DNA of 64,000 nucleotides from Bacteroidota bacterium (GCA_021796275.1 JAJYOI010000001.1:6803-70802), one strand, 5' to 3'; shown: positions 1 to 64,000, counted from the stretch's first letter. Made by a program: numbers and translations. The notes: generated from the sequence alone by a model not told the origin.

Positions 1-417
1 CCGCAGGAATTCCCCAGCCAAGCTCACTCGCACCGCTGCTCGCTGCCAAGGCGCCGAAGAAGACACTCCCTTCACTCGGCCGGCCGGCGGACGGTGAACT
101 TGAACTGCTTTGCGACGGCCCTGAAGATTGAGCAACTTCCGAATGAGTAAATTGAATCTGCCGCACCGAGGCTGCCGGGGTGTAGGTAACTTCTTTCGCC
201 AAATCGAACGACTTGACGAATCGCGGCGGCTGTGCTTCAAATTTGACCGGCGGCTTCACAACATCGTACGAGGGAAGTTCAACTGACACATACTTCACGC
301 CTTTTTCTTCGTGAGTTAGAAAATACGAAATGAAACCGACCACCACGTGCAACAGAAACGATGCGAGAAAAGCATAGCCTAAATTGCGCCGATAATTTTT
401 TCTCCACGACTGCAGCA
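1..417 (-). CDS. Partial membrane-anchored TonB-like protein. The N-terminus is inside the window and the C-terminus runs off the window start. It was not in the ORF track because no stop codon falls within the window.
   Basis: Manual translation of the minus strand from ATG 417-415 gives MLQSWRKNYRRNLGYAFLASFLLHVVVGFISYFLTHEEKGVKYVSVELPSYDVVKPPVKFEAQPPRF... This is a basic N-terminus, one TM helix, then a Pro/Ser-rich linker, which is the TonB-family architecture. The ATG overlaps the TAA stop of the upstream TPR gene (TAATG). The frame is open to position 1. Confidence 0.35.
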
Positions 418-3400
418 TTACTCTTTCTTTCCGCTTTCAATCCACCGTTTATGAAGCTCGGCAAAAAAAATCACTTCTTGCGCCGCCTGCGTGTCGGAGT
501 ATTTCGTGATAATGCGATTGAACATGGTCAGAGCTTTCGCTTTCTCGCCTAACTGTGAATATGCGGACGCAATGTTCGCCTCGCAGGCAAAGCGCACATC
601 TGCATCAGGGTATTTTTTCAGAACCGACTCCAGTTCTTGAATTGCCTTTCGGTAGTCTTTCGCATCGAAGGCCTGCATCGCGCGCTCATATTCTTTGTAG
701 GAATTAATCTGTGCAAGTTCATGAACCAAACCTTTGGCTTCTTCATACCGTGAATAGTCCGGGTACCGGGCCACAATCACTTGATAGGCATCTTTCGCTT
801 CTTCGTACTGCTGCGTATTGTAATAATAATCGCCGACGCTGAACTGAGCATCAGGCGCCTGTGCGCATTTCGGATACGCCGCAACAAAGCGCTTAAACGT
901 CTCTACCATCTGCAGCGTATCGCCGGAGCGATAGTAACACCACCCTTTGTTATACAGCGCGGACATGGCAAAATCGGATTGCGGGAATTCCTTTGCGGTA
1001 CGTTCGTATTCAGGGATGGCGCGTTCGAAACGGTTTGAATTATAATATGCTTCCGCAATTTGGTATTGCGCTTCAGCAGCACGCGGACTGGAAGAATATT
1101 TTTCAATGTAGCTCTTCAACAATGCAATGCCGTCGTCGGCTTTTCCGGATTGAATCAGGCTCATCGCACGGAAATAAAACGCATCCTGCGTTTTCACATT
1201 CGCCGGATATTTTTCAAGGAACGTACCAAAAAGTTTCTGCGCGCCGTCAAATGCCTGACCGTCATAAAACATGACTGCCATTTGGTACACAATGTCGGTG
1301 ATATATGGATGCGCTGGTAATCTGTCTGTGGCTTCCGTCAATGTCGCAACAACCTTGTCAAGCTCATTCTGGTTGCCGTATGCATTAGCAAGCGCAACGT
1401 ACGCCTTCGCACGCGAATTATCATCGGCACTGTCTGCATGAATCACTTTCGATGCGTTTTCAATAACGCGGGGAAAATCATTCAACTGCGCATAGATTTC
1501 AGTCAATGAAGAGAGGTACCGGATTCTTTCGCCGTTCGACGAAGCGGAGCCGAGAAGCCGGTTAATTCTATCGATGGCATCTTTCTTCTTTCCGATATCA
1601 AGATACGCAAGCGCGAGTTTTTCATTTGCAGCAGGAACCACAGTGCTGAAATTTTTTCGAAAAGCTTCCTGCTTCAGACAGAGTTCCAAATCGGCAATTG
1701 CCTCTTTACTTCTCTTCGCTTGCTGGTACAGAATGCCGCGCCCGTACAACGCCTGAAGCCGCGCATTCTCATTGATTGAAGTATCCCGGAGCACCAGAGA
1801 CATTTCGGAAAGCGCCTTATCATTTTTTTCCCACATTGCCAGCAGATCGCCGTATGCAAGATGAGCATATGCAGCATGTCCAAGCGAATCCGCTGTTCGC
1901 GAAGCAATGATGCCGGTAATGTATTTTTCTCCTTCTTCAAACTTTCCCTGTGCAATATAAATTTTTACAGACCGGGCGAAAGCGAAAGGATAATACTGAG
2001 ACACTGCGCTGACGGAGGTAAGCGATCGCAGCGAACTGTCAAGTTTCGACGCGAAGAAAAAAGACATCCCCAAATAATAGTAAGCCTCGTTCGTATCAAT
2101 CTTATCGGTCTGGGAAACAAGTAATCCTTGGTATTCATTGACCGCCTGATCATAGCGCTTTTCTTCGTAGAACGATTTTGCGAGCTGCAATCGCGCCTGA
2201 AGTGCTTCTTCCGAAGCCGGATACGCGGAAAACACATCGTGGTAGCATTGGCGAGCTTCAGCAAATTTTCCAAGATTCTGAAACGCCGTTCCCCGCATGA
2301 CCAACGCTTTGGCAGAAAATTCGCTGCCGGCGTGATTCGTCAGAAAAGAATCCGTTGAAGCGATTACATTGGGATAATCTTTCGCTGCATAATAGTTCAG
2401 GACAGCAAAGAACCGCCCGTTCTCTATAGAAAATTCCGCGGCTTCGGCAAACTCACCGTACGCCTTCACATAAAATTGATATTCCGCCGCCGCTTTCGCA
2501 AACGCATTGTTATCCTGGTACGTGCGCGCGATTTTATACTGCATGCGCGCTTGAAAAACTTTATTCTGAAAATTGTCGTCAATCGCTTTCCGATAAATTG
2601 CAATTGCATTGTCCAGTCCCTTCACACGTAACGTCAGCTCCGCCATTTTGATATACGAAATTTCAATGAGCGAAGGAAGAAGCGTGTACGTACGGATAAT
2701 ATAATGGTAGCGTGTCATCGCCGAATCGTATTGATTTAGTTGCTCAAACGCCTCGGCAATTTTGAATTCCGACTTTGAAGCGAGTTCAAGGTTCGTGTTG
2801 TCAGATTCGCGGTTCGACGCCGCATCGAAAATCTGCCTTTCGCGGTTAGCACGAAGTTCCATATTTTGAAAATCAGTCTTGCTGAACGATTCCGGTTTGT
2901 AGTCTGTAAGCAAGGCTTTGAATTCTGTCAGTGCAGCCTGCCACTGCTTCGTGTCCATGGCGTTCTGACCGATCTGGTACATTGCTCTGCCGCGAAGCGG
3001 GCCGCTTTTGAAATTATCTGCCAGGAAATGAAATGTAAGGGAAGAGCTGTCGTACTGTTCCATAAATCGGAATGCCCAGCCGATATCGTAGTACGCCTGT
3101 TCGACTTTTTCGTCGAAAGGATAACGAGCAATCAACTGACGCGCTTCTGTAACAGCACTGTCGTACTGTTTTTCGCTGAAGAAAATATCGTACACCTGAA
3201 ATTGTGAAAGAGCGAGCAGCGTTGGCGCATCATCGCGGGTTTGCACTAAACGGAACATTGCAATGGCAGAATCATTTTTTCCCATGTTGCGGAAAGCGTT
3301 TGCTTTTTGATACATCGAAGCTGTGCGTACGCCCACCGTTAATTCTCCATCAAGAAGCGTAACGTGAACGCTGTCTTCTTTAAGGAAATCGCTCTCTGTC

Positions 3401-3561
3401 CCCAGCACTTTGTCGTATTCTTCAATCGCCTTTGAGTAATTCCTCGCAGCGAAATAATTTTGGCCCGCGACGAATTGGAGGCGAAGTTCCTGAGGTGTCG
3501 GAACAAAATAACTCGCACTGCCTATTGAAAGAAGAATAAATACGATGACTTGTAATGACAT
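418..3561 (-). CDS. Large tetratricopeptide-repeat (TPR) protein of 1047 aa with an N-terminal signal/TM segment
   Basis: Long ORF with many degenerate 34-aa TPR-like repeats (recurrent A..Y..A/G, YY.LG, W..A patterns) and an N-terminal hydrophobic segment VIVFILLSIGSASYF. Confidence 0.75.
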   Translation of the reverse strand: MSLQVIVFILLSIGSASYFVPTPQELRLQFVAGQNYFAARNYSKAIEEYDKVLGTESDFLKEDSVHVTLLDGELTVGVRTASMYQKANAFRNMGKNDSAIAMFRLVQTRDDAPTLLALSQFQVYDIFFSEKQYDSAVTEARQLIARYPFDEKVEQAYYDIGWAFRFMEQYDSSSLTFHFLADNFKSGPLRGRAMYQIGQNAMDTKQWQAALTEFKALLTDYKPESFSKTDFQNMELRANRERQIFDAASNRESDNTNLELASKSEFKIAEAFEQLNQYDSAMTRYHYIIRTYTLLPSLIEISYIKMAELTLRVKGLDNAIAIYRKAIDDNFQNKVFQARMQYKIARTYQDNNAFAKAAAEYQFYVKAYGEFAEAAEFSIENGRFFAVLNYYAAKDYPNVIASTDSFLTNHAGSEFSAKALVMRGTAFQNLGKFAEARQCYHDVFSAYPASEEALQARLQLAKSFYEEKRYDQAVNEYQGLLVSQTDKIDTNEAYYYLGMSFFFASKLDSSLRSLTSVSAVSQYYPFAFARSVKIYIAQGKFEEGEKYITGIIASRTADSLGHAAYAHLAYGDLLAMWEKNDKALSEMSLVLRDTSINENARLQALYGRGILYQQAKRSKEAIADLELCLKQEAFRKNFSTVVPAANEKLALAYLDIGKKKDAIDRINRLLGSASSNGERIRYLSSLTEIYAQLNDFPRVIENASKVIHADSADDNSRAKAYVALANAYGNQNELDKVVATLTEATDRLPAHPYITDIVYQMAVMFYDGQAFDGAQKLFGTFLEKYPANVKTQDAFYFRAMSLIQSGKADDGIALLKSYIEKYSSSPRAAEAQYQIAEAYYNSNRFERAIPEYERTAKEFPQSDFAMSALYNKGWCYYRSGDTLQMVETFKRFVAAYPKCAQAPDAQFSVGDYYYNTQQYEEAKDAYQVIVARYPDYSRYEEAKGLVHELAQINSYKEYERAMQAFDAKDYRKAIQELESVLKKYPDADVRFACEANIASAYSQLGEKAKALTMFNRIITKYSDTQAAQEVIFFAELHKRWIESGKKE

Positions 3562-3600
3562 TGGAAATCAACTGCCTGTCAAATACTGCCGTGAAATCAA

Positions 3601-3630
3601 TAGCCAGCGGTACACATGCACCGCTGGCTA
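3601..3630 (-). terminator. Perfect 11-bp inverted repeat (tagccagcggt N8 accgctggcta) between the T9SS cargo gene and the TPR gene. It is a putative terminator or attenuator hairpin.
   Basis: The stem and loop are read directly from the sequence. A moderately U-rich tract (ttgatttca) follows on the minus strand. Confidence 0.35.
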
Positions 3631-3667
3631 GTCATACCGATGTGTTACCTACCTCTCTCGCCAGTCG

Positions 3668-6388
3668 TTATTTCAACAAAATCATTTTTTTAGTCGAGAC
3701 ATAATTATTGACGTTCACGCGGTACAGGTACACGCCGCTTGCAACAGCGCGCCCCTCGCTATTTCTGCCGTCCCACACAATACTGTAATTACCTGCATGA
3801 TAGTTGCTCGAAATCAATGTCTTTACTTCCCGTCCAAGAATATCGAACACTTGCAGTGTAACAAACCCGGAACTCGGCAGGGCAAAACGAATCTGCGTTG
3901 TCGGATTGAACGGATTTGGGAAATTCTGCGACAGATCATACTTATCCGGCAGCGACGGATTGACCTGATATTCGACCCCAGTGAACGGCTCAACAAGAAT
4001 AATCGCATCCGCACGAATGACAAAACTATCGCGCTGGGCAACATTGATCGTGTCCTTGTATACCGCGTTTACGAGCGCTGTATCATTCTGAACGCGGACA
4101 TAGCCATTGATAGCGCCGCCATTGTGAGCGTCGCGGGAATCTGAGCGCAGAAATTGTGCGGAACCGAGGAGCACTCGGCTTGAGGTTCGATTATTTTGAT
4201 TGATGATCGTGTCAATCGGTGTTCCTCCGCCGGCAGGAAAAATTGTGTACCGAACAGCAGGGGAAGAATTTGTTGAACCTACCGGCACCTGAGCATAAAC
4301 CCTGAATGTTTCAAGATACGGCGTTGCACCAGCGGGAACAGGAAGCTGCGGGAAATATTCAACATAGGCTGTGTGGTTCACCGCCGCATCGCCATCAAGA
4401 AAATAAATGTATCCGATCATTCTGCTTCCGCCGCTTGCAGCCTGATCACTGATCGTCTGCCATTTGTTAATATTGGCAAGGTCGGGATACACTGCCGGAC
4501 TAGCGGGATAGATGTACGCGCCTTGTGCATCGTTTTCTTCTACCGTCAAGTTCGTTCCAATGCCATTACCGCGCAATTGAATAACTGTCGGATTCCTGGT
4601 AGTATCGTTCGAATAGAGCAGCAATTGATCGGTCAATCCATTGGCAATCGTATCCGGAGCGAACATGAGCGTGAATAATTGTGTCCCGTTCACTGCAGCA
4701 AGTTCCAGAGGAAATGCCGGCGGATTCACCAGCGAGTAATATCTTCCCTTTGCAAATTTCACACTGTCAATCACCAGCTTTGATTCACCGCCGCTAATGA
4801 CTTGAATGTTCAATCTGTAATTATCGTCTTTTTGCCGCTGGAACTGATACACAGAGACATTCTGAAAATTAACATCGGTTGAAGCAACAATTGCCGGTCC
4901 CGTCGGGATTTTTCGAATGCGGAGAAGATCCGCGCGGATAACCGGTCCGCCACTTGGTGTCAATGGCCGGTAAAAATCAACAGTAGTAAAATCTCCTTGC
5001 GTAAGAAAGACAGGCTGACTCACCAATGGCACGAAAAATTTCGGCGTTCCGGTTTGTGTATCGTTTTGATTGAACGAAGCTTTAATAGTGTCTGTCGTAA
5101 ACGCCGGAAGAATAGATATTTGTGTATTCGGTTCAGAGTTCGACGAGAATGCTATCCATCCCCATTCAATAAAGTAATATCCCGACGATCCTTGTTTTCC
5201 ATTCAAACTGTCCGGCAATTGAAATTTGTATTCAACACCGGTCGCCGGCGTTACATCAGAAGAATATGTTCCATGTCTGTTACCGCTCGGAATGGGATAT
5301 GGGAATGCAGCGTACCCTGTCCCGCTTTCACTCCATGCCCCGAAAAAAGTGATCGTAGGACGGCGCGGATCGCCAAGCTTATCAAACGGTGCGTTATAAT
5401 GCGGTTCATTGCTCAAGCTTGCATTAAGAATGAAATTATAATTCACGCCATTTCCGCTGATGGGAATTGTTGCTTGCGGTTCTGCAGGATCGTTGCTTTC
5501 CACTACAAGCGTATCGCTCACCGATTCTTCTTCAAAAGGATGGAAACCGACCGCGATAATTCCTTTTTGTCCCGGATGGATTGTCATCGGGAAACTTCCA
5601 TCGCGCGGAACAATGCTCCAACGTGATTGCTTTACTACCGCATGAACACCCGTAACAATTAAATCTTGTGCGCCAAGATTGAACAAAGGAACTTCGTTAT
5701 ACGTCACGGTTCCGAGCGGAGCGTCTAACCATTGTTCTCCGACGCGAACTGAGTCAAAAGCATTTTTGTCTCTCCGTCCAAATTCTAAGTCAGGTCCGGT
5801 TGCAGTGCTGCGAAGCCAGCGAATTGCATCCGCGCGCATAATTGCAGTTCCGGAAAAAGTATCGGCGCCAACGGTAACAAATGTATTTCCCGGAAGCAGC
5901 GGAACTATCGTCAATGGAACCCACGCACCTGTTCCAACAGTTGTGCTGTAATTCAACGTCGACCGGCGCAAATCGTGCCGCACTGAATCGAGCATCGTCG
6001 TTTCAAATTCACGTTGAATGGTATAGTAAACATTTGATGCATTGTTTGCCGCCTGCAAGACGTAGGTGTAGAGAATGTAATTGCCGGACATTGTATCGGG
6101 AATTGTCGTTACCCACATCGCCGTTCTTCCGGAAATACTTTCACCGCCAAGCTGCGATGTCTGGCGGTAATCCAATCCCCACGCCAACGATGTAGCGCCG
6201 GTCCACCACGGCCCGACTTCCTTATAGGTTGGGGTATTAGCCGTTGAACCGGCAGTTTGGTTTGGAGCGTTGTCAACCGTGATGTAGTTTGCCGGGTTAA
6301 GCTTTTGCTGTGCCTGAGAAGGCATCACCGCAAACGCTACCATAACAAACGCCACCAACGACGTAAACAGATTGTAAAAATGCTTCAT
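3668..6388 (-). CDS. Secreted protein of about 907 aa with a C-terminal T9SS sorting domain (type A, Por_Secre_tail-like)
   Basis: The C-terminus LSQNFPNPFNPTTQIRFALPSSGFVTLQVFDILGREVKTLIS...WDGRNSEGRAVASGVYLYRVNV matches the T9SS CTD consensus. The N-terminal signal peptide MKHFYNLFTSLVAFVMVAFAVMPSQAQ starts at ATG 6388 with an upstream AAAGGAG RBS. The ORF-track start at 6472 is probably too far upstream. Confidence 0.75.
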   Translation of the reverse strand: MKHFYNLFTSLVAFVMVAFAVMPSQAQQKLNPANYITVDNAPNQTAGSTANTPTYKEVGPWWTGATSLAWGLDYRQTSQLGGESISGRTAMWVTTIPDTMSGNYILYTYVLQAANNASNVYYTIQREFETTMLDSVRHDLRRSTLNYSTTVGTGAWVPLTIVPLLPGNTFVTVGADTFSGTAIMRADAIRWLRSTATGPDLEFGRRDKNAFDSVRVGEQWLDAPLGTVTYNEVPLFNLGAQDLIVTGVHAVVKQSRWSIVPRDGSFPMTIHPGQKGIIAVGFHPFEEESVSDTLVVESNDPAEPQATIPISGNGVNYNFILNASLSNEPHYNAPFDKLGDPRRPTITFFGAWSESGTGYAAFPYPIPSGNRHGTYSSDVTPATGVEYKFQLPDSLNGKQGSSGYYFIEWGWIAFSSNSEPNTQISILPAFTTDTIKASFNQNDTQTGTPKFFVPLVSQPVFLTQGDFTTVDFYRPLTPSGGPVIRADLLRIRKIPTGPAIVASTDVNFQNVSVYQFQRQKDDNYRLNIQVISGGESKLVIDSVKFAKGRYYSLVNPPAFPLELAAVNGTQLFTLMFAPDTIANGLTDQLLLYSNDTTRNPTVIQLRGNGIGTNLTVEENDAQGAYIYPASPAVYPDLANINKWQTISDQAASGGSRMIGYIYFLDGDAAVNHTAYVEYFPQLPVPAGATPYLETFRVYAQVPVGSTNSSPAVRYTIFPAGGGTPIDTIINQNNRTSSRVLLGSAQFLRSDSRDAHNGGAINGYVRVQNDTALVNAVYKDTINVAQRDSFVIRADAIILVEPFTGVEYQVNPSLPDKYDLSQNFPNPFNPTTQIRFALPSSGFVTLQVFDILGREVKTLISSNYHAGNYSIVWDGRNSEGRAVASGVYLYRVNVNNYVSTKKMILLK

Positions 6389-6476
6389 AATATCTCTCCT
6401 TTTATTTATGGATGAGAATGAGTGTGGCATCTTCTCGCCGAAACACGGCTGGCGTGAACAGCCACGTTGCAATGGA

Positions 6477-6923
6477 TTAATTCTTCTTTATAGTTACAAT
6501 CACAATATCAGACGGTTTTCCTGTAAACTGAATTTTGTCGTGCGTGTAACCGGAAGGATACACTTTATACAAAACAACTACGCTATCGCGTGCACCTAGT
6601 TGAATCTCATTCGACGAATCACTGAACGTTGGGAAAAATGTTCTTCCGCGGGATTGAAAGAACGATGTATCATTAAAGCTGCGGAACACTTCCCAATCAC
6701 GAAGATTCGCTTGCTCACGGTCAGTACCGTATCGCACTGTGTCGTACGCCCACGTTAAAGTAATAAGCCTCTTATGCGATTGCGTACTGTCCAGTTGTGC
6801 CGAAAAATCAATCACATCTGGAACTCTGCCGTCGTGAGTATTCGGAATCAATCCGCGTTCCGGACCGCATCCCGCTGCAACCCACGAAAATGCTGCAAGA
6901 AAACACGTTTGCCAAAATTTCAT
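6477..6923 (-). CDS. Small lipoprotein, possibly with an FN3/Ig-like fold
   Basis: Signal peptide with lipobox MKFWQTCFLAAFSWVAAGC. The mature part is beta-rich (LITLTWAY...). Confidence 0.5.
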   Translation of the reverse strand: MKFWQTCFLAAFSWVAAGCGPERGLIPNTHDGRVPDVIDFSAQLDSTQSHKRLITLTWAYDTVRYGTDREQANLRDWEVFRSFNDTSFFQSRGRTFFPTFSDSSNEIQLGARDSVVVLYKVYPSGYTHDKIQFTGKPSDIVIVTIKKN

Positions 6924-6963
6924 ATGCAATTATATTCTATGATGATAGTTCAACAATTCTGAG

Positions 6964-7683
6964 CTACTTTCCTAACGGAATGGATAACGAAACCAGCGGT
7001 TGATGAATCCCTGCTGCCACACTATTTATGTTCACGCGTTCAGCAATCGAGGGAAATGAATTCACATCGTGAGAAAACATCCGCTGGCCATGATCTTCAG
7101 TATTCCAAATCACATCGGCAACATTCACTACCCAGATTACAGCCGACACTGCAAGAAAAATATTCCTACGGCGACGGTCAGTGACAAGCAGATTGTGTGC
7201 ATCAATCATCGATTGATAAACAGACTCCGAGTACGTCCAATTCGTAGAATTCTTGTACTGGAATTCCAACGCATCTAATCGTTCGCCGCGCGCAACATAA
7301 TTATTATGTGAGATCAATGCCGTGATCGCCGAACCGAACGCAAGCAGCGTGAACCCTGCGCCTTTATAGGTGTCACCAAGCATCGTTTGCCCTGCGCCGG
7401 GAATAAAGCAGGAATAAATAATTGCCGACGTTCTGCGCGACGAACTTTCGTCAGAGACTATCGCTGACGATTTCGAAGTGGATGCTGCCGAATCTTGCAC
7501 ATCGATGAAAGCGAATTGAAGCGATGCGACAACCTGCGGCGAAGGATCGGACCCATTGGCGGCGCTTTTCTTTCCGACTTCCGGTAAAGAAAATGCAGAC
7601 GATGCAGCCAATCCTATCAGCAAAAGAATGATGAGGGCAGAACGCCGATAATTAATTTTTGATTTTTTTCGATTCAAGTGCAT
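6964..7683 (-). CDS. Hypothetical membrane protein
   Basis: ORF with an N-terminal signal/TM (ALIILLLIGLAASSAFS) and two further hydrophobic segments (IPGAGQTMLGDTYKGAGFTLLAFGSAITALI; NIFLAVSAVIWVVNV). The start is taken at the internal Met MHLNRKK. It overlaps the upstream gene by about 30 nt. Confidence 0.45.
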   Translation of the reverse strand: MHLNRKKSKINYRRSALIILLLIGLAASSAFSLPEVGKKSAANGSDPSPQVVASLQFAFIDVQDSAASTSKSSAIVSDESSSRRTSAIIYSCFIPGAGQTMLGDTYKGAGFTLLAFGSAITALISHNNYVARGERLDALEFQYKNSTNWTYSESVYQSMIDAHNLLVTDRRRRNIFLAVSAVIWVVNVADVIWNTEDHGQRMFSHDVNSFPSIAERVNINSVAAGIHQPLVSLSIPLGK

Positions 7684-9169
7684 AATAAAAGATATTTGAG
7701 AGTAATTCACGTTGACGAGTAAAATCCTTTCCTGCGCGAACCTCAGCGGTATTGAACGCACCCCACGCTATCGAATAGCCGCGGTTTGAAACAACAGCAA
7801 CAAGGCGATTCTCGTAAAACATTCCTGAAAGAAAATCATAGATGACCCGTCCGTGCACATTCTGCAAATCGGGATCAACCGGGGGCAACACATCAAATCG
7901 TTTCCAGATGGAATAAATCGGATGGTCGCTGGGAATTCTGCTCGTTGAAACATTTTCTCCCAGCAAGGCGCCGACGTTCGTCAGAAAATTATTGATCGCC
8001 TGCCAATTCTCGCTCTGCGTTGATGTCGAGCGTTCATCGGCAATAATCATACCGCCGTTACGAATAAAATCCGCCGCGTTCTTTTCCTGTTCAGGCGAAA
8101 ACTTCATCTGTCCCTCATCGGCAAGAATCATCAGAACATTAGACGCTTTGAGTTCCGCCGGCAGAAGATTTGTTTTCAAAAAAGAGAGCTTGAAGTTAGT
8201 CGTTTCTGCAAGGTAATCTTCAAGCGGTTTCATCAATTGTTCTGCGGGAAGCACATTCGTTGTACGAACAGCGAGCTTAATTTCTCCGGTAGGGCGGGCA
8301 TTCGGATCAAGCTGCGAGATTTTTCCGCGGCTGCCAGCCGACAAACTGTCCGTTCTTCCCGCCACGTATCCTTGTTGGGCATTGGGCGGTGTAAACGGAA
8401 CCCGTTTAAAAAAGAATGTCAGGTTCACAAATTCTGACGGCTGATTATTTTCATCATAACCGACAATAAAATTTTTCAGGTCGAGTTTCACTTGCTCCAC
8501 TTCATCGGTCAACGGATCGAACACAATCAATCCATCGCGGACATCGCCGCGAAAAACAGGCTTTCCCAAATAATGCACTGTCCGCCGAACAATCCCCATC
8601 CGGCTCTCAAAGACATCATCGTCAACTCCGGATGTTCCCTTAAGTTTTTTAAAATAATTTTCAAGACTATGGTATCGGCTGTTCTTTTCTTCTCGCCCAT
8701 AACTGTACAGAAAATCGCCGCGGTCGCTTGTGAGAAAACAGCTTTCAGGATCAAGATTGATTTTTGAGCCGGCATAATTGTACACTGTAATTTTAAAGAC
8801 CATGAAACGCTGCGGTGTGTACCCCAACACCGGGTCCACCCAATTTCCATACGTGAACGGATTCGTGGAGTATTGACCGGCCTGTGATTCCTGCGGAAAC
8901 TCAACATTGTTCAACTGATAATCGGTCATGTACTTCACTTCGACTTTGAAATCTTTCCGGTCATAAATAGCCGTCAGCCTATCGGAGCTGAGCCGGTACG
9001 AAGAATCATTCAAAGCGTTCATGAATGTTTCATTAGGAACCAATGTGTACTCGATTCGCTGCGGCGGAAACACAACATAATGGTACACCGGATCGCATCC
9101 GCCAAAAGTTGCCGTGAGAAAAAAAACGGCGGCTATAAAGACAAACGCTATGATGTTTCTACGGTACAC
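7652..9169 (-). CDS. Hypothetical exported or membrane-anchored protein of 505 aa. The C-terminal half may be glutamine-amidotransferase-like (DUF4159/ThuA-like).
   Basis: N-terminal TM IIAFVFIAAVFFLTATFGGC. C-terminal motif LMILADEGQMKFSPEQEKNAADFIRNGGMIIADE. The domain assignment is tentative. Confidence 0.5.
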   Translation of the reverse strand: MYRRNIIAFVFIAAVFFLTATFGGCDPVYHYVVFPPQRIEYTLVPNETFMNALNDSSYRLSSDRLTAIYDRKDFKVEVKYMTDYQLNNVEFPQESQAGQYSTNPFTYGNWVDPVLGYTPQRFMVFKITVYNYAGSKINLDPESCFLTSDRGDFLYSYGREEKNSRYHSLENYFKKLKGTSGVDDDVFESRMGIVRRTVHYLGKPVFRGDVRDGLIVFDPLTDEVEQVKLDLKNFIVGYDENNQPSEFVNLTFFFKRVPFTPPNAQQGYVAGRTDSLSAGSRGKISQLDPNARPTGEIKLAVRTTNVLPAEQLMKPLEDYLAETTNFKLSFLKTNLLPAELKASNVLMILADEGQMKFSPEQEKNAADFIRNGGMIIADERSTSTQSENWQAINNFLTNVGALLGENVSTSRIPSDHPIYSIWKRFDVLPPVDPDLQNVHGRVIYDFLSGMFYENRLVAVVSNRGYSIAWGAFNTAEVRAGKDFTRQRELLSNIFYYALESKKIKN

Positions 9170-9171
9170 TC

Positions 9172-12100
9172 TTAATATCCCGCGAAGATGGTAAAATAGA
9201 TCAGCGAAAACTGCGTGTTATTTATTTTATCAACGGGGCGCTGATAATTGTAGTCTGTAATCTTATAGCCGAAATCGATCACGATATTGTAACCGCTGTA
9301 TTGAGCTTTGTTTGTCATTGAAATCGCTGTCGTGGAAGCATTCACGTCGCCGACGCCGTCGCGCAAAAAGCGGTTCTTGACAAGAAGCGCATCAGTGAGA
9401 CCGAACAGGCCTGTTCCCTGAACTCCGAAATGAAGTTCTGTATTATTCGTTAAACGATAATCAACGCGAAGTATCGGGATCAGCGATTGCGTGTGCGCCA
9501 TGATCGTTGTCGAGGTTGAATTGTCGTCATAAACATTTGTCGACACAACCTTCAATGTCCGGATTTTGAACTGCGGACGAAATTGCAAACGATTCTCAAG
9601 TATTGAATATGTGTAGTCAATTTTGTTGACAAGTCCAAGCGAAGTGATTTCGCCGGCAAACTGTTCGTCAACAAGCGGCCCGAATTGAAGTTCCGCCAAT
9701 GTCGGCGCACCGACAACATACCTTTTGTTGGATTCAAACCGAATATTGTTTTCGATGTTCAAATTAGGAATTTGCGTGTACCGCGTTCCGACGTACACTG
9801 TATGAGAAAGGCTATTGCGGTACAAAAGCGGATCAATGACGTACTGCGGGGTCGGGTCATTCGATATCACTCCGCTGAATTGATATCCGTCATTCCGGAT
9901 ATTATCATGAACACGTTTGAGAGTGTAATAGAGATCCACACTTCCCAATCGTGGAGTAGATACGTTGTATGTCGCCTTAAAATAATTCACGTCGCTTTCT
10001 CCACCGCGTGCTAATGCCGTTTCACGAATGAAGCCGATAGCAAGCTGCATGTTCCGCATCGCTTCAAGCAAAGCAAATGCATGGTAGCCGTCGGCGTCGG
10101 GATTATAGGGGTAATCCGGATAGATGTCGTTTTCCTGATCGTCAATGACGCTGTTATTGTTCCAATCGTCCCCGGCTTCAAAAGCAGGTGGGTCGCTGTA
10201 GTACGTCAAGAAATCTTCAGTATAATCCGGCAGACCATTCGAGTTGCGGTCATCGTCCGGAATGCCGTCATGATCTTTGTCTTTCCCGGGAAAAATTCCC
10301 GCGTCGGGTTTGCGGATGATATCGTTCAAGCCGGTAAGCTCATTCACATTTTCACGGTAGCCCAATAAAAATGGATCAGGTTTTGAATTCAGCACATCGG
10401 TATTTCGCGGAAACGATGTGTTTGCCGTTGCATTATAAAAATAGAAGCCATCCTCCCACCGGTCATTGTCATCATTGTCGTCAACAAGATCATAGTTGGC
10501 ACCGCCGGCAAGCAAATTATCTGTTGTTACTTTTGAAATATCATCTGTGCTGTAACCGATTGCATCCGGCGGATTATACACAATCGAACCATCTTGGGCA
10601 AAGCTGCTGTAATAACTGTTTTCCAATGTGTAGAGATTCAGCGATGTGCTGTACCACGGCTCGATACGGTACCGTTCTCCGCCCAGCGTCAACCTCCCAA
10701 TTTTTTTTGTGCCGCGAAAGTAAAACGCTGTACCATCCTTTTCATTCCACGGCGCCGCTAAGAGCGGATATTTACTGTAGGTAGCACTGCGGTCAAATTC
10801 TCCTTCTACGTTAAAGCCATTCCAATCGAACTTAAAGTTCATTCCATAGACGGCCATACCGGTAGTCAAACCGTAGGTATAAGAAACCCACCGCTTGTTC
10901 GAAGCATCCTGCACATTTCCCATTGCACGCTCGACCGGAAAGAACGGTGTCGGTGTTCCGACAATTGTCGTATCCCAGTGATTCGGATACCGTGGATCGT
11001 TTGGAGAATCCGGATACTTATCTGATACAAGCACCCAGTCATGTGCCGCATCCATTGCATAATCGTTCGCAAGCAAAAACGAAACCGATACCGATTGCGT
11101 CCCATACGGCATGATGAAAGCATAAACAAGATTTGAGTTCCCTTTTAATTCCGTAGGGTACTGCGGCGGCGGCACAACTGCACCGTCCTTCATTGTGAAC
11201 TGCGTACGATAATTATCGTAGTTTGTGAAATTCTTGTAAATAGTTTGACCAGAAACCGGATCGGTAACACCGGTATTGACACCTTTTCCCGGAACATAAA
11301 TCTGAGAACTGAAACCGAAATCTTTGAAGACCCAATATTGAATCGGGTTGTTCAAATTCGTATTGAGTTGGCTGGGTACATCTCCGTTAATATTGACAAT
11401 CGCGCGTTGAACACCATTCACAACAATTTTTGGTTGAGCATAAATAATCGGGCCGGATTTATCAAGCGGAGAATCGTCACGGACACGGATGAAAATGACG
11501 CGCGGAATTGCGTCTGCTACAACGCCTTTGAGTGAAGCATTCTTGCTGTCAATGCTCGAGTGCCGTTGATTTTGATTCACGTACGTTGCACCGACGGTCA
11601 GCATATCGCCAAAGTCCGTTTCAAAATGTCCGCCGAACAAATACGTCGCCCAATCCCGCGGCCGGGCAATGGAATTCGGCAAACTCGATGCGTCAAAACG
11701 AATGCGGACAGGATCGGATTCACGCGAGACAAGAATTGTTCCGCGATATTTTTCTGTCGCGCCGTCCCACCGCATGCCGTTGAATCGTGCCTTGTCAAGC
11801 GTAAGCGAAGTGAACTTTGTGCGGATCGCCTCGCCCAACATAATGCGTGAATTAAACCCGCCGTATGCGTCGTTTCCAATTACCAAATTATTGAACCACA
11901 AATTATAGTACTTTGATTTCTGTACGTCACTTCCGCCAAGTACCGGATTAATGAATTCGCTTTGCGATTCATTCAATTCATAAATTGACAGCCCGTCGAC
12001 CAAAAAATTTCCGAAATTATCATAAATTTTTCTTTTATTGAACTGAATGCTGTAGTTCTCGTAATTGCGTCCGGAATAATTTGAATATCCTTCATCGCCT

Positions 12101-12189
12101 TTGATCTCGTCCCGGTTAATAAATTGCGCATAAAAAACATCAGTGCAGCTAAAAAACAGTATCAGCACAGACAGTAACTTACGATTCAC
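9172..12189 (-). CDS. Large outer-membrane protein of 1005 aa with Asp-rich calcium-binding (thrombospondin type-3-like) loops
   Basis: Signal peptide MNRKLLSVLILFFSCTDVFYAQ. DKDHDGIPDDDRNSNGLPDY...DDQENDIYPDYPYNPDADG matches the DxDxDGxxDxxD pattern. The C-terminal strands end in an aromatic residue (..FTIFAGY), which is typical of OM beta-barrels. Confidence 0.55.
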   Translation of the reverse strand: MNRKLLSVLILFFSCTDVFYAQFINRDEIKGDEGYSNYSGRNYENYSIQFNKRKIYDNFGNFLVDGLSIYELNESQSEFINPVLGGSDVQKSKYYNLWFNNLVIGNDAYGGFNSRIMLGEAIRTKFTSLTLDKARFNGMRWDGATEKYRGTILVSRESDPVRIRFDASSLPNSIARPRDWATYLFGGHFETDFGDMLTVGATYVNQNQRHSSIDSKNASLKGVVADAIPRVIFIRVRDDSPLDKSGPIIYAQPKIVVNGVQRAIVNINGDVPSQLNTNLNNPIQYWVFKDFGFSSQIYVPGKGVNTGVTDPVSGQTIYKNFTNYDNYRTQFTMKDGAVVPPPQYPTELKGNSNLVYAFIMPYGTQSVSVSFLLANDYAMDAAHDWVLVSDKYPDSPNDPRYPNHWDTTIVGTPTPFFPVERAMGNVQDASNKRWVSYTYGLTTGMAVYGMNFKFDWNGFNVEGEFDRSATYSKYPLLAAPWNEKDGTAFYFRGTKKIGRLTLGGERYRIEPWYSTSLNLYTLENSYYSSFAQDGSIVYNPPDAIGYSTDDISKVTTDNLLAGGANYDLVDDNDDNDRWEDGFYFYNATANTSFPRNTDVLNSKPDPFLLGYRENVNELTGLNDIIRKPDAGIFPGKDKDHDGIPDDDRNSNGLPDYTEDFLTYYSDPPAFEAGDDWNNNSVIDDQENDIYPDYPYNPDADGYHAFALLEAMRNMQLAIGFIRETALARGGESDVNYFKATYNVSTPRLGSVDLYYTLKRVHDNIRNDGYQFSGVISNDPTPQYVIDPLLYRNSLSHTVYVGTRYTQIPNLNIENNIRFESNKRYVVGAPTLAELQFGPLVDEQFAGEITSLGLVNKIDYTYSILENRLQFRPQFKIRTLKVVSTNVYDDNSTSTTIMAHTQSLIPILRVDYRLTNNTELHFGVQGTGLFGLTDALLVKNRFLRDGVGDVNASTTAISMTNKAQYSGYNIVIDFGYKITDYNYQRPVDKINNTQFSLIYFTIFAGY

Positions 12190-12203
12190 TCTGCACTCCG
12201 AAA

Positions 12204-13184
12204 TCAGTTAAAAACATAGCCTAATGAAAGAGAACTAATACCGCCAACATTCCCCACCATCGCCTGGTATGAAAATGAATAGTCAATCGTAACATTTCCG
12301 ATGACAATGCCAAAACCGGCGTCGTACTCGCCTTGCGAATTTGCCGCAGTTAATCTGCCGCCGCCCGCGCGCACCAAAAATGCGGCAGCCGAGCCGAGCA
12401 CGGTCGTTTTCAAACCGATAAATTCCGCACCGCCGCCGACACGAATATCTTTTCCCTTCACAGTAATGCCCGCAGTAGCTGAATAGTCATACACGCGGGA
12501 AATATAGGAAGCTCCCGCACTCAACTCCGCGGGAAGTTTTGCATCGCTTGATCCGTTTGAGGCGACAGATGGTTGTGTGAAATTCAAGACCGACGCACCA
12601 ATTTGAATGTCGTTGCCTTTGAAAATATCTTTGAACGAATAAATTGCGCCGACATCGAAAGAAAATCCGAGATATGAAAGCGCATCCTCTGGAACCGCAT
12701 TTTCGCCTTGCGGCGCAAGTGCGCTCCACCGAAGCATTTTCACGCTGCCGCCAACGGACAATTGACCGTCGAACATTTGACGCGCAAAGGTACCGACAGC
12801 CATATTTTCCGACCAGCCTGCGGGAGCAAACTGAGTCACGCCGATTCCTATAACGCCAAGATCACTCACAGGATAATCGCCGGCAAACGAAAAGAAATTC
12901 AGGTTGGCATCGGCGATATTCGGATACAGATTTGTATATGAGGTGAAGAGCTTCAGCGAGCGGCCGAAGCCTATACCGGCAGGATTATAAAAAATAAGTG
13001 AGGGATCATCAGAGAGTGAAACAGCGGCACGCCCAAGCGAAGTGATCTTTGCACTGTATCCCTTATCAACAAATGCTTGTGCGTATGCAGTGTCCCGCTC
13101 TGATATGATCAACAATGAGAAAGAAAGAAAAATCTTCAGTAGCAAAGTTCTCACATGTATGCTTTCGTTAGTAAGCAACAACAA
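12204..13184 (-). CDS. FadL-superfamily outer-membrane beta-barrel. It is probably the PorP/SprF-family T9SS partner of the adjacent type-B CTD cargo.
   Basis: About 300 aa with a signal peptide. N-terminal hatch motif GRAAVSLSDDPSLIFYNPAGIGF (the G.A...DD....NPAG motif shared by FadL, PorV and PorP/SprF). Gly/Ala-rich amphipathic strands. It overlaps the 3' end of the upstream cargo gene by 17 nt. Confidence 0.5.
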   Translation of the reverse strand: MLLLTNESIHVRTLLLKIFLSFSLLIISERDTAYAQAFVDKGYSAKITSLGRAAVSLSDDPSLIFYNPAGIGFGRSLKLFTSYTNLYPNIADANLNFFSFAGDYPVSDLGVIGIGVTQFAPAGWSENMAVGTFARQMFDGQLSVGGSVKMLRWSALAPQGENAVPEDALSYLGFSFDVGAIYSFKDIFKGNDIQIGASVLNFTQPSVASNGSSDAKLPAELSAGASYISRVYDYSATAGITVKGKDIRVGGGAEFIGLKTTVLGSAAAFLVRAGGGRLTAANSQGEYDAGFGIVIGNVTIDYSFSYQAMVGNVGGISSLSLGYVFN

Positions 13185-14919
13185 CTGTTTTCGTTACAAA
13201 TTCTCCCCCGTTATCAACATTTACGGCGAGCTGAATAATATACACGCCCGGCAAAACCAGCTTGCCATTATCATTCCTCCCATCCCATAAAAATCCTTTT
13301 CCTCCGCTTCGTGGATCGCCAAAATATGGATTTGCTGCCGACGGCATCGAAACAACCGTTCTGATTTTTTTGCCGGTTAAATCGTAAATGGAAATTGACA
13401 ACGTTTTAGGCGTTTCAACATTAGCCACAGAAAAATCAATAATCGTGGCATCATTTTTTCCATCACCATTAGGAGTGAACGGATTAGGATCTATTTGAAC
13501 ATCAACCAGAACATTTTCAGGCACTCCGTTTGTCGTTACCGACCAACCATCGCCGGTTGCGGTTCGATGAGGATCGACAAACTGAGGGTTCCATGAAGCA
13601 TTTTTGCTGACGATCTCAGCGGGAAAATCGGCGCCTTCAATTAGTTTTGTAGTGAATGTAATATCGATTGTCGAAGATGTAACTATTGTCTGCGGGAACC
13701 CAATTGTCATTTGGTCGGGAGCGGGGAGAAAAGTATAAGAGATTGGAACTCCATCAGAAGAAACGGAACGAACCACTGCCGGACCCGGACTTCTAATTTT
13801 TACTGTATCCAGTCCAAGTGAGCTATGCGAAAAGTACGCCGCAATAGAATATTTCAACGTCACTGGGCTTAGCACGGGAACATCGGACGGAGTAATAAAC
13901 GCAACAGTCGAATCCGCAATCAGATTTTTTTGATAGACAAACTTTACGCCTTTCACTTTCGGCGTACCTAAATCTGACGTGAAAAGATGAAGGCGGTATT
14001 GAAAATTTCTCCTCGGCTCTTTGACATCAAGGAGCGTTCCTTTTTCGGCTTCTTCAGCCGAAAAGAATTCGACCGGCGTTGACCAGGCAGACCAAGTTGT
14101 GTCAGCAGCCGGTGTGTTCCCGGTGCGCATCTCAATTGAAACCGATGTTGCATTATCAAAATCAGCGTCAACATAAACCTGCCCGAAATTCACTGCTGCA
14201 CCAAGCGAGGTATCAATCGCAGAAGTGTACGTTCCCTCCGAAACATATCCTTCCCCGAAAATCCTGATTTCGGAAATAACGGTATAATCCGTGAGAGTCT
14301 GTTTATCCAAGACAAAAACAAGGTAACGCGCAATGACGGGCTGTGAAAGATAGGCAGTATGAATAGAATCCTGGTTATCGAGTTCCTGATAAATTTTTGT
14401 AAGACTATTAGAATCCACCCCGGCATAATAAGAAAATGCGAGCGGGCGTTGTTTCTTTGACGAACCGAACCCGCCCAAATCTGCCACCTGAATTCGATTA
14501 ATACGGCGAATCGCCTGCAAGTCAATTGTAATGAAAGAACCAACATTGCCCGGCGGCAGCGATACGATGGAAAAAAGATTGTTGTCACGCAATTTGTTCG
14601 CATTCATTTTCGCTGTGTCGGGAACCGTCGTGTTGGGAATTGGACCATTAGTTTGCGGAATAGGGCCGATATAGGTTATCGAGAAGCGGGCATCGAGCGC
14701 CAGGTTTTTTGTGTCGCCGCTTGCGAGAACAATGGCATGCGGCACCGCACCCAAGTCAACATCCGCAGTTTGCTGTATATCCCGCTTGGTAGAGTCTGAA
14801 AAATCCGTTATCGAATAAACGAGAGAATCAGAGGAACTTGTAACTTCGGGTAACTGCGAGTATAAACTTAGAGGAAAAATAACCGAGGTGACAAAGAAGA
14901 GATAAAATATTTTTCTCAT
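13168..14919 (-). CDS. Secreted adhesin-like protein with a type-B T9SS C-terminal domain (gliding-motility-associated / SprB-type CTD)
   Basis: The C-terminus VQIDPNPFTPNGDGKNDATIIDF...YDLTGKKIRTV...FLWDGRNDNGKLVLPGVYIIQL carries the NPFTPNGDGKND signature. The signal peptide MRKIFYLFFVTSVIFPLSLYSQ starts at ATG 14919. The ORF-track start at 14994 is likely too long. Confidence 0.7.
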   Translation of the reverse strand: MRKIFYLFFVTSVIFPLSLYSQLPEVTSSSDSLVYSITDFSDSTKRDIQQTADVDLGAVPHAIVLASGDTKNLALDARFSITYIGPIPQTNGPIPNTTVPDTAKMNANKLRDNNLFSIVSLPPGNVGSFITIDLQAIRRINRIQVADLGGFGSSKKQRPLAFSYYAGVDSNSLTKIYQELDNQDSIHTAYLSQPVIARYLVFVLDKQTLTDYTVISEIRIFGEGYVSEGTYTSAIDTSLGAAVNFGQVYVDADFDNATSVSIEMRTGNTPAADTTWSAWSTPVEFFSAEEAEKGTLLDVKEPRRNFQYRLHLFTSDLGTPKVKGVKFVYQKNLIADSTVAFITPSDVPVLSPVTLKYSIAAYFSHSSLGLDTVKIRSPGPAVVRSVSSDGVPISYTFLPAPDQMTIGFPQTIVTSSTIDITFTTKLIEGADFPAEIVSKNASWNPQFVDPHRTATGDGWSVTTNGVPENVLVDVQIDPNPFTPNGDGKNDATIIDFSVANVETPKTLSISIYDLTGKKIRTVVSMPSAANPYFGDPRSGGKGFLWDGRNDNGKLVLPGVYIIQLAVNVDNGGEFVTKTVVVAY

Positions 14920-14972
14920 GAATACTGCATATTGTATCGAAGGTTTGTTAGAAGGGTAAACTAACCGCAGTG

Positions 14973-15001
14973 AATATACAAGATATTGCCCCAATTGTCA
15001 A
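14973..15001 (-). promoter_or_regulatory. Sigma-70-type promoter (TTGACA-N17-TATATT) driving the T9SS-cargo/OM operon
   Basis: On the minus strand, TTGACA is the reverse complement of 14996-15001 and TATATT is the reverse complement of 14973-14978, with a spacer of exactly 17 nt. It sits about 50 nt upstream of ATG 14919. Confidence 0.5.
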
Positions 15002-15012
15002 TATATTGCCAA

Positions 15013-15612
15013 CTAATTCCTATACAACCGATGTTCCATGATATACTCTTCCACAGAAGTAGGAACGAGATAACGAATTGATCGGTGCGCTTTCACTGAG
15101 GCGCGAATTTCCGATGACGATATTTCAATATCTGGAACATCAACAAAAATTGCAGACGAAGAAAATGGAAGCTGCTGCTGATTGTGTTGATATGAAGCGC
15201 GATTCATAACAATAAGCTTTGCCTGTTCTACAATTCGTTCTGGAAATTTCCATGTCCGAAATTCAATGAAGTTATCCATCCCGATCAAAAAAAATAATAA
15301 GTCGTTCGTGTGCTCGGCGCGAAGCGCTTCGACAGTTTCAAAAGTGTAAGATGTCCCTTTCCGCTTCAGTTCAATATCGGAAACTGTGAAATGGGAATTA
15401 TCCTTAATTGCAAGTCTAACCATTTCCAACCGCGCTCGTGCATCTTTTTCTTCCCCCGCTTGTTTATGTGGTGAAATGAAAGATGGAATAAAAATAATTT
15501 TGTCCAAGCCGGCCCTTTCGCGAACATGCTCAGCAACAATCAAATGGCCGTAATGCGGCGGATTGAATGTTCCGCCAAAAATTCCAATGTTCATTTTTTT
15601 CTTATCGTTCAT
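15013..15612 (-). CDS. nadD: Nicotinate-nucleotide adenylyltransferase
   Basis: IGIFGGTFNPPHYGHL (H/TxGH) motif, typical NadD length, SxxxxR-like C-terminal region. Confidence 0.9.
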   Translation of the reverse strand: MNDKKKMNIGIFGGTFNPPHYGHLIVAEHVRERAGLDKIIFIPSFISPHKQAGEEKDARARLEMVRLAIKDNSHFTVSDIELKRKGTSYTFETVEALRAEHTNDLLFFLIGMDNFIEFRTWKFPERIVEQAKLIVMNRASYQHNQQQLPFSSSAIFVDVPDIEISSSEIRASVKAHRSIRYLVPTSVEEYIMEHRLYRN

Positions 15613-16717
15613 TTTTTCCCATCACTTTTTCATAAATTTCCATTGTCTTTTGCGCAGTCGTTCGCCACGAAAAAAGCCGGGAACGCTCTCTCCCTTTCTC
15701 AATCATGTTTTTCCTTAAATCTGGTTCTCGCAATAAACAAACGATCGCATCTGCAAATTCATCAACATTCCCCGACTCGCAAATCATCGCCGCATTCCCT
15801 ACGACTTCCGGCAATGATGCAGCCTTCGAAATAACAACCGGAATTCCGCATGCCATCGCTTCCAACGCGGGCAAACCAAATCCTTCATATAGCGACGGAA
15901 GCACAAGCATCTCTGCCGCGTTGTATGCAAGCATAACGTCATCATCAGCAAGCCGGCCGAGAGTTTTTATTCTTCCCGAAATTTCAGAGACACCGGTGTT
16001 CAGCCAATCCACACCTTCATGATTCAATGTTCCACCTACAATTACAAGGTCAATATCGGGAAAAATGCGAAGGGCTTTTTTGAATGCATCAAGCAATACT
16101 TCCAGCCCTTTGTGAGGTTTGGTGTTGCCGACAAAAAGAACGTACGGCCGTTCAAGTTGAAACCTCGATCTAAAATCCTCAGCTTCAGAAGAAGTATGTT
16201 TTTGACGAAATCGCTCCGACACACCGAGATGAATTGGTACAATCTTTTCTTCCCGCACCCGGAATGAGCGGAGAATATCGTGCTTTGTAAACTCGGAATC
16301 TGTTATGATATATTGAGCATCACGGACTGCGTGAAGAATCATTCCGTAAGAATACGCCCGCTGAAAGGAAGAAAATAATTCCGGAAATCGTAAATGAATA
16401 AGATCGTGGATTGTTACCACCGCTCTCTCCTTCAATCCAAAGGGAAGCGTATAATGCGGCGCATGGAAAACCGAGACATCATTTACTGCAGCCCTTCTGC
16501 CGAATAGAAAAATCTCGCTCACTGAATACTTGCCATATCGTACAACAGATGTTGTCCATCCGTCAGGAATAGAAAGTTTTTCTTCATCCTCCGGCGAGAC
16601 AAAAAGAAGAAACTCGTGCCCGGATTGAATCAAAGGCAATTCTTCAACAAGATGTCTGATATACGTCCCAATCCCGAAGTCATAATATTTTCTTGCGTCA
16701 ATTGCGATACGGCTCAT
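15602..16717 (-). CDS. Glycosyltransferase family 4 (GT-B fold)
   Basis: EX7E-type motif region [18 protein letters not shown]. Start at Met [10 protein letters not shown] (ATG 16717). Overlaps nadD by 11 nt. Confidence 0.8.
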
Positions 16718-16721
16718 AGTA

Positions 16722-17546
16722 TTATCCGTGTGACTTGAACAACGAAGCAAGGATTACTGCCGACGTTTTTTTACCGCTTGCAGTTAGAAACCGAACGGCA
16801 AATTTCAAGAAAAGATAAATACGTAAAAAGATTCGCTGCGGTATTGATCGGAATTTATCGTAAAACCGAAGCTGGCTTTTCCGATATTCTGTCTGGATTT
16901 TCGCATTTGACACATCGTAGCTTTTTCCGCCCAAATGTATAAGGCTGAGTTCTTGAAAATACTTAATTGAAAAGCCATTGCGCAACACGCGAAAGCATAA
17001 ATCAATATCCTCAAAATACATGAAATACTTTTCATCGAACCCGCCGGCTTGCTCAAATACTGACCGGCGCACCATCATCGCGGCTCCAGTTACCCATTCA
17101 ATATTTCCGGATACTACCACTTCACGTTTTGTTTTCCACTCATTCAAAAGTGACGGGAATTTTCCGTACGAAATTTGGAACGAACCATCTTCATTGCTCA
17201 GCGAGGGTGCGGCAATGCCGTTCGTTTCATTTTGTTTCATGAATACAGCAAGCGGCGTAATAATGTCCGAAGTAAAAAGCGTGTCGTTATTAACAAAGAA
17301 AAGAAAATCACCGCACGCTTTCATCACACCAAAATTGTTCGCACTGCTGAAACCTTGATTTTGTTCCAGCAGAAATACTTGATGCTCGGGAAAATCCTTT
17401 TTAAGCCGATGCCCGCTTCCGTCTGCTGAGTTATTATCAACAATAATAACTTCATAATCCAAGGAAGGCGCAAACTGTTTCAGAGATAAAAGACACTGCT
17501 CAGTATAAATGCCGCCGTTATAATTTACAATGATAACGGAAACCAT
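16722..17546 (-). CDS. Glycosyltransferase family 2
   Basis: N-terminal VSVIIVNYNGG...DNNSADGS (DxD-type GT-A signature). Confidence 0.8.
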   Translation of the reverse strand: MVSVIIVNYNGGIYTEQCLLSLKQFAPSLDYEVIIVDNNSADGSGHRLKKDFPEHQVFLLEQNQGFSSANNFGVMKACGDFLFFVNNDTLFTSDIITPLAVFMKQNETNGIAAPSLSNEDGSFQISYGKFPSLLNEWKTKREVVVSGNIEWVTGAAMMVRRSVFEQAGGFDEKYFMYFEDIDLCFRVLRNGFSIKYFQELSLIHLGGKSYDVSNAKIQTEYRKSQLRFYDKFRSIPQRIFLRIYLFLKFAVRFLTASGKKTSAVILASLFKSHG

Positions 17547-17549
17547 GTT

Positions 17550-18581
17550 TTAATCGGTCATGAATTCTATTGTTCGAATATTCACGATTCTGAAATACCA
17601 AAGCGCAATTTTGTTGATGAGTGTTCCGAATATTGATTCGCCGTTCGTTATTTTGCTTGTCATTCGTCGGATGATTTCTTCTTCTGAAACTTTCTTCAAC
17701 ACTGCAAGTTCGCCTCGCTTTTTCCGAATCAATCCGATATGAGACAGGAGCCACCAATACGCCCGGACTATTCCGACGATGGAATATTTCGTCGGAAGCA
17801 AACCGGCGGCACTTTTAGCAAGCGCGTTTAACACGAATAAAGGCAAAAGCTTTACTAATGTTTTCGGAGAGAAAAAAAGAAAAGTATTCAACAAACGATT
17901 ACGCTCTTGATAGAACGTCTTCACAGAAGATTTTTGATTCCTTGCCGTACCGGAGCCGCGATGGTACACAACTGAATCGTTCACATGAATTACATGGTAA
18001 CCGGCAAATCGGGCTTTCAAACTTAAATACACATCTTCACCGTAGGTAAAATACTCAACGTCGAAAGGAATTCCAAAAATGTTCTTCTTGTAAATAAGCG
18101 ACGCTCCGCCTGCAAAAAAAATATCTTCCCGCTTTTTGAAGACACGCATAATGTTATGCCCGAGAAAATTAACCGAACCGTTCATCTCGTAGTATTTTTG
18201 CGGAATACCCTCAGTCAAAATGAGTGATGATGCTGCGGCAACATCAGCCGGAGAAACAGCGCTCACCAGATTAGAAAGCCAGTCTTTTTCTGCTCGTGTG
18301 TCGTTATTTAAAAGAACAATGAGAGTGCCATGCGAAGCTTGAACACCAAGGTTATTCCCTCCGGCAAAACCAGAATTGGTTTGAGAACGGACAATCTTTA
18401 CCTGCGGAAAGTGTTCCCGAACAAATTCCACGCTGTCATCTGATGAAGCATTGTCAACAAGAATAACTTCAAATTGAGTGTACGCTTGTCGAAACACCGA
18501 ACTCAAACACACATCCAAGAAGCGTTTGCCGTTAAAATTGACAATGATAATTGAAACAACCGGTTGTTGAGTCTCGCTCAT
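17550..18581 (-). CDS. Glycosyltransferase family 2
   Basis: VSIIIVNFNGKRFL...VDNASSDDS. Confidence 0.8.
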   Translation of the reverse strand: MSETQQPVVSIIIVNFNGKRFLDVCLSSVFRQAYTQFEVILVDNASSDDSVEFVREHFPQVKIVRSQTNSGFAGGNNLGVQASHGTLIVLLNNDTRAEKDWLSNLVSAVSPADVAAASSLILTEGIPQKYYEMNGSVNFLGHNIMRVFKKREDIFFAGGASLIYKKNIFGIPFDVEYFTYGEDVYLSLKARFAGYHVIHVNDSVVYHRGSGTARNQKSSVKTFYQERNRLLNTFLFFSPKTLVKLLPLFVLNALAKSAAGLLPTKYSIVGIVRAYWWLLSHIGLIRKKRGELAVLKKVSEEEIIRRMTSKITNGESIFGTLINKIALWYFRIVNIRTIEFMTD

Positions 18582-18584
18582 CAG

Positions 18585-19523
18585 TCAGAATTTGAAAAGT
18601 GAATTCACATACCGCAGAGAGACGTTCCGCCGCGATTGGATGTCTTTCCGCTTTGCCAAGAGAACCGGAAAAAATTTGATAACCTCGACAGCTGCCTGAA
18701 GCTGTTCCTTGATAAATCCTTGTTGAAGAATCTTCATCGCATTATAAATTCTGCTCAGAATAATTAACGCAGCACGCAATAAAAAAATCTGCCACGGAAC
18801 ATTTTTGAGCAGGTAAAAGAAAGGATTTCGCGCATGAAGTTTTGCCGCAAGGCTCGTAATCTGTAATTTTGTCCCACCGCGTTTGTGATAGCATACGGCA
18901 TGTGGAGTATAGAGACACTTATAGCCCAGAAGCTGGGAACGAAAATCATGATCAATATCTTCACCCCAGGCAAAAAAAGATTCATCGAATAAGCCGACTT
19001 CATCAAACATCTTTCTGCGATAAAGCGCAGCGCCTGCGCATGCACCGAAAACATAATGGAAAGAATCGAACGAACCGTTATCCAGTTGTTTTTCACCACG
19101 CGAACGACCGTTCCCGGCACAACTCAACTCATCACCGGCGGCATCAATAATATTGCGATGATAAAAGTTCATCATCTTACAAGCAACAGAGCCGATTTCA
19201 TCATGTTGGCGAATTGCTTCAATCATTTTTTCCAGCCAATCGCCCGTTAATTCAATATCGTTATTCAATAGCGCAATATAGTCATTGCGTGTCGCAGTGA
19301 TTCCCGCGTTCACCGCACACGCAAATCCTTTATTCTCACTGAACTGAATCCACCGTACTTGAGGAAAATTTTCCGCTACATACGAAACTGAACTGTCGCT
19401 CGATCCATTATCAACAACGATAACTTCGAAATCGGAATACGTCTGCTTGAAAATCGAATTCAAACAGAGCGGCAAATGCTCCATGCCGTTATAATTCGGA
19501 ATGACAATGCTAACGGCCGGCAT
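18585..19523 (-). CDS. Glycosyltransferase family 2
   Basis: VSIVIPNYNGMEHL...VDNGSSDSS. Confidence 0.8.
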   Translation of the reverse strand: MPAVSIVIPNYNGMEHLPLCLNSIFKQTYSDFEVIVVDNGSSDSSVSYVAENFPQVRWIQFSENKGFACAVNAGITATRNDYIALLNNDIELTGDWLEKMIEAIRQHDEIGSVACKMMNFYHRNIIDAAGDELSCAGNGRSRGEKQLDNGSFDSFHYVFGACAGAALYRRKMFDEVGLFDESFFAWGEDIDHDFRSQLLGYKCLYTPHAVCYHKRGGTKLQITSLAAKLHARNPFFYLLKNVPWQIFLLRAALIILSRIYNAMKILQQGFIKEQLQAAVEVIKFFPVLLAKRKDIQSRRNVSLRYVNSLFKF

Positions 19524-20493
19524 GGAGAGGAACTCCTCGGTGACGAACGAACATCGTGTAAAACGATTTCAAAAAAAGTTTATGCTTTCTTTTGCTATAC
19601 GCAGCCGATTCGAAGGCATTATTGCCAGCAACGGTAATGCTGCGGATGAGATAGATAATGCCGGAGTTACAAACAAGAACGAGTTCGACAAAAAATGCGG
19701 AAAGTTTCGATCTGTTTTTTTTGAAAAACAAAATCAAACTGAGGGTAAATCGTTCAAACACCCATTCATTGTTCTTTGATACAAAGCTCCTTCCGCCAAC
19801 GTGAGTGAGCGCTGCTTTCCGATACAGAACAAGCTTCCACCCTGCTCTTCTCATCCGTAAAGACCAATCCACGTCTTCAAAAAATAATTTGTATTCTTCA
19901 TCCATCAATCCAACAGCAACAATCACGCTGCGCCGAACGAGAATACATGCGCCGGGAATTTGCTCTACCTCAGAATATTCTTCATCCTGAAGCGGCGCTT
20001 CCAGGAATCGCTCAACAAGCCATTGTATTTTTCTGCTCCACGGCTCGAAAAAGGTATGGAAAAATATAACTTGAAAAAGAGTGGGGATTTTTCTCACATA
20101 ACCTTTTTGAAAAACACCGTCTGCATTCATCAACATCGGCATAAGAGCGCCGGCATCAGCGTGTGATTCAAAAAAAGAAATAAGCTTTTCAATCGCTTCC
20201 GGCTGAAGCACAATGTCTGGATTAAGAATCAAAATATATTTACCTTGCGACCTGCGTATTCCTTCATTGACACCCCATGCAAAACCGTTGTTGACAGTGC
20301 TCGCCACTAACGAAACTTCTGCGTAATTAGTTTTCACTGTATCGCAACTCCCATCGCTTGATGCGTTGTCAACGACGATCACTTCTTTTGAAAACGCGGA
20401 AAGGCACCGGACGATAGAATCCAAACACGAAAGGAGATATTCCTTTGTATTCCAATTCACAATGATAATAGAAAGATCGGGTAGCATGTTCAT
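19510..20493 (-). CDS. Glycosyltransferase family 2
   Basis: LSIIIVNWNTKEYL...VDNASSDGS. Start taken at Met MNMLPDL (ATG 20493), downstream of the flippase gene's stop. Confidence 0.75.
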   Translation of the reverse strand: MNMLPDLSIIIVNWNTKEYLLSCLDSIVRCLSAFSKEVIVVDNASSDGSCDTVKTNYAEVSLVASTVNNGFAWGVNEGIRRSQGKYILILNPDIVLQPEAIEKLISFFESHADAGALMPMLMNADGVFQKGYVRKIPTLFQVIFFHTFFEPWSRKIQWLVERFLEAPLQDEEYSEVEQIPGACILVRRSVIVAVGLMDEEYKLFFEDVDWSLRMRRAGWKLVLYRKAALTHVGGRSFVSKNNEWVFERFTLSLILFFKKNRSKLSAFFVELVLVCNSGIIYLIRSITVAGNNAFESAAYSKRKHKLFLKSFYTMFVRHRGVPLHAGR

Positions 20494-20503
20494 AATGTGC
20501 CAT

Positions 20504-22048
20504 TCAGCGTTCGAAAGATGCTGCAACCTTACGAACGATACGACGGACAATACCAATGTCGTATTCATCGAAAACTTTGAACAGCAACAGTGTTGCAACA
20601 ACAATTCCAAGATACAGCATTACGGCTAATAATAAACTGACAATTGTTCCTTCCCGAGAAAATGACATCGGATATATTGCATGAATGACAACTTGAGCGA
20701 TCAACGCAGCCCCAATACAAATTGACATTGGCTTGATGAAGATGCGGGCAATCAGCAGTGAAGAAATGCCCATGGTTCGGTGAAACGCGACAATGAAATA
20801 AAAAGCCCCAATAATAAGTGAAAGCGATGTCCCTAATGCGATGCCAACGGGACCAAATAGAAATGCACCGAGCAACGTAATGCAAATATTTATGACTGCT
20901 ACCAAAAGCCCGTAATTTCTGTCCAATTCTGTTTTACCTAACCCTGCAGTCATCGAACTAGCAACACCTGTGACAATATTAAAGAAATAGCCAATCGCAA
21001 GAAGCCGTACAAAAGCGACTGATGTTTCAAACCCCGCGCCGACCCAGGCATAAATAATATCGGAAACAAAAACAGTAACAAAGCAGAAAAAAAAGCTTGC
21101 GACTATTACAATATATTTCGTTCCGCGTTTATACAATGCCGTTAATTGTTCGCGATCATCTTTTGCATTGATTTCAGCAATCGCCGGAATGAGCGCCGTG
21201 AGGATCATAAATGAAAATGAACGCGCAGCACTTGTCAACCGCACGCTTAAATCATAATACGTTGAAACGAACGCGCCAAAAAAACGAAGGCTGAAAATCC
21301 GATCCGTCTGGAAAAGAATAATTTGCCCCATTCGACTTACCTGCAGATTGAACCCGTAATGCAAGAACTGTTTTACTTTTGTGAAAGCAAAATAGCGCGG
21401 GCGAAGCTTTAATGACGGAACAAGTCGGAATGCAATGACACTTAGACACATGGCATTGACTGCCGCAACAATCAGATTGTTCACAACCAAACCGCGCACG
21501 CCATAACCGGAACGAAGAACAAAAATTGTTCCGGCGATAGTAAGTGTTTGTGTAACAAAAGAAACATATAAATTGACTTCCATTCTTTGAATGCCGTTGA
21601 TGATTGACGTTACCGGAGACGCAATTCCCGACAGAACAAAAATACACACTGCAACTTTTAACACAAACTCTGCATCGCCAAGAATTGCCTGAGGCACTCC
21701 GGCAAGAGAGAGCAGAACGCCGCCAAGAGAAAGTGCTAAACCAATAATTACGATCCCGATGGCTGCATAGACGATCACTCCCGTGTTGACAACTTCGAGA
21801 AGGTCATCCATCATGCCTTTTGTGTAATATTCACTGATATATTTTACGAAGGCAGTGCCTGTTCCCATGTCCAATAAGCCGATGTAGGCAGTCAATGCGC
21901 CGATAATTGCCCACACCCCGCCATACATTTGTTCGCCGAGTGAATGGACAATAAACGGGACAAGAAAAAAGTTGGAGACAAAAATGAAAAAAAAATTGAT
22001 CGAATTGGTGATGGTGTTGCGGATTATTTTACGCGGCGTTTCATTCAT
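20504..22048 (-). CDS. Wzx-like polysaccharide flippase (MOP/MATE superfamily polysaccharide biosynthesis protein)
   Basis: About 12-14 predicted TM helices across 514 aa. It sits inside the GT cluster. N-terminus IRNTITNSINFFFIFVSNFFLVPFIV. Confidence 0.7.
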   Translation of the reverse strand: MNETPRKIIRNTITNSINFFFIFVSNFFLVPFIVHSLGEQMYGGVWAIIGALTAYIGLLDMGTGTAFVKYISEYYTKGMMDDLLEVVNTGVIVYAAIGIVIIGLALSLGGVLLSLAGVPQAILGDAEFVLKVAVCIFVLSGIASPVTSIINGIQRMEVNLYVSFVTQTLTIAGTIFVLRSGYGVRGLVVNNLIVAAVNAMCLSVIAFRLVPSLKLRPRYFAFTKVKQFLHYGFNLQVSRMGQIILFQTDRIFSLRFFGAFVSTYYDLSVRLTSAARSFSFMILTALIPAIAEINAKDDREQLTALYKRGTKYIVIVASFFFCFVTVFVSDIIYAWVGAGFETSVAFVRLLAIGYFFNIVTGVASSMTAGLGKTELDRNYGLLVAVINICITLLGAFLFGPVGIALGTSLSLIIGAFYFIVAFHRTMGISSLLIARIFIKPMSICIGAALIAQVVIHAIYPMSFSREGTIVSLLLAVMLYLGIVVATLLLFKVFDEYDIGIVRRIVRKVAASFER

Positions 22049-22057
22049 GTAAACAGT

Positions 22058-22945
22058 TCACCTTAGCTGAGAATGAAGCAACGACAATTCGGCTTTTGTG
22101 TCATGATGAAAAGAAAAAAGCTTCAGTGCAATAGGGCTTTTGGTCACTGCCATTAAACGGAACAAAAGAATCGGCAAAAGAAAATATTCTGCTTTTCTGC
22201 CAAAATGCATGCGGTAGTATAATAATATATTGCAGTACATTTCCAACCGTAGCTTCGGATTCGCCTGCTTCGTGCTGCGGCTGCCATGATGCATAACAAC
22301 CGCCAGCGGCGTAAAATATATTTCCCATCCACTGTGTTTTATCCGCCGACATAATTCCACATCGTTATAGAGAATTGTTAATCGTTCATCGAAGAGTCCG
22401 AAAGAATCCACGATCGCTTTGCGAACAATTAAGCACGTTGCATCAGGCTGATCTACAGAGCGCACGACGTCATGTTTGAACTTTTTCATCAGATAACCGG
22501 AGTTCAACCAATTGAGCGAACAATATAAAGCCGCTGCGTTCAGCGGAGTCGGAAAGCGTTTGCACGAAGGTTGAAGCTTCCCGTCCGGTGTAACAAGCTT
22601 GCAGCCTACGGCACCGGCATTGTGGTATTCATTCATAAATTGTATCATCTTTTCCAACGCGTTTCCACGAACTTCGGTATCGCTGCCTAAAAGTAAAATA
22701 TATTTCCCTTTTGCAATTTCCGCTCCCTGATTATTTGCCCGCGCATAACCAAAATTTTTTGCATTACAAATCAGGACCACATCAGGAAATTCACTTTCGA
22801 TCATATTTGCTGAGCCATCAACCGATGCGTTATCAACAACTATGATTTCATACGTTCCCTTTGGAGGTTGCACATAAATTGAACGCACACATTCCCTCAA
22901 CAAATCTCGGGTATTCCACGATGCGATGATGATCGATAATTCCAC
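22058..22945 (-). CDS. Glycosyltransferase family 2
   Basis: LSIIIASWNTRDLL...VDNASVDGS. The GTG start lies immediately after the trpB TAG stop. Confidence 0.75.
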   Translation of the reverse strand: MELSIIIASWNTRDLLRECVRSIYVQPPKGTYEIIVVDNASVDGSANMIESEFPDVVLICNAKNFGYARANNQGAEIAKGKYILLLGSDTEVRGNALEKMIQFMNEYHNAGAVGCKLVTPDGKLQPSCKRFPTPLNAAALYCSLNWLNSGYLMKKFKHDVVRSVDQPDATCLIVRKAIVDSFGLFDERLTILYNDVELCRRIKHSGWEIYFTPLAVVMHHGSRSTKQANPKLRLEMYCNILLYYRMHFGRKAEYFLLPILLFRLMAVTKSPIALKLFSFHHDTKAELSLLHSQLR

Positions 22946-24142
22946 CTAAATAATACCTTCCTTCATCACTGTGCCCAAATCTTTATCTCCTCTGCCGGAA
23001 AGATTTACAACAATAATCTCGTCCTTTTCCATTGTTGCCGCCAATGTTACTGCATACGCCACGGCATGGGCAGATTCAAGAGCAGGAATAATTCCTTCTG
23101 TCCGGGAAAGCAACAGCAGCGCATTCAGTGCTTCTTTATCAGTTGCTGAAACATATTCGACAAGCTTCTGATCTTTCAGGTAACAATGTTCAGGACCGAC
23201 ACCCGGATAATCAAGTCCGGCAGAGATCGAATGTGCAAGCTGAACTTGTCCGTTTTCATCCTGTAATAAATATTGCATCGCACCGTGAAGAACGCCGCGC
23301 TGTCCCAACGCAAGCGCCGCCGCATGCTTTCCGGTTTCAAGTCCGTAACCCGCAGCTTCAACTCCGATAAGCCTCACAGCGGGAACATCCTCGAGAAACG
23401 GATAGAAAATTCCCATTGAATTGCTTCCGCCGCCGACACAGGCAACAATCACATTCGGCAGTTTTTTTTCTGATTCAAGAATTTGCACGCGCGTTTCTTT
23501 GCCAATGACTGATTGAAAATCTCGCACCATCATCGGAAAGGGATGCATGCCGACAACCGAGCCGATGACGTAAAATGTATCGCGGACATTTGTTACCCAA
23601 TCGCGGATCGCTTCGCTTGTCGCGTCTTTCAATGTTTTACTTCCGCTCGAAACAGGACGAACTTCAGCGCCAAGCAATTTCATTCGATACACATTCGGCG
23701 CCTGGCGTTCCATATCTTCTTCACCCATGTACACAACGCATTGAAGTCCGAACAACGCGCAGACTGTCGCCGTTGCGACTCCGTGCTGCCCTGCGCCGGT
23801 TTCTGCAATAATGCGCTTCTTCCCCATCTTACGCGCAATAAGAATTTGTCCAATTGTGTTGTTGATTTTATGAGCGCCGGTGTGACATAAATCTTCGCGC
23901 TTCAAATAAATTTTTGCACCGCCAGTTTGAGCAGACAATCTCTGTGCAAAATAGAGCGGCGTCGGCCGTCCGACAAAATTCTTGAGATAATAATTGACCT
24001 CATTCTGAAACGTGAAATCGTTCTTCAGCTTGTCATACCACGCCGTCAGTTCTTCAACTACGGGAAGCAATGTTTCAGGAATATAGCGGCCGCCGTAAAC
24101 GCCAAAATGGCCGGTGGCATTGGGAAGATTTTTGTATTTCAT
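22946..24142 (-). CDS. trpB: Tryptophan synthase beta chain
   Basis: [14 protein letters not shown]-lysine motif and GGGSNSMG. 398 aa, which is the TrpB1 size. Confidence 0.95.
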
Positions 24143-24819
24143 GATTGCAAAGGAATTGATGTACGATGATTTTTCATAGCTTCAAAACCGCGCTGAGCAT
24201 TTCTAACGAAGTCTCTTATTTTTCCGTGATCTTTAATGCCGGGTGAAAATTCAACACCGCTGCTTACATCAACTCCAAACGGCTGAACAAAAGCGATTGC
24301 TTCTTCAACATTGCCCGGTGTCAATCCTCCTGAAAGAATAATCTTGCCGAAATTTTTCGCCTCACGCGCGATAGCCCAATCGAATGTTTTTCCTGTCCCG
24401 CCGAACTCATTCGGTGAAAAGGAATCTAACAAAAAAGCATCAACCGAATAGCGCGAAAGCAAAAGAAGCTGCTCCGCGGTTGCGATGTGTACTGCCTTCA
24501 CAACAGGAATATCGTAACCGGTTGGAAATCCCTTTGGGAAAATCTCCTCCGGCGCTTCATCGCCATGAAACTGAAGTACGTCTAATTTCATCTCACTGCG
24601 CACTGCGTCAATTTCATCTCTCGCTGCATTCACAAAAACACCGGCACGTGCAATAGAGCGGGAAAGTTTAGCAGAAATTTCTGCGGCACGGCGCGGAGTA
24701 ATATATCGTTTGCTGCCGCTGTAAAAATTAAATCCAACTGCCGAAGCTCCGCTTTTAAAAGCACAGAGCGCGTCTTCAAGATTTGTGATACCGCAAATTT
24801 TGATGAACGGCGCTTCCAT
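24139..24819 (-). CDS. trpF: Phosphoribosylanthranilate isomerase
   Basis: [13 protein letters not shown]-terminus. About 225 aa with a TIM-barrel pattern. Confidence 0.85.
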
Positions 24820-24838
24820 TGTCAAAATCTCATTGGGA

Positions 24839-25636
24839 TTATGCAGAAACATGGGAGCGCATTAATTGGCGGAGAGCCTGTGCGCGATCCTTCTGCACCA
24901 TCAGTTGTTCGCCCACAAGAACACAGTCAAAGCCGGCTTGGCGAAGAAGATACACGTGGTGCTCATTCCGTATGCCGCTCTCGCTCACCGTAAGAACGGT
25001 GTTCGGAATCATTCGCTTGAGGTTAAGCGACGTTTCAAGATTCACTTCAAATGTTTTCAAATCGCGGTTGTTGATGCCGATGATTGTCGCCCCGCAGTCA
25101 ACGGCACGGTCAATTTCTTTTTTCGAATGACATTCAACAAGGCACGCAAGTCCGAACTGCTGCGCCAAGCCGAGAAAATGGACGATTTGATCATCACTGA
25201 GCGAAGCAACAATCAGCAGAATTGCATCGGCACCGATTGCCCGCGATTCATAAATTTGATACTCGTCAATGATAAAATCCTTGCGCAGAACCGGCACGTG
25301 AACGTTTCTTTTCACCAATGCAATGTATTCCGGGCTACCTTGAAAAAATTTCCGGTCGGTCAAAACTGAAATCGCATTTGCGCCTCCTTGCGCATACTCG
25401 CGGGCAATTTTCTCCGGTGAAAACGACTCGGCAATCACGCCGCGCGAAGGCGACGCTTTTTTGATTTCTGCAATGCATGCTATTCCATCAAAATCATGAC
25501 TGGCAATTGCTCCGGCAAAATCCCTCGCCGACGACATCGTGCCGATCAACCGCGACAATTTTTCCACGGGCACAGATTGCCTGAGCGATTCGACCTCGCT
25601 TCGTTTATGTTCTACTATTTCATTTAACTTGTTCAT
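24839..25636 (-). CDS. trpC: Indole-3-glycerol phosphate synthase
   Basis: IAEIKKASPSRGVI motif. 265 aa. Confidence 0.9.
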   Translation of the reverse strand: MNKLNEIVEHKRSEVESLRQSVPVEKLSRLIGTMSSARDFAGAIASHDFDGIACIAEIKKASPSRGVIAESFSPEKIAREYAQGGANAISVLTDRKFFQGSPEYIALVKRNVHVPVLRKDFIIDEYQIYESRAIGADAILLIVASLSDDQIVHFLGLAQQFGLACLVECHSKKEIDRAVDCGATIIGINNRDLKTFEVNLETSLNLKRMIPNTVLTVSESGIRNEHHVYLLRQAGFDCVLVGEQLMVQKDRAQALRQLMRSHVSA

Positions 25637-25654
25637 GTTCCGCGTTGTCTTCTT

Positions 25655-26572
25655 TCACAGGCGCTGTTTTTTCACTTTCACCAAGCGAATGCGGCGCTCG
25701 TTTTTCTTGCTCACTAAAAACGCTAAATCGCCATAACGGATTTCTTCGTGCAATTCCGGAATGCGTCCGGTAAACTTGTGAAGAAAACCGCTGATCGTTT
25801 CATAGTCAACATCTTCGGGTACGGCGGCATGGAACTGCGCGTTAAAATCATGAATGCTCATTCCAGCATTCACGACAACCGAACCGTCGCTCGACGGCTC
25901 AATGTCGCGAAGGTCTTCATCATATTCATCCCGAATTTCTCCGACGATTTCCTCAAGAATATCTTCCATCGTAATAATGCCCTCCGTTCCTCCAAACTCA
26001 TCAACAACAATTGCCATGTGCTGTTTTTTTGTTTGAAGCTCACGAAGAAGTGCGCTGATTTTTTTTGATTCAGGAATAAAATAGGGCGGACGAAGAATAT
26101 CCTGAAGAATAATTACATCGCGGTGCTCAAGCATGCTGAGCAGATCTTTCGTGTAAATGATGCCGATAATGTTATCAATGCGGCCGTGATACACCGGCAT
26201 CCGGGAATACCCCTCGTCAATAACCACCTTCACCAATCGTTCGCGGCTGATAGAAATGTCAACGGCAACAACGTCAGTGCGCGGAACCATAATTTCTTTG
26301 ACGGTGGTATCGGTGAACTCGAGAATGCTTTTAAGCAGTTCATGTTCCGTCGAATCAATTGCACCGCTTTGCTGTCCGTCTTCCAGCATCTGCTTGATGT
26401 CGGCTTCGGAAACGTGCTGGCGCCTGACTTTGTTGAAAATCCCTTTGGGAAAGATTCCTGTAATTGCTGCCACAACATCCTTCCAATTAAAAATCCGCCG
26501 TGCTTCATCTTTGGGCGGAAACTCCTTTTGTTTGCTATCGTCATGTAGCCGCACGTCGCTCATGGACGCCAT
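25655..26572 (-). CDS. corC: CorC/YbeX-family soluble protein with a CBS pair plus a CorC_HlyC domain and no DUF21 TM domain
   Basis: Two CBS motifs (IMVPRTDVVAV..., AIVVDEFGGTEGIITMEDILEEIVGEI) followed by a transporter-associated C-terminal domain. Confidence 0.7.
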   Translation of the reverse strand: MASMSDVRLHDDSKQKEFPPKDEARRIFNWKDVVAAITGIFPKGIFNKVRRQHVSEADIKQMLEDGQQSGAIDSTEHELLKSILEFTDTTVKEIMVPRTDVVAVDISISRERLVKVVIDEGYSRMPVYHGRIDNIIGIIYTKDLLSMLEHRDVIILQDILRPPYFIPESKKISALLRELQTKKQHMAIVVDEFGGTEGIITMEDILEEIVGEIRDEYDEDLRDIEPSSDGSVVVNAGMSIHDFNAQFHAAVPEDVDYETISGFLHKFTGRIPELHEEIRYGDLAFLVSKKNERRIRLVKVKKQRL

Positions 26573-26642
26573 GCCATCATGAATACCAGTTCTTCATAGA
26601 CAACGCACAGCGATATCCTTAACTCAAAAAATATCTGCGGCT

Positions 26643-27650
26643 TCATTTCGTCGCCTCGATCAGTGCGTTGAGTTTCTGCTTTGCTTTTCCCGAATCAATG
26701 GAATCTGCCGCGCGTGCAACGCCTTCGTTCATGCCGGACGCAAGTCCTGCAACGCACAGCGCCGCCGCTGCATTCAACACAGTAATATCGCGTTGACCGC
26801 TTTTCTTACCGTCGAAAATATTTTTGAGAATCGCCGCGTTCGTCTCGGCATCGCCGCCTTTGAGTGCGCTCAAATCTCCTTCTGAAATTCCAACTGACGC
26901 GGAACGGAATTCGTACGTTGTCACTGAACCATTCTTCAATTCACTGATGCGCGTTATTCCGAATGTGGAAATCTCATCTAAACCGCCGGCACCGTGAACA
27001 ACCATGGCGTGCTTCGAACCAAGTTCTTTCAGCACATTGGCAAGCGGCTCGGTCAATTGTGAATTGAACACGCCGATCACCTGTCGTTTCGCACCTGCCG
27101 GATTTGTCAATGGACCGAGAATATTGAACACAGTCCGCACTCCTAATTCTCTTCGCACGGGACCCGCGTATTTCATTGCACCGTGGAGCGCTGTCGCAAA
27201 AAGAAACGCAATGCCGACATCGTTCAAACACTGCTCCACTCTTTCTTTCGGAATCTCGATGTTCACCCCTAACGCCACCAGCACATCGGCACTGCCGCTG
27301 CGACTCGAAATTGCTCGATTGCCATGTTTTGCCACAACCGCACCGGCGCCGGCGGCAACAAATGCTGCTGCTGTAGAAATATTGAATGTCCCGGCTCCGT
27401 CGCCGCCCGTTCCGCATGTATCAATCACATCGGAACTTTTCGATTCAATGCGCGTTGCTTTTTCACGCATTGCCTGAGCGCAGCCCGCAATTTCAGCGAC
27501 AGTTTCACCTTTCATGCGGAGCGACACCAAAAACGATGCGATCAGCGGTTCTGAAACATTGCCGGACATAATTTCCGACATCGCCTCGTACGCTTCCTGT
27601 TTTTCTAAGTCTTTGTGCTCTAAGATTTTGCGGAGCGCTTCTTTAATCAT
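26643..27650 (-). CDS. trpD: Anthranilate phosphoribosyltransferase
   Basis: DTCGTGGDGAGTFNISTAAAFVAAGAG signature. Confidence 0.9.
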   Translation of the reverse strand: MIKEALRKILEHKDLEKQEAYEAMSEIMSGNVSEPLIASFLVSLRMKGETVAEIAGCAQAMREKATRIESKSSDVIDTCGTGGDGAGTFNISTAAAFVAAGAGAVVAKHGNRAISSRSGSADVLVALGVNIEIPKERVEQCLNDVGIAFLFATALHGAMKYAGPVRRELGVRTVFNILGPLTNPAGAKRQVIGVFNSQLTEPLANVLKELGSKHAMVVHGAGGLDEISTFGITRISELKNGSVTTYEFRSASVGISEGDLSALKGGDAETNAAILKNIFDGKKSGQRDITVLNAAAALCVAGLASGMNEGVARAADSIDSGKAKQKLNALIEATK

Positions 27651-27702
27651 AAAATTAATTTAATGGAAAAGGCACTGATAATCAATTTACAGGAGTTGCC
27701 AT

Positions 27703-28488
27703 TCAATACACCACTTTTTCCAGCACTAAACCCTTCGCCGGCGCCGCCATCGAGGCACGCCGCCGGTCTTTTGCCTGAATGATGCCGGCAAATTCTTCAA
27801 CACTAATTTTTCCTCTTCCTACATCTATCAGCGTTCCGACAATAGCACGCACCATTCCGTGGAGAAAGCGGTTCGCACGAATAACAAAAACTGCTTTGCC
27901 ATTTTCGGGTTGTGTCGCCTTCGGCGCCATTTTCAACTTCCATTCTGCTTCGAACACCGTGCAGAGAAAGTGCCGCTTTACGGCATCCCGTACAGCGGGA
28001 TTCTTCTGTTCAAAACTCGATGTGCAGAACGATTGGAAATCGTGCGTGCCGAGCAGCAACCGTGCGGCTTCATTCATAACAGTGAAATCCAATTCATAGA
28101 AAATCTGCCAGCACATTTTTCGGTCAAGCGCAGTCCGCTGCTGCGATATGTAATAATGATAGATGCGTTCTTTAGCACTGTACCGCGCAGAAAATTTTTC
28201 AGGAACTTCTTCAAGATGACGGACGACGATGTCTTCGGGAAGGACACCGTTCAACGCACGCAATAAATCTTTCTCGGCGACAGCGGAATTCAATAAAAAA
28301 TTTGCCGCCTGTCCCCGCGCATGAACTCCGGCATCGGTTCTTCCGGCACCGACAACGGAAATTGATTCTTGCGTTACCTGCGCAACGGCTTCTTCTATCA
28401 AAGCCTGAACAGACCTGCCCTTCGCTTGGCGCTGCCAACCGATGAAATCCGTGCCGTCGTATTCAATAATGATCTTGATATTCCGCAT
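27703..28488 (-). CDS. truA: tRNA pseudouridine(38-40) synthase
   Basis: IIIEYDGTDFIGWQRQ and GAGRTDAGVHARGQ catalytic-Asp motif. Start taken at MRNIKIII (ATG 28488). Confidence 0.9.
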   Translation of the reverse strand: MRNIKIIIEYDGTDFIGWQRQAKGRSVQALIEEAVAQVTQESISVVGAGRTDAGVHARGQAANFLLNSAVAEKDLLRALNGVLPEDIVVRHLEEVPEKFSARYSAKERIYHYYISQQRTALDRKMCWQIFYELDFTVMNEAARLLLGTHDFQSFCTSSFEQKNPAVRDAVKRHFLCTVFEAEWKLKMAPKATQPENGKAVFVIRANRFLHGMVRAIVGTLIDVGRGKISVEEFAGIIQAKDRRRASMAAPAKGLVLEKVVY

Positions 28489-28596
28489 AGTGGAAAACAA
28501 TTGCCACAACACCACAGAGTTCACAGAGAATTATTTTAACGGCTTGATTGATAGTCTCTGTGCTCTCAGTGGCTACACTTTTATGTAACCCGTGTA

Positions 28597-28628
28597 CACG
28601 AAAAATCCCGTCACATGCAGCTTGCGTG
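28597..28628 (-). terminator. Rho-independent terminator on the minus strand (8-bp GC stem cccgtcac/gtgacggg, 11-nt loop, then AUUUUUCG)
   Basis: Stem, loop and U-run are all visible in the sequence. It lies in the 420-bp non-coding gap upstream of truA. Confidence 0.5.
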
Positions 28629-28676
28629 ACGGGACAATTTTATAATTGAGACATCTTAAAAACTCAAATGTTTGGT

Positions 28677-28705
28677 GGGACAGACATTCCTGTCTGTCGT
28701 TTTCG
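28677..28705 (+). terminator. Plus-strand hairpin (gacagac/gtctgtc, 7 bp) followed by GTTTTCG. It is a possible terminator for an unannotated plus-strand transcript.
   Basis: Inverted repeat and T4 run read from the sequence. There is no plus-strand CDS upstream. Confidence 0.25.
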
Positions 28706-28804
28706 ATCTAAATTTAATGTTCTTGACAGGCAACAATGACTGTCCTACCAATTTTTCAGATGTCTCTAATTCATAATTTATGTTACGCATGGGAAAAACC
28801 CGCC

Positions 28805-28881
28805 TAAAAAAATAAATTCGTCATGCCCGAACGCTTTAGTCGGGCATCCATACTTGAATTCCCGCCTTCGCGGGAATGACG
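28805..28881 (-). terminator. Compound two-hairpin structure with a closing stem, followed on the minus strand by a U-rich run. It is the putative terminator of gene 28945-29691 and may be a REP-like palindromic element.
   Basis: Hairpin A is gcccga-N9-tcgggc (28825-28845). Hairpin B is attcccgc-cttc-gcgggaat (28858-28877). The closing stem is cgtcat/atgacg. On the minus strand AATTTATTTTTTT follows. Confidence 0.45.
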
Positions 28882-28944
28882 TTACTCTGGTTTTGATTTT
28901 CAAAACAATCTTTTTTGCGTAACATGACTTCATAATTTATTTTT

Positions 28945-29691
28945 TCAAAACACCCCGCGCACAGTAAGAAGAAGTCCGTCAGGCACGCCGCTGTCGCTAA
29001 GCAAGGAAGATTCAATTCGGAGATTGATTCCACTTTCTGCCACATTATTATTGTAGCGGCGCACAAGTCGTGCAGCATTCAATGCGCTCACAACATGATT
29101 CACAATGATTGCTCCGATCACAAACCGTGAATTGTTGAACACGCGATCGCTCGAAACCCGTGCCGTGCGAAATTGCTGGCGGTTGGCATCGGAATCCCAT
29201 TGCCAGGCATATCCCTGATTTGGATCGTACACTTTGTCCGGCTGACGATCACGCAGCTTCTTATCGTTGTATTCGTACACATTCATAAAATTGCTGACAT
29301 CAACGTAGAACTGATCACTCTTCCCGCTTGCAGGCACGCCTGAATGTGAGGCGGCAAATGCGCGCCCGTCGTTCTGAAGCCACGTGCCGTATGTTTCAAA
29401 TGAAGCGTACGTCAGCCACAAACCCGCTTCTGCGCCGAGAAAATATCGCCCGGATTCGAAACCGCCGGCGTACCATTCGCCTAACCCGGGAACTAAGAGC
29501 GAGTAGACAACAGCCGCCGCTACAGATTTTTTTGTCGAAGAGCTTTGTGTATTTTCGAAGATGCCGGACGGCGGCGTTGCCGCATTCATTTCTTTCACTA
29601 ATTGTTGACGGAGCGGAATTGTTTCAGTCTGTGCAACAGCATTTCCTGTCACACAAAGAATATAAAAAACAATCAATAATTTCAGTTTCAC
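28945..29691 (-). CDS. Hypothetical secreted protein of 248 aa
   Basis: Signal peptide MKLKLLIVFYILCVTGNAVAQ. It is Gly/Tyr/Trp-rich and possibly beta-rich periplasmic or OM-associated. Confidence 0.5.
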   Translation of the reverse strand: MKLKLLIVFYILCVTGNAVAQTETIPLRQQLVKEMNAATPPSGIFENTQSSSTKKSVAAAVVYSLLVPGLGEWYAGGFESGRYFLGAEAGLWLTYASFETYGTWLQNDGRAFAASHSGVPASGKSDQFYVDVSNFMNVYEYNDKKLRDRQPDKVYDPNQGYAWQWDSDANRQQFRTARVSSDRVFNNSRFVIGAIIVNHVVSALNAARLVRRYNNNVAESGINLRIESSLLSDSGVPDGLLLTVRGVF

Positions 29692-29771
29692 CGTTATGCC
29701 TCAAATACTAATTTGTACTGTGAAAAATACAAAATCGAATTATGAAATGAAAATTTTGCCGCCGAAAAAAT

Positions 29772-31235
29772 TTATTCGACAAGTGAAGGAACTAACGGAA
29801 GATACGGAATTGACACCGGCACCGCACATGCCTGCTCAACTTCTCCAACACATGCATCGGATGTTACATGCACCAGCCGGACACGCACGAAGGAATTTTC
29901 CAGCGACGTGAGCGCCTGTGGCGCCATGGCGCCCTGCGCCGGATGATACGGCACTTGAACGCGCACGTAATTATCCGTGTACCCGGAGAATCCCGCTGAA
30001 CGGGATGCCGTAAAGTCATCAACCACGCCGTCGCATGTGCGGCACATATTGTCCTCACTCGTTCCTTCCGCCATGCCGCTGGCGTGGTTTTCAACAAGAA
30101 CATCAAGGCTGCGGCCAATTTGTGTTTCGTAAAACGCATGTTTCTTTTTGTGACCAAGCGTGCGAAGCATTTCGCTTCTGCGGTAACGAATGCGCGGTTC
30201 CACGCGTCCTTCAAATTCCACCGACGGAGTATTGGCGCGTTCAGAGTATGTGAAAACATGCAAATAGCTCACAGGAAGAACATGAAGAAAATTGTATTCC
30301 TGCTCAAAAATTTCATTCGTCTCACCCGGAAAGCCGACAATCACATCAGCACCAATGCCGGCATCAGGATTTTTATCTTTTATAGTATGAATCAGATTGG
30401 CATAAGATGACGTGGTATAACGGCGGCGCATTGCTTTCAATTGTGCGTCACTGCCGCTCTGTAATGGAATATGAAAATGCTTGCAGATTTTTTCAGAAGC
30501 GAGCCAATACCCAAGCAATGAAGGTGTAAGCAAATTCGGTTCAATAGAACTGACACGGATGCGCTCAATTCCTTCCACACTTTCCAACGCCTGAAGCAGC
30601 ATCAAGAGTGAATTTCCATCATGCTTTCCGTAATCACCAACGTTTACTCCGGTAAGGACAATTTCTTTGTAGCCCATTTCTTGAAGCTTGTGCGCTTGCT
30701 GAACACATGCTTCGATAGATTGACTTCTGCTTTTGCCGCGGGCCAGCGGAATTGTGCAGAACGAACAACTGAAATCGCAGCCGTCCTGTACTTTTAAGAA
30801 TGCACGCGTGCGGTCATCCACTCCGCCTGAATACGCAATACCGAAATCTTTTGCTTCGTCAATCGAGGGAACAAAAATTTTCGGCGCCGGCTGTTTTGTA
30901 AAATCACCGGCGTATGAGAAGACGTGAAATTTTTCCGATGCTCCAAGAACAATATCAACGCCGTCTATGGAAGCAATTTGCTCCGGTTCAAGCTGCGCAT
31001 AACAGCCCAGCACAATCACACATGCATCGGGTGAGGTGCGCAAAGCACGCCGCACAATTTGTCGGCACTCCCGATTCGCGCGCTCGGTTACACTGCACGT
31101 GTTTATCACACACACATCAGATGGCTGGTCAAACGAAGTAACGGAAAAGCCATGGTCAACGAACTGGCGTTCGAGACTCGCCGTTTCGGCATAGTTCAAC
31201 TTGCATCCGAGTGTATAAAAGGAAACAGTCTTCAT
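29772..31235 (-). CDS. mtaB: Radical-SAM methylthiotransferase, MiaB-like (MtaB/RimO family)
   Basis: UPF0004 N-terminal domain YTLGCKLNYAETASL. CxxxCxxC radical-SAM cluster (CDFSCSFC). A TRAM-like C-terminus. Confidence 0.75.
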   Translation of the reverse strand: MKTVSFYTLGCKLNYAETASLERQFVDHGFSVTSFDQPSDVCVINTCSVTERANRECRQIVRRALRTSPDACVIVLGCYAQLEPEQIASIDGVDIVLGASEKFHVFSYAGDFTKQPAPKIFVPSIDEAKDFGIAYSGGVDDRTRAFLKVQDGCDFSCSFCTIPLARGKSRSQSIEACVQQAHKLQEMGYKEIVLTGVNVGDYGKHDGNSLLMLLQALESVEGIERIRVSSIEPNLLTPSLLGYWLASEKICKHFHIPLQSGSDAQLKAMRRRYTTSSYANLIHTIKDKNPDAGIGADVIVGFPGETNEIFEQEYNFLHVLPVSYLHVFTYSERANTPSVEFEGRVEPRIRYRRSEMLRTLGHKKKHAFYETQIGRSLDVLVENHASGMAEGTSEDNMCRTCDGVVDDFTASRSAGFSGYTDNYVRVQVPYHPAQGAMAPQALTSLENSFVRVRLVHVTSDACVGEVEQACAVPVSIPYLPLVPSLVE

Positions 31236-31250
31236 TGAATTGCTTCACTA

Positions 31251-31307
31251 TAAAAAAAGTCCCGCTGAACAATCCCCGTATACGGGATAAGCGGGACTCT
31301 TTTTTTC
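31251..31307 (-). terminator. Long stem-loop flanked by an A-run and a T-run (agtcccgct...agcgggact). It is the rho-independent terminator downstream of rpsA.
   Basis: 9-bp outer stem with an inner cccgta/tacggg hairpin. There is a T-run on both strands. Confidence 0.6.
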
Positions 31308-31321
31308 TCTGATCATCTTCG

Positions 31322-33079
31322 TCAGTTCGTTGAGGACTCTGGCACCGGCGGCGTATCGCTGCTCGGCGGAGGAGGAACAGACATTGTGTCCTTTAACGTG
31401 ACCGGCGGGAGCTTATGCTGAGCAACATACTCATCAACAAGCTTCTGTTCTTTACCGCGCAGATACTCAACGACAGAAAGAACAATTTTCTTGCTCTCGC
31501 GCTCAAATTCGATCACACTTAACGGCAACGTATCGCCGACCTGAAACGCTTCAGCAATATTCCTGATCTGCGTCTGCGATAATTGTGAGAGTGGAACAAA
31601 TCCATCGACACCAAGAGGAAGTTCAACGATCACGCCCTTTTTAATGATGCGGACAATTTTTCCTTCGACTTCTGTGCCAATCTTGTAGGAATCTGCGAAC
31701 GCTTCCCACGGATTGTCGCTTAATTGTTTGTGGCCGAGAGAAATGCGGCGCTGCTCCACATCAACGCTCAAGATAACGACATCAATGGAATCGCCTTTTT
31801 TCACAACCTCGCCGGGGTGACGAATTTTCTTTGTCCACGACAAGTCAGAAATGTGGATCAAGCCGTCAACGCCTTGTTCCAATTCGACGAACACACCGAA
31901 GTTCGTCAAGTTGCGGACAATACCACTATGGCGCGAGCCGATCGGATATTTCTGCAACAGCGTCATCCACGGATCAGGTTCAAGTTGTTTAATGCCGAGA
32001 GAGATTTTTTTATTCTCCTTATCAAGCGAAAGAATAACGGCATCTATAATTTGTCCCATTGAAACAACCTGCGACGGATGTTTGATATGCTGTGTCCAGC
32101 TCATTTCAGAAATGTGAATCAAACCTTCAATGCCTTTTTCAATTTCAATGAACGCTCCGTAATCCGTCAACGAAACCACTTTACCGGAGACCTTTGTGCC
32201 GACCGGATATTTCGTTTCGATATTTTCCCACGGATGCGGCTGCAATTGTTTGTAGCCGAGAGAAATTCTCTTTTTCTCTGCATCGAAATCGAGAACGACA
32301 ACATTGATAACTTGATCAAGCTTCACAATTTCCGACGGGTGACCGACACGTCCCCACGATAAATCGGTGATATGAACAAGTCCGTCAACGCCGCCAAGAT
32401 CAATGAACACGCCGAAATCAGAAATCGCTTTGACTGTTCCTTCGAGAATTTGTCCTTTCTCAAGACTGTCAAGAATTGCTTTGCGTTGGTCAGCAATTTC
32501 TTCTTCAACAAGAATTTTATGACTCACGACAACATTTTCAGAGGGATGATTGATTTTCACCACACGAAAATCCATTTCTCTTCCGATGAGTGCATCAAAA
32601 TCGCGCACAGGCCGAACATCAATTTGCGAGCCGGGAAGGAACGCATCAATGCCAAGCAAATCGACGACAATTCCTCCTTTGATACGCCGGACACACCGCC
32701 CCTTCAACACTTCTCCCGTTTCATACGAACGCGTCACGCGCTCCCAAATCCGCATGAAATCTGCTCGTTTCCGCGAGAGAACAAGCTGGCCGTCTTTATC
32801 TTCAATGCTTTCGAGAAAGACCTCAACTTCATCGCCGACTTTCAGCTCAGAAAGATTTGTGAACTCATTTTTCGCGACCGTGCCTTCCGATTTGAATCCG
32901 ATATCCAGCGCAATTTCGTTGTCGCCGATATGTACAATTCTTCCTTTGACAATTTCGCCTTGCGAAATTTTCCCAAGGGTGCTTTCGTACAACGCGGCTA
33001 ATTCCTTAAATTCAGATTCGGAATACTCCTTTTCGTCTCCGAATCCTAGTGTGGTTTTTACTGCTTCATCTGTAGACAT
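31322..33079 (-). CDS. rpsA: 30S ribosomal protein S1
   Basis: Multiple S1 RNA-binding repeats (GxV.G.V..i..fGaFV.l..g..GL.HiSe). 585 aa. Confidence 0.9.
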   Translation of the reverse strand: MSTDEAVKTTLGFGDEKEYSESEFKELAALYESTLGKISQGEIVKGRIVHIGDNEIALDIGFKSEGTVAKNEFTNLSELKVGDEVEVFLESIEDKDGQLVLSRKRADFMRIWERVTRSYETGEVLKGRCVRRIKGGIVVDLLGIDAFLPGSQIDVRPVRDFDALIGREMDFRVVKINHPSENVVVSHKILVEEEIADQRKAILDSLEKGQILEGTVKAISDFGVFIDLGGVDGLVHITDLSWGRVGHPSEIVKLDQVINVVVLDFDAEKKRISLGYKQLQPHPWENIETKYPVGTKVSGKVVSLTDYGAFIEIEKGIEGLIHISEMSWTQHIKHPSQVVSMGQIIDAVILSLDKENKKISLGIKQLEPDPWMTLLQKYPIGSRHSGIVRNLTNFGVFVELEQGVDGLIHISDLSWTKKIRHPGEVVKKGDSIDVVILSVDVEQRRISLGHKQLSDNPWEAFADSYKIGTEVEGKIVRIIKKGVIVELPLGVDGFVPLSQLSQTQIRNIAEAFQVGDTLPLSVIEFERESKKIVLSVVEYLRGKEQKLVDEYVAQHKLPPVTLKDTMSVPPPPSSDTPPVPESSTN

Positions 33080-33228
33080 TAACGCTCCTTAACGTCCCGC
33101 TTTTAACGAGACTGCTTATTGTTTTTCGCCGGGTGTGAACAGCCATCACATTCATTCCGCGAAAAAATTCAACAAGCAAAAATAGATTATGGTTGATTGT
33201 TTTAGTGAATTACTGATGACTTAAAAAA

Positions 33229-34119
33229 TTATGCACGCACATGTACGATCTCTTCGATTGAAGATTTGATACGCTCCATCAGCCACTGCGGCGTTGACGT
33301 CGCACCGCTGATGCCGACCGTTTCAACATTTTCAAACCACTCTGGCTGAAGTTCGTTTTCATCTTCAACAAAATACGTCCGCGGGTTTTCTTCTCTGGCA
33401 ATTTCAAAAAGCACTTTTCCGTTTGAACTTTTCTTCCCGGCAACAAATATCAGCACATCGTTGCTTCGGGAAAACTCGCGCAGTTTTTTATCACGTCCCG
33501 ATACCTGTCCGCAAATCGTGTCTTTCGCATGAAAATCAATCGCCATTTCTTCAAAGGTGCCAACTTCAAATTCTGCCTTGATCTTCGACCGGATTTCATC
33601 ACGGATGGCATAGAACGTCGCTTTATCCATTGTGGTTTGAGAAAACAATACTGTGTTTCGTGTGAGATCGAGTTTCGAAACTTCTTCCACCGACTTGATT
33701 ACGATTGCTGTCCCGTTCGTGTGGCCGACCAAGCCGATCACTTCGGCATGATCTTTTTTTCCAAAGATCACAATCTGGTACTCTTTGTCATAGAACTTGC
33801 GGATACGTTCCTGAACTTTCGTCACAACCGGGCATGTCGCATCAATCAATTCGATGCCTAATTCTTTCGCGCGGCGATATGTTTCAGGCGGCTCACCATG
33901 AGCGCGAATAAGAACTTTTGCATCTTTAATATTTTCGAGATCGGCATGAGAAATTGTTTTCAATCCTTCTTCTCCCAGCCGCTCAATCTCAAGCGGATTG
34001 TGAATAATATCACCAAGCGAATATAATTTCTTCGATTCCCGCAATTCCTGTTCTGCAATCTCAATAGTCCGCACAACGCCCCAGCAGAAACCGGAATTCG
34101 GATCAACCGTTACTTTCAT
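33229..34119 (-). CDS. ispH: 4-hydroxy-3-methylbut-2-enyl diphosphate reductase
   Basis: GFCWGVVRTI N-terminus with conserved Cys positions. 296 aa. Confidence 0.9.
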   Translation of the reverse strand: MKVTVDPNSGFCWGVVRTIEIAEQELRESKKLYSLGDIIHNPLEIERLGEEGLKTISHADLENIKDAKVLIRAHGEPPETYRRAKELGIELIDATCPVVTKVQERIRKFYDKEYQIVIFGKKDHAEVIGLVGHTNGTAIVIKSVEEVSKLDLTRNTVLFSQTTMDKATFYAIRDEIRSKIKAEFEVGTFEEMAIDFHAKDTICGQVSGRDKKLREFSRSNDVLIFVAGKKSSNGKVLFEIAREENPRTYFVEDENELQPEWFENVETVGISGATSTPQWLMERIKSSIEEIVHVRA

Positions 34120-34826
34120 CGCATCTTCTCCATCACCTTCGCCACAATAAACTCTACCTGTTCTTCCACACTCAGTGTTGTCGTATCAAGAACAATTGCA
34201 TCCTTTGCCTGCCTCAGAGGACTGAGAGTGCGGCTTGTATCTTTCTTGTCTCTGTCGACAATTTCCTTTTCCAATTCATCTAACGAAACATTTGTACCGC
34301 GTTCTGCCAGTTCCTTGCTCCGCCGCCGCGCGCGTTCATGCGCCTCGGCAATCATAAAAATTTTTACATCGGCTTTTGGGAAAACGACTGTGCCAATATC
34401 TCTGCCTTCCAGCACAATGCCGCCTTTCCTTCCCATCGCTTGCTGCTCGCGTACCATCAGCGCTCTTACCTCTGCAATGCTGCTCACAGCGCTCACTGCT
34501 TTGGTAACTTTCGGACGGCGAATATCTTCACTCACATCAACACCATCCAGCAACACGCTCGACTTTCCGCTGTTGTGAAACAAACGAACTGTCGTCTGTG
34601 GTACAAGGCGCGCAATGCTTGCCGTGTTCTGTATGTCAATTCCTTGTTGAAGCACTTTCAAAGTAAACGCGCGATACATCGCGCCGGTATCAACATGCAA
34701 GTATCCAAGCCGTTCTGCAACAAGTTTGGCAGTTGTGCTTTTTCCCGACGCCGCAGGTCCATCTATTGCAATAATAAGCCGCTTCAAAAGGTTCCGTATG
34801 TTCAGTTTGGATTTGAAATATACCAT
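34116..34826 (-). CDS. cmk: Cytidylate kinase
   Basis: IAIDGPAASGKST P-loop. About 225 aa. Overlaps the ispH start by 4 nt. Confidence 0.85.
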   Translation of the reverse strand: MVYFKSKLNIRNLLKRLIIAIDGPAASGKSTTAKLVAERLGYLHVDTGAMYRAFTLKVLQQGIDIQNTASIARLVPQTTVRLFHNSGKSSVLLDGVDVSEDIRRPKVTKAVSAVSSIAEVRALMVREQQAMGRKGGIVLEGRDIGTVVFPKADVKIFMIAEAHERARRRSKELAERGTNVSLDELEKEIVDRDKKDTSRTLSPLRQAKDAIVLDTTTLSVEEQVEFIVAKVMEKMR

Positions 34827-34869
34827 TTTTTTGAAAGTGAGGCAACTTGTTTAATTCAGAAGCTGTCCA

Positions 34870-34898
34870 TTGCATTGCTTCCGCCTTTTATTTAATTT
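34870..34898 (+). promoter_or_regulatory. Candidate sigma-70 promoter TTGCAT-N17-TAATTT in the divergent cmk / GT2 intergenic region
   Basis: Hexamers and the 17-nt spacer are read from the sequence. It would give a very short leader for the GT2 gene at 34908. Confidence 0.3.
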
Positions 34899-34907
34899 GA
34901 TTCAGCT

Positions 34908-36032
34908 ATGAAATACGAACTTGCTGTTATCATCATTAACGCAATCCTTTTTTTTTGCTACCTCGCCATTCATAGCCTTGTCATACGAGGTATGGCAAAG
35001 CTTCGCAAGGGAAACAATACAGAAATGCGCCGGTTTTCAATCATCGTTGCGGCACGAAATGAGGAAAAGTGCATCGGAAGCTGCCTCGAATTTTTGGCGA
35101 AACTCGAATATCCAAAGAAGCTGTACGAAATCATCGTCGTGAACGACCGCTCCACTGACGCGACCGAAAAAATCGTTCAGGAATACCAAAGAAAATATCC
35201 AATCATTCGCTTGATCTCACTCGACAACATCACGTCCGATCTGCCGGGAAAAAAAAATGCGCTGAACGAAGCGATCAAGGCAAGCACGAATGAGATACTC
35301 GCTTTCACAGACGCAGATTCCATTGTACCGCCGCAATGGCTTACGATACTTTCAGAATATTTTGAGCCAACTGTCGGAGCTGTTGCGGGTTACTCGCCTT
35401 TTGAAGAACATTCTATCGAAACACTTTCTGCCAAAATCGGAGACGGCTTCCTTCGCTATGAAGAAATGAAGAACTCATCAGCTACAGCTGCTGGTATTGG
35501 ATTGAAAAATGCTTACATGTGCACCGGAAGAAATTTTGCTTACCGCAAAAAAGTTTTCGAACAGGTTGGCGGATTTCAAAAAATCAAGCACTCGATCAGC
35601 GGCGATGACGATCTGCTCATCCAGCTTATGCAAAAAGAAACGACATGGGAAATCCGTTATATGTCCGAACCGGAAAGTTTTGTTAAAACTCAACCACCGT
35701 TGACATTCAAGGAGTTTATCAATCAGCGGAAGCGGCATTTTTCTGCCGCACAATTTTATCCGGCAAAGATGAAAATCATCTTCGCGTTGATTCACTCATT
35801 TAACGCCGTATTGATGATTTCGTTTTTTTTCGCCCCGGCTACAGCAGGAATATTTGCGATCGGGAAATTTATCATTGACGGCATTCTTATCCGTAAAGCA
35901 ATACAAACATTCGGGAATCGGAATCTGTTTAAATGGTTTGTTCCATTGGAAATTTGTTTTATCTTCTACAACCTGTTGATAGGCCCGCTCGGCCTTGTTG
36001 GAAAATTTAATTGGAAAAGTTCTCTCGAATGA
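34908..36032 (+). CDS. Membrane-bound glycosyltransferase family 2 (N-terminal TM, GT-A domain, C-terminal TM helices)
   Basis: RFSIIVAARNEEKCIGSCLEFL...VVNDRSTDATEKIV and a DxD region. Several C-terminal TM helices. It is a paralog of 36988-38151. Confidence 0.75.
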   Translation: MKYELAVIIINAILFFCYLAIHSLVIRGMAKLRKGNNTEMRRFSIIVAARNEEKCIGSCLEFLAKLEYPKKLYEIIVVNDRSTDATEKIVQEYQRKYPIIRLISLDNITSDLPGKKNALNEAIKASTNEILAFTDADSIVPPQWLTILSEYFEPTVGAVAGYSPFEEHSIETLSAKIGDGFLRYEEMKNSSATAAGIGLKNAYMCTGRNFAYRKKVFEQVGGFQKIKHSISGDDDLLIQLMQKETTWEIRYMSEPESFVKTQPPLTFKEFINQRKRHFSAAQFYPAKMKIIFALIHSFNAVLMISFFFAPATAGIFAIGKFIIDGILIRKAIQTFGNRNLFKWFVPLEICFIFYNLLIGPLGLVGKFNWKSSLE

Positions 36033-36991
36033 AATTCTTGTCCGATCATCCGCTTCTTACCTTCACCGCGAAAATTGCCATTGGCATTGGACTCATCATT
36101 GCGCTCGTCTCATATATTAACTTCCAGAACTTGCTTGATTCGCTTGTCCATGCAAAAATCATTTATCTAATCGTCGGTGGAGCACTCATGATCGCAAACC
36201 TCACAGTGCAGTTTTATCGCTGGAGATTTCTTTTGCGATTAATTGATGAATCCGTTTCAAACGATGCAATTTTTTCTTCCCTGTTCATAGGGTTTGCTGC
36301 CGGTTTTTTTACACCGGGGCAAATCGGTGAATACGGCGGCAGGGTTGCTGCGTTGCGCTCTTTACGGGGATCAAAAGTACTTGCCTCAAGTTTAATCGAC
36401 AAACTGTACTTATTGGCTGTCACCATCACCGGCGGAATCATCGCGTTGATGTTGTTTGCCAGCTTTTTCTTACCGCGCTATTGGAGCGTTTCGTACATCG
36501 CTATCGGCTTGGCAATCGTGATTATTATGAGCATCGTGATACTGTACCCTCAACGTGTAAAACTCGTCCTGACTTTGCTGCCGAAAAAAATTCTGGAAAA
36601 TCGAGCCGTTGCCGCTTTCCTTTCAATCAATGAATTTTTTCGACGGAAACAGGCGCGCGCATTTCTCCTTTTGACGATCGTGCTGTATTCAATTATACTC
36701 TCTCAATACGTGCTCATTGCAAACTCATTCGAGAGCGTTCCATTTTATTCGGGCGTGATGTGTGCGGCATCCATCCTTATTGTCAAGTCGGCATTTCTTC
36801 CAATTTCTATCGGCGATCTTGGAATCCGCGAAGGAACGGCAATTTTCTTTTTCAGCCGCGCAGGTTTTTTACCGGCAACAGCATTTAACACTTCGATGTT
36901 CTTATTTTTTTTCAACATCTTCATCCCAAGTTTGGTTGGCGCTTTTTATATCATCCGATCAAAAGGGCAACAATCGAAATTTATTCCATGA
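36011..36991 (+). CDS. UPF0104 flippase-like integral membrane protein (lysylphosphatidylglycerol-synthase TM-region-like)
   Basis: 326 aa with about 8 TM helices. The conserved RW/R motif after TM2 (QFYRWRFLLR) is typical of PF03706-like proteins. It overlaps both flanking GT2 genes. Confidence 0.55.
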   Translation: MEKFSRMKFLSDHPLLTFTAKIAIGIGLIIALVSYINFQNLLDSLVHAKIIYLIVGGALMIANLTVQFYRWRFLLRLIDESVSNDAIFSSLFIGFAAGFFTPGQIGEYGGRVAALRSLRGSKVLASSLIDKLYLLAVTITGGIIALMLFASFFLPRYWSVSYIAIGLAIVIIMSIVILYPQRVKLVLTLLPKKILENRAVAAFLSINEFFRRKQARAFLLLTIVLYSIILSQYVLIANSFESVPFYSGVMCAASILIVKSAFLPISIGDLGIREGTAIFFFSRAGFLPATAFNTSMFLFFFNIFIPSLVGAFYIIRSKGQQSKFIP

Positions 36992-38151
36992 ATCTCTTCC
37001 CCGATATACTTTCGATTATTCTTTCCCTTCTTGGAATTATCTACGTACGGCAAATTTTTTTGTTCACCAGCGGCTTAAAGAAGCTACGAGAAGGAATTAT
37101 CGAACAACATCCCTCCATTGCTGTTGTCGTCCCAGCAAGAAATGAAGAAGCACACATCGGCGATTGTCTCTCGTCGCTTTTAAATCAAGACTATCCGAAA
37201 GATAAAATCACCATTGTTGTAGTTGACGATCAATCAACCGACAATACTTCGACAATTGTACAAAATTATGCTTCCAACTCGTCCAGAATAAAATTGCTGG
37301 GCGTTCAAAATCCCTCCAAGCATATTTCTCCAAAAATCAATGCACTGACGCTTGGCATTGCCCAGAGCAAAAGCGATATAATTTTTACAACCGACGCCGA
37401 TTGTATCGCAGGATCAAAATGGATTTCATCCATTATCAAACATTTTGCTCCTGAAGTCGGCATTGTCACGGGAACCACGGTTTTTGACAACAAACAAAAT
37501 GTTTCGCCTCTATTATTCGGTGTTCAATTCCTCGATTTTCTTTCTCACACGGCGTGTGCGGCAGGTGCCATCGGCAATGGAAATGTGAACAACTGCAATG
37601 GAAGTAATATGGCATTCCGGCGCTCAGCCTACGAAGCTGCTGGCGGATATTCTTCACTCGCACATCTCAATTCCGGAGATGATTCGCTTCTTGCCCAACA
37701 AATCGTCTCCAACACGAAATGGAAAATACGTTTTGCAAGTGAGCCTGAATCGCAGATGACAACTTTTCCTGTCGAACACTGGACAGATTTCCTTCAACAG
37801 CGCATGCGGTGGGCAGCACAAACCGCACATTACCGGCCGGCAATGCTTGTGTTTCTCGCAACTTCATTTCTCTTATACGCGCTTCTTTTTGTTTTGACGC
37901 CATTCTCGATTGCATTTTTCACCGAATTTCCGTCTCCGGTTATTGTGCTCTGTGGAAAATTTACGATCGATTATTTAATTCTCAAAAGATTCACAACGCT
38001 GACAAAGACTTCATCTGTGATGAAATTCTTTTTGCCTGCGGAAATTATCCACGTCCCTGCAATTCTCATAGCGGTGCTCGGGGGGTACTTTGGGCACTTC
38101 AAGTGGAAGGGACGAACTCTTCTGCGAACAATGGAAAAAGCGAGCGCGTAG
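36988..38151 (+). CDS. Membrane-bound glycosyltransferase family 2 (paralog of 34908-36032)
   Basis: SIAVVVPARNEEAHIGDCLSSLLNQDYPKDKITIVVVDDQSTDNTSTIV is clearly homologous to the upstream GT2 and has the same TM/GT-A/TM architecture. Confidence 0.75.
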   Translation: MNLFPDILSIILSLLGIIYVRQIFLFTSGLKKLREGIIEQHPSIAVVVPARNEEAHIGDCLSSLLNQDYPKDKITIVVVDDQSTDNTSTIVQNYASNSSRIKLLGVQNPSKHISPKINALTLGIAQSKSDIIFTTDADCIAGSKWISSIIKHFAPEVGIVTGTTVFDNKQNVSPLLFGVQFLDFLSHTACAAGAIGNGNVNNCNGSNMAFRRSAYEAAGGYSSLAHLNSGDDSLLAQQIVSNTKWKIRFASEPESQMTTFPVEHWTDFLQQRMRWAAQTAHYRPAMLVFLATSFLLYALLFVLTPFSIAFFTEFPSPVIVLCGKFTIDYLILKRFTTLTKTSSVMKFFLPAEIIHVPAILIAVLGGYFGHFKWKGRTLLRTMEKASA

Positions 38152-38248
38152 CTGCGGCGTAAAACTTTTCCATTGCACTTGGAAACTTGCTTTCCATTGA
38201 GTAAATTTATGTGCCCTTTAACGACCCACATTTCCTAAAGGAGCTGGC

Positions 38249-38896
38249 ATGAAACTCGACCGGTTTATCAAAGTCCTGCTTCCGCACGACGAAACATTTT
38301 TTTCCCTTTTTGAAGAATCAGCACAAAATCTTGTCACGGCAGCTGCCATAATGAAAAAGCTTGCTGCCGCAAAGACAAAAACAGAACAAGAAAAATTCGT
38401 TCAAGAAATTCGTGGCTGTGAACATGCGGGTGATTCAATTACACACAAGATTTTTTCCGAACTAAACGGAACATTTGTAACACCCTTTGACCGTGAGGAT
38501 ATTCACCTTCTCGCTTATTCACTCGACGAAATTATGGACCAAATTGACGGCTCGGCCCGGCGGTTCTATTTATATAAATTAAAAAAATGGCCTAAAAATT
38601 CGGTTCAGCTCATCAAGATCATTGAAAAATCTGTTTCAGAACTTCGAAGTGGCGTAACTCTTTTACGGAATCTTCAACAAATTGACGAGCTGCAAAAAGT
38701 TTTTACAACTGTCAACGAATATGAAAACGAAGCGGACACTGTCTTTGAGGAGGCAATGGTAGGACTTTTTGGAAAAGAAAGAGATCCTTTCCAGCTTATC
38801 AAACTGAAAGAAGTTTACGTCGGACTGGAAACGGCAACTGACAGTTGTGAAGATGTTGCTAACGTTCTCGAATCAATTGTCATCAAACACGCCTAA
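38249..38896 (+). CDS. DUF47-family (PhoU-like) phosphate-transport regulator
   Basis: 215-aa helical protein immediately upstream of the PiT transporter, which is the canonical DUF47-PiT pair. Confidence 0.7.
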   Translation: MKLDRFIKVLLPHDETFFSLFEESAQNLVTAAAIMKKLAAAKTKTEQEKFVQEIRGCEHAGDSITHKIFSELNGTFVTPFDREDIHLLAYSLDEIMDQIDGSARRFYLYKLKKWPKNSVQLIKIIEKSVSELRSGVTLLRNLQQIDELQKVFTTVNEYENEADTVFEEAMVGLFGKERDPFQLIKLKEVYVGLETATDSCEDVANVLESIVIKHA

Positions 38897-38914
38897 TTAT
38901 TTTTCGAACTCTTT

Positions 38915-39910
38915 ATGTTGACGCCGTTCGTCCTTCTCATCATTCTTATTGCGCTTGTATTCGATTTTCTCAATGGGTTCCACGATGCCGCAAACTCAAT
39001 AGCAACGATCGTTTCGACACGCGTTTTGACTCCACGCAAAGCAGTGGTGTGGGCGGCATTCTTTAATTTTGCCGCAGCATTTTTGTTCGGAGAGAGCGTT
39101 GCTGCAACTGTTGGCAAAGGATTGGTCAAGCTGGAATTGATTAATGAGTATGTCATTCTTTGCGGTTTATTAGGCGCAATTTTTTGGGACATCATCACGT
39201 GGTATTTCGGACTTCCGACAAGCTCTTCACATGCTTTAATGGGCGGTTACGCAGGCGCCGCAATCGCAAAAGCAGGCTTCGGCTCAATTTTGTACGGAGG
39301 ATGGACAAATACGCTTATCTTTATGGTGGTCGCGCCTATTATGGGAATGGTGATTGGATTCACAATCAAGGTAACATTAATGTGGATGTTTCATCACCGG
39401 CCTTCGTCAAAAATCAATCATGCGTTTCGCAGGCTTCAGCTTCTTTCAGCCGCGGCTTTGAGTTTAGGCCACGGCGCAAATGATTCACAGAAAACTATGG
39501 GCGTTATTACCGGATTGCTTGTAACAGCGGGAGTGCTGAAAACATTTGTCGTCCCTTTTGAAGTGCTCATTTTATGTTACGTTTCCATTGCACTCGGAAC
39601 ATTATTCGGCGGCTGGAGAATAGTTAAAACGATGGGGCAAAAGGTAACCAAACTGAAAACGTCCGACGGATTTGCAGCAGAAGGTGCCGGCGCCGTTACG
39701 CTCCTCATGACCGCGATAAGCGGTATTGCTGTCAGCACAACACACACAATCACTGGAGCAATTATGGGCGTTGGTGCAACAAAAAGACTTTCCGCTGTTC
39801 GATGGGGTATAGCGGGAAGGATAGTGATGGCATGGATTCTTACTATTCCCCTTTCCGCAATTGTTTCTGCGTTACTATACTGGCTGCTCTCCCCATTCTT
39901 TTCTCACTGA
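38915..39910 (+). CDS. Inorganic phosphate transporter, PiT family
   Basis: GFHDAANSIAT and GANDSQKTMG signature motifs. 331 aa with multiple TM helices. Confidence 0.9.
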   Translation: MLTPFVLLIILIALVFDFLNGFHDAANSIATIVSTRVLTPRKAVVWAAFFNFAAAFLFGESVAATVGKGLVKLELINEYVILCGLLGAIFWDIITWYFGLPTSSSHALMGGYAGAAIAKAGFGSILYGGWTNTLIFMVVAPIMGMVIGFTIKVTLMWMFHHRPSSKINHAFRRLQLLSAAALSLGHGANDSQKTMGVITGLLVTAGVLKTFVVPFEVLILCYVSIALGTLFGGWRIVKTMGQKVTKLKTSDGFAAEGAGAVTLLMTAISGIAVSTTHTITGAIMGVGATKRLSAVRWGIAGRIVMAWILTIPLSAIVSALLYWLLSPFFSH

Positions 39911-39932
39911 CACCATATTTCTCTGCTAACCT

Positions 39933-40232
39933 TTATCCTTGCGGCGCTGCAGCAGAATCGCTTGCTGTGGCAGGAGTTGGCGACTGTTCTTTTTTCCGAT
40001 AAATGATTCCAACAGGAATAATAACACAGTACCCAATAATCAGAACAACGGGAGCGAGTGTCAAAGCAAGAAAGCCATCCCATGGGTCGGTACCGAGAAG
40101 AATATAGCCAAGAATAATTGTAGCGATGCCGGCAATCAAAATTTTGTAATTTGTCGGGCCAAGAGGAAGGATTTCAATTTTTGCTTTCCTTTTGGCCGCC
40201 AATCGTTCTTTTTCTTTTATCACTTTTGCCAT
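39933..40232 (-). CDS. Small membrane protein with 2 TM helices
   Basis: 99-aa ORF. Basic N-terminus (KEKERLAAKRKAK) then two hydrophobic helices. Confidence 0.4.
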   Translation of the reverse strand: MAKVIKEKERLAAKRKAKIEILPLGPTNYKILIAGIATIILGYILLGTDPWDGFLALTLAPVVLIIGYCVIIPVGIIYRKKEQSPTPATASDSAAAPQG

Positions 40233-40314
40233 GTAATTTACCTCTCAATAGTATCCGGTTAGATGATGTTATGTCGGAAAATGTTCCGTAATAATATTCA
40301 AAATTTTACAAATA

Positions 40315-40350
40315 AAAAAGCCCGGTGTGGGGGGGCACCGAGCTCGACCC
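40315..40350 (-). terminator. Rho-independent terminator on the minus strand (tcggtg/caccgg stem, C-rich loop, then GCUUUUUU) in the 3' UTR of the GH13-like gene
   Basis: Read from the reverse complement of aaaaaagcccggtgtgggggggcaccgag. A further imperfect long-range stem (gttcgaccc/gggtcgagc) lies upstream of it. Confidence 0.45.
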
Positions 40351-40480
40351 TTTTAATGTGCAACAATCAGGGGAGGAATTGCCGCACGGGTCGAACGTAA
40401 ATATAATGATAATTCTTGCAGAGTCAAGAGTCTTAAGAAATATTTTTCTTTCTGGTTAAACAACTGCGAATCAGAAAAAA

Positions 40481-43400
40481 TCATCCGACGCGCCCTTCCG
40501 CAAGCAAATCTTGCAGGCGTTCCACCTGGAACTTCGACTTCAGGGATAACTGTTCAAGAACTTTAATTTCCGCATGGACTGCCGCTGCAAATTTAGTGAG
40601 GCGTTCGGTTTTTTCAGCTACCGCCGTTTGAATTAATACGATGCGTGCAAACCAATGCAATATTTTTTCGAATTGTTCCTTGCTAAAGTACCACACACCT
40701 CCATATAAATTAACTTTAAGAAAATCACGTACAAAAGAATCGTTAAAAAGCTTCTCTATAACTAATCTCCACGACTTAACATCAACGTTTTCGAATTGAG
40801 ATGCATGACGCAATAAAACATGAAAAAGCACTTCTCTGTTTTCTGATGAAACTTTTCGGCGATCTGCTTCGATCATCCCTCGAACAATTTCCGGCAACCG
40901 CAATCTCTCAAAAACCAGATCGCTGTCTTTTAACGTTGTCTTTCGGGAAAGAACATCCATGATGATCCACAGAAAGAGAATTTTTGCTTCTTCCAATGTG
41001 AGAGCCTTATGCAGTAACAATCTTCCGGAAGCTTTTCGAGAACGCTGGCGTTGGCGTTGCGAATCGTGAACAATGCGCTCGACCGCCTGCACTTTTTCCT
41101 TCAGCGCTTGTGCAGCGTATTCCTTATCGAATTGATCACCAAGAAATGGGTACACATCATTTCCTAACTGCACAAATAATCGTTCAATCTGGCTAACTTC
41201 AACCTCGTCGAAAATGAATTTTTTCGATCGAGAAGCAAAGCTCTTCGCAAAACTTTCAATAAATTGATGCCTGAGAATTTTCTCGAACTGTTTATGAATT
41301 GGCGCCAGCCGCAATTGTTCCAACTCACTATAAATGCTGGACATGCCCCGCCCTTTTTGACGGCGCGTGAGCATTTCATACTCACCATTGGAATCAAACA
41401 CCTCTCGAAAATCAAGAAAAATATGATACTGAAATGCTTTCAGTTCGACATACAATCCTTGCTCATATAATTCCGCGCCCGAACGAATGTATTCAAGATT
41501 CGATTTGAAATCTTTGAAGATGTAATATACATTTGGCGACGAATTAAGGCGAAGCGCCTCACCTAACGTTTTCACACCAACTGCTTTCACACCATTTTCC
41601 CGCACATACAATTTTGGCGACGCTGTTCGAATCCACCCTTTGCATTCTTCATATTTGTTGTGATACACAATCAACGCGCGCTCGTTGCCCGCAACGTTCG
41701 AATAAGCAAAAACATTGTCGTTCACAGTGCCGCGCGCATCAACAAAATCGTACAGCTCAAAATTATCAACTTGGCTGAAAAGATACCGCTTGCTCATGAT
41801 CGGAAAAATTTCCTGCTCGTGCCGTCTAATCAAATGCTCATCAGCCGATTCATTATAGTACGCACGTTTGTATTCCATGCCGTATTTTTCCGTTAAGCCT
41901 TCAATCTGGCCGTGAGCAAACATCGGAAGCCCGGGTAACGTCACCATCATGAGCGCGGCACCGAAATATTTATCGTCTTTCCCGAACTGGGCCATGGCAG
42001 TTTGTTCATCAGGATTGCTCATAAAGTTGACATAGCGCTTCAGGATTTCCGGATTGTAATCGAGTGTATTTTTTATGAGCTGGCGGTATTTTCCGTTTTC
42101 TTCCTTCATCAACATGTGCATGAATGCACTGTTATAGACACGATGCATTCCGAGCGTTCGAACAAAATATCCTTCCATCAGCCAAAACGCTTCTGCAAGC
42201 AGCAGCGTGTCTGGCATTTCAGCATTGATACGGTCAACAACGTCTCTCCAAAATTCATTGGAAAAAAGTTTGTCGAATTCATCCCGGCTTAACGCGTGAT
42301 CGGCGCGCGATGGAATGTCGCCGCCGGTTCCCGGTTGCGGATACCACAAACGTTGATAATGTTTTTTTGTCAACGTCATCGCCGCATCAAACCGGATAAT
42401 CGGAAATTTTCTTGCAACATGAAAAATAGTCTGGATCAATGCTTCGCGCACTTCAGCTTTCAATAAATCAAGCTGTGCCGTGTCATTCCACGGCATGCTC
42501 GTGCCATCGTTCCCGTGATAAATGTATGTTACCTTCCCCGTCGCTCGATCAATACGCTGAAAAACAACCGCCGCGTCCGAGCGCCGCCAGTAACCGTCTT
42601 CAATGCGAAGCTCAACCCGCGAGTCGTGCGAAAGATTTTCTCCTGTAAAGCGATAATTGGGAAACGGGCTGTAGTCAGATTGAATAAAAAATTCAGGATG
42701 CTCGATGATCCAACGCGAATATATTCCCATGTGATTAGGTACCATGTCGCCGGCAAGCCGGATTCCTCTTTGCCATGCACGTGCTTTCAAATTTTGAAAC
42801 GCTGCTTCACCGCCAAGATCATTCGCAATTTCATATTCGAATAAAGAATACGCGGAAGGAACAGCTTCCGGATTTCCGGTCAATTGTTTTATCCTCTGCG
42901 AGGCAGTGCTTCGTTCCCACAAGCCGATGAGCCACAGAGCGGTGAAATTCCATCGCGCAAGCTGGTCCAATTCTTCATCAGGAATTTGATCAAGCCGCGT
43001 GATGGATCGTTGATATTTTTTAGATAACTGATCAAGCCAGACATACGAATTTTTCGCAAGCAGCACAACCCTCGGCATCCAGTCGGTGTCAGAAGTAAAT
43101 CGTTCGTACTCCGGTGAATCATAATGCGCGCCGCCTTCATCATGTTTGAATGTAGGAACCGGCGGAAGGGCAGCACCGCCTTGAGGAAACAGTTTCGATT
43201 CTTCCGCAAGAAAATCCATTCCGCTCAAAATACGATTCAGATACTTCGTGGAAAGTATCATTCCCCACCTGCGCCGAATAAATTGAAGCTGTGCTTCTAA
43301 GCTATCGGGATGGGCAAGAATTGGCGCACGCAGCAATTCGAATAACGATTGATGATCAGGTCCAAAAGGCTTTTCGTTTTTGAAAAAATTCTCGAGCGAT

Positions 43401-44052
43401 GTAACAACTTCGGTGTACATCGTGCGGGATGACAACTCAGCATCATCAAAAAGCTCTTTGAGCGGAGAAAACGCAGGATTAACATTAGCGAAGTATAAAA
43501 GAACAATTTCTTCGAGCGTTACGAGGCGGTTCGCACGATTTCCAGACACGCCCGCAAGAAATTCACCAGGCGATTTTAGTTTTCTATGAATTTCTACTGT
43601 CGGAAATTTTCCAACAAATACCGTGAGCAGCTCATCCAGTTTTTGTTTCTTAAGAGTACGAAGCAGCGCATTTTCAGCGCGTAGAAAAACTCCGGGGCTT
43701 GCTGTTTCTTCGTACAACCGGACAACAAAATGAAAAATCTCATCGATTAATCCCATTGCATTAACATGTCCGGCACGCACCGCCTTCTTCGGATCACGCT
43801 GCTCGTTTATTTTTTGCGTGAAGACTCTGACTGCTCGGAAATCAGGAAAAATCACATTGCCGGCAGTTGAAAATAATGAGTCGCTAAACTGATATTTATC
43901 TCTTGCTGAAGCGTGAATATGAAATTCGTAGCAGGGAAAATTTTGACGGGACGTTGGAAATGTTCCAAGCCGGGACAAGGTAATGACGAGAGGAAGCGAA
44001 TTACATTCCCGCCGTGTGAAGATTCCGTTGAATAAGGTTTTTGACTTCATTG
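40481..44052 (-). CDS. Very large (about 1190 aa) GH13-superfamily (alpha-amylase-like) glucan-active enzyme. It has an N-terminal extension of about 400 aa and a C-terminal extension of about 400 aa.
   Basis: GH13 conserved regions: I GDMVPNHMG, II IIRFDAAMTLTKKH (nucleophile Asp), III LLAEAFW (acid/base Glu), IV NFMSNPDE. Start taken at MKSKTLF (ATG 44052). Confidence 0.55.
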
Positions 44053-44280
44053 GGAAATGATGATGTATGGTACGCAATCGTGACACATATTTCAATCTTT
44101 GAGATATTTCATCACTGCCTCTAAAAAAAACTGCCCACAGAAAAATTCCATGAGCAGTCAATTGTTAGCGAATCTTCTTCTTGTGCCGCATCTTCCGCAA
44201 GCGTTTTTTTCGCTTGTGTGTCGCCATTTTATGGCGTTTGCGCTTTTTTCCACTTGGCATAAGTGTTCTCCGTGTTTAGT

Positions 44281-45138
44281 TTATTGAATTTGTGAATGTT
44301 CTGAAAGTATGTCTTTTGCTCGTTGCGCAATTGTCGTCGTTGAATCTATTTTAATAGCTTTCCTTAACCATTCATTCGATTGCTGAACGTTGCCCATATT
44401 CAAATTGACAATGCCAAGATTGAACATTGCCATTTGATGCTTCGGGTCGTATTTCAAAGCAGTCTGCATTTCCTTTGCGGCAGTCGGCGCGTCGCCGGTT
44501 TCGAGATAACAAATTCCCATATCTACACGCGCGTTTGGATCTTCAGGTTTCTTTGCAAGATATTTTTTGTACATCTCAATCGCGCGGGGATAAAAATGCG
44601 CATCGTGCAGCATGTTCGCAAGGTGAAGCATCGCCTGAGTATCATTCGGATTTGCGTCTACCGTTTTTTGCATCGCATCAATATCGGCAAGCATCGTCGG
44701 ACTGACGGACACGCTGTTCGCAGTCGGCGATTCAGACGGCATCTCTTTCGGCGTATTCCGCAATTCGCCGATGACAACCACAATAATAATCACTGCCGCG
44801 GCAGCTATTGCCAGCCAATGCCACGGTTCAAGTTTCATCGATTTCGCTTTTTGCTTCTTGCCACCTTCACTCTTGTGTTTTATCGGCTGTACGCTTTTCT
44901 CCGCTTTCACTTGCTGCCTGGAAAGCGACGAACCGCATGCAGAACAGTTTTTATTCGAATTCGGATTGGGGACGCCGCACGACGGGCAAATGACAATCCC
45001 CTTTTCCATCTGCGCCGGCTCACCGGCGGATTCAGATTCTACCCAGTCAACGGGACTGCCGCATCGTACACAAAATCGGTCATGCAGGCGAATCGGACTG
45101 CCGCATTGACCACACAAAATTGTTGGTTGAATTGCCAC
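44281..45138 (-). CDS. Membrane protein with two N-terminal zinc-ribbons, one TM helix and C-terminal TPR repeats
   Basis: CGQCGSPI...CVRCGSP and CPSCG...CSACGS CxxC pairs. TM WHWLAIAAAAVIIIVVVIG. Three TPR-like repeats at the C-terminus. Confidence 0.65.
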   Translation of the reverse strand: MAIQPTILCGQCGSPIRLHDRFCVRCGSPVDWVESESAGEPAQMEKGIVICPSCGVPNPNSNKNCSACGSSLSRQQVKAEKSVQPIKHKSEGGKKQKAKSMKLEPWHWLAIAAAAVIIIVVVIGELRNTPKEMPSESPTANSVSVSPTMLADIDAMQKTVDANPNDTQAMLHLANMLHDAHFYPRAIEMYKKYLAKKPEDPNARVDMGICYLETGDAPTAAKEMQTALKYDPKHQMAMFNLGIVNLNMGNVQQSNEWLRKAIKIDSTTTIAQRAKDILSEHSQIQ

Positions 45139-45157
45139 GCAAACTCCTGAAAAAATC

Positions 45158-45454
45158 TCAGCCTAATGTCTTCTTAAGATTTTCATTGACAAGCATCTTC
45201 AATTCTTTCGATACTTTGAAGATCGGGACATAATGTTCTTCGACCTTCACTTGCTCGCCCGTCCTCGGATTGCGCGCCACTCTTCCCTTTCTCTTTTTCA
45301 CTTTGAAGCTGCCAAAGCCGCGAATCTCGATATTCTTTCCATCGCGCAAAGAAGTAATCACAGTTTGGATGAAACCATCAACAACCGCTTCCGTTTCCAC
45401 CTTCGTCAAACCGGTGCCAGAAGCAATGATGTCAACAATATCGGCTTTCGTCAC
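45158..45454 (-). CDS. HU/IHF-family DNA-binding protein
   Basis: 98 aa. ...GFGSFKVKKRKGRVARNPRTGEQVKV... beta-arm signature. Confidence 0.9.
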   Translation of the reverse strand: MTKADIVDIIASGTGLTKVETEAVVDGFIQTVITSLRDGKNIEIRGFGSFKVKKRKGRVARNPRTGEQVKVEEHYVPIFKVSKELKMLVNENLKKTLG

Positions 45455-45472
45455 GTGTTTTCTCCTATGCTG

Positions 45473-46375
45473 TTATGGTTGAGTAAGTTTGTATTGCAAT
45501 ATCGGCTGATTCAAAACCTCTTCTTTTAATCCTGAAATTTCATTCTTCACGCTTCCCATTAAAACGTCGAGAAGTCTTTCTTTCTTTCGCTCTTTGATAA
45601 GACGCGGTGTTCCGGAAATTCCCGCCAGGTCCGCGGCAATGGATATCGCATCTTCGTACGTTCCGAGAGTATCAATCAAACCAACTTCGTATGCTTTTTT
45701 TCCGGTGAAGACGCGTCCGTCGGCAAGTTCTTTTGCCTTCGCAGGAGAAAGCTTGCGCTCAGTTTCAACGACATTCAAAAATTGCTGATATACATCGTCA
45801 ATTGTTTCCTGAAAATATTTTTTATCCTCTTCAGAAAACGGACGGTATGGCGAACCGGTATCCTTGAATTTTCCGCTCTTGACTGTCGTCGAGCCGATCC
45901 CGATTTTGTTGAAAAGTTGATTGAAGTTGAGAAATTCTGAGATGACACCAATACTTCCCGTAAGTGTCCCCGGGTTTGCAACAATTTTAGTTGCACCAAG
46001 TGAAACGTAATATCCACCGCTTGCCGCAACAGAACCCATCGAAACAACAACCGGCTTTCCGCTGTCACGGGTTTTTTTCACTTCCTCATAAATTTCCTGG
46101 CTTGCAGAAACGCCGCCACCCGGCGACTCAATACGAAAAACAATTGCTTTGACCGAATTGTCTTCCCGGTATTTTTTGAATTGACGAACGATGTCCTCTG
46201 AAGAAACAATCTGTTCTTTCAATTCCACAATAGCAATCGTCCCTCCGGTCCCCGAAGAATATTCTTCATCGTTCTCACTGTGGAAAAGGAAGAAAAGGAC
46301 CGCCGCCCAAAACAAAATGAAAACCAGAAAAACTGCCCCAATGCTTCCCAACACCCATTTCGTTGTTTTCGTCAT
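45473..46375 (-). CDS. sppA: Signal peptide peptidase SppA (36K type)
   Basis: N-terminal TM, then a ClpP/crotonase-fold region with GSVAASGGYYVS and the catalytic Ser/Lys context. Confidence 0.85.
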   Translation of the reverse strand: MTKTTKWVLGSIGAVFLVFILFWAAVLFFLFHSENDEEYSSGTGGTIAIVELKEQIVSSEDIVRQFKKYREDNSVKAIVFRIESPGGGVSASQEIYEEVKKTRDSGKPVVVSMGSVAASGGYYVSLGATKIVANPGTLTGSIGVISEFLNFNQLFNKIGIGSTTVKSGKFKDTGSPYRPFSEEDKKYFQETIDDVYQQFLNVVETERKLSPAKAKELADGRVFTGKKAYEVGLIDTLGTYEDAISIAADLAGISGTPRLIKERKKERLLDVLMGSVKNEISGLKEEVLNQPILQYKLTQP

Positions 46376-46561
46376 AGAAATATAATCAAGGACGCTAAGT
46401 TGTTGAAATTGCTTGAATTATATGAAAATCAAACACGAATGTCAAATGAACTTGACGGAAATTTATTCAAAAAAATTGGTTGCCGCCATTTTGGCTCATA
46501 ATTGTCTTTGGGAAATAGAAATTTGAAGGGTAAAAAACGACCGACGGTGAACGAAAAAGCC

Positions 46562-48844
46562 CTAAATCTTTGTCATGCGCAAGCGCAGAGAGTTGGATAC
46601 AACACTGACGGAACTAAATGCCATTGCGCCTGCGGCGATGATCGGATTCAACATTCCAAACGCCGCGAGAGGAATACCGATGACATTATAAATGAATGCC
46701 CAAAAAAGATTTTGCTTGATTGTTGAAAGAGTTTTTCCAGACAATTTCATCGCCTGCACAACGCCGTTAAGGTCGGATTTCATTAACGTGATATCGGCGG
46801 TTTCCATTGCGACATCAGTGCCGGTTCCCATCGCAATGCCAATGTCGGCTTGGGCAAGTGCCGGCGCGTCGTTGATGCCATCTCCGACCATTGCAACAAT
46901 TTTTCCCTCCTGCTGCAATTCTTTGATGCGGCTCGCTTTTTCACCGGGAAGAACTTCTGCAATCACGCGGCGGATGCCGACTTGCTGCGCTATGTTGTGC
47001 GCTGCTTGCCGTGAATCGCCGGTCAGCATCACAGTCTCTATCCCTATTTTCCCCAATGACGCAATTGCTGATTTTGAACTTGACTGAACTGTATCGGCAA
47101 CTGCAATAATTCCCGCCGATTTACCATTAACGGCAACAAACATCGGGGTTTTTCCTTCTGACTCAAATCGTGTTGCAGCACTTTCGCCATCAGATGTTTC
47201 GACTGAAAATTCCTGCATGAGTTTTCTATTTCCGACCGCAATCGCATTGCCGCCGATTGAGCCGACTATTCCCATGCCCGGATGTGACACAAAAGACTGA
47301 ACTTCAACAGCGGCAATTCCTTTCCCATTCACGAACGAAACAATTGCGGCGGCGAGAGGATGCTCTGATTTTTTTTCGACGGATGCTGTGAGGCGGAAAA
47401 ATTCATTCTCATCAATCCCGTCCATGAGTTTCACATCTGTCACGGACGGCTTCCCCATTGTCACCGTTCCGGTTTTATCGAAAACAACTGTTTGAACTTT
47501 ATGAAGACGCTCGAGACTATCGGCATTTTTAATAAGAACACCGCTCGAAGCGCCGCGGCCCGTTCCGACCATGATTGCCGTCGGCGTGGCAAGCCCAAGA
47601 GCGCACGGACACGCAATGATCAGCACCGCAATAAAATTTATCATCGCCGGAGTGAAACCAATTCCTCCCACAAAATACCAAAGCAAGAAAGTAACGACCG
47701 CAATTCCAATGACAATCGGAACAAACACAGAAGCAATTTTATCGGCAAGCGACTGGATCGGCGCTTTCGAACCTTGTGCTTCCTCCACCAATTTAATGAT
47801 GTGTGCGATCACCGTATCTTTTCCAATCGCCGCCGCACGGAATTCAATGCTTCCGTTGTTATTGATTGTTCCACCAACAACTTTATCGTCAATGTTTTTT
47901 TCAACCGGAATGCTTTCTCCCGTGATCATTGACTCATCAATTGAAGTGTAACCCTTCGTGACAATTCCATCAACCGGGATTTTTTCTCCGGGGCGCACAA
48001 GAACAATGTCGTTCACCATCACATCGCTAACAGATATATCACTTTCGATTCCTTTGCGAATTACACGTGCTGTTTTCGGCTGCAAACCGAGCAATTTTTT
48101 GATCGCATCCGATGTTTTGCTCTTTGCCCGCGCTTCAAAAACTCGCCCCATCAAAATCAAAGTAATAATTGTTGCCGCCGTGTCAAAATACACTGAGTGC
48201 ATTTCATTCTTGAAACCAAGCCAATGCGGGAAAAGCACGACGATAACACTATAAACGTACGCTACTCCGGTTCCGACAGCTACAAGTGTATTCATATCAG
48301 CAGAAAAATGTTTCACCAATCGCCATGCGGAAATATAAAATCGTTTGCCGGGAACAAACACAACGATCGTCGTCATCATCATAAGAAATTTATTTAGGTC
48401 GTCTATACTCACCGGCGATGCCTGTTTGAACCACTCCGTCATGCCTGCCATGCTCAACAGAACGAGCGGCACGGCGAGCGAAAGGCTGAAGATAAAATCT
48501 CGTTTCAATTCTTGATACGCTTTTTCCTGATGCGAAGGAGCACTGTGCGCTACACCGCCGCTTTCTTTTTTCTGAATATTTTCCTGTGGAATGACAAGTT
48601 TATACCCGGCTTCTTCCACCGCCGATGTAAGCTCCTCAATCTTGACTTGCGCCGGATCGAATGACAAAGAAACTTTTTCTGTTGCGAGATTAACGCTCGC
48701 TGCCTGAACGCCGTCAACTTTTTTCAGTGCCTTCTCAACGCGTAAAACACAACTTGCACATGTCATTCCTTCAACAGGAAGAGTCAATGTTTCAACCCGT
48801 TGAACGTCAGGCGTACTTTCTATTTCCCATTTTCCATCTTCCAT
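46562..48844 (-). CDS. copA: Copper-translocating P1B-type ATPase
   Basis: N-terminal HMA domain [11 protein letters not shown] motif ([11 protein letters not shown]). DKTGT phosphorylation site. GDGINDAP hinge. Confidence 0.9.
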
Positions 48845-48859
48845 TCTTTTACCAATCCA

Positions 48860-49069
48860 TCAATCCAAACCCACAAGCTTATATCCTGCTTCATCAATCG
48901 CGGCGGCGAGCTTTTCTTGCGAGACTTTCGTTTCGTCATACTGCACGCGCGCTTTCCCGATTTGAACATCTTCGACAGTAAGCCCCGCAATTGCCCCCAA
49001 TTCCTTTTTCACCGCCATCACACAATGACCGCAGCTCATTCCTTCAATTTTCAACTCACTCGATTTCAT
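48860..49069 (-). CDS. copZ: Copper chaperone (HMA domain)
   Basis: 69 aa, MKSSELKIEGMSCGHCVMAVKKEL. Confidence 0.8.
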   Translation of the reverse strand: MKSSELKIEGMSCGHCVMAVKKELGAIAGLTVEDVQIGKARVQYDETKVSQEKLAAAIDEAGYKLVGLD

Positions 49070-49197
49070 AACTGTATCTCCTTTCGAAAAATCATCAGTT
49101 CAGTGAATTACTTGATAATAATATAACATCTCTCCCTTGGTACAGCATTATATTTAAATGGAAATGTTTTATAGATTTCTGAGCCTCAAAAAAAGGG

Positions 49198-49854
49198 TTA
49201 TGATGCGACCTTATCAAGTGGCATTCGCTTTACCTGCTGAAGGTCACTTCGAGATTGAAAATTCCTTTGGGATTGTAATTCTTTAAAATATGTCGGTGTA
49301 AAACCGGTAACATCCTTAAATTGACCGGACAAATGCTGCACGCTGCTGTAACCCATCCGATATGCAATTTCGCTAAGCGTTAGTTCGTCGTAAACAAGCA
49401 GCTCTTTTACCCGCTCGATTCTTTGTAGAATGATAAACTTTTCAATCGTTACGTTCTCGATGGAAGAAAAAAGCTTGCTCAAATAACTGTAATCGTGCCC
49501 GACTTGCTCCGCGATGTACTTCGAGAAATTCACATTCATCTCACCGTCACTATCCGAATGGTGGATGCGATTGATAATCAGTGTCTTGATTTTTTCAATA
49601 AGCTTCATTCGCTGATCATCAATCAATTCGAAACCGTTCTCATGCAAAACGCGCCGGACTTTTTCAAGATCAATCTTCTTTGAACCGTTCGCAACGATAG
49701 CTTCACCGAGCCGAATGCTTCGCACGTCAAGCCCAAGATTTGCCAATTCTTCGCGCACAACACGAATGCATCTATCGCACACCATATTTTTGATGTACAA
49801 AGCAGTTGTGGTTACCAGCCTTTGTTTTTTCAATTTTTTCATGGCGCTTTTCAA
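49198..49854 (-). CDS. AraC-family transcriptional regulator with an N-terminal HMA-like metal-binding domain. It is a putative copper-responsive regulator.
   Basis: N-terminus TALYIKNMVCDRCIRVVREELANLGLDV (MxCxxC with a beta-alpha-beta-beta-alpha-beta pattern). The C-terminal AraC HTH is ..LTLSEIAYRMGYSSVQHLSGQFKDVTGFTPTYF. Confidence 0.75.
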   Translation of the reverse strand: MKSAMKKLKKQRLVTTTALYIKNMVCDRCIRVVREELANLGLDVRSIRLGEAIVANGSKKIDLEKVRRVLHENGFELIDDQRMKLIEKIKTLIINRIHHSDSDGEMNVNFSKYIAEQVGHDYSYLSKLFSSIENVTIEKFIILQRIERVKELLVYDELTLSEIAYRMGYSSVQHLSGQFKDVTGFTPTYFKELQSQRNFQSRSDLQQVKRMPLDKVAS

Positions 49855-49911
49855 TGCGTGCTTTCAAAAAAGGTACAAGTACTGAAACCGAAAAACAAAT
49901 GCCTCCCTTCG

Positions 49912-49940
49912 TTGCTTCTCTTCATCATCTTTGGTAAATT
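49912..49940 (+). promoter_or_regulatory. Candidate sigma-70 promoter TTGCTT-N17-TAAATT upstream of the phosphohexomutase operon
   Basis: Hexamers at 49912-49917 and 49935-49940 with a spacer of 17 nt. The ATG at 49976 is about 30 nt downstream of the predicted TSS. Confidence 0.35.
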
Positions 49941-49975
49941 CTCTCACTCAGTTTTTTTTGAAAAGGGCTTTCTGT

Positions 49976-51340
49976 ATGTCTCTCATGGTCAGCATTTCAG
50001 GCATTCGCGGCGTTGTTGGCGAAAGTCTTACGCCGGAAACCATTGTTAAATATGTTGCGGCGTACGCCGAGTATTGCAATCGGGGAACAATCGTTGTCGG
50101 CAGAGACGGGCGCATTACCGGAAAATCTGTCGCCGATATTGTCACTTCAACATTGCTGCAAGCAGGGTGCAATGTAATTTTCATCGGCGTTTGTCCGACG
50201 CCAACAGTGCAGCTTGCGGTGGAACAACTTCACGCCGCCGGCGGAATTTCAATTACGGCAAGCCACAATCCGATGCAATGGAACGGCTTAAAATTTATGG
50301 CAACCACCGGCATGTTTCTTAACGCTGAAGAAAATAAAAAGTTCTGGGCAATTGCAGAACGGGGCAATTTCGGCTTTGCGGCATGGGATAAGCAGGGAAA
50401 ATTCGAAAACGATGCGACATGGATTGACCGCCATATCCAAAAAATTATCAGCCTGCCCTACATCAACCTCGAAGCTGTCCGCTCAAAGAAATTCAAAGTC
50501 GTTGTTGACTGCGATAATGCCGCGGGCTGTGTCATCGTTCCAAAACTGCTGCGCCAATTTGAATGCAGGATCATTCCGCTGAATTGTGAGCTGACCGGAA
50601 TTTTTTCTCACACACCGGAACCGATTCCTGAAAACCTCACACAACTCGCAGCAAAAGTTGTTGAAGAAAAAGCCGATCTCGGCATTGCTGTTGATCCGGA
50701 TGTAGACCGGCTTGTTCTGATCAACGAAAAGGGCGAACCGTTCGTCGAAGAATACACCATCGCTTCGGCAGTGAATTTCGTTCTGAAAAAAGAGATGGAA
50801 CTCGGAAAGAAAGACCAGCGCGTAGTTGTCAATCTTTCAACAACACGCGCGGTTGACGATATTGCTACAAAGTTCGGCGCATCGGTTGCTCGAACGCCAG
50901 TCGGCGAAATCAATGTCGCTGCAAAGATGAAAGAAATCGGCGCTGTAGTTGGCGGCGAAGGAAGCGGAGGCGTAATTCTCCGCGAAGTCCATTTGGGAAG
51001 GGATGCTATGGTCGGCATCGGATTGTTTCTCCAATTCCTTACCGAATTCGGCGGGAAAACATCAGAACTGAAAGCGAGCCTGCCTCAATACACGATTGTG
51101 AAGAATAAAATTGAACTTGGGACACTTCAGCCTGATATAATTCTGAAAAAACTGAACGAAAAATATTCCCGTACTGAAAAAGCGAATTCTGACGACGGCT
51201 TGAAAATTGATTTCGCATCATCGTGGGTGCATTTGCGAAAATCAAACACCGAGCCGATCATTCGCATCATTGCAGAAGCAAAAACCCGCGACGAAGCCTC
51301 CTCGCTTGTTGAACGATTCAAGAAAGAAATTCTGGCATGA
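49976..51340 (+). CDS. Alpha-D-phosphohexomutase (phosphoglucosamine-mutase / phosphomannomutase-like)
   Basis: Active-site loop ITASHNPMQWNGLKF (phospho-Ser). Metal-binding DPDVDR. Start at MSLMVSISGIRGVVG (ATG 49976). The ORF-track start is an upstream TTG. Confidence 0.8.
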   Translation: MSLMVSISGIRGVVGESLTPETIVKYVAAYAEYCNRGTIVVGRDGRITGKSVADIVTSTLLQAGCNVIFIGVCPTPTVQLAVEQLHAAGGISITASHNPMQWNGLKFMATTGMFLNAEENKKFWAIAERGNFGFAAWDKQGKFENDATWIDRHIQKIISLPYINLEAVRSKKFKVVVDCDNAAGCVIVPKLLRQFECRIIPLNCELTGIFSHTPEPIPENLTQLAAKVVEEKADLGIAVDPDVDRLVLINEKGEPFVEEYTIASAVNFVLKKEMELGKKDQRVVVNLSTTRAVDDIATKFGASVARTPVGEINVAAKMKEIGAVVGGEGSGGVILREVHLGRDAMVGIGLFLQFLTEFGGKTSELKASLPQYTIVKNKIELGTLQPDIILKKLNEKYSRTEKANSDDGLKIDFASSWVHLRKSNTEPIIRIIAEAKTRDEASSLVERFKKEILA

Positions 51341-52656
51341 GTAAAATTCAAACAAAAAGTTTCGCTGTCACACTTTCAATATTCCTCATCCTGTTTTTTT
51401 CTTCAGCTATATCGTCCGTTAAGCCGAAGCTGCTTTGGTTTGATGCCACGGCGAATTTCGAACGGCTGAGCTATCCGGATTCCATCCGTTATTATTTGCA
51501 GAAAGCGCATTCTCTTGGCTTTACAGATGCAGTAGTTGATGTAAAACCGATTACCGGCGAAGTGCTCTACCGGAGTGTTGTCGCGCCGCAAATGAAAGAA
51601 TGGAACGGTTTCGCGCGACCCGATACTTTTGATTTTCTTTCAACATTCATTACAGAAGCGCATAAGCAAAAGATGCGCGTTCACGCCTCGCTCAACATTT
51701 TTTCCGGAGGACATAACTATATCGACCGCGGAATCGTTTATACCTCTCACCCCGAATGGGCATCCATCGTCTATACCGATTCCGGAACATTTCCAATCAC
51801 AAAAGTAAAGGCAAAATATTCGGCAATGCTCAATCCGGCAAATCCCGAAATCCAAAATTACGAAATCGAAATTCTCAAAGAACTTGTTTCAAAATATCCA
51901 CACCTCAATGGCATCATTCTTGACCGCGTCCGTTACGACGGAATTTGTGCCGACTTCAGCCCGCTTTCGCGCTCACTTTTCGAACACTCTCTTGAGAAAA
52001 AGATCGAACATTTCCCCGAAGATATTTTTTCATGGAAAAAAGATTCCGCAGGCAATACGTATCGTGCCGACGGAAGATATTTCAAACAATGGTTGGAATG
52101 GCGTGCACGCGTTATTACAGGATTTATGAAGAAAGCGCGCGCCGCGGTCAAGAACATCAATCCGAAAATTTCCTTTGGCGACTATACCGGATCTTGGTAT
52201 CCGATTTATTATGAAGTTGGTGTAAACTGGGCGAGCAAAAAGTATGACCCGTCAAAAAAATATTCATGGGCAACACCGACATATAAAAACACCGGCTACG
52301 CAGAATTGCTTGACCTTTTCTCTTCCGGAAATTATTATTTTGAAGTGACAAAAAAAGAAGTGCTTTCAAAAAACGAAACCGGCACAACAGAATCCGGGCG
52401 CGTTGGCAAAAAAGAATATTGGTACAGTGTCGAAGGCGCATGTGAAATTACAAAAGAAGTGCTGAAGAATGCGGTTCCGGTGTACGGCGGATTATATGTT
52501 GACCAGTACAACGGACACCCTGAGCAATTTGAAAAAGCTATTGCTATGTGTTTAAAAAAATCCGACGGGCTGATGATTTTTGATATTGTGCATATTATCA
52601 ACAATCATTGGTGGGATGTGCTGCAACGTGGGATTCAAATGGGAGAATCGAAATGA
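51337..52656 (+). CDS. Secreted GHL10/DUF187-family glycoside-hydrolase-like protein (YddW/YngK-like)
   Basis: Signal peptide. LLWFDAT...GFTDAVVDVKP...EAHKQKMRVHASLN...HPEW...LNPANPEIQNY...GIILDRVRY matches the GHL10 TIM-barrel-like pattern. ATGA start/stop overlap with the upstream gene. Confidence 0.6.
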   Translation: MSKIQTKSFAVTLSIFLILFFSSAISSVKPKLLWFDATANFERLSYPDSIRYYLQKAHSLGFTDAVVDVKPITGEVLYRSVVAPQMKEWNGFARPDTFDFLSTFITEAHKQKMRVHASLNIFSGGHNYIDRGIVYTSHPEWASIVYTDSGTFPITKVKAKYSAMLNPANPEIQNYEIEILKELVSKYPHLNGIILDRVRYDGICADFSPLSRSLFEHSLEKKIEHFPEDIFSWKKDSAGNTYRADGRYFKQWLEWRARVITGFMKKARAAVKNINPKISFGDYTGSWYPIYYEVGVNWASKKYDPSKKYSWATPTYKNTGYAELLDLFSSGNYYFEVTKKEVLSKNETGTTESGRVGKKEYWYSVEGACEITKEVLKNAVPVYGGLYVDQYNGHPEQFEKAIAMCLKKSDGLMIFDIVHIINNHWWDVLQRGIQMGESK

Positions 52657-52931
52657 GGCTCTGCAAAGTTACAGGAACAATCGTTTCAACTCAAAAAAAT
52701 GAAACGCTCAGGCAGTACAAGATTCTCATTGTTCAGCCAATTGATTTGCAGGGAAATTTCATTGAGAGGGATGTGCTGGCAATTGATACGGTTGATGCCG
52801 GCATCGGCGATACAGTGCTTATCATCCAAGAAGGCGCCGGCGCGCAGCAAGCGCTGAAACGGAAAGATGTTCCGGTTCACACTGTGGTTGTTGCGGTGGT
52901 CGATGGGCTTGACATTGCGGGGAACAAGTAA
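52653..52931 (+). CDS. EutN/CcmL/PduN-family protein (bacterial microcompartment vertex pentamer homolog). It is an orphan.
   Basis: MRLCKVTGTIVSTQKNETLRQYKILIVQPIDLQGN...VLAIDTVDAGIGDTVLIIQEGAGAQQAL...VHTVVVAVVDGLDI aligns along its length with CcmL/EutN (KV.GTVVSTQK..L.G.KLL.V...D..G.......A.D..GAG.G..VL...GS.AR.A). 92 aa. The ATG overlaps the upstream TGA (ATGA). Confidence 0.7.
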   Translation: MRLCKVTGTIVSTQKNETLRQYKILIVQPIDLQGNFIERDVLAIDTVDAGIGDTVLIIQEGAGAQQALKRKDVPVHTVVVAVVDGLDIAGNK

Positions 52932-52934
52932 GAG

Positions 52935-54047
52935 ATGCCGAAAAAAGAAATTAACATTCACGACCTTCTTCGCCTTGCAATGATTCCGGGCATAGGTGCA
53001 AATCGTCTTCGTGCGCTTGTCAGTCATTTTGGCTCGCCGACGGAAGTTTTGCACGCATCACCGCGTGAGCTTGTACATGTCGAAGGCATAGAAAAGAAGC
53101 TCGCTTCAGCGATTGCACATTATCCGACAAGCAGTGAAGCCGCAGATCGCCAATTATCGCTTCTCAATAAAGTCAACGGACATATCATCACATTGTGGGA
53201 TGATGAATATCCGGAATATCTCCGACGCATTTACGACCCGCCGCCGATTCTTTTTGCTCGCGGCAGACTTCTTCCTGCCGACAAATTTTCCATTGCGGTT
53301 GTTGGTACACGCCGGCCGACGGCGTACGGAAAACTTATTGCAGAACGATTCGCTCGTGAACTTGCTGAACAAGGATTAACTATCATCAGCGGATTAGCGC
53401 GCGGCATAGATACAATTGCGCATCACGCAACACTTAAATCTGGCAGAAGAACAATCGCCGTAATCGGTTCAAGCATCGATATTATTTATCCGCCTGAGAA
53501 CAAGAAGCTGGTTGAAATGATTGAGGCGAATGAAAACGGCGCCGTTGTTTCGGAATTTTTCATGGATACAAAGCCCGATCCCGGAAATTTCCCGCGCCGC
53601 AATCGCATTATCAGCGGGATGTCCCTTGGTACATTGATCGTTGAAACTGCCGAAAACGGCGGCGCAATGATCACTGCATCAACCGCGCTTGACCAAAACC
53701 GGGAATTATTTTGCATCCCGGGCAACATCACAGAGAAATACAGCGCCGGTACAAACAGGCTTATCCGCGATGGACATGCAAAGCTTGTCCAGAATGTCGA
53801 AGACATTCTTTCGGAACTCGAATCGGTGCTGCGCCCGATTCTCAAAACGACAGCACCAAAACAAGTAGCTCAGTTGACTGCTTTCGAGCAAAAAATTATT
53901 GACACCCTCACCTCTGACCCTGTACACATTGATACGATTGCAGAACGCTCGAATTTTTCGACCTCCGACGCGTTGGTTAATCTTCTGAGCTTGGAATTTA
54001 AAGGCATTGTCAAACAGCTTCCGGGAAAAATGTTTGTGAGAATGTAA
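52935..54047 (+). CDS. dprA: DNA-processing protein DprA (Smf)
   Basis: N-terminal SAM/HhH region, then the Rossmann-like DprA domain GLARGIDTIAHHATL...TIAVIGSSIDIIYPPEN. A C-terminal winged-helix-like tail. Confidence 0.85.
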   Translation: MPKKEINIHDLLRLAMIPGIGANRLRALVSHFGSPTEVLHASPRELVHVEGIEKKLASAIAHYPTSSEAADRQLSLLNKVNGHIITLWDDEYPEYLRRIYDPPPILFARGRLLPADKFSIAVVGTRRPTAYGKLIAERFARELAEQGLTIISGLARGIDTIAHHATLKSGRRTIAVIGSSIDIIYPPENKKLVEMIEANENGAVVSEFFMDTKPDPGNFPRRNRIISGMSLGTLIVETAENGGAMITASTALDQNRELFCIPGNITEKYSAGTNRLIRDGHAKLVQNVEDILSELESVLRPILKTTAPKQVAQLTAFEQKIIDTLTSDPVHIDTIAERSNFSTSDALVNLLSLEFKGIVKQLPGKMFVRM

Positions 54048-54111
54048 GCCGCCTTTCTTCTCATCTTTTCTTCATTACTATTGCCGCTCTTTTCTTTGTC
54101 GCCTTGTGCCT

Positions 54112-54139
54112 GCCTGTCCGGTAGACAGGCGCCATTTTT
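54112..54139 (+). terminator. Rho-independent terminator after dprA (gcctgtc-cggta-gacaggc then GCCATTTTT)
   Basis: 7-bp GC-rich stem, 5-nt loop and T5 run. Confidence 0.6.
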
Positions 54140-54190
54140 AATTTGACCAAAAATGCGTATCTTATTGGAAATTTCGTTGTGATTCTCACG

Positions 54191-54760
54191 ATGACAGCCA
54201 ATAAAATTCAGATAGAACGGAGCGACGCAGAGATCAAATTTGCGTGCGATCTCGCACAATGCAAGGGTGCCTGCTGCACAATGAAAGGTGCGCGCGGCGC
54301 GCCGCTTTCCGACAATGAAGTTGATGAAATCTATAAAGCGTTTCCCGTCGTGAAACGGTATCTTCCAAAAAAACATCTTTCTGTCATTAAGAAGTATGGT
54401 ATGATTGAAGGCGGCAACAGTAATTTTGCAACACAATGTGTTGACGGGCAAGCGTGTGTTTTTGTTTATTATGAAAACGGGATTGCAAAGTGCTCGTTCG
54501 AGAAAGCTTTTCTCAACGGTGAAATCAATTGGCGAAAACCGCTCTCATGCCACCTCTTCCCGTTCAGGCAAAGTTACAACGGCAAGCGAGGATTATTCTT
54601 TGAATATATCAGAGAATGCGAACCGGCGTTAAAACGCGGGACACGGGAAGAAATTCCGGTCTATAAATTTTTGAAGGACGCTCTCGTACGTGCGTATAGT
54701 GAAAAATCTTATGATGAATTTTCCACGGAATATGAGCGCGGCAATGACAAGAGCAAATGA
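54191..54760 (+). CDS. Cysteine-rich hypothetical protein with a possible Fe-S/Zn-chelating CxxxxCxxxCC cluster
   Basis: FACDLAQCKGACCTMKG N-terminal Cys cluster, plus CVDGQACVF and CSFEKAF. Start taken at ATG 54191. The ORF-track start at 54143 is a TTG inside the terminator. Confidence 0.4.
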   Translation: MTANKIQIERSDAEIKFACDLAQCKGACCTMKGARGAPLSDNEVDEIYKAFPVVKRYLPKKHLSVIKKYGMIEGGNSNFATQCVDGQACVFVYYENGIAKCSFEKAFLNGEINWRKPLSCHLFPFRQSYNGKRGLFFEYIRECEPALKRGTREEIPVYKFLKDALVRAYSEKSYDEFSTEYERGNDKSK

Positions 54761-54784
54761 GAAGATTCTGATGCGGTTGAATGT

Positions 54785-56239
54785 ATGATTCATATTTCGC
54801 AACAACAACGATTACTCCAGAAACTTACCCCGCAACAAATTCAATATCTCAAGCTTTTGCAGCTTCCGACGCTGGCGCTTGAACAGCGCATCAAAACCGA
54901 GCTTGAGCAAAATCCGCTGCTTGAAGAAAGCGAAGAATCTGAAGAAGAAACTGAACTTGCAGAAGATGAGGAGAACCAAACTGATGCGCCCACTGACGGC
55001 GTAGCTGAAAAGGAAAAATCAGAAGAGAAAAAAGATGATGAGTTTTCGTTCGAAGATTTTCTGAATGACGAGGCGTCGTTTTCGTACAAGGGCGAACGCC
55101 GCGATGATGAAGAGCGCGACGAAATGCCTATCGCTGCAACCGAAGCTCTGACAAAAAAACTCCTCGATCAACTCCAACTTGCCGACCTCACAGACACTGG
55201 AATGCTGGTGGCAGAGGAAATCATCGGCAACATAGATGAAGACGGTTACCTGCGGAGAGACTTGAATCTTATTGTGCAGGACATCAATCTTACGCATAAA
55301 ATGCAATTGACGGTCGCTCAAGCCGAGGAAGTTTTACGACGTGTTCAGAGACTCGACCCTGTGGGCGTCGGCGCACGAACATTGCAAGAGTGTTTGCTCG
55401 TTCAGCTTGAGACCCTGGTTTGTGATCCGCACATCAAGCAGATTGCCCGCGACATTATCGAAAAATATTTCGATGATTTCACAAAAAAGCATTACGAGCA
55501 ATTGGCGAAACAAATAAATGTTTCACTCGATGAAATCAGACAAGCCCTGGATGCTATTGCGAAACTCAATCCCAAACCCGGCGAAGGAGAAATTACTACT
55601 CAGGAAAACTATATCACGGTTGATTTTATTGTCACAGAAGAAGACGGCGATTTCATCATTCAATTAAACGACAGGCATGTCCCTCCTCTTCGCATCAATA
55701 AGCGTTACCGTGAGATGATGTCGCGCCGGAAAGTTGCCGGCGTCAATCCGGAAACGAAACAATTTTTACGGCAAAAATTCGAGGCGGCAAAATGGTTCAT
55801 TGCTTCCATCCACCAGCGCCGCGAAACGATGATGAAAGTGATGCGCGCCATTGTTGAAAAGCAAAAACAGTTCTTTGAAACCGGCGAAGGCTTAAAGCCG
55901 ATGATCTACAAAGACATTGCCGAAATAATCAAGATGGACATTTCGACCATCAGCCGCGTTGTCAACGGTAAATATGTTCAAACCGATTACGGCGTGCACG
56001 AACTTCGCTATTTTTTCAGCGAAGGCATCAGCACACAAGGCGGCGAGGATGTTTCAAACAAGGAAGTGAAGCAGAAAATCAGAGAAATTGTCGAAGCGGA
56101 AGATCCGCACAAGCCCTTGAGCGACGACCGCATCGCAGAAATCCTGAACGGACAAGGTTTTAATATTGCACGCCGCACCGTTGCAAAATATCGTGAATCA
56201 ATGATGGTCCCCGTAGCACGGCTGCGGAGAAAAATCTAA
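54785..56239 (+). CDS. rpoN: RNA polymerase sigma-54 factor
   Basis: Gln-rich region I, acidic region II, and a C-terminal RpoN box [10 protein letters not shown] with the HTH upstream. Confidence 0.95.
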
Positions 56240-56282
56240 TCTTTGCTGTCTATTCAGATATCTACTCAAAGGAATTTCCACT

Positions 56283-56819
56283 ATGGAACAAATTCGTGCA
56301 ACGACGATCATCGGACTTGTCCGCGACGGCAAGGTAGCGATGGGAAGTGACGGACAAGTCACGCTCGGCAATGTTGTGATGAAGCAAAATTCCAAAAAAG
56401 TCCGCGCGTTGTACAACAACGCAGTGCTTGTTGGTTTCGCCGGCGCTTCAGCCGATGCATTTACCTTAATGGAGCGATTCGAAGAAAAACTTCAGCAGTA
56501 CCGCGGCAATGTAGAGCGGGCAGCTGTTGAGCTGGCAAAAGACTGGCGCACCGACAAATATCTACGCAGACTTGAAGCGATGTTAGGTGCGATCAGCAAA
56601 GAGCACGCGTTTGTCATTTCTGGAACAGGCGACGTTATCGCTCCAGATGACGGAATCATTGCCATCGGTTCCGGCGGCAGCTATGCACTTGCAGCGGCAC
56701 GCATGCTTCTCAAATTCACAAAATTATCCGCGAAAGAAATCGTGGACGAATCGTTGAACGTTGCCGGCGATATTTGTATCTACACCAACAAACAAATCAC
56801 AATTGAAGAATTGCCATAA
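56283..56819 (+). CDS. hslV: ATP-dependent protease subunit HslV
   Basis: N-terminal catalytic Thr context [30 protein letters not shown]. 178 aa. Confidence 0.95.
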
Positions 56820-58273
56820 TGACAAAATCAGAATCACTGGAACGAAAAACTGAGCGCGGCGCCAAAAGCGACAAAAACTCGCGCGCCGCCCGCACAATAC
56901 ATGAAGGTGTGCGGGAATTAACCCCGCGGGAAATTGTCAAAGAACTTGATAAATATATTATCGGACAGCATGAAGCAAAGAAAGCTGTTGCAATCGCTTT
57001 GCGAAACCGGTGGCGCCGCCAGCAAGTCATAGGCCTGCTTCGTGAAGAAATTATGCCTAACAATATTATTCTCATTGGACCAACCGGCGTCGGTAAAACG
57101 GAAATTGCCCGTCGCCTTGCAAAATTGTCCAACGCACCGTTCATCAAAGTTGAAGCATCGAAATTTACAGAAGTCGGCTACGTGGGCCGCGATGTCGAGT
57201 CGATGATTCGTGATCTTATGGAAACTGCTGTTGTGATGGTGCGAAATGAAAAGACCGCTGAAGTTCAGGAGAAAGCGCGCAATCACGCACTTGAACGCGT
57301 CCTCGATATTCTCATCCCGCCAGTTCGCCGCACGCCTGTCAATGATTCGATGACAACCACCGCCGACACAAACGATGCAGAGCTCAATGAAAAAACGAGA
57401 GAGCGATTTCGGGAAAAAATTGCCGCCGGTGAATTGGACAATCGTATTATTGAAATTGATGTGCCGACCGATCAATTCCCGGCAATGCAGGTCTTCGGGC
57501 CCATGAATCTTGAGGACATGGGGGTGAATATTCAAGACATGCTGAGCAATATCATGCCGAAGAAAATGAAGAAGCGCAAACTGCCGGTGGAAGAAGCGCT
57601 GCAACTTTTGACCCAAGAAGAAGCTCAAAAAATGATTGATCAGGATGCGGTTGTCAAAGAAGCGATCCGCCGTGTAGAAAATTCCGGCATTGTTTTCCTT
57701 GATGAGATTGACAAAATTGCTGGCACGCGGGGTGCTGTTGGAGGTCCCGATGTTTCACGCGAAGGTGTTCAGCGTGATCTTCTCCCGATTGTCGAAGGCT
57801 CCTCTGTCGCAACAAAATACGGCACGGTAAAAACAGATTATATTCTCTTTATTGCATCCGGTGCATTTCACGTTTCAAAACCGTCCGATCTTATTCCTGA
57901 ACTGCAAGGACGTTTTCCGATTCGCGTCGAGCTGAAAAGTTTGAGCGAAGATGATTTTGTAAAGATTCTCACAATCCCACAAAATGCTCTTATTAAATTA
58001 TACATCGCTCTGCTCAAGTCCGACGGAATCAGTATAGAATTTTCAGACGACGCGATTCGCACGATTGCGCGGACCGCTGCCGAAGTCAATGAACAGGTCG
58101 AAAATATCGGTGCGCGCAGACTTCACACCATCATGAATTCGCTCCTCGATGAAGTCCTGTTTGATGCACCGGATAACATTTCTCAAACTCGTGTGTCTGT
58201 TACGAAAGAAATGGTTGAGACAAAGCTCGAGACGATTGTAAAGAACCGCGACCTGAGCAAATACATTCTCTAA
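56819..58273 (+). CDS. hslU: ATP-dependent protease ATPase subunit HslU
   Basis: Walker [18 protein letters not shown], an I-domain insertion, sensor motifs. TAATG overlap with hslV. Confidence 0.95.
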
Positions 58274-58280
58274 TACGAAC

Positions 58281-58312
58281 GAAAACAATAAAAAAGCCGC
58301 GCTAACAGCGCG
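58281..58312. terminator. Bidirectional rho-independent terminator (gccgcgct-aaca-gcgcggc flanked by an A6 and a T6 run) shared by hslU (+) and the FadL-like gene (-)
   Basis: Perfect 7-8-bp GC stem with poly-A upstream and poly-T downstream. Confidence 0.7.
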
Positions 58313-58345
58313 GCTTTTTTATTGTACAATGCTTTTCTCGCGCAG

Positions 58346-59797
58346 CTAAATTCTAAATCTCATTCCCAACGTGAACGATGCATAACGGAAACTGTTCGGA
58401 TTCGTTAACAGCGAAAGACTTTCGGTTGCCAAATCCAAATCCCAAATCGGAGTATTAATTCCAAATCCTCCTGAAAATGTAAAGCGGTCTCTTCCGCCCG
58501 CAGATATTCCAAGCCGAATCGGAAACGCCATCACCGGACGATATTCCATTCCAAGAGCAAACCGCGGTGTTGTAGTATTTCCCGGCTCGTTGTTAAATCC
58601 AAAATGCAGATCGGCCGCCAGCAGCAATCTTCCCGGAAATGAAGTAATAAACGGCGCTTCATCAAGTTGAAACGCAGCTCCAATGTGCATTGCTGTCGGC
58701 AGCTTCGTCGTGAAACCGGTTGTATCGTACTGCTGGCCTTTGAACGCATTCTTAATCGAATCCTGCTGCTGCTGTGGATTGTTGATGGTCAAGTTCGCGC
58801 TGCCAACAATCACTTTCGTGTTTTTTGACCAATCAACGCTTCCAATATCGGTTATGCTGACGCCAACACGCAATGCCGGAAACAAAACGGATGAAGAAAC
58901 TCCAACGTCGAAACCTGTGCCTTTGCCCAGCGGACTGAAAAGATTATTAGTAATACTATCTTGTGGAAAGCTTGCCTTGAACTGCTGAAAATCTACCGCC
59001 GCATGTAATTTTACATCATCCGGCACACCGGGAGTTTGACTTGGAGTAACGATATTTTCAAGTGTGCCTGTATAATGATCAGTACCGAAATATCCAAATC
59101 CTTGAATAACCTTTATCCCGACGCCGACGCTGATGTCACTAAATATCTTGAAATCGAACGGCAGGATGCGCGCGTACGTGAAATTATATTCACGTAACCA
59201 CGAAGCCGTGATCGCAGTGTTATCCAAAGAATACGTGGCGCCATTTGCGGGCAGGCCATTCAATAAAAATTGTAAGTAACCTTCGGGAATATCAAGGTTC
59301 ATCGCGACCCGGTCGCTTACCGCAAATCCAATGCCGCCGAGAGTTTTGCTTTCAATACTCAAGCCAAATTCATTGATGTCAAAATTCAATTGCGTGTGCG
59401 CAATACCGCCCGGAAAAAGTCCCAAAATTGATTGCTTGTCAGCATCAGATAATGCTTTTCCGACGCGAATCGTGCTGCCGTCCGGCTTGACGCTATCAAC
59501 ACCGGTGAAATAATCCTGATAGATTTGGTAGTTGATGAAATCACTGCCGGCCTTCACGCCGAATGGCGCAATCTGAAATGTCACTGTGCTGCCCCGGTCG
59601 TCAAGAGCAAGATTGGCAGGATTGAGTCCCATCGCATCAAGACCGCGCGACGATGCGACGTACGTTCTCGCCATGCCAACCGTTCTTCCAGAGACACGGT
59701 CGTTTCCCGCTATGGATGTGTTGATGCCAACCACACCCAGAATTACAACGCTCATCACCATCGCGGTGAAATGTTTTCGTTGAAATACGTTGTTCAT
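58346..59797 (-). CDS. FadL/OmpP1/TodX/PorV-family outer-membrane beta-barrel of 483 aa
   Basis: Signal peptide. N-terminal hatch motif GMARTYVASSRGLDAMGLNPANLALDD (compare FadL [26 protein letters not shown]). Alternating amphipathic strands. C-terminal ...FTLGMRFRI. Confidence 0.5.
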   Translation of the reverse strand: MNNVFQRKHFTAMVMSVVILGVVGINTSIAGNDRVSGRTVGMARTYVASSRGLDAMGLNPANLALDDRGSTVTFQIAPFGVKAGSDFINYQIYQDYFTGVDSVKPDGSTIRVGKALSDADKQSILGLFPGGIAHTQLNFDINEFGLSIESKTLGGIGFAVSDRVAMNLDIPEGYLQFLLNGLPANGATYSLDNTAITASWLREYNFTYARILPFDFKIFSDISVGVGIKVIQGFGYFGTDHYTGTLENIVTPSQTPGVPDDVKLHAAVDFQQFKASFPQDSITNNLFSPLGKGTGFDVGVSSSVLFPALRVGVSITDIGSVDWSKNTKVIVGSANLTINNPQQQQDSIKNAFKGQQYDTTGFTTKLPTAMHIGAAFQLDEAPFITSFPGRLLLAADLHFGFNNEPGNTTTPRFALGMEYRPVMAFPIRLGISAGGRDRFTFSGGFGINTPIWDLDLATESLSLLTNPNSFRYASFTLGMRFRI

Positions 59798-59842
59798 TTT
59801 TTTCTCCTGAAACTCGATGAACGATGATTTTGGATGTGATTG

Positions 59843-62074
59843 TTATTTTTTGCTGCTAAAGTCAACATTGAAAACTATATTGGCAGAAACAACAAGATGA
59901 ATTTTGTTGGTAGTATTGAACGAAACAGGCTGACCGGTATTGCCAGCAGTTTTCAATGCAATCTGAACTGTCATAAAATCTGCTGACGTAAACTTCTCAA
60001 CATCGGCAGGAGTAAGGCTAACAAAACTGCCGCTTGTTCCCGTTCCTCCGCCGGTAAAATAGCGGGAACTGTCGGCAATAATTGGAGGATCACCATTATG
60101 CGGAAGTGAAATAAGCAGGTTTGTCGTATCCGGCTTCGACGAATCTGCCGCCATTGCCTTAAACATTGCAGCGCTCACATCAAGCTGGAATGGAAAATCG
60201 TTCTCAATCTTGAAAAAGATGGAACCGTTATCCACTTTTGAATAGGTGCTTTTATTTATATTTTGTTTCCCCAACGCCACGGTATCGCGCAGCACGCCAT
60301 TCATAATGCCGACACGCACAGGAAAAGAGAAATCTACTGAAGTGTAAATGCTGTCTCCGACTTTCACCGTGCCGCTACTCAGTGAATCCAAATACACATC
60401 CATTGGATCTATGACGGCATTTCCATCGACCAATAATTTATCCGGCAGGCGTCCGTTTCTGCCAAAAAAGCTGGAAAGAAAACGAGCGACGCCGGTGCCT
60501 TTCGTAAAAACAATTTGAGCAGAATCGCCGGGCAGTATCCTAAACGCATTTCGTCCCGGCGAATGCGGAACTTCCAGAGAATCGCCGCGATTGCCGTCTT
60601 TATCTAAAGCAATGATTGTCATGTTCAGATCAGTCGGAAACAATCCTGTGCTCAAAATATTAACGGTGATCGTTACAGAATCGAACGAAATACTGTCAGC
60701 CCTAAATTTATCTCCCAAATCGCCGATTGATGCAGGCATTTCAAAATGAATCGTCTCCGGCGTTGGTTTCACTTTCCCGCGAACATTGCTGATCGTATAC
60801 GGAATTGTGTTTCCTTGAAGATCCTTATCGGGATATATTCCTGCAACAACTGAATCATCTTTTGAAATCACTCGCTTGTCGGTCGTTCGAACCAAGGTCT
60901 TGATGCTGAGCGAGAAGTGAACCACTTTAGTTGACAAGGTGTCAATTTCTGCGCCGATAGTATCTATGTGCTGGGACTGAAGCACATAATCCTGCATCAA
61001 AACAGGCATATCGTATGTGCTCTTTCCACTCACAATCACTGAATCGCTGGGCGCACCAATGCCTCCCTCTTTCAATTTAAATGGCTCATTCGTTGCTTTA
61101 TCAATGAATTCATCCAGCTTAAAGTCAACCACAATGTCAGTTGCTATATCATTCACAATTTTGATATGAAAACTTCCGCCGCTGAACTCAGCACGAAACA
61201 CGCCAGTGGAATCATCCAATTTCTGAACCGAGTCGCGTACATTCACTAACGGATAATCGCCTGTCAATTGCACTTTCGCAGAATTAAGCCCGGCATTCGT
61301 AATCTGCATTACCGCTGCAATATGATCGGTTGATTGAATTGTTTTGCCGTGGATCTGATCCGTTTGAAGCGTGAAGCTCATGTGCATCTTCGCATCCATT
61401 CTGATTCCTGCAAGATCGGATGTTGCCGATTGCGAAGTGTTCGGGCTGATGACGCCGGCAAAATTGAACGTTGCCACAACGGTATTGTCTGAATCGTTCA
61501 CAATTCTGATTCCAGACGGAAAACTGATGCCAAACGAAAACGTGTTCGTGACCGTCAATGTCATTGTACCAGTCTCAAAAATCATCCAGTCGTATGTTGC
61601 TGAAGGATTGCCAATGTCTATCGGAGCCGGAGTAACAGTAGTATCATTCCCCGGATACGGAATTGGGTTACCTAAAAATGTCGGCGGATCTTGACCGAAC
61701 ATATCTTTAAATGTCGCCGTAAATCCGGGAAGCGCAGGAATATCCAACGGAACCACTCCCAGCTTATTTGTCACTTGACCTTGAGCCGGATTCAATGTTG
61801 GAATCTGTATTCCGGTCGGATTATTCTTTACCGACGACGGCCGGTAAATGACATTGATGCCCGAGGATGTATCAAACTTCGGATCCTTCTTGATCATGTC
61901 GGCAAAAGTGAATGTGCGGTCAAGCAGCGGAATTGTAAGCTGCGTTTTCCACGTCGGAGCAACAGGCTCAAGAGGCGCTTTGACACATTCGTATGAAAGC
62001 GGAAGCAAGCTCACAAGAAGAAGATAGAATATTCCCTTTTTGAGCTTCGTCTTTCGACTGAGCGATAGTGGCAT
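59843..62074 (-). CDS. Large secreted, possibly lipidated beta-rich surface protein of 743 aa
   Basis: N-terminus MPLSLSRKTKLKKGIFYLLLVSLLPLSYEC is signal-like with a Cys. The mature part is Thr/Ser/Asn/Gly-rich, consistent with Ig-like or beta-sandwich repeats. It is co-oriented with, and 45 nt upstream of, the FadL-like gene. Confidence 0.5.
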   Translation of the reverse strand: MPLSLSRKTKLKKGIFYLLLVSLLPLSYECVKAPLEPVAPTWKTQLTIPLLDRTFTFADMIKKDPKFDTSSGINVIYRPSSVKNNPTGIQIPTLNPAQGQVTNKLGVVPLDIPALPGFTATFKDMFGQDPPTFLGNPIPYPGNDTTVTPAPIDIGNPSATYDWMIFETGTMTLTVTNTFSFGISFPSGIRIVNDSDNTVVATFNFAGVISPNTSQSATSDLAGIRMDAKMHMSFTLQTDQIHGKTIQSTDHIAAVMQITNAGLNSAKVQLTGDYPLVNVRDSVQKLDDSTGVFRAEFSGGSFHIKIVNDIATDIVVDFKLDEFIDKATNEPFKLKEGGIGAPSDSVIVSGKSTYDMPVLMQDYVLQSQHIDTIGAEIDTLSTKVVHFSLSIKTLVRTTDKRVISKDDSVVAGIYPDKDLQGNTIPYTISNVRGKVKPTPETIHFEMPASIGDLGDKFRADSISFDSVTITVNILSTGLFPTDLNMTIIALDKDGNRGDSLEVPHSPGRNAFRILPGDSAQIVFTKGTGVARFLSSFFGRNGRLPDKLLVDGNAVIDPMDVYLDSLSSGTVKVGDSIYTSVDFSFPVRVGIMNGVLRDTVALGKQNINKSTYSKVDNGSIFFKIENDFPFQLDVSAAMFKAMAADSSKPDTTNLLISLPHNGDPPIIADSSRYFTGGGTGTSGSFVSLTPADVEKFTSADFMTVQIALKTAGNTGQPVSFNTTNKIHLVVSANIVFNVDFSSKK

Positions 62075-62362
62075 TTAAATCCTCCGGATTAAAGCAAAAA
62101 AATTGCGTTCAATAAAAAATTACTTTTGTCTTCATTTCTTGCACAAAGTAACATTCGTCTTCGTTATCCACTTTGATACCTGTCACGTTGCGCTTAAAAA
62201 GTGTTCACAAAGAACAACGCTCGTGTACATCGGCGAATACGTGTGATATAACTTCATCAGAACATCACCAGCAACTGAAAAGTATCTATCTCTACATCAA
62301 CAACATACGTTCGCTGTATACTAATATCAATCACACAAAAGTTGTATTTTTAGTGCTGATGG

Positions 62363-62695
62363 TTAGTGAATCTTTTCGTCTTTGGTAGGAATTTGAAATC
62401 CGAAATTCGACACTGGTGGTGTATCTCCGGCGATTTTGATTTCTCCGAATTTGCCTTCATACTTCTCAATATTATCCTTCAACGCATTAAGAAGAAGCTT
62501 GGCATGCTGCGGCGTCATCACAATGCGGGCAAAAACTTTTGCTTTCGGCACACCGGGGAGAATACGAGTAAAATCGATAACGAACTCCGCCGGCGAATGT
62601 GTTATAATGGCAAGGTTAGAGTAAATACCTTCTGCTTCTTTTTCACCAAGCTCGACATTAATTTGCTGACCCTGTGGCGGCTGCTGAGTTGACAT
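62363..62695 (-). CDS. DUF3467-family small protein
   Basis: About 110 aa. Conserved core NLAIITHSPAEFVIDFTRILPG...ARIVMTPQHAKLL. Start at MSTQQPP. Confidence 0.55.
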   Translation of the reverse strand: MSTQQPPQGQQINVELGEKEAEGIYSNLAIITHSPAEFVIDFTRILPGVPKAKVFARIVMTPQHAKLLLNALKDNIEKYEGKFGEIKIAGDTPPVSNFGFQIPTKDEKIH

Positions 62696-62705
62696 GAATA
62701 CTCCT

Positions 62706-64000
62706 TTATTTCTTGCCTTCGCGAATTTCATCGGCTTTTTTATAGGCTTCCATTGCTTTGTCCTGCTGATTTAAATTTGCATACACTTGCCCAAGAAGCT
62801 CCCACATTTGAACATCGCTGTCTTTTTTCTTAACGACTTGTTCCAAATAAGGAAGCGCAAGTTTGAACTTTTCTTTATAGCCAGCATCTTCTTTGCCTTC
62901 TTCCTTCGCTTTTTCTTGCTCTGCAACACCCCAGTTCACATACGCAGCCGCAAGGTTATACAAAGCATTATCAAATGTTGAATCAACCCGAAACGCTTCC
63001 TTGAATTGGTCAATCGCGTCAACATAGTTTGAATCTTTGAGGAAGAAAACACCGAGATTGTAATGATCAAATTTGCTGTCCGGGTATTTCTTTACACGTG
63101 CGACCAGCAATTGACGCGCTTCTTCGTTTCGTTCTGCTCCGATGTACGAATTCATCAGGTTTTCGGAAATCTCCGCATCTTCCGGAAATAATTGTATTCC
63201 CTTTTTCAATATATCCACTGCCTTATTGTACAGATCAATTGCAAGCCGATAATCCGTCGAATCAATCTTTGGCGCATACGGCGTGCTGTATTTCATTGCA
63301 GCAACGATGTCCCCTTCCACAGTTAACGTAAGATTATATTGAGCGTATGACCATTCTTCTTTCACTTCCGCCGCTGATTTCTTTTTCTTTTTTTCCGGCT
63401 CCAGATTTTTCACCGAAGAAGGCTCGCCAAGAATATATTTTGCGTCTGCAGCTTTCATTTTTTCATGGATCGAAGCAAGATTTTTGATCGCCGTGAAAGC
63501 ATCGCGGTTCGTATCCGTAAAACGCGATTTGAGCACTGTCGCACTGTCAAGATAAATTCTTCCCAACAATCTACACGCAAGATTATCCTGAGCTTTATCA
63601 AACGCCGTAGTGAAACTTGCGATGGCATTATCAATCATGCTGGCACGATAATATGCCAATCCAAGATTGCGATATGTGAGTGTGCTTTCAGGCAGTACAT
63701 AAATTGCCGTAGTAAACAAATCAATCGCCGTGCCGTATCCTGTCGAATCCGATGCATTATTAATCGCTTCCACGCCTTGATTAAAAAGATGTCCCCACAC
63801 CGAAAGCTCATGTCCTTTAATTTCTTTTTGATGCGTCGGAGCAATCGCGAGCGCTTTGTCAAAGGCATCTTTCATTTTTTTGTAGTCTTTCAATTCCGCC
63901 TGCACCTCGCCAAGCAAAAAATAGCCTTCTTCGCTCTTCGGATTTTTTGCCACTTCCTTTTCCAACTGTTCCACCGCTTTCGGATAATCTTTGCGCTGAA
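62706..64000 (-). CDS. TPR-repeat protein. It is partial: the N-terminus lies beyond the window end.
   Basis: Multiple TPR-like repeats (AL.LG..Y, YY.LG..). The frame stays open upstream of the GTG at 63974 to position 64000. The stop at 62706 is only 11 nt from the DUF3467 start. Confidence 0.7.
   Translation of the reverse strand, partial: QRKDYPKAVEQLEKEVAKNPKSEEGYFLLGEVQAELKDYKKMKDAFDKALAIAPTHQKEIKGHELSVWGHLFNQGVEAINNASDSTGYGTAIDLFTTAIYVLPESTLTYRNLGLAYYRASMIDNAIASFTTAFDKAQDNLACRLLGRIYLDSATVLKSRFTDTNRDAFTAIKNLASIHEKMKAADAKYILGEPSSVKNLEPEKKKKKSAAEVKEEWSYAQYNLTLTVEGDIVAAMKYSTPYAPKIDSTDYRLAIDLYNKAVDILKKGIQLFPEDAEISENLMNSYIGAERNEEARQLLVARVKKYPDSKFDHYNLGVFFLKDSNYVDAIDQFKEAFRVDSTFDNALYNLAAAYVNWGVAEQEKAKEEGKEDAGYKEKFKLALPYLEQVVKKKDSDVQMWELLGQVYANLNQQDKAMEAYKKADEIREGKK

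Follow-up and report, generated by a model that had tools for sequence, protein, structure and literature searches.

Why should a gene for a vertex subunit of bacterial microcompartments (a BMC-P) be found in a housekeeping operon, and what could its product do there? The gene in question is solitary, encodes 92 amino acids (52653..52931, plus strand), and lies in a 64-kb stretch of DNA, here called the window, from a member of the Bacteroidota. The operon, all of it on the plus strand, begins with glmM (49976..51340), the adjacent upstream gene being on the opposite strand; ATG 49976 is the likely start, and the longest open reading frame opens at TTG 49931. The product of glmM, with PGM_PMM domains I-IV, had been described in the original prediction as a phosphohexomutase, followed by a secreted GHL10-like protein and DprA, and these identities are upheld, the first being sharpened to an archaeal-type phosphoglucosamine mutase (an alpha-D-phosphohexomutase) by the Arch_GlmM equivalog TIGR03990 (524.2 bits against a cut-off of 439). 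The second gene (51337..52656) encodes a GHL10/DUF4985 glycoside-hydrolase-like protein (PF02638, E 6e-19; PF16373, E 1.3e-45) whose N-terminus is signal-peptide-like, a feature that BMC-P does not share. The last gene, dprA (DNA processing protein A/Smf; 52935..54047), is identified by PF02481 (E 8.4e-77) and by DprA winged-helix and HhH domains. The close packing that had been claimed for these genes can be read directly in the sequence, with ATGA start/stop overlaps at 51337-51340 (glmM/GHL10) and 52653-52656 (GHL10/BMC-P) and with dprA starting 3 nt past the BMC-P stop codon. A terminator-like GC-rich hairpin with a T tract (54111..54141, plus strand; an 8-bp stem with 5 GC pairs, then CCATTTTTAA) lies 64 nt past the dprA stop and probably ends the glmM-GHL10-BMC-P-dprA transcription unit, to judge from its match to the consensus, such sites being no more frequent in this region than in shuffled sequences.

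The product of 52653-52931 is a member of the BMC-P (EutN/CcmL) family, with homology well above chance level. The PF03319 (EutN_CcmL) profile matches it with an E value of 5.8e-25 and 88.1 bits against a gathering cut-off of 25, residues 1-84 covering profile positions 1-83 of 83, which bears out the full-length EutN/CcmL/PduN vertex signature reported for it. It had also been called especially close to CcmL, and the best-scoring solved homologue is indeed a CcmL (4N8X, E 5.7e-15, ~40% identity), with further sequence matches to other CcmLs, EutN and HO BMC-P; nonetheless, it stays below the cut-offs of both the CcmL equivalog NF053795 (72.8 bits against 125) and the EutN equivalog NF011992 (54.1 bits against 118). 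The window also contains neither carboxysome genes (ccmK/M/N, RuBisCO) nor eut genes, and on scores and context CcmL proper and EutN proper were both rejected. The AF2 monomer model (pLDDT 83.1) predicts the OB-like beta-barrel fold of the solved vertex pentamers: the best 47 Foldseek matches against the PDB are all BMC-P (TM 0.80-0.87, rmsd 1.5-2.3 Å), covering CcmL, EutN, GrpN, HO BMC-P, RMM and CsoS4, and subsequent matches have E values above 0.04. CcmL (4N8X, 2QW7, 4JVZ, 6OWF) is again the best structural match (TM 0.82-0.85). However, CcmL is a protein of the beta-carboxysome, whereas the window BMC-P comes from a heterotroph-type, Ignavibacteria-like MAG with no carboxysome genes nearby, and the resemblance to CcmL is at the family level only.

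Where, then, is the shell? Six-frame phmmer (best E 0.27) and profile HMM searches (best E 0.15) detected neither a BMC-H/T domain nor a further BMC-P in the 64 kb, and no aldehyde dehydrogenase, PTAC, RuBisCO or aldolase was present among the Pfam-scanned window ORFs, in agreement with the claim that shell hexamer and signature-enzyme genes are missing from this stretch. Neither did identical contigs, which add 9.6 kb on the left and ~2.7 kb on the right (~76 kb in all), contain shell genes, and the ~0.7 Mb of sequence flanking the gene in 75 distinct relatives was likewise free of BMC-H/T. When BMC-H was searched for with a seed taken from an SPU locus of Bacteroidota, all matches were of Bacteroidales type. 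The original prediction went further and took a vertex pentamer without a shell to imply a non-canonical role. This step does not hold, since 64 kb is too little to judge from and the shell genes of one known type, the FRAG1 microcompartments, scatter over loci.

In the parts of the shell catalogue covered here, FRAG1 microcompartments are described as enzyme-free sets of shell genes, scattered among as many as six loci (Sutter et al. 2021, Nat Commun 12:3809); they are most prominent in Ignavibacteria and are found also in Kryptonia, Bacteroidetes, Chlorobi and Rhodothermaeota (Sutter et al. 2021, Supplementary Data 2). Their consolidated set is given there as a BMC-P triplet (green, grey and orange clades) and two BMC-H, one of which has a long C-terminal extension; PduS/PduT may or may not be present (Sutter et al. 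2021). The catalogue trees contain FRAG1 (sat) BMC-P, BMC-H and PduT-like entries from Ignavibacteria MAGs, and the FRAG1 Ignavibacteria BMC-P among the entries listed are 'viridian3' (green clade), which also holds HO main-locus BMC-P entries of 96 aa, the chain length of 5V74 (Sutter et al. 2021). Dispersal of this kind, with BMC-H present, is seen in two cultured relatives, M. roseus, which has seven BMC-P in five loci and five BMC-H, and C. thalassium, with three BMC-P and two BMC-H in three satellite-like loci. The window BMC-P is likewise a singly dispersed, satellite-like gene away from recognisable BMC enzymes, and it falls within the Ignavibacteria/FCB range; its relatives are named Ignavibacteriales, Ignavibacteria, Ignavibacteriaceae or Bacteroidota MAGs. 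It differs in that the catalogue text and supplements, in the passages covered, make no mention of a BMC-P locked in a glmM-P-dprA operon. The explanation that we consider probable is that the window ORF encodes a functional BMC-P, the 'third' triplet member of a FRAG1-type fragmented microcompartment, expressed from a housekeeping operon. Its place in the FRAG1 triplet is one that we infer and is not based on a match to a catalogue accession. The lack of BMC-H/T in the window, in ~12 kb beyond it and in the flanks of the relatives counts against this explanation.

The relatives (75 distinct sequences, BMC-P identity 53% or more) make clear which parts of the operon belong together. The neighbours of the solitary BMC-P in the window and in these relatives are glmM, dprA, DUF3109, rpoN and hslVU. 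BMC-P adjoins glmM in 36 of the 40 relatives in which this could be tested and dprA in 52 of 53 (median gap ~29 nt), so that the conserved unit is glmM -> BMC-P -> dprA; the same synteny surrounds an 80%-identical ortholog on a complete chromosome of 4.24 Mb (OY970334.1), and GCA_027371395.1 contains proteins identical to those of the window. The expected linkage of phosphohexomutase, GHL10, EutN and dprA is thus confirmed at both ends and fails in the middle: among ~75 distinct relatives, GHL10 lies between glmM and BMC-P in two lineages only, that of the window (L001/L002) and L047. It is absent at this position even from the closest relative (L019; BMC-P 87% and GlmM 93% identical), and elsewhere the spacer is empty or takes other, unrelated inserts, some as long as 2.8 kb. 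The GHL10 gene is a lineage-specific insertion that came later and is unrelated. These observations bear on the role first proposed, in which the pentamer would serve as cap or scaffold of an assembly with secreted GHL10 or with the competence machinery of its neighbours. The ATGA coupling of GHL10 to BMC-P, the nearness of dprA in the window and the presence of GHL10 in L047 speak for it, but the idea is highly improbable when GHL10 is missing outside two lineages and unrelated genes fill the spacer in others. Moreover, GHL10 with its signal-peptide-like N-terminus would be exported, while BMC-P has no such signal, which makes it unlikely that BMC-P serves GHL10 as a cytoplasmic scaffold. As regards GHL10, the proposal is largely refuted by synteny.

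Variation within the solitary clade is found on both sides of the gene. One lineage (L033, L034) keeps the glmM-P adjacency and has lost the downstream dprA (G-only), a D-only subclade is without the mutase, and L042 carries a tandem duplicate of BMC-P. The adjacency of dprA and DUF3109 (30/44) is less persistent than that of BMC-P and dprA, and the latter survives where glmM-P and dprA-DUF3109 are both broken; this greater persistence could mean more than inherited synteny.

Isolation from every other shell gene might suggest that the window BMC-P is a decaying and now functionless remnant of a microcompartment locus that has been lost. We give this almost no credence, as it is refuted by the analysis of selection. 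In all relatives the ORF is found intact and at full length, with even a duplicate in one of them, dN/dS against the closest relatives is 0.04-0.09, and the median dN of 0.144 is the lowest among seven syntenic genes (HslV 0.165, GlmM 0.217, DprA 0.273), BMC-P being better conserved than GlmM, RpoN, HslV and HslU. The gene is under strong purifying selection.

As to its origin, the window BMC-P has its nearest kin beyond the solitary clade, at 40-52% identity, in two settings, as the third BMC-P of class II aldolase-BMC-H-P-P-P operons and as the final BMC-P of a full SPU locus; in shell operons its homologue is the last P. Among relatives with at most 52% identity, BMC-H/T occurs in the flanks of 14 of 28 and other BMC-P types in those of 18 of 28. 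NJ trees and a common one-residue insertion group the solitary clade with this last or third P type; in a tree that rests on ~90 residues, the window BMC-P falls with L038_P3 and L039_P4, apart from what we take to be the HO BMC-P, which groups with a different P type. HO main-locus entries share a catalogue clade with the FRAG1 Ignavibacteria BMC-P, and this counts against the FRAG1 assignment. The third BMC-P of the aldolase and SPU operons also has the same length as the window protein, the insertion lying before the EG motif, and the same 19 highly conserved positions. Unlike the solitary window gene, those genes stand beside BMC-H and two other BMC-P types, and the window clade bears its own H76, Q66 and A81. 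Trees, insertion and flanking genes together show descent of the window gene from shell-operon BMC-Ps.

Such kinship raises the question of whether the mutase itself belongs to the system, the archaeal-type enzyme and BMC-P being an old satellite of a sugar-phosphate/nucleic-acid-scavenging (SPU-like) microcompartment in which the mutase supplies or consumes an organelle phosphosugar, with dprA (DNA uptake and processing) thematically linked. In the NJ sister group, an Arch_GlmM-type mutase is followed by BMC-P and DeoC (L091, L107), BMC-P by DeoC (L086), and in L039 RpiB and DeoC come after the terminal BMC-P of an SPU locus; SPU microcompartments have been proposed to catabolise deoxyribose phosphate from DNA, and glmM-P is kept in the dprA-less lineage. 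However, the contigs of L091 and L107 are short, and ~90 residues underlie the tree that defines the sister group. The mutase exceeds the GlmM equivalog cut-off of 439 bits in the window (524) and in L033, L034 and L036 (~515) and its gene belongs to a housekeeping block that includes rpoN and hslVU, fitting an essential cell-wall enzyme; it has no terminal extension like an encapsulation peptide, its spacer to BMC-P accepts unrelated inserts, and the D-only subclade does without it. We consider an enzymatic partnership of this kind quite unlikely.

More can be learned from single positions, for which 63 solitary-clade sequences were compared with 38 shell-operon relatives. In the shell-operon relatives 19 positions reach 90% conservation or more, and all of them, including A49, G50, G52, D53 and D84, are equally conserved in the solitary clade. 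The contact motif GAGxG(E/D) appears in the window protein as D48-A49-G50-I51-G52-D53; in the solitary clade A49, G50 and D53 are invariant and G52 is conserved at 94%, the same as in the shell-operon relatives. At the pentamer-hexamer interface, the acidic residue with which this motif ends forms a salt bridge to the Arg in the (A/P)RPH motif of BMC-H (PMC13370225). The canonical capping role is favoured because the window BMC-P keeps the residues conserved in shell operons, the hexamer-contact motif among them.

On the one hand, the same comparison reveals substitutions at sites that are conserved differently in the shell-operon relatives (D76 to H in 61 of 63, Q66 in 63 of 63, G81 to A, and also Q59), which are invariant or nearly so in the clade, and these could reflect a new function. 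A former vertex protein may have become a small OB-fold oligomer, independent of any shell, with a housekeeping role tied to its operon partners, for instance in DNA processing with DprA or in the control of GlmM. The fixed position in a housekeeping operon in 75 distinct relatives without shell genes in the flanks, the persistence of the dprA link past the loss of the others, the lowest dN among the neighbours and an OB fold akin to nucleic-acid-binding domains are all compatible with such an exaptation. On the other hand, retention of the interface, AGxGD included, is unexpected once hexamers cease to be partners, and this disfavours it. In addition, the taxon is one for which the covered parts of the catalogue document scattered shell genes, synteny in related genomes can last without functional coupling, and the G-only and D-only subclades indicate that neither neighbour is obligatory. 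Exaptation is in our view unlikely, though it deserves some weight.

If the window gene is the third member of a FRAG1-type triplet, its history and action can be pictured as follows. The ancestral gene would have left a shell operon of the order aldolase/sugar-phosphate enzymes-BMC-H-P-P-P and become fixed between glmM and dprA, where it would be co-transcribed from the promoter of the housekeeping operon and in part translationally coupled, presumably with constitutive co-expression with glmM. Five subunits would assemble into a truncated-pyramid pentamer, which would close the twelve vertices of shells formed from BMC-H/BMC-T that would be encoded at other loci of the genome. At these vertices the AGxG(D/E) motif is expected to contact the hexamer and to form the salt bridge with the Arg of its (A/P)RPH motif. 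Scattered shell genes have already been catalogued for this bacterial group, and the window BMC-P is most likely an ordinary shell part in an odd place rather than a protein with a new job. A comparable arrangement is that of ccmK3/ccmK4 of beta-cyanobacteria, which are obligately distal satellite shell genes across many genomes, presumably for separate regulation; those are hexamer genes with a clear main locus, whereas here a pentamer gene is placed in a housekeeping operon and belongs to a type with no known main locus.

The 92-amino acid ORF at 52653-52931 on the forward strand matches the whole PF03319 (EutN_CcmL) profile of Pfam (88.1 bits, E 5.8e-25), and six-frame searches detected neither a BMC-H/T domain nor a second BMC-P in the 64 kb, which confirms the original prediction of a EutN/CcmL-family vertex protein (BMC-P) with no other shell gene in the window. 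The best E values in these searches were 0.27 with three BMC-H sequences and 0.15 with the BMC-H profile. The nearest solved proteins are CcmL (4N8X, E 5.7e-15), other CcmLs, EutN and the BMC-P of the Haliangium shell. A first AF2 model, which was based on an alignment of 49 close orthologs only, reached a pLDDT of 55.7 and was discarded; the model from a more diverse alignment has a pLDDT of 83.1, and its best 47 PDB matches are all vertex proteins (TM 0.80-0.87, rmsd 1.5-2.3 Å). The protein presumably forms a pentamer. Its equivalog scores (CcmL 72.8, EutN 54.1 and CsoS4 33.1 bits) are below the cut-offs of 118-125, which rules it out as an equivalog of any of these three.

The gene is closely packed between its neighbours: its start codon and the stop codon of the gene upstream overlap (ATGA), and 3 nt separate its own stop codon from the start of dprA. 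Directly upstream (51337-52656) a GHL10 + DUF4985 protein is encoded, the N-terminus of which resembles a signal peptide; this gene is preceded by glmM (49976-51340), the product of which contains four phosphohexomutase domains and scores 524 bits against the archaeal-type GlmM equivalog TIGR03990 (cut-off 439). The gene order 3' of dprA is DUF3109, rpoN, hslV and hslU, with a terminator-like hairpin (54111-54131) just past dprA. No BMC signature enzyme is found among the remaining window genes, which include those of T9SS-type surface proteins, glycosyltransferases, ribosomal protein S1 and a phosphate transporter, as well as trp genes, ispH, cmk and copA/copZ, and scans for Rfam families and tRNAs gave no matches in the window. 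Identical contigs, found via identical proteins, extend the window by 9.6 kb to the left and by ~2.7 kb to the right, and these extensions contain no shell genes. BMC-H seeds from L039, a Bacteroidota sugar-phosphate-type microcompartment (SPU) locus, retrieved >8000 candidates from the protein database, the best 120 of which are of Bacteroidales or Lentimicrobiaceae type.

Close homologues of BMC-P number 483 in the protein database; the best 120 of them are 72-100% identical, 88-107 amino acids long and, where names are given, Ignavibacteriales or Bacteroidota MAG proteins. A one-genome-per-species scan revealed 25 genomes with an ortholog at 65-87% identity, and the order glmM-P-dprA-DUF3109-rpoN-hslV-hslU (P being the BMC-P gene) is present in them wherever the flanks are long enough; a metagenome scan contributed 80 more loci. 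At identities of at least 65% (51 distinct sequences), glmM is located upstream in 31 of 32 cases and dprA downstream in 38 of 38, and neither BMC-H/T nor other BMC-P types occur in the flanks (0/44 for each). At 53-64% (25 distinct sequences) the corresponding counts are 6/9 and 15/16, again with no BMC-H/T and no other BMC-P type in the flanks (0/19 for each), whereas the 35 distinct sequences at or below 52% have glmM upstream in 1/17 and dprA downstream in 0/25, BMC-H/T in 14 of 28 flanks and other BMC-P types in 18 of 28. In a stricter recount of 75 distinct sequences at 53% identity or more, with ~0.7 Mb of flanks covered, P adjoins dprA in 52/53 cases (median gap ~29 nt) and glmM in 36/40, and dprA adjoins DUF3109 in 30/44. 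Two single loci are worth recording. On JGI contig Ga0209516_1000029 (locus L042) the solitary BMC-P is duplicated in tandem (8634-8900 and 10001-10267 of the locus); both copies, 76% and 78% identical to the window protein, lie between glmM and dprA. In the 4.24-Mb MAG chromosome OY970334.1 (8552-9959 of loci L003/L012) glmM is in two pieces, with a called gene of 247 amino acids; a near-identical contig of another assembly (L004, 4761-6167) has an intact 454-amino acid glmM, and the split is probably an assembly frameshift.

The spacer between glmM and P, 0-2830 nt long, is a hot spot for insertions. GHL10 occupies it in two lineages only, that of the window (51341-52652) and that of locus L047 (8704-9975), and is missing from the closest relative, L019, in which P and GlmM are 87% and 93% identical to those of the window. 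Other spacers contain a 363-amino acid ORF without Pfam match (L048, 3379-4470) or DUF5674 and DinB_2 genes (L076, 4193-6866), and some lineages have no insert at all. One subclade (L033, L034) keeps glmM-P without dprA, and another, the L069-type, keeps P-dprA without glmM. On the conservation of the context as a whole, the ancestral unit is glmM-P-dprA and GHL10 is incidental to it. The scaffold role in GHL10 or competence functions that had been suggested for BMC-P can largely be discarded, since GHL10 is patchily distributed and has a putative export signal, and we regard it as extremely improbable.

Among seven syntenic genes compared over 19-25 orthologous loci, with synonymous sites saturated, BMC-P has the lowest median dN (0.144), followed by HslV (0.165), HslU (0.192), RpoN (0.207), GlmM (0.217), DprA (0.273) and DUF3109 (0.367). 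Against its closest relatives its dN/dS is 0.04-0.09, and the possibility that it is a remnant was rejected on these values. Nineteen positions are conserved at 90% or more both in 38 relatives encoded inside BMC shell operons and in 63 sequences of the solitary clade, in which a lone P lies near glmM/dprA: V6, G8, V11, T13, K15, K23, L25, P29, A43, D45, V47, A49, G50, G52, D53, V55, L56, G61 and D84. Within this set, A49-G50-x-G52-D53 is the counterpart of the GAGxGE-type motif, the terminal acidic residue of which forms a salt bridge with the Arg of BMC-H (A/P)RPH at the pentamer-hexamer interface (2026 review, PMC13370225). BMC-P may make the same contact with a hexamer. Other positions separate the two groups. 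Position 76 (codon at 52878-52880) is His in 61/63 solitary-clade sequences and Asp in 30/38 shell-operon relatives, and Ala81, fixed in the solitary clade, is Gly in the shell-operon relatives; Gln66 (63/63) and Gln59 are further fixed residues of the clade. The missing Arg of the 'SSAR' motif was rejected as a sign of divergence, as shell-operon relatives of the same P type also have no conserved Arg.

The H76/Q66/A81 signature would mark a new function if the clade (at least 75 distinct sequences from Ignavibacteria-like bacteria) had left microcompartment shells for a housekeeping operon and now worked, as a small OB-fold oligomer, together with DprA and/or GlmM; the rigid P-dprA linkage points in the same direction. 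We consider such a shell-independent role unlikely. Were it true, BMC-P would be the first member of PF03319 to work outside a shell, which would end the assumption that the fold is unique to microcompartments. If complete genomes of the clade contain no hexamer genes, the clade would be the first case of the vertex fold being used independently of a shell, and would bear on why many microcompartments have three BMC-P paralogs although twelve pentamers suffice.

The descent of the clade is visible in the relatives at or below 52% identity, which are encoded in compact class II aldolase-BMC-H-P-P-P operons and, in one case, in a complete SPU locus (BMC-H, CsoS1D-like BMC-T, second BMC-H, two P, PduT-like T, AldDh, two P, RpiB and DeoC). 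The counterpart of the window protein in these operons is the last P; in NJ trees, which with ~90 residues are descriptive only, the solitary sequences cluster as a single clade, which groups with this last-P type, and both have a one-residue insertion ahead of the conserved EG. What we take to be the sequence of the Haliangium BMC-P falls with a different P type. In the relevant part of the tree of Sutter et al. (2021), the HO main-locus BMC-P entries of related deltaproteobacteria are 'viridian3' proteins of 96 amino acids, which is the chain length of 5V74. Rubricoccaceae matches (43-45% identity) were rejected as orthologs, since CcmL resembles the window protein at least as closely. In a Rubricoccaceae MAG (L032, 7594-11854) BMC-P is also solitary, with an AAA ATPase gene on one side and a dihydrolipoamide-dehydrogenase-like (lpd) gene on the other, which agrees with a Rubricoccus entry labelled FRAG1 (sat) in that published tree. 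The class II aldolase near P-dprA in L069-type loci was rejected as cargo; it has 217 amino acids and no extension, and is encoded on the opposite strand inside a ddl/mgsA/MTHFR housekeeping block.

The immediate sister group of the solitary clade in the NJ tree of ~90 residues consists of the SPU-locus P, a P-DeoC pair (L086, 1276-2404) and two contigs on which an Arch_GlmM-type mutase is followed by BMC-P and then a DeoC aldolase (L091, 12-1670; L107, 5-1963), the last three all on short metagenome contigs. The mutase-P-DeoC order gives a weak hint that fragmented microcompartments handle sugar phosphates. It also hints that mutase and shell form a functional module of a sugar-phosphate organelle, a reading that seems to us very unlikely.

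We know of no cargo or function for FRAG microcompartments. Satellite loci were defined by Axen et al. (2014), who noted that, of the five loci with the seven BMC-P genes of Melioribacter roseus, four are satellite or satellite-like. Their Table S2 gives M. roseus five BMC-H, one BMC-T and seven BMC-P in five loci, and Chloroherpeton thalassium two BMC-H, no BMC-T and three BMC-P in three loci, all satellite-like. Ignavibacterium album, with two BMC-H, no BMC-T and no BMC-P in one satellite-like locus, is the converse of the window situation. 'Fragmented' types were described by Sutter et al. (2021, Nat Commun 12:3809). Their FRAG1 comprises 57 'shell protein only' loci and is most prominent in Ignavibacteria; its components, which are a BMC-P triplet, two BMC-H and in some cases PduS/T as a pair, are spread over as many as six sites of the genome, and it yielded no encapsulation peptides. 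In the corresponding trees, Ignavibacteria MAGs contribute FRAG1 (sat) entries for BMC-P, BMC-H and PduT-like proteins. Because such genes are already catalogued in these sources, an isolated BMC-P gene in an Ignavibacteria-like genome is what the known scheme leads one to expect. No relative of the window matched the accessions or locus tags (DCP63, Ignavibacteria names) in the relevant parts of the 2021 trees, the pertinent passages of both papers do not mention a mutase or DprA adjoining BMC-P, and literature searches on DprA with microcompartments or on BMC-P triplets returned nothing beyond these two catalogues. The glmM-P-dprA anchoring of BMC-P thus appears not to have been described before.

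BMC-P is probably the third of the BMC-P proteins in a FRAG1-type triplet, with a dispersed gene that would be expressed from the housekeeping operon; the protein would cap shells, the hexamer genes of which would be present at other loci of the window genome. If so, one concrete detail is added to the catalogued but enigmatic FRAG microcompartments, namely that one BMC-P of the triplet has a fixed place in the glmM-P-dprA operon and a lower rate of evolution than the essential genes around it. On this triplet reading, the position in a housekeeping operon implies that at least the BMC-P part of the shell is produced constitutively and not inducibly, and glmM-P-dprA would serve as a conserved genomic anchor for locating the remaining parts of the system.

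Divergent from glmM, on the reverse strand, lies a copper module (46562-49854) with copA (760 amino acids), a copZ-like HMA gene (69 amino acids) and an AraC-type regulator that has an HMA-like CxxC segment at its N-terminus; the module is kept in several relatives (L009, L018, L019 and L022). Two large ORFs without Pfam match are also found on that strand, at 9172-12189 (1005 amino acids) and 59843-62074 (743 amino acids), and the latter is conserved beside a DUF5723 gene in the relatives L001, L003 and L004.
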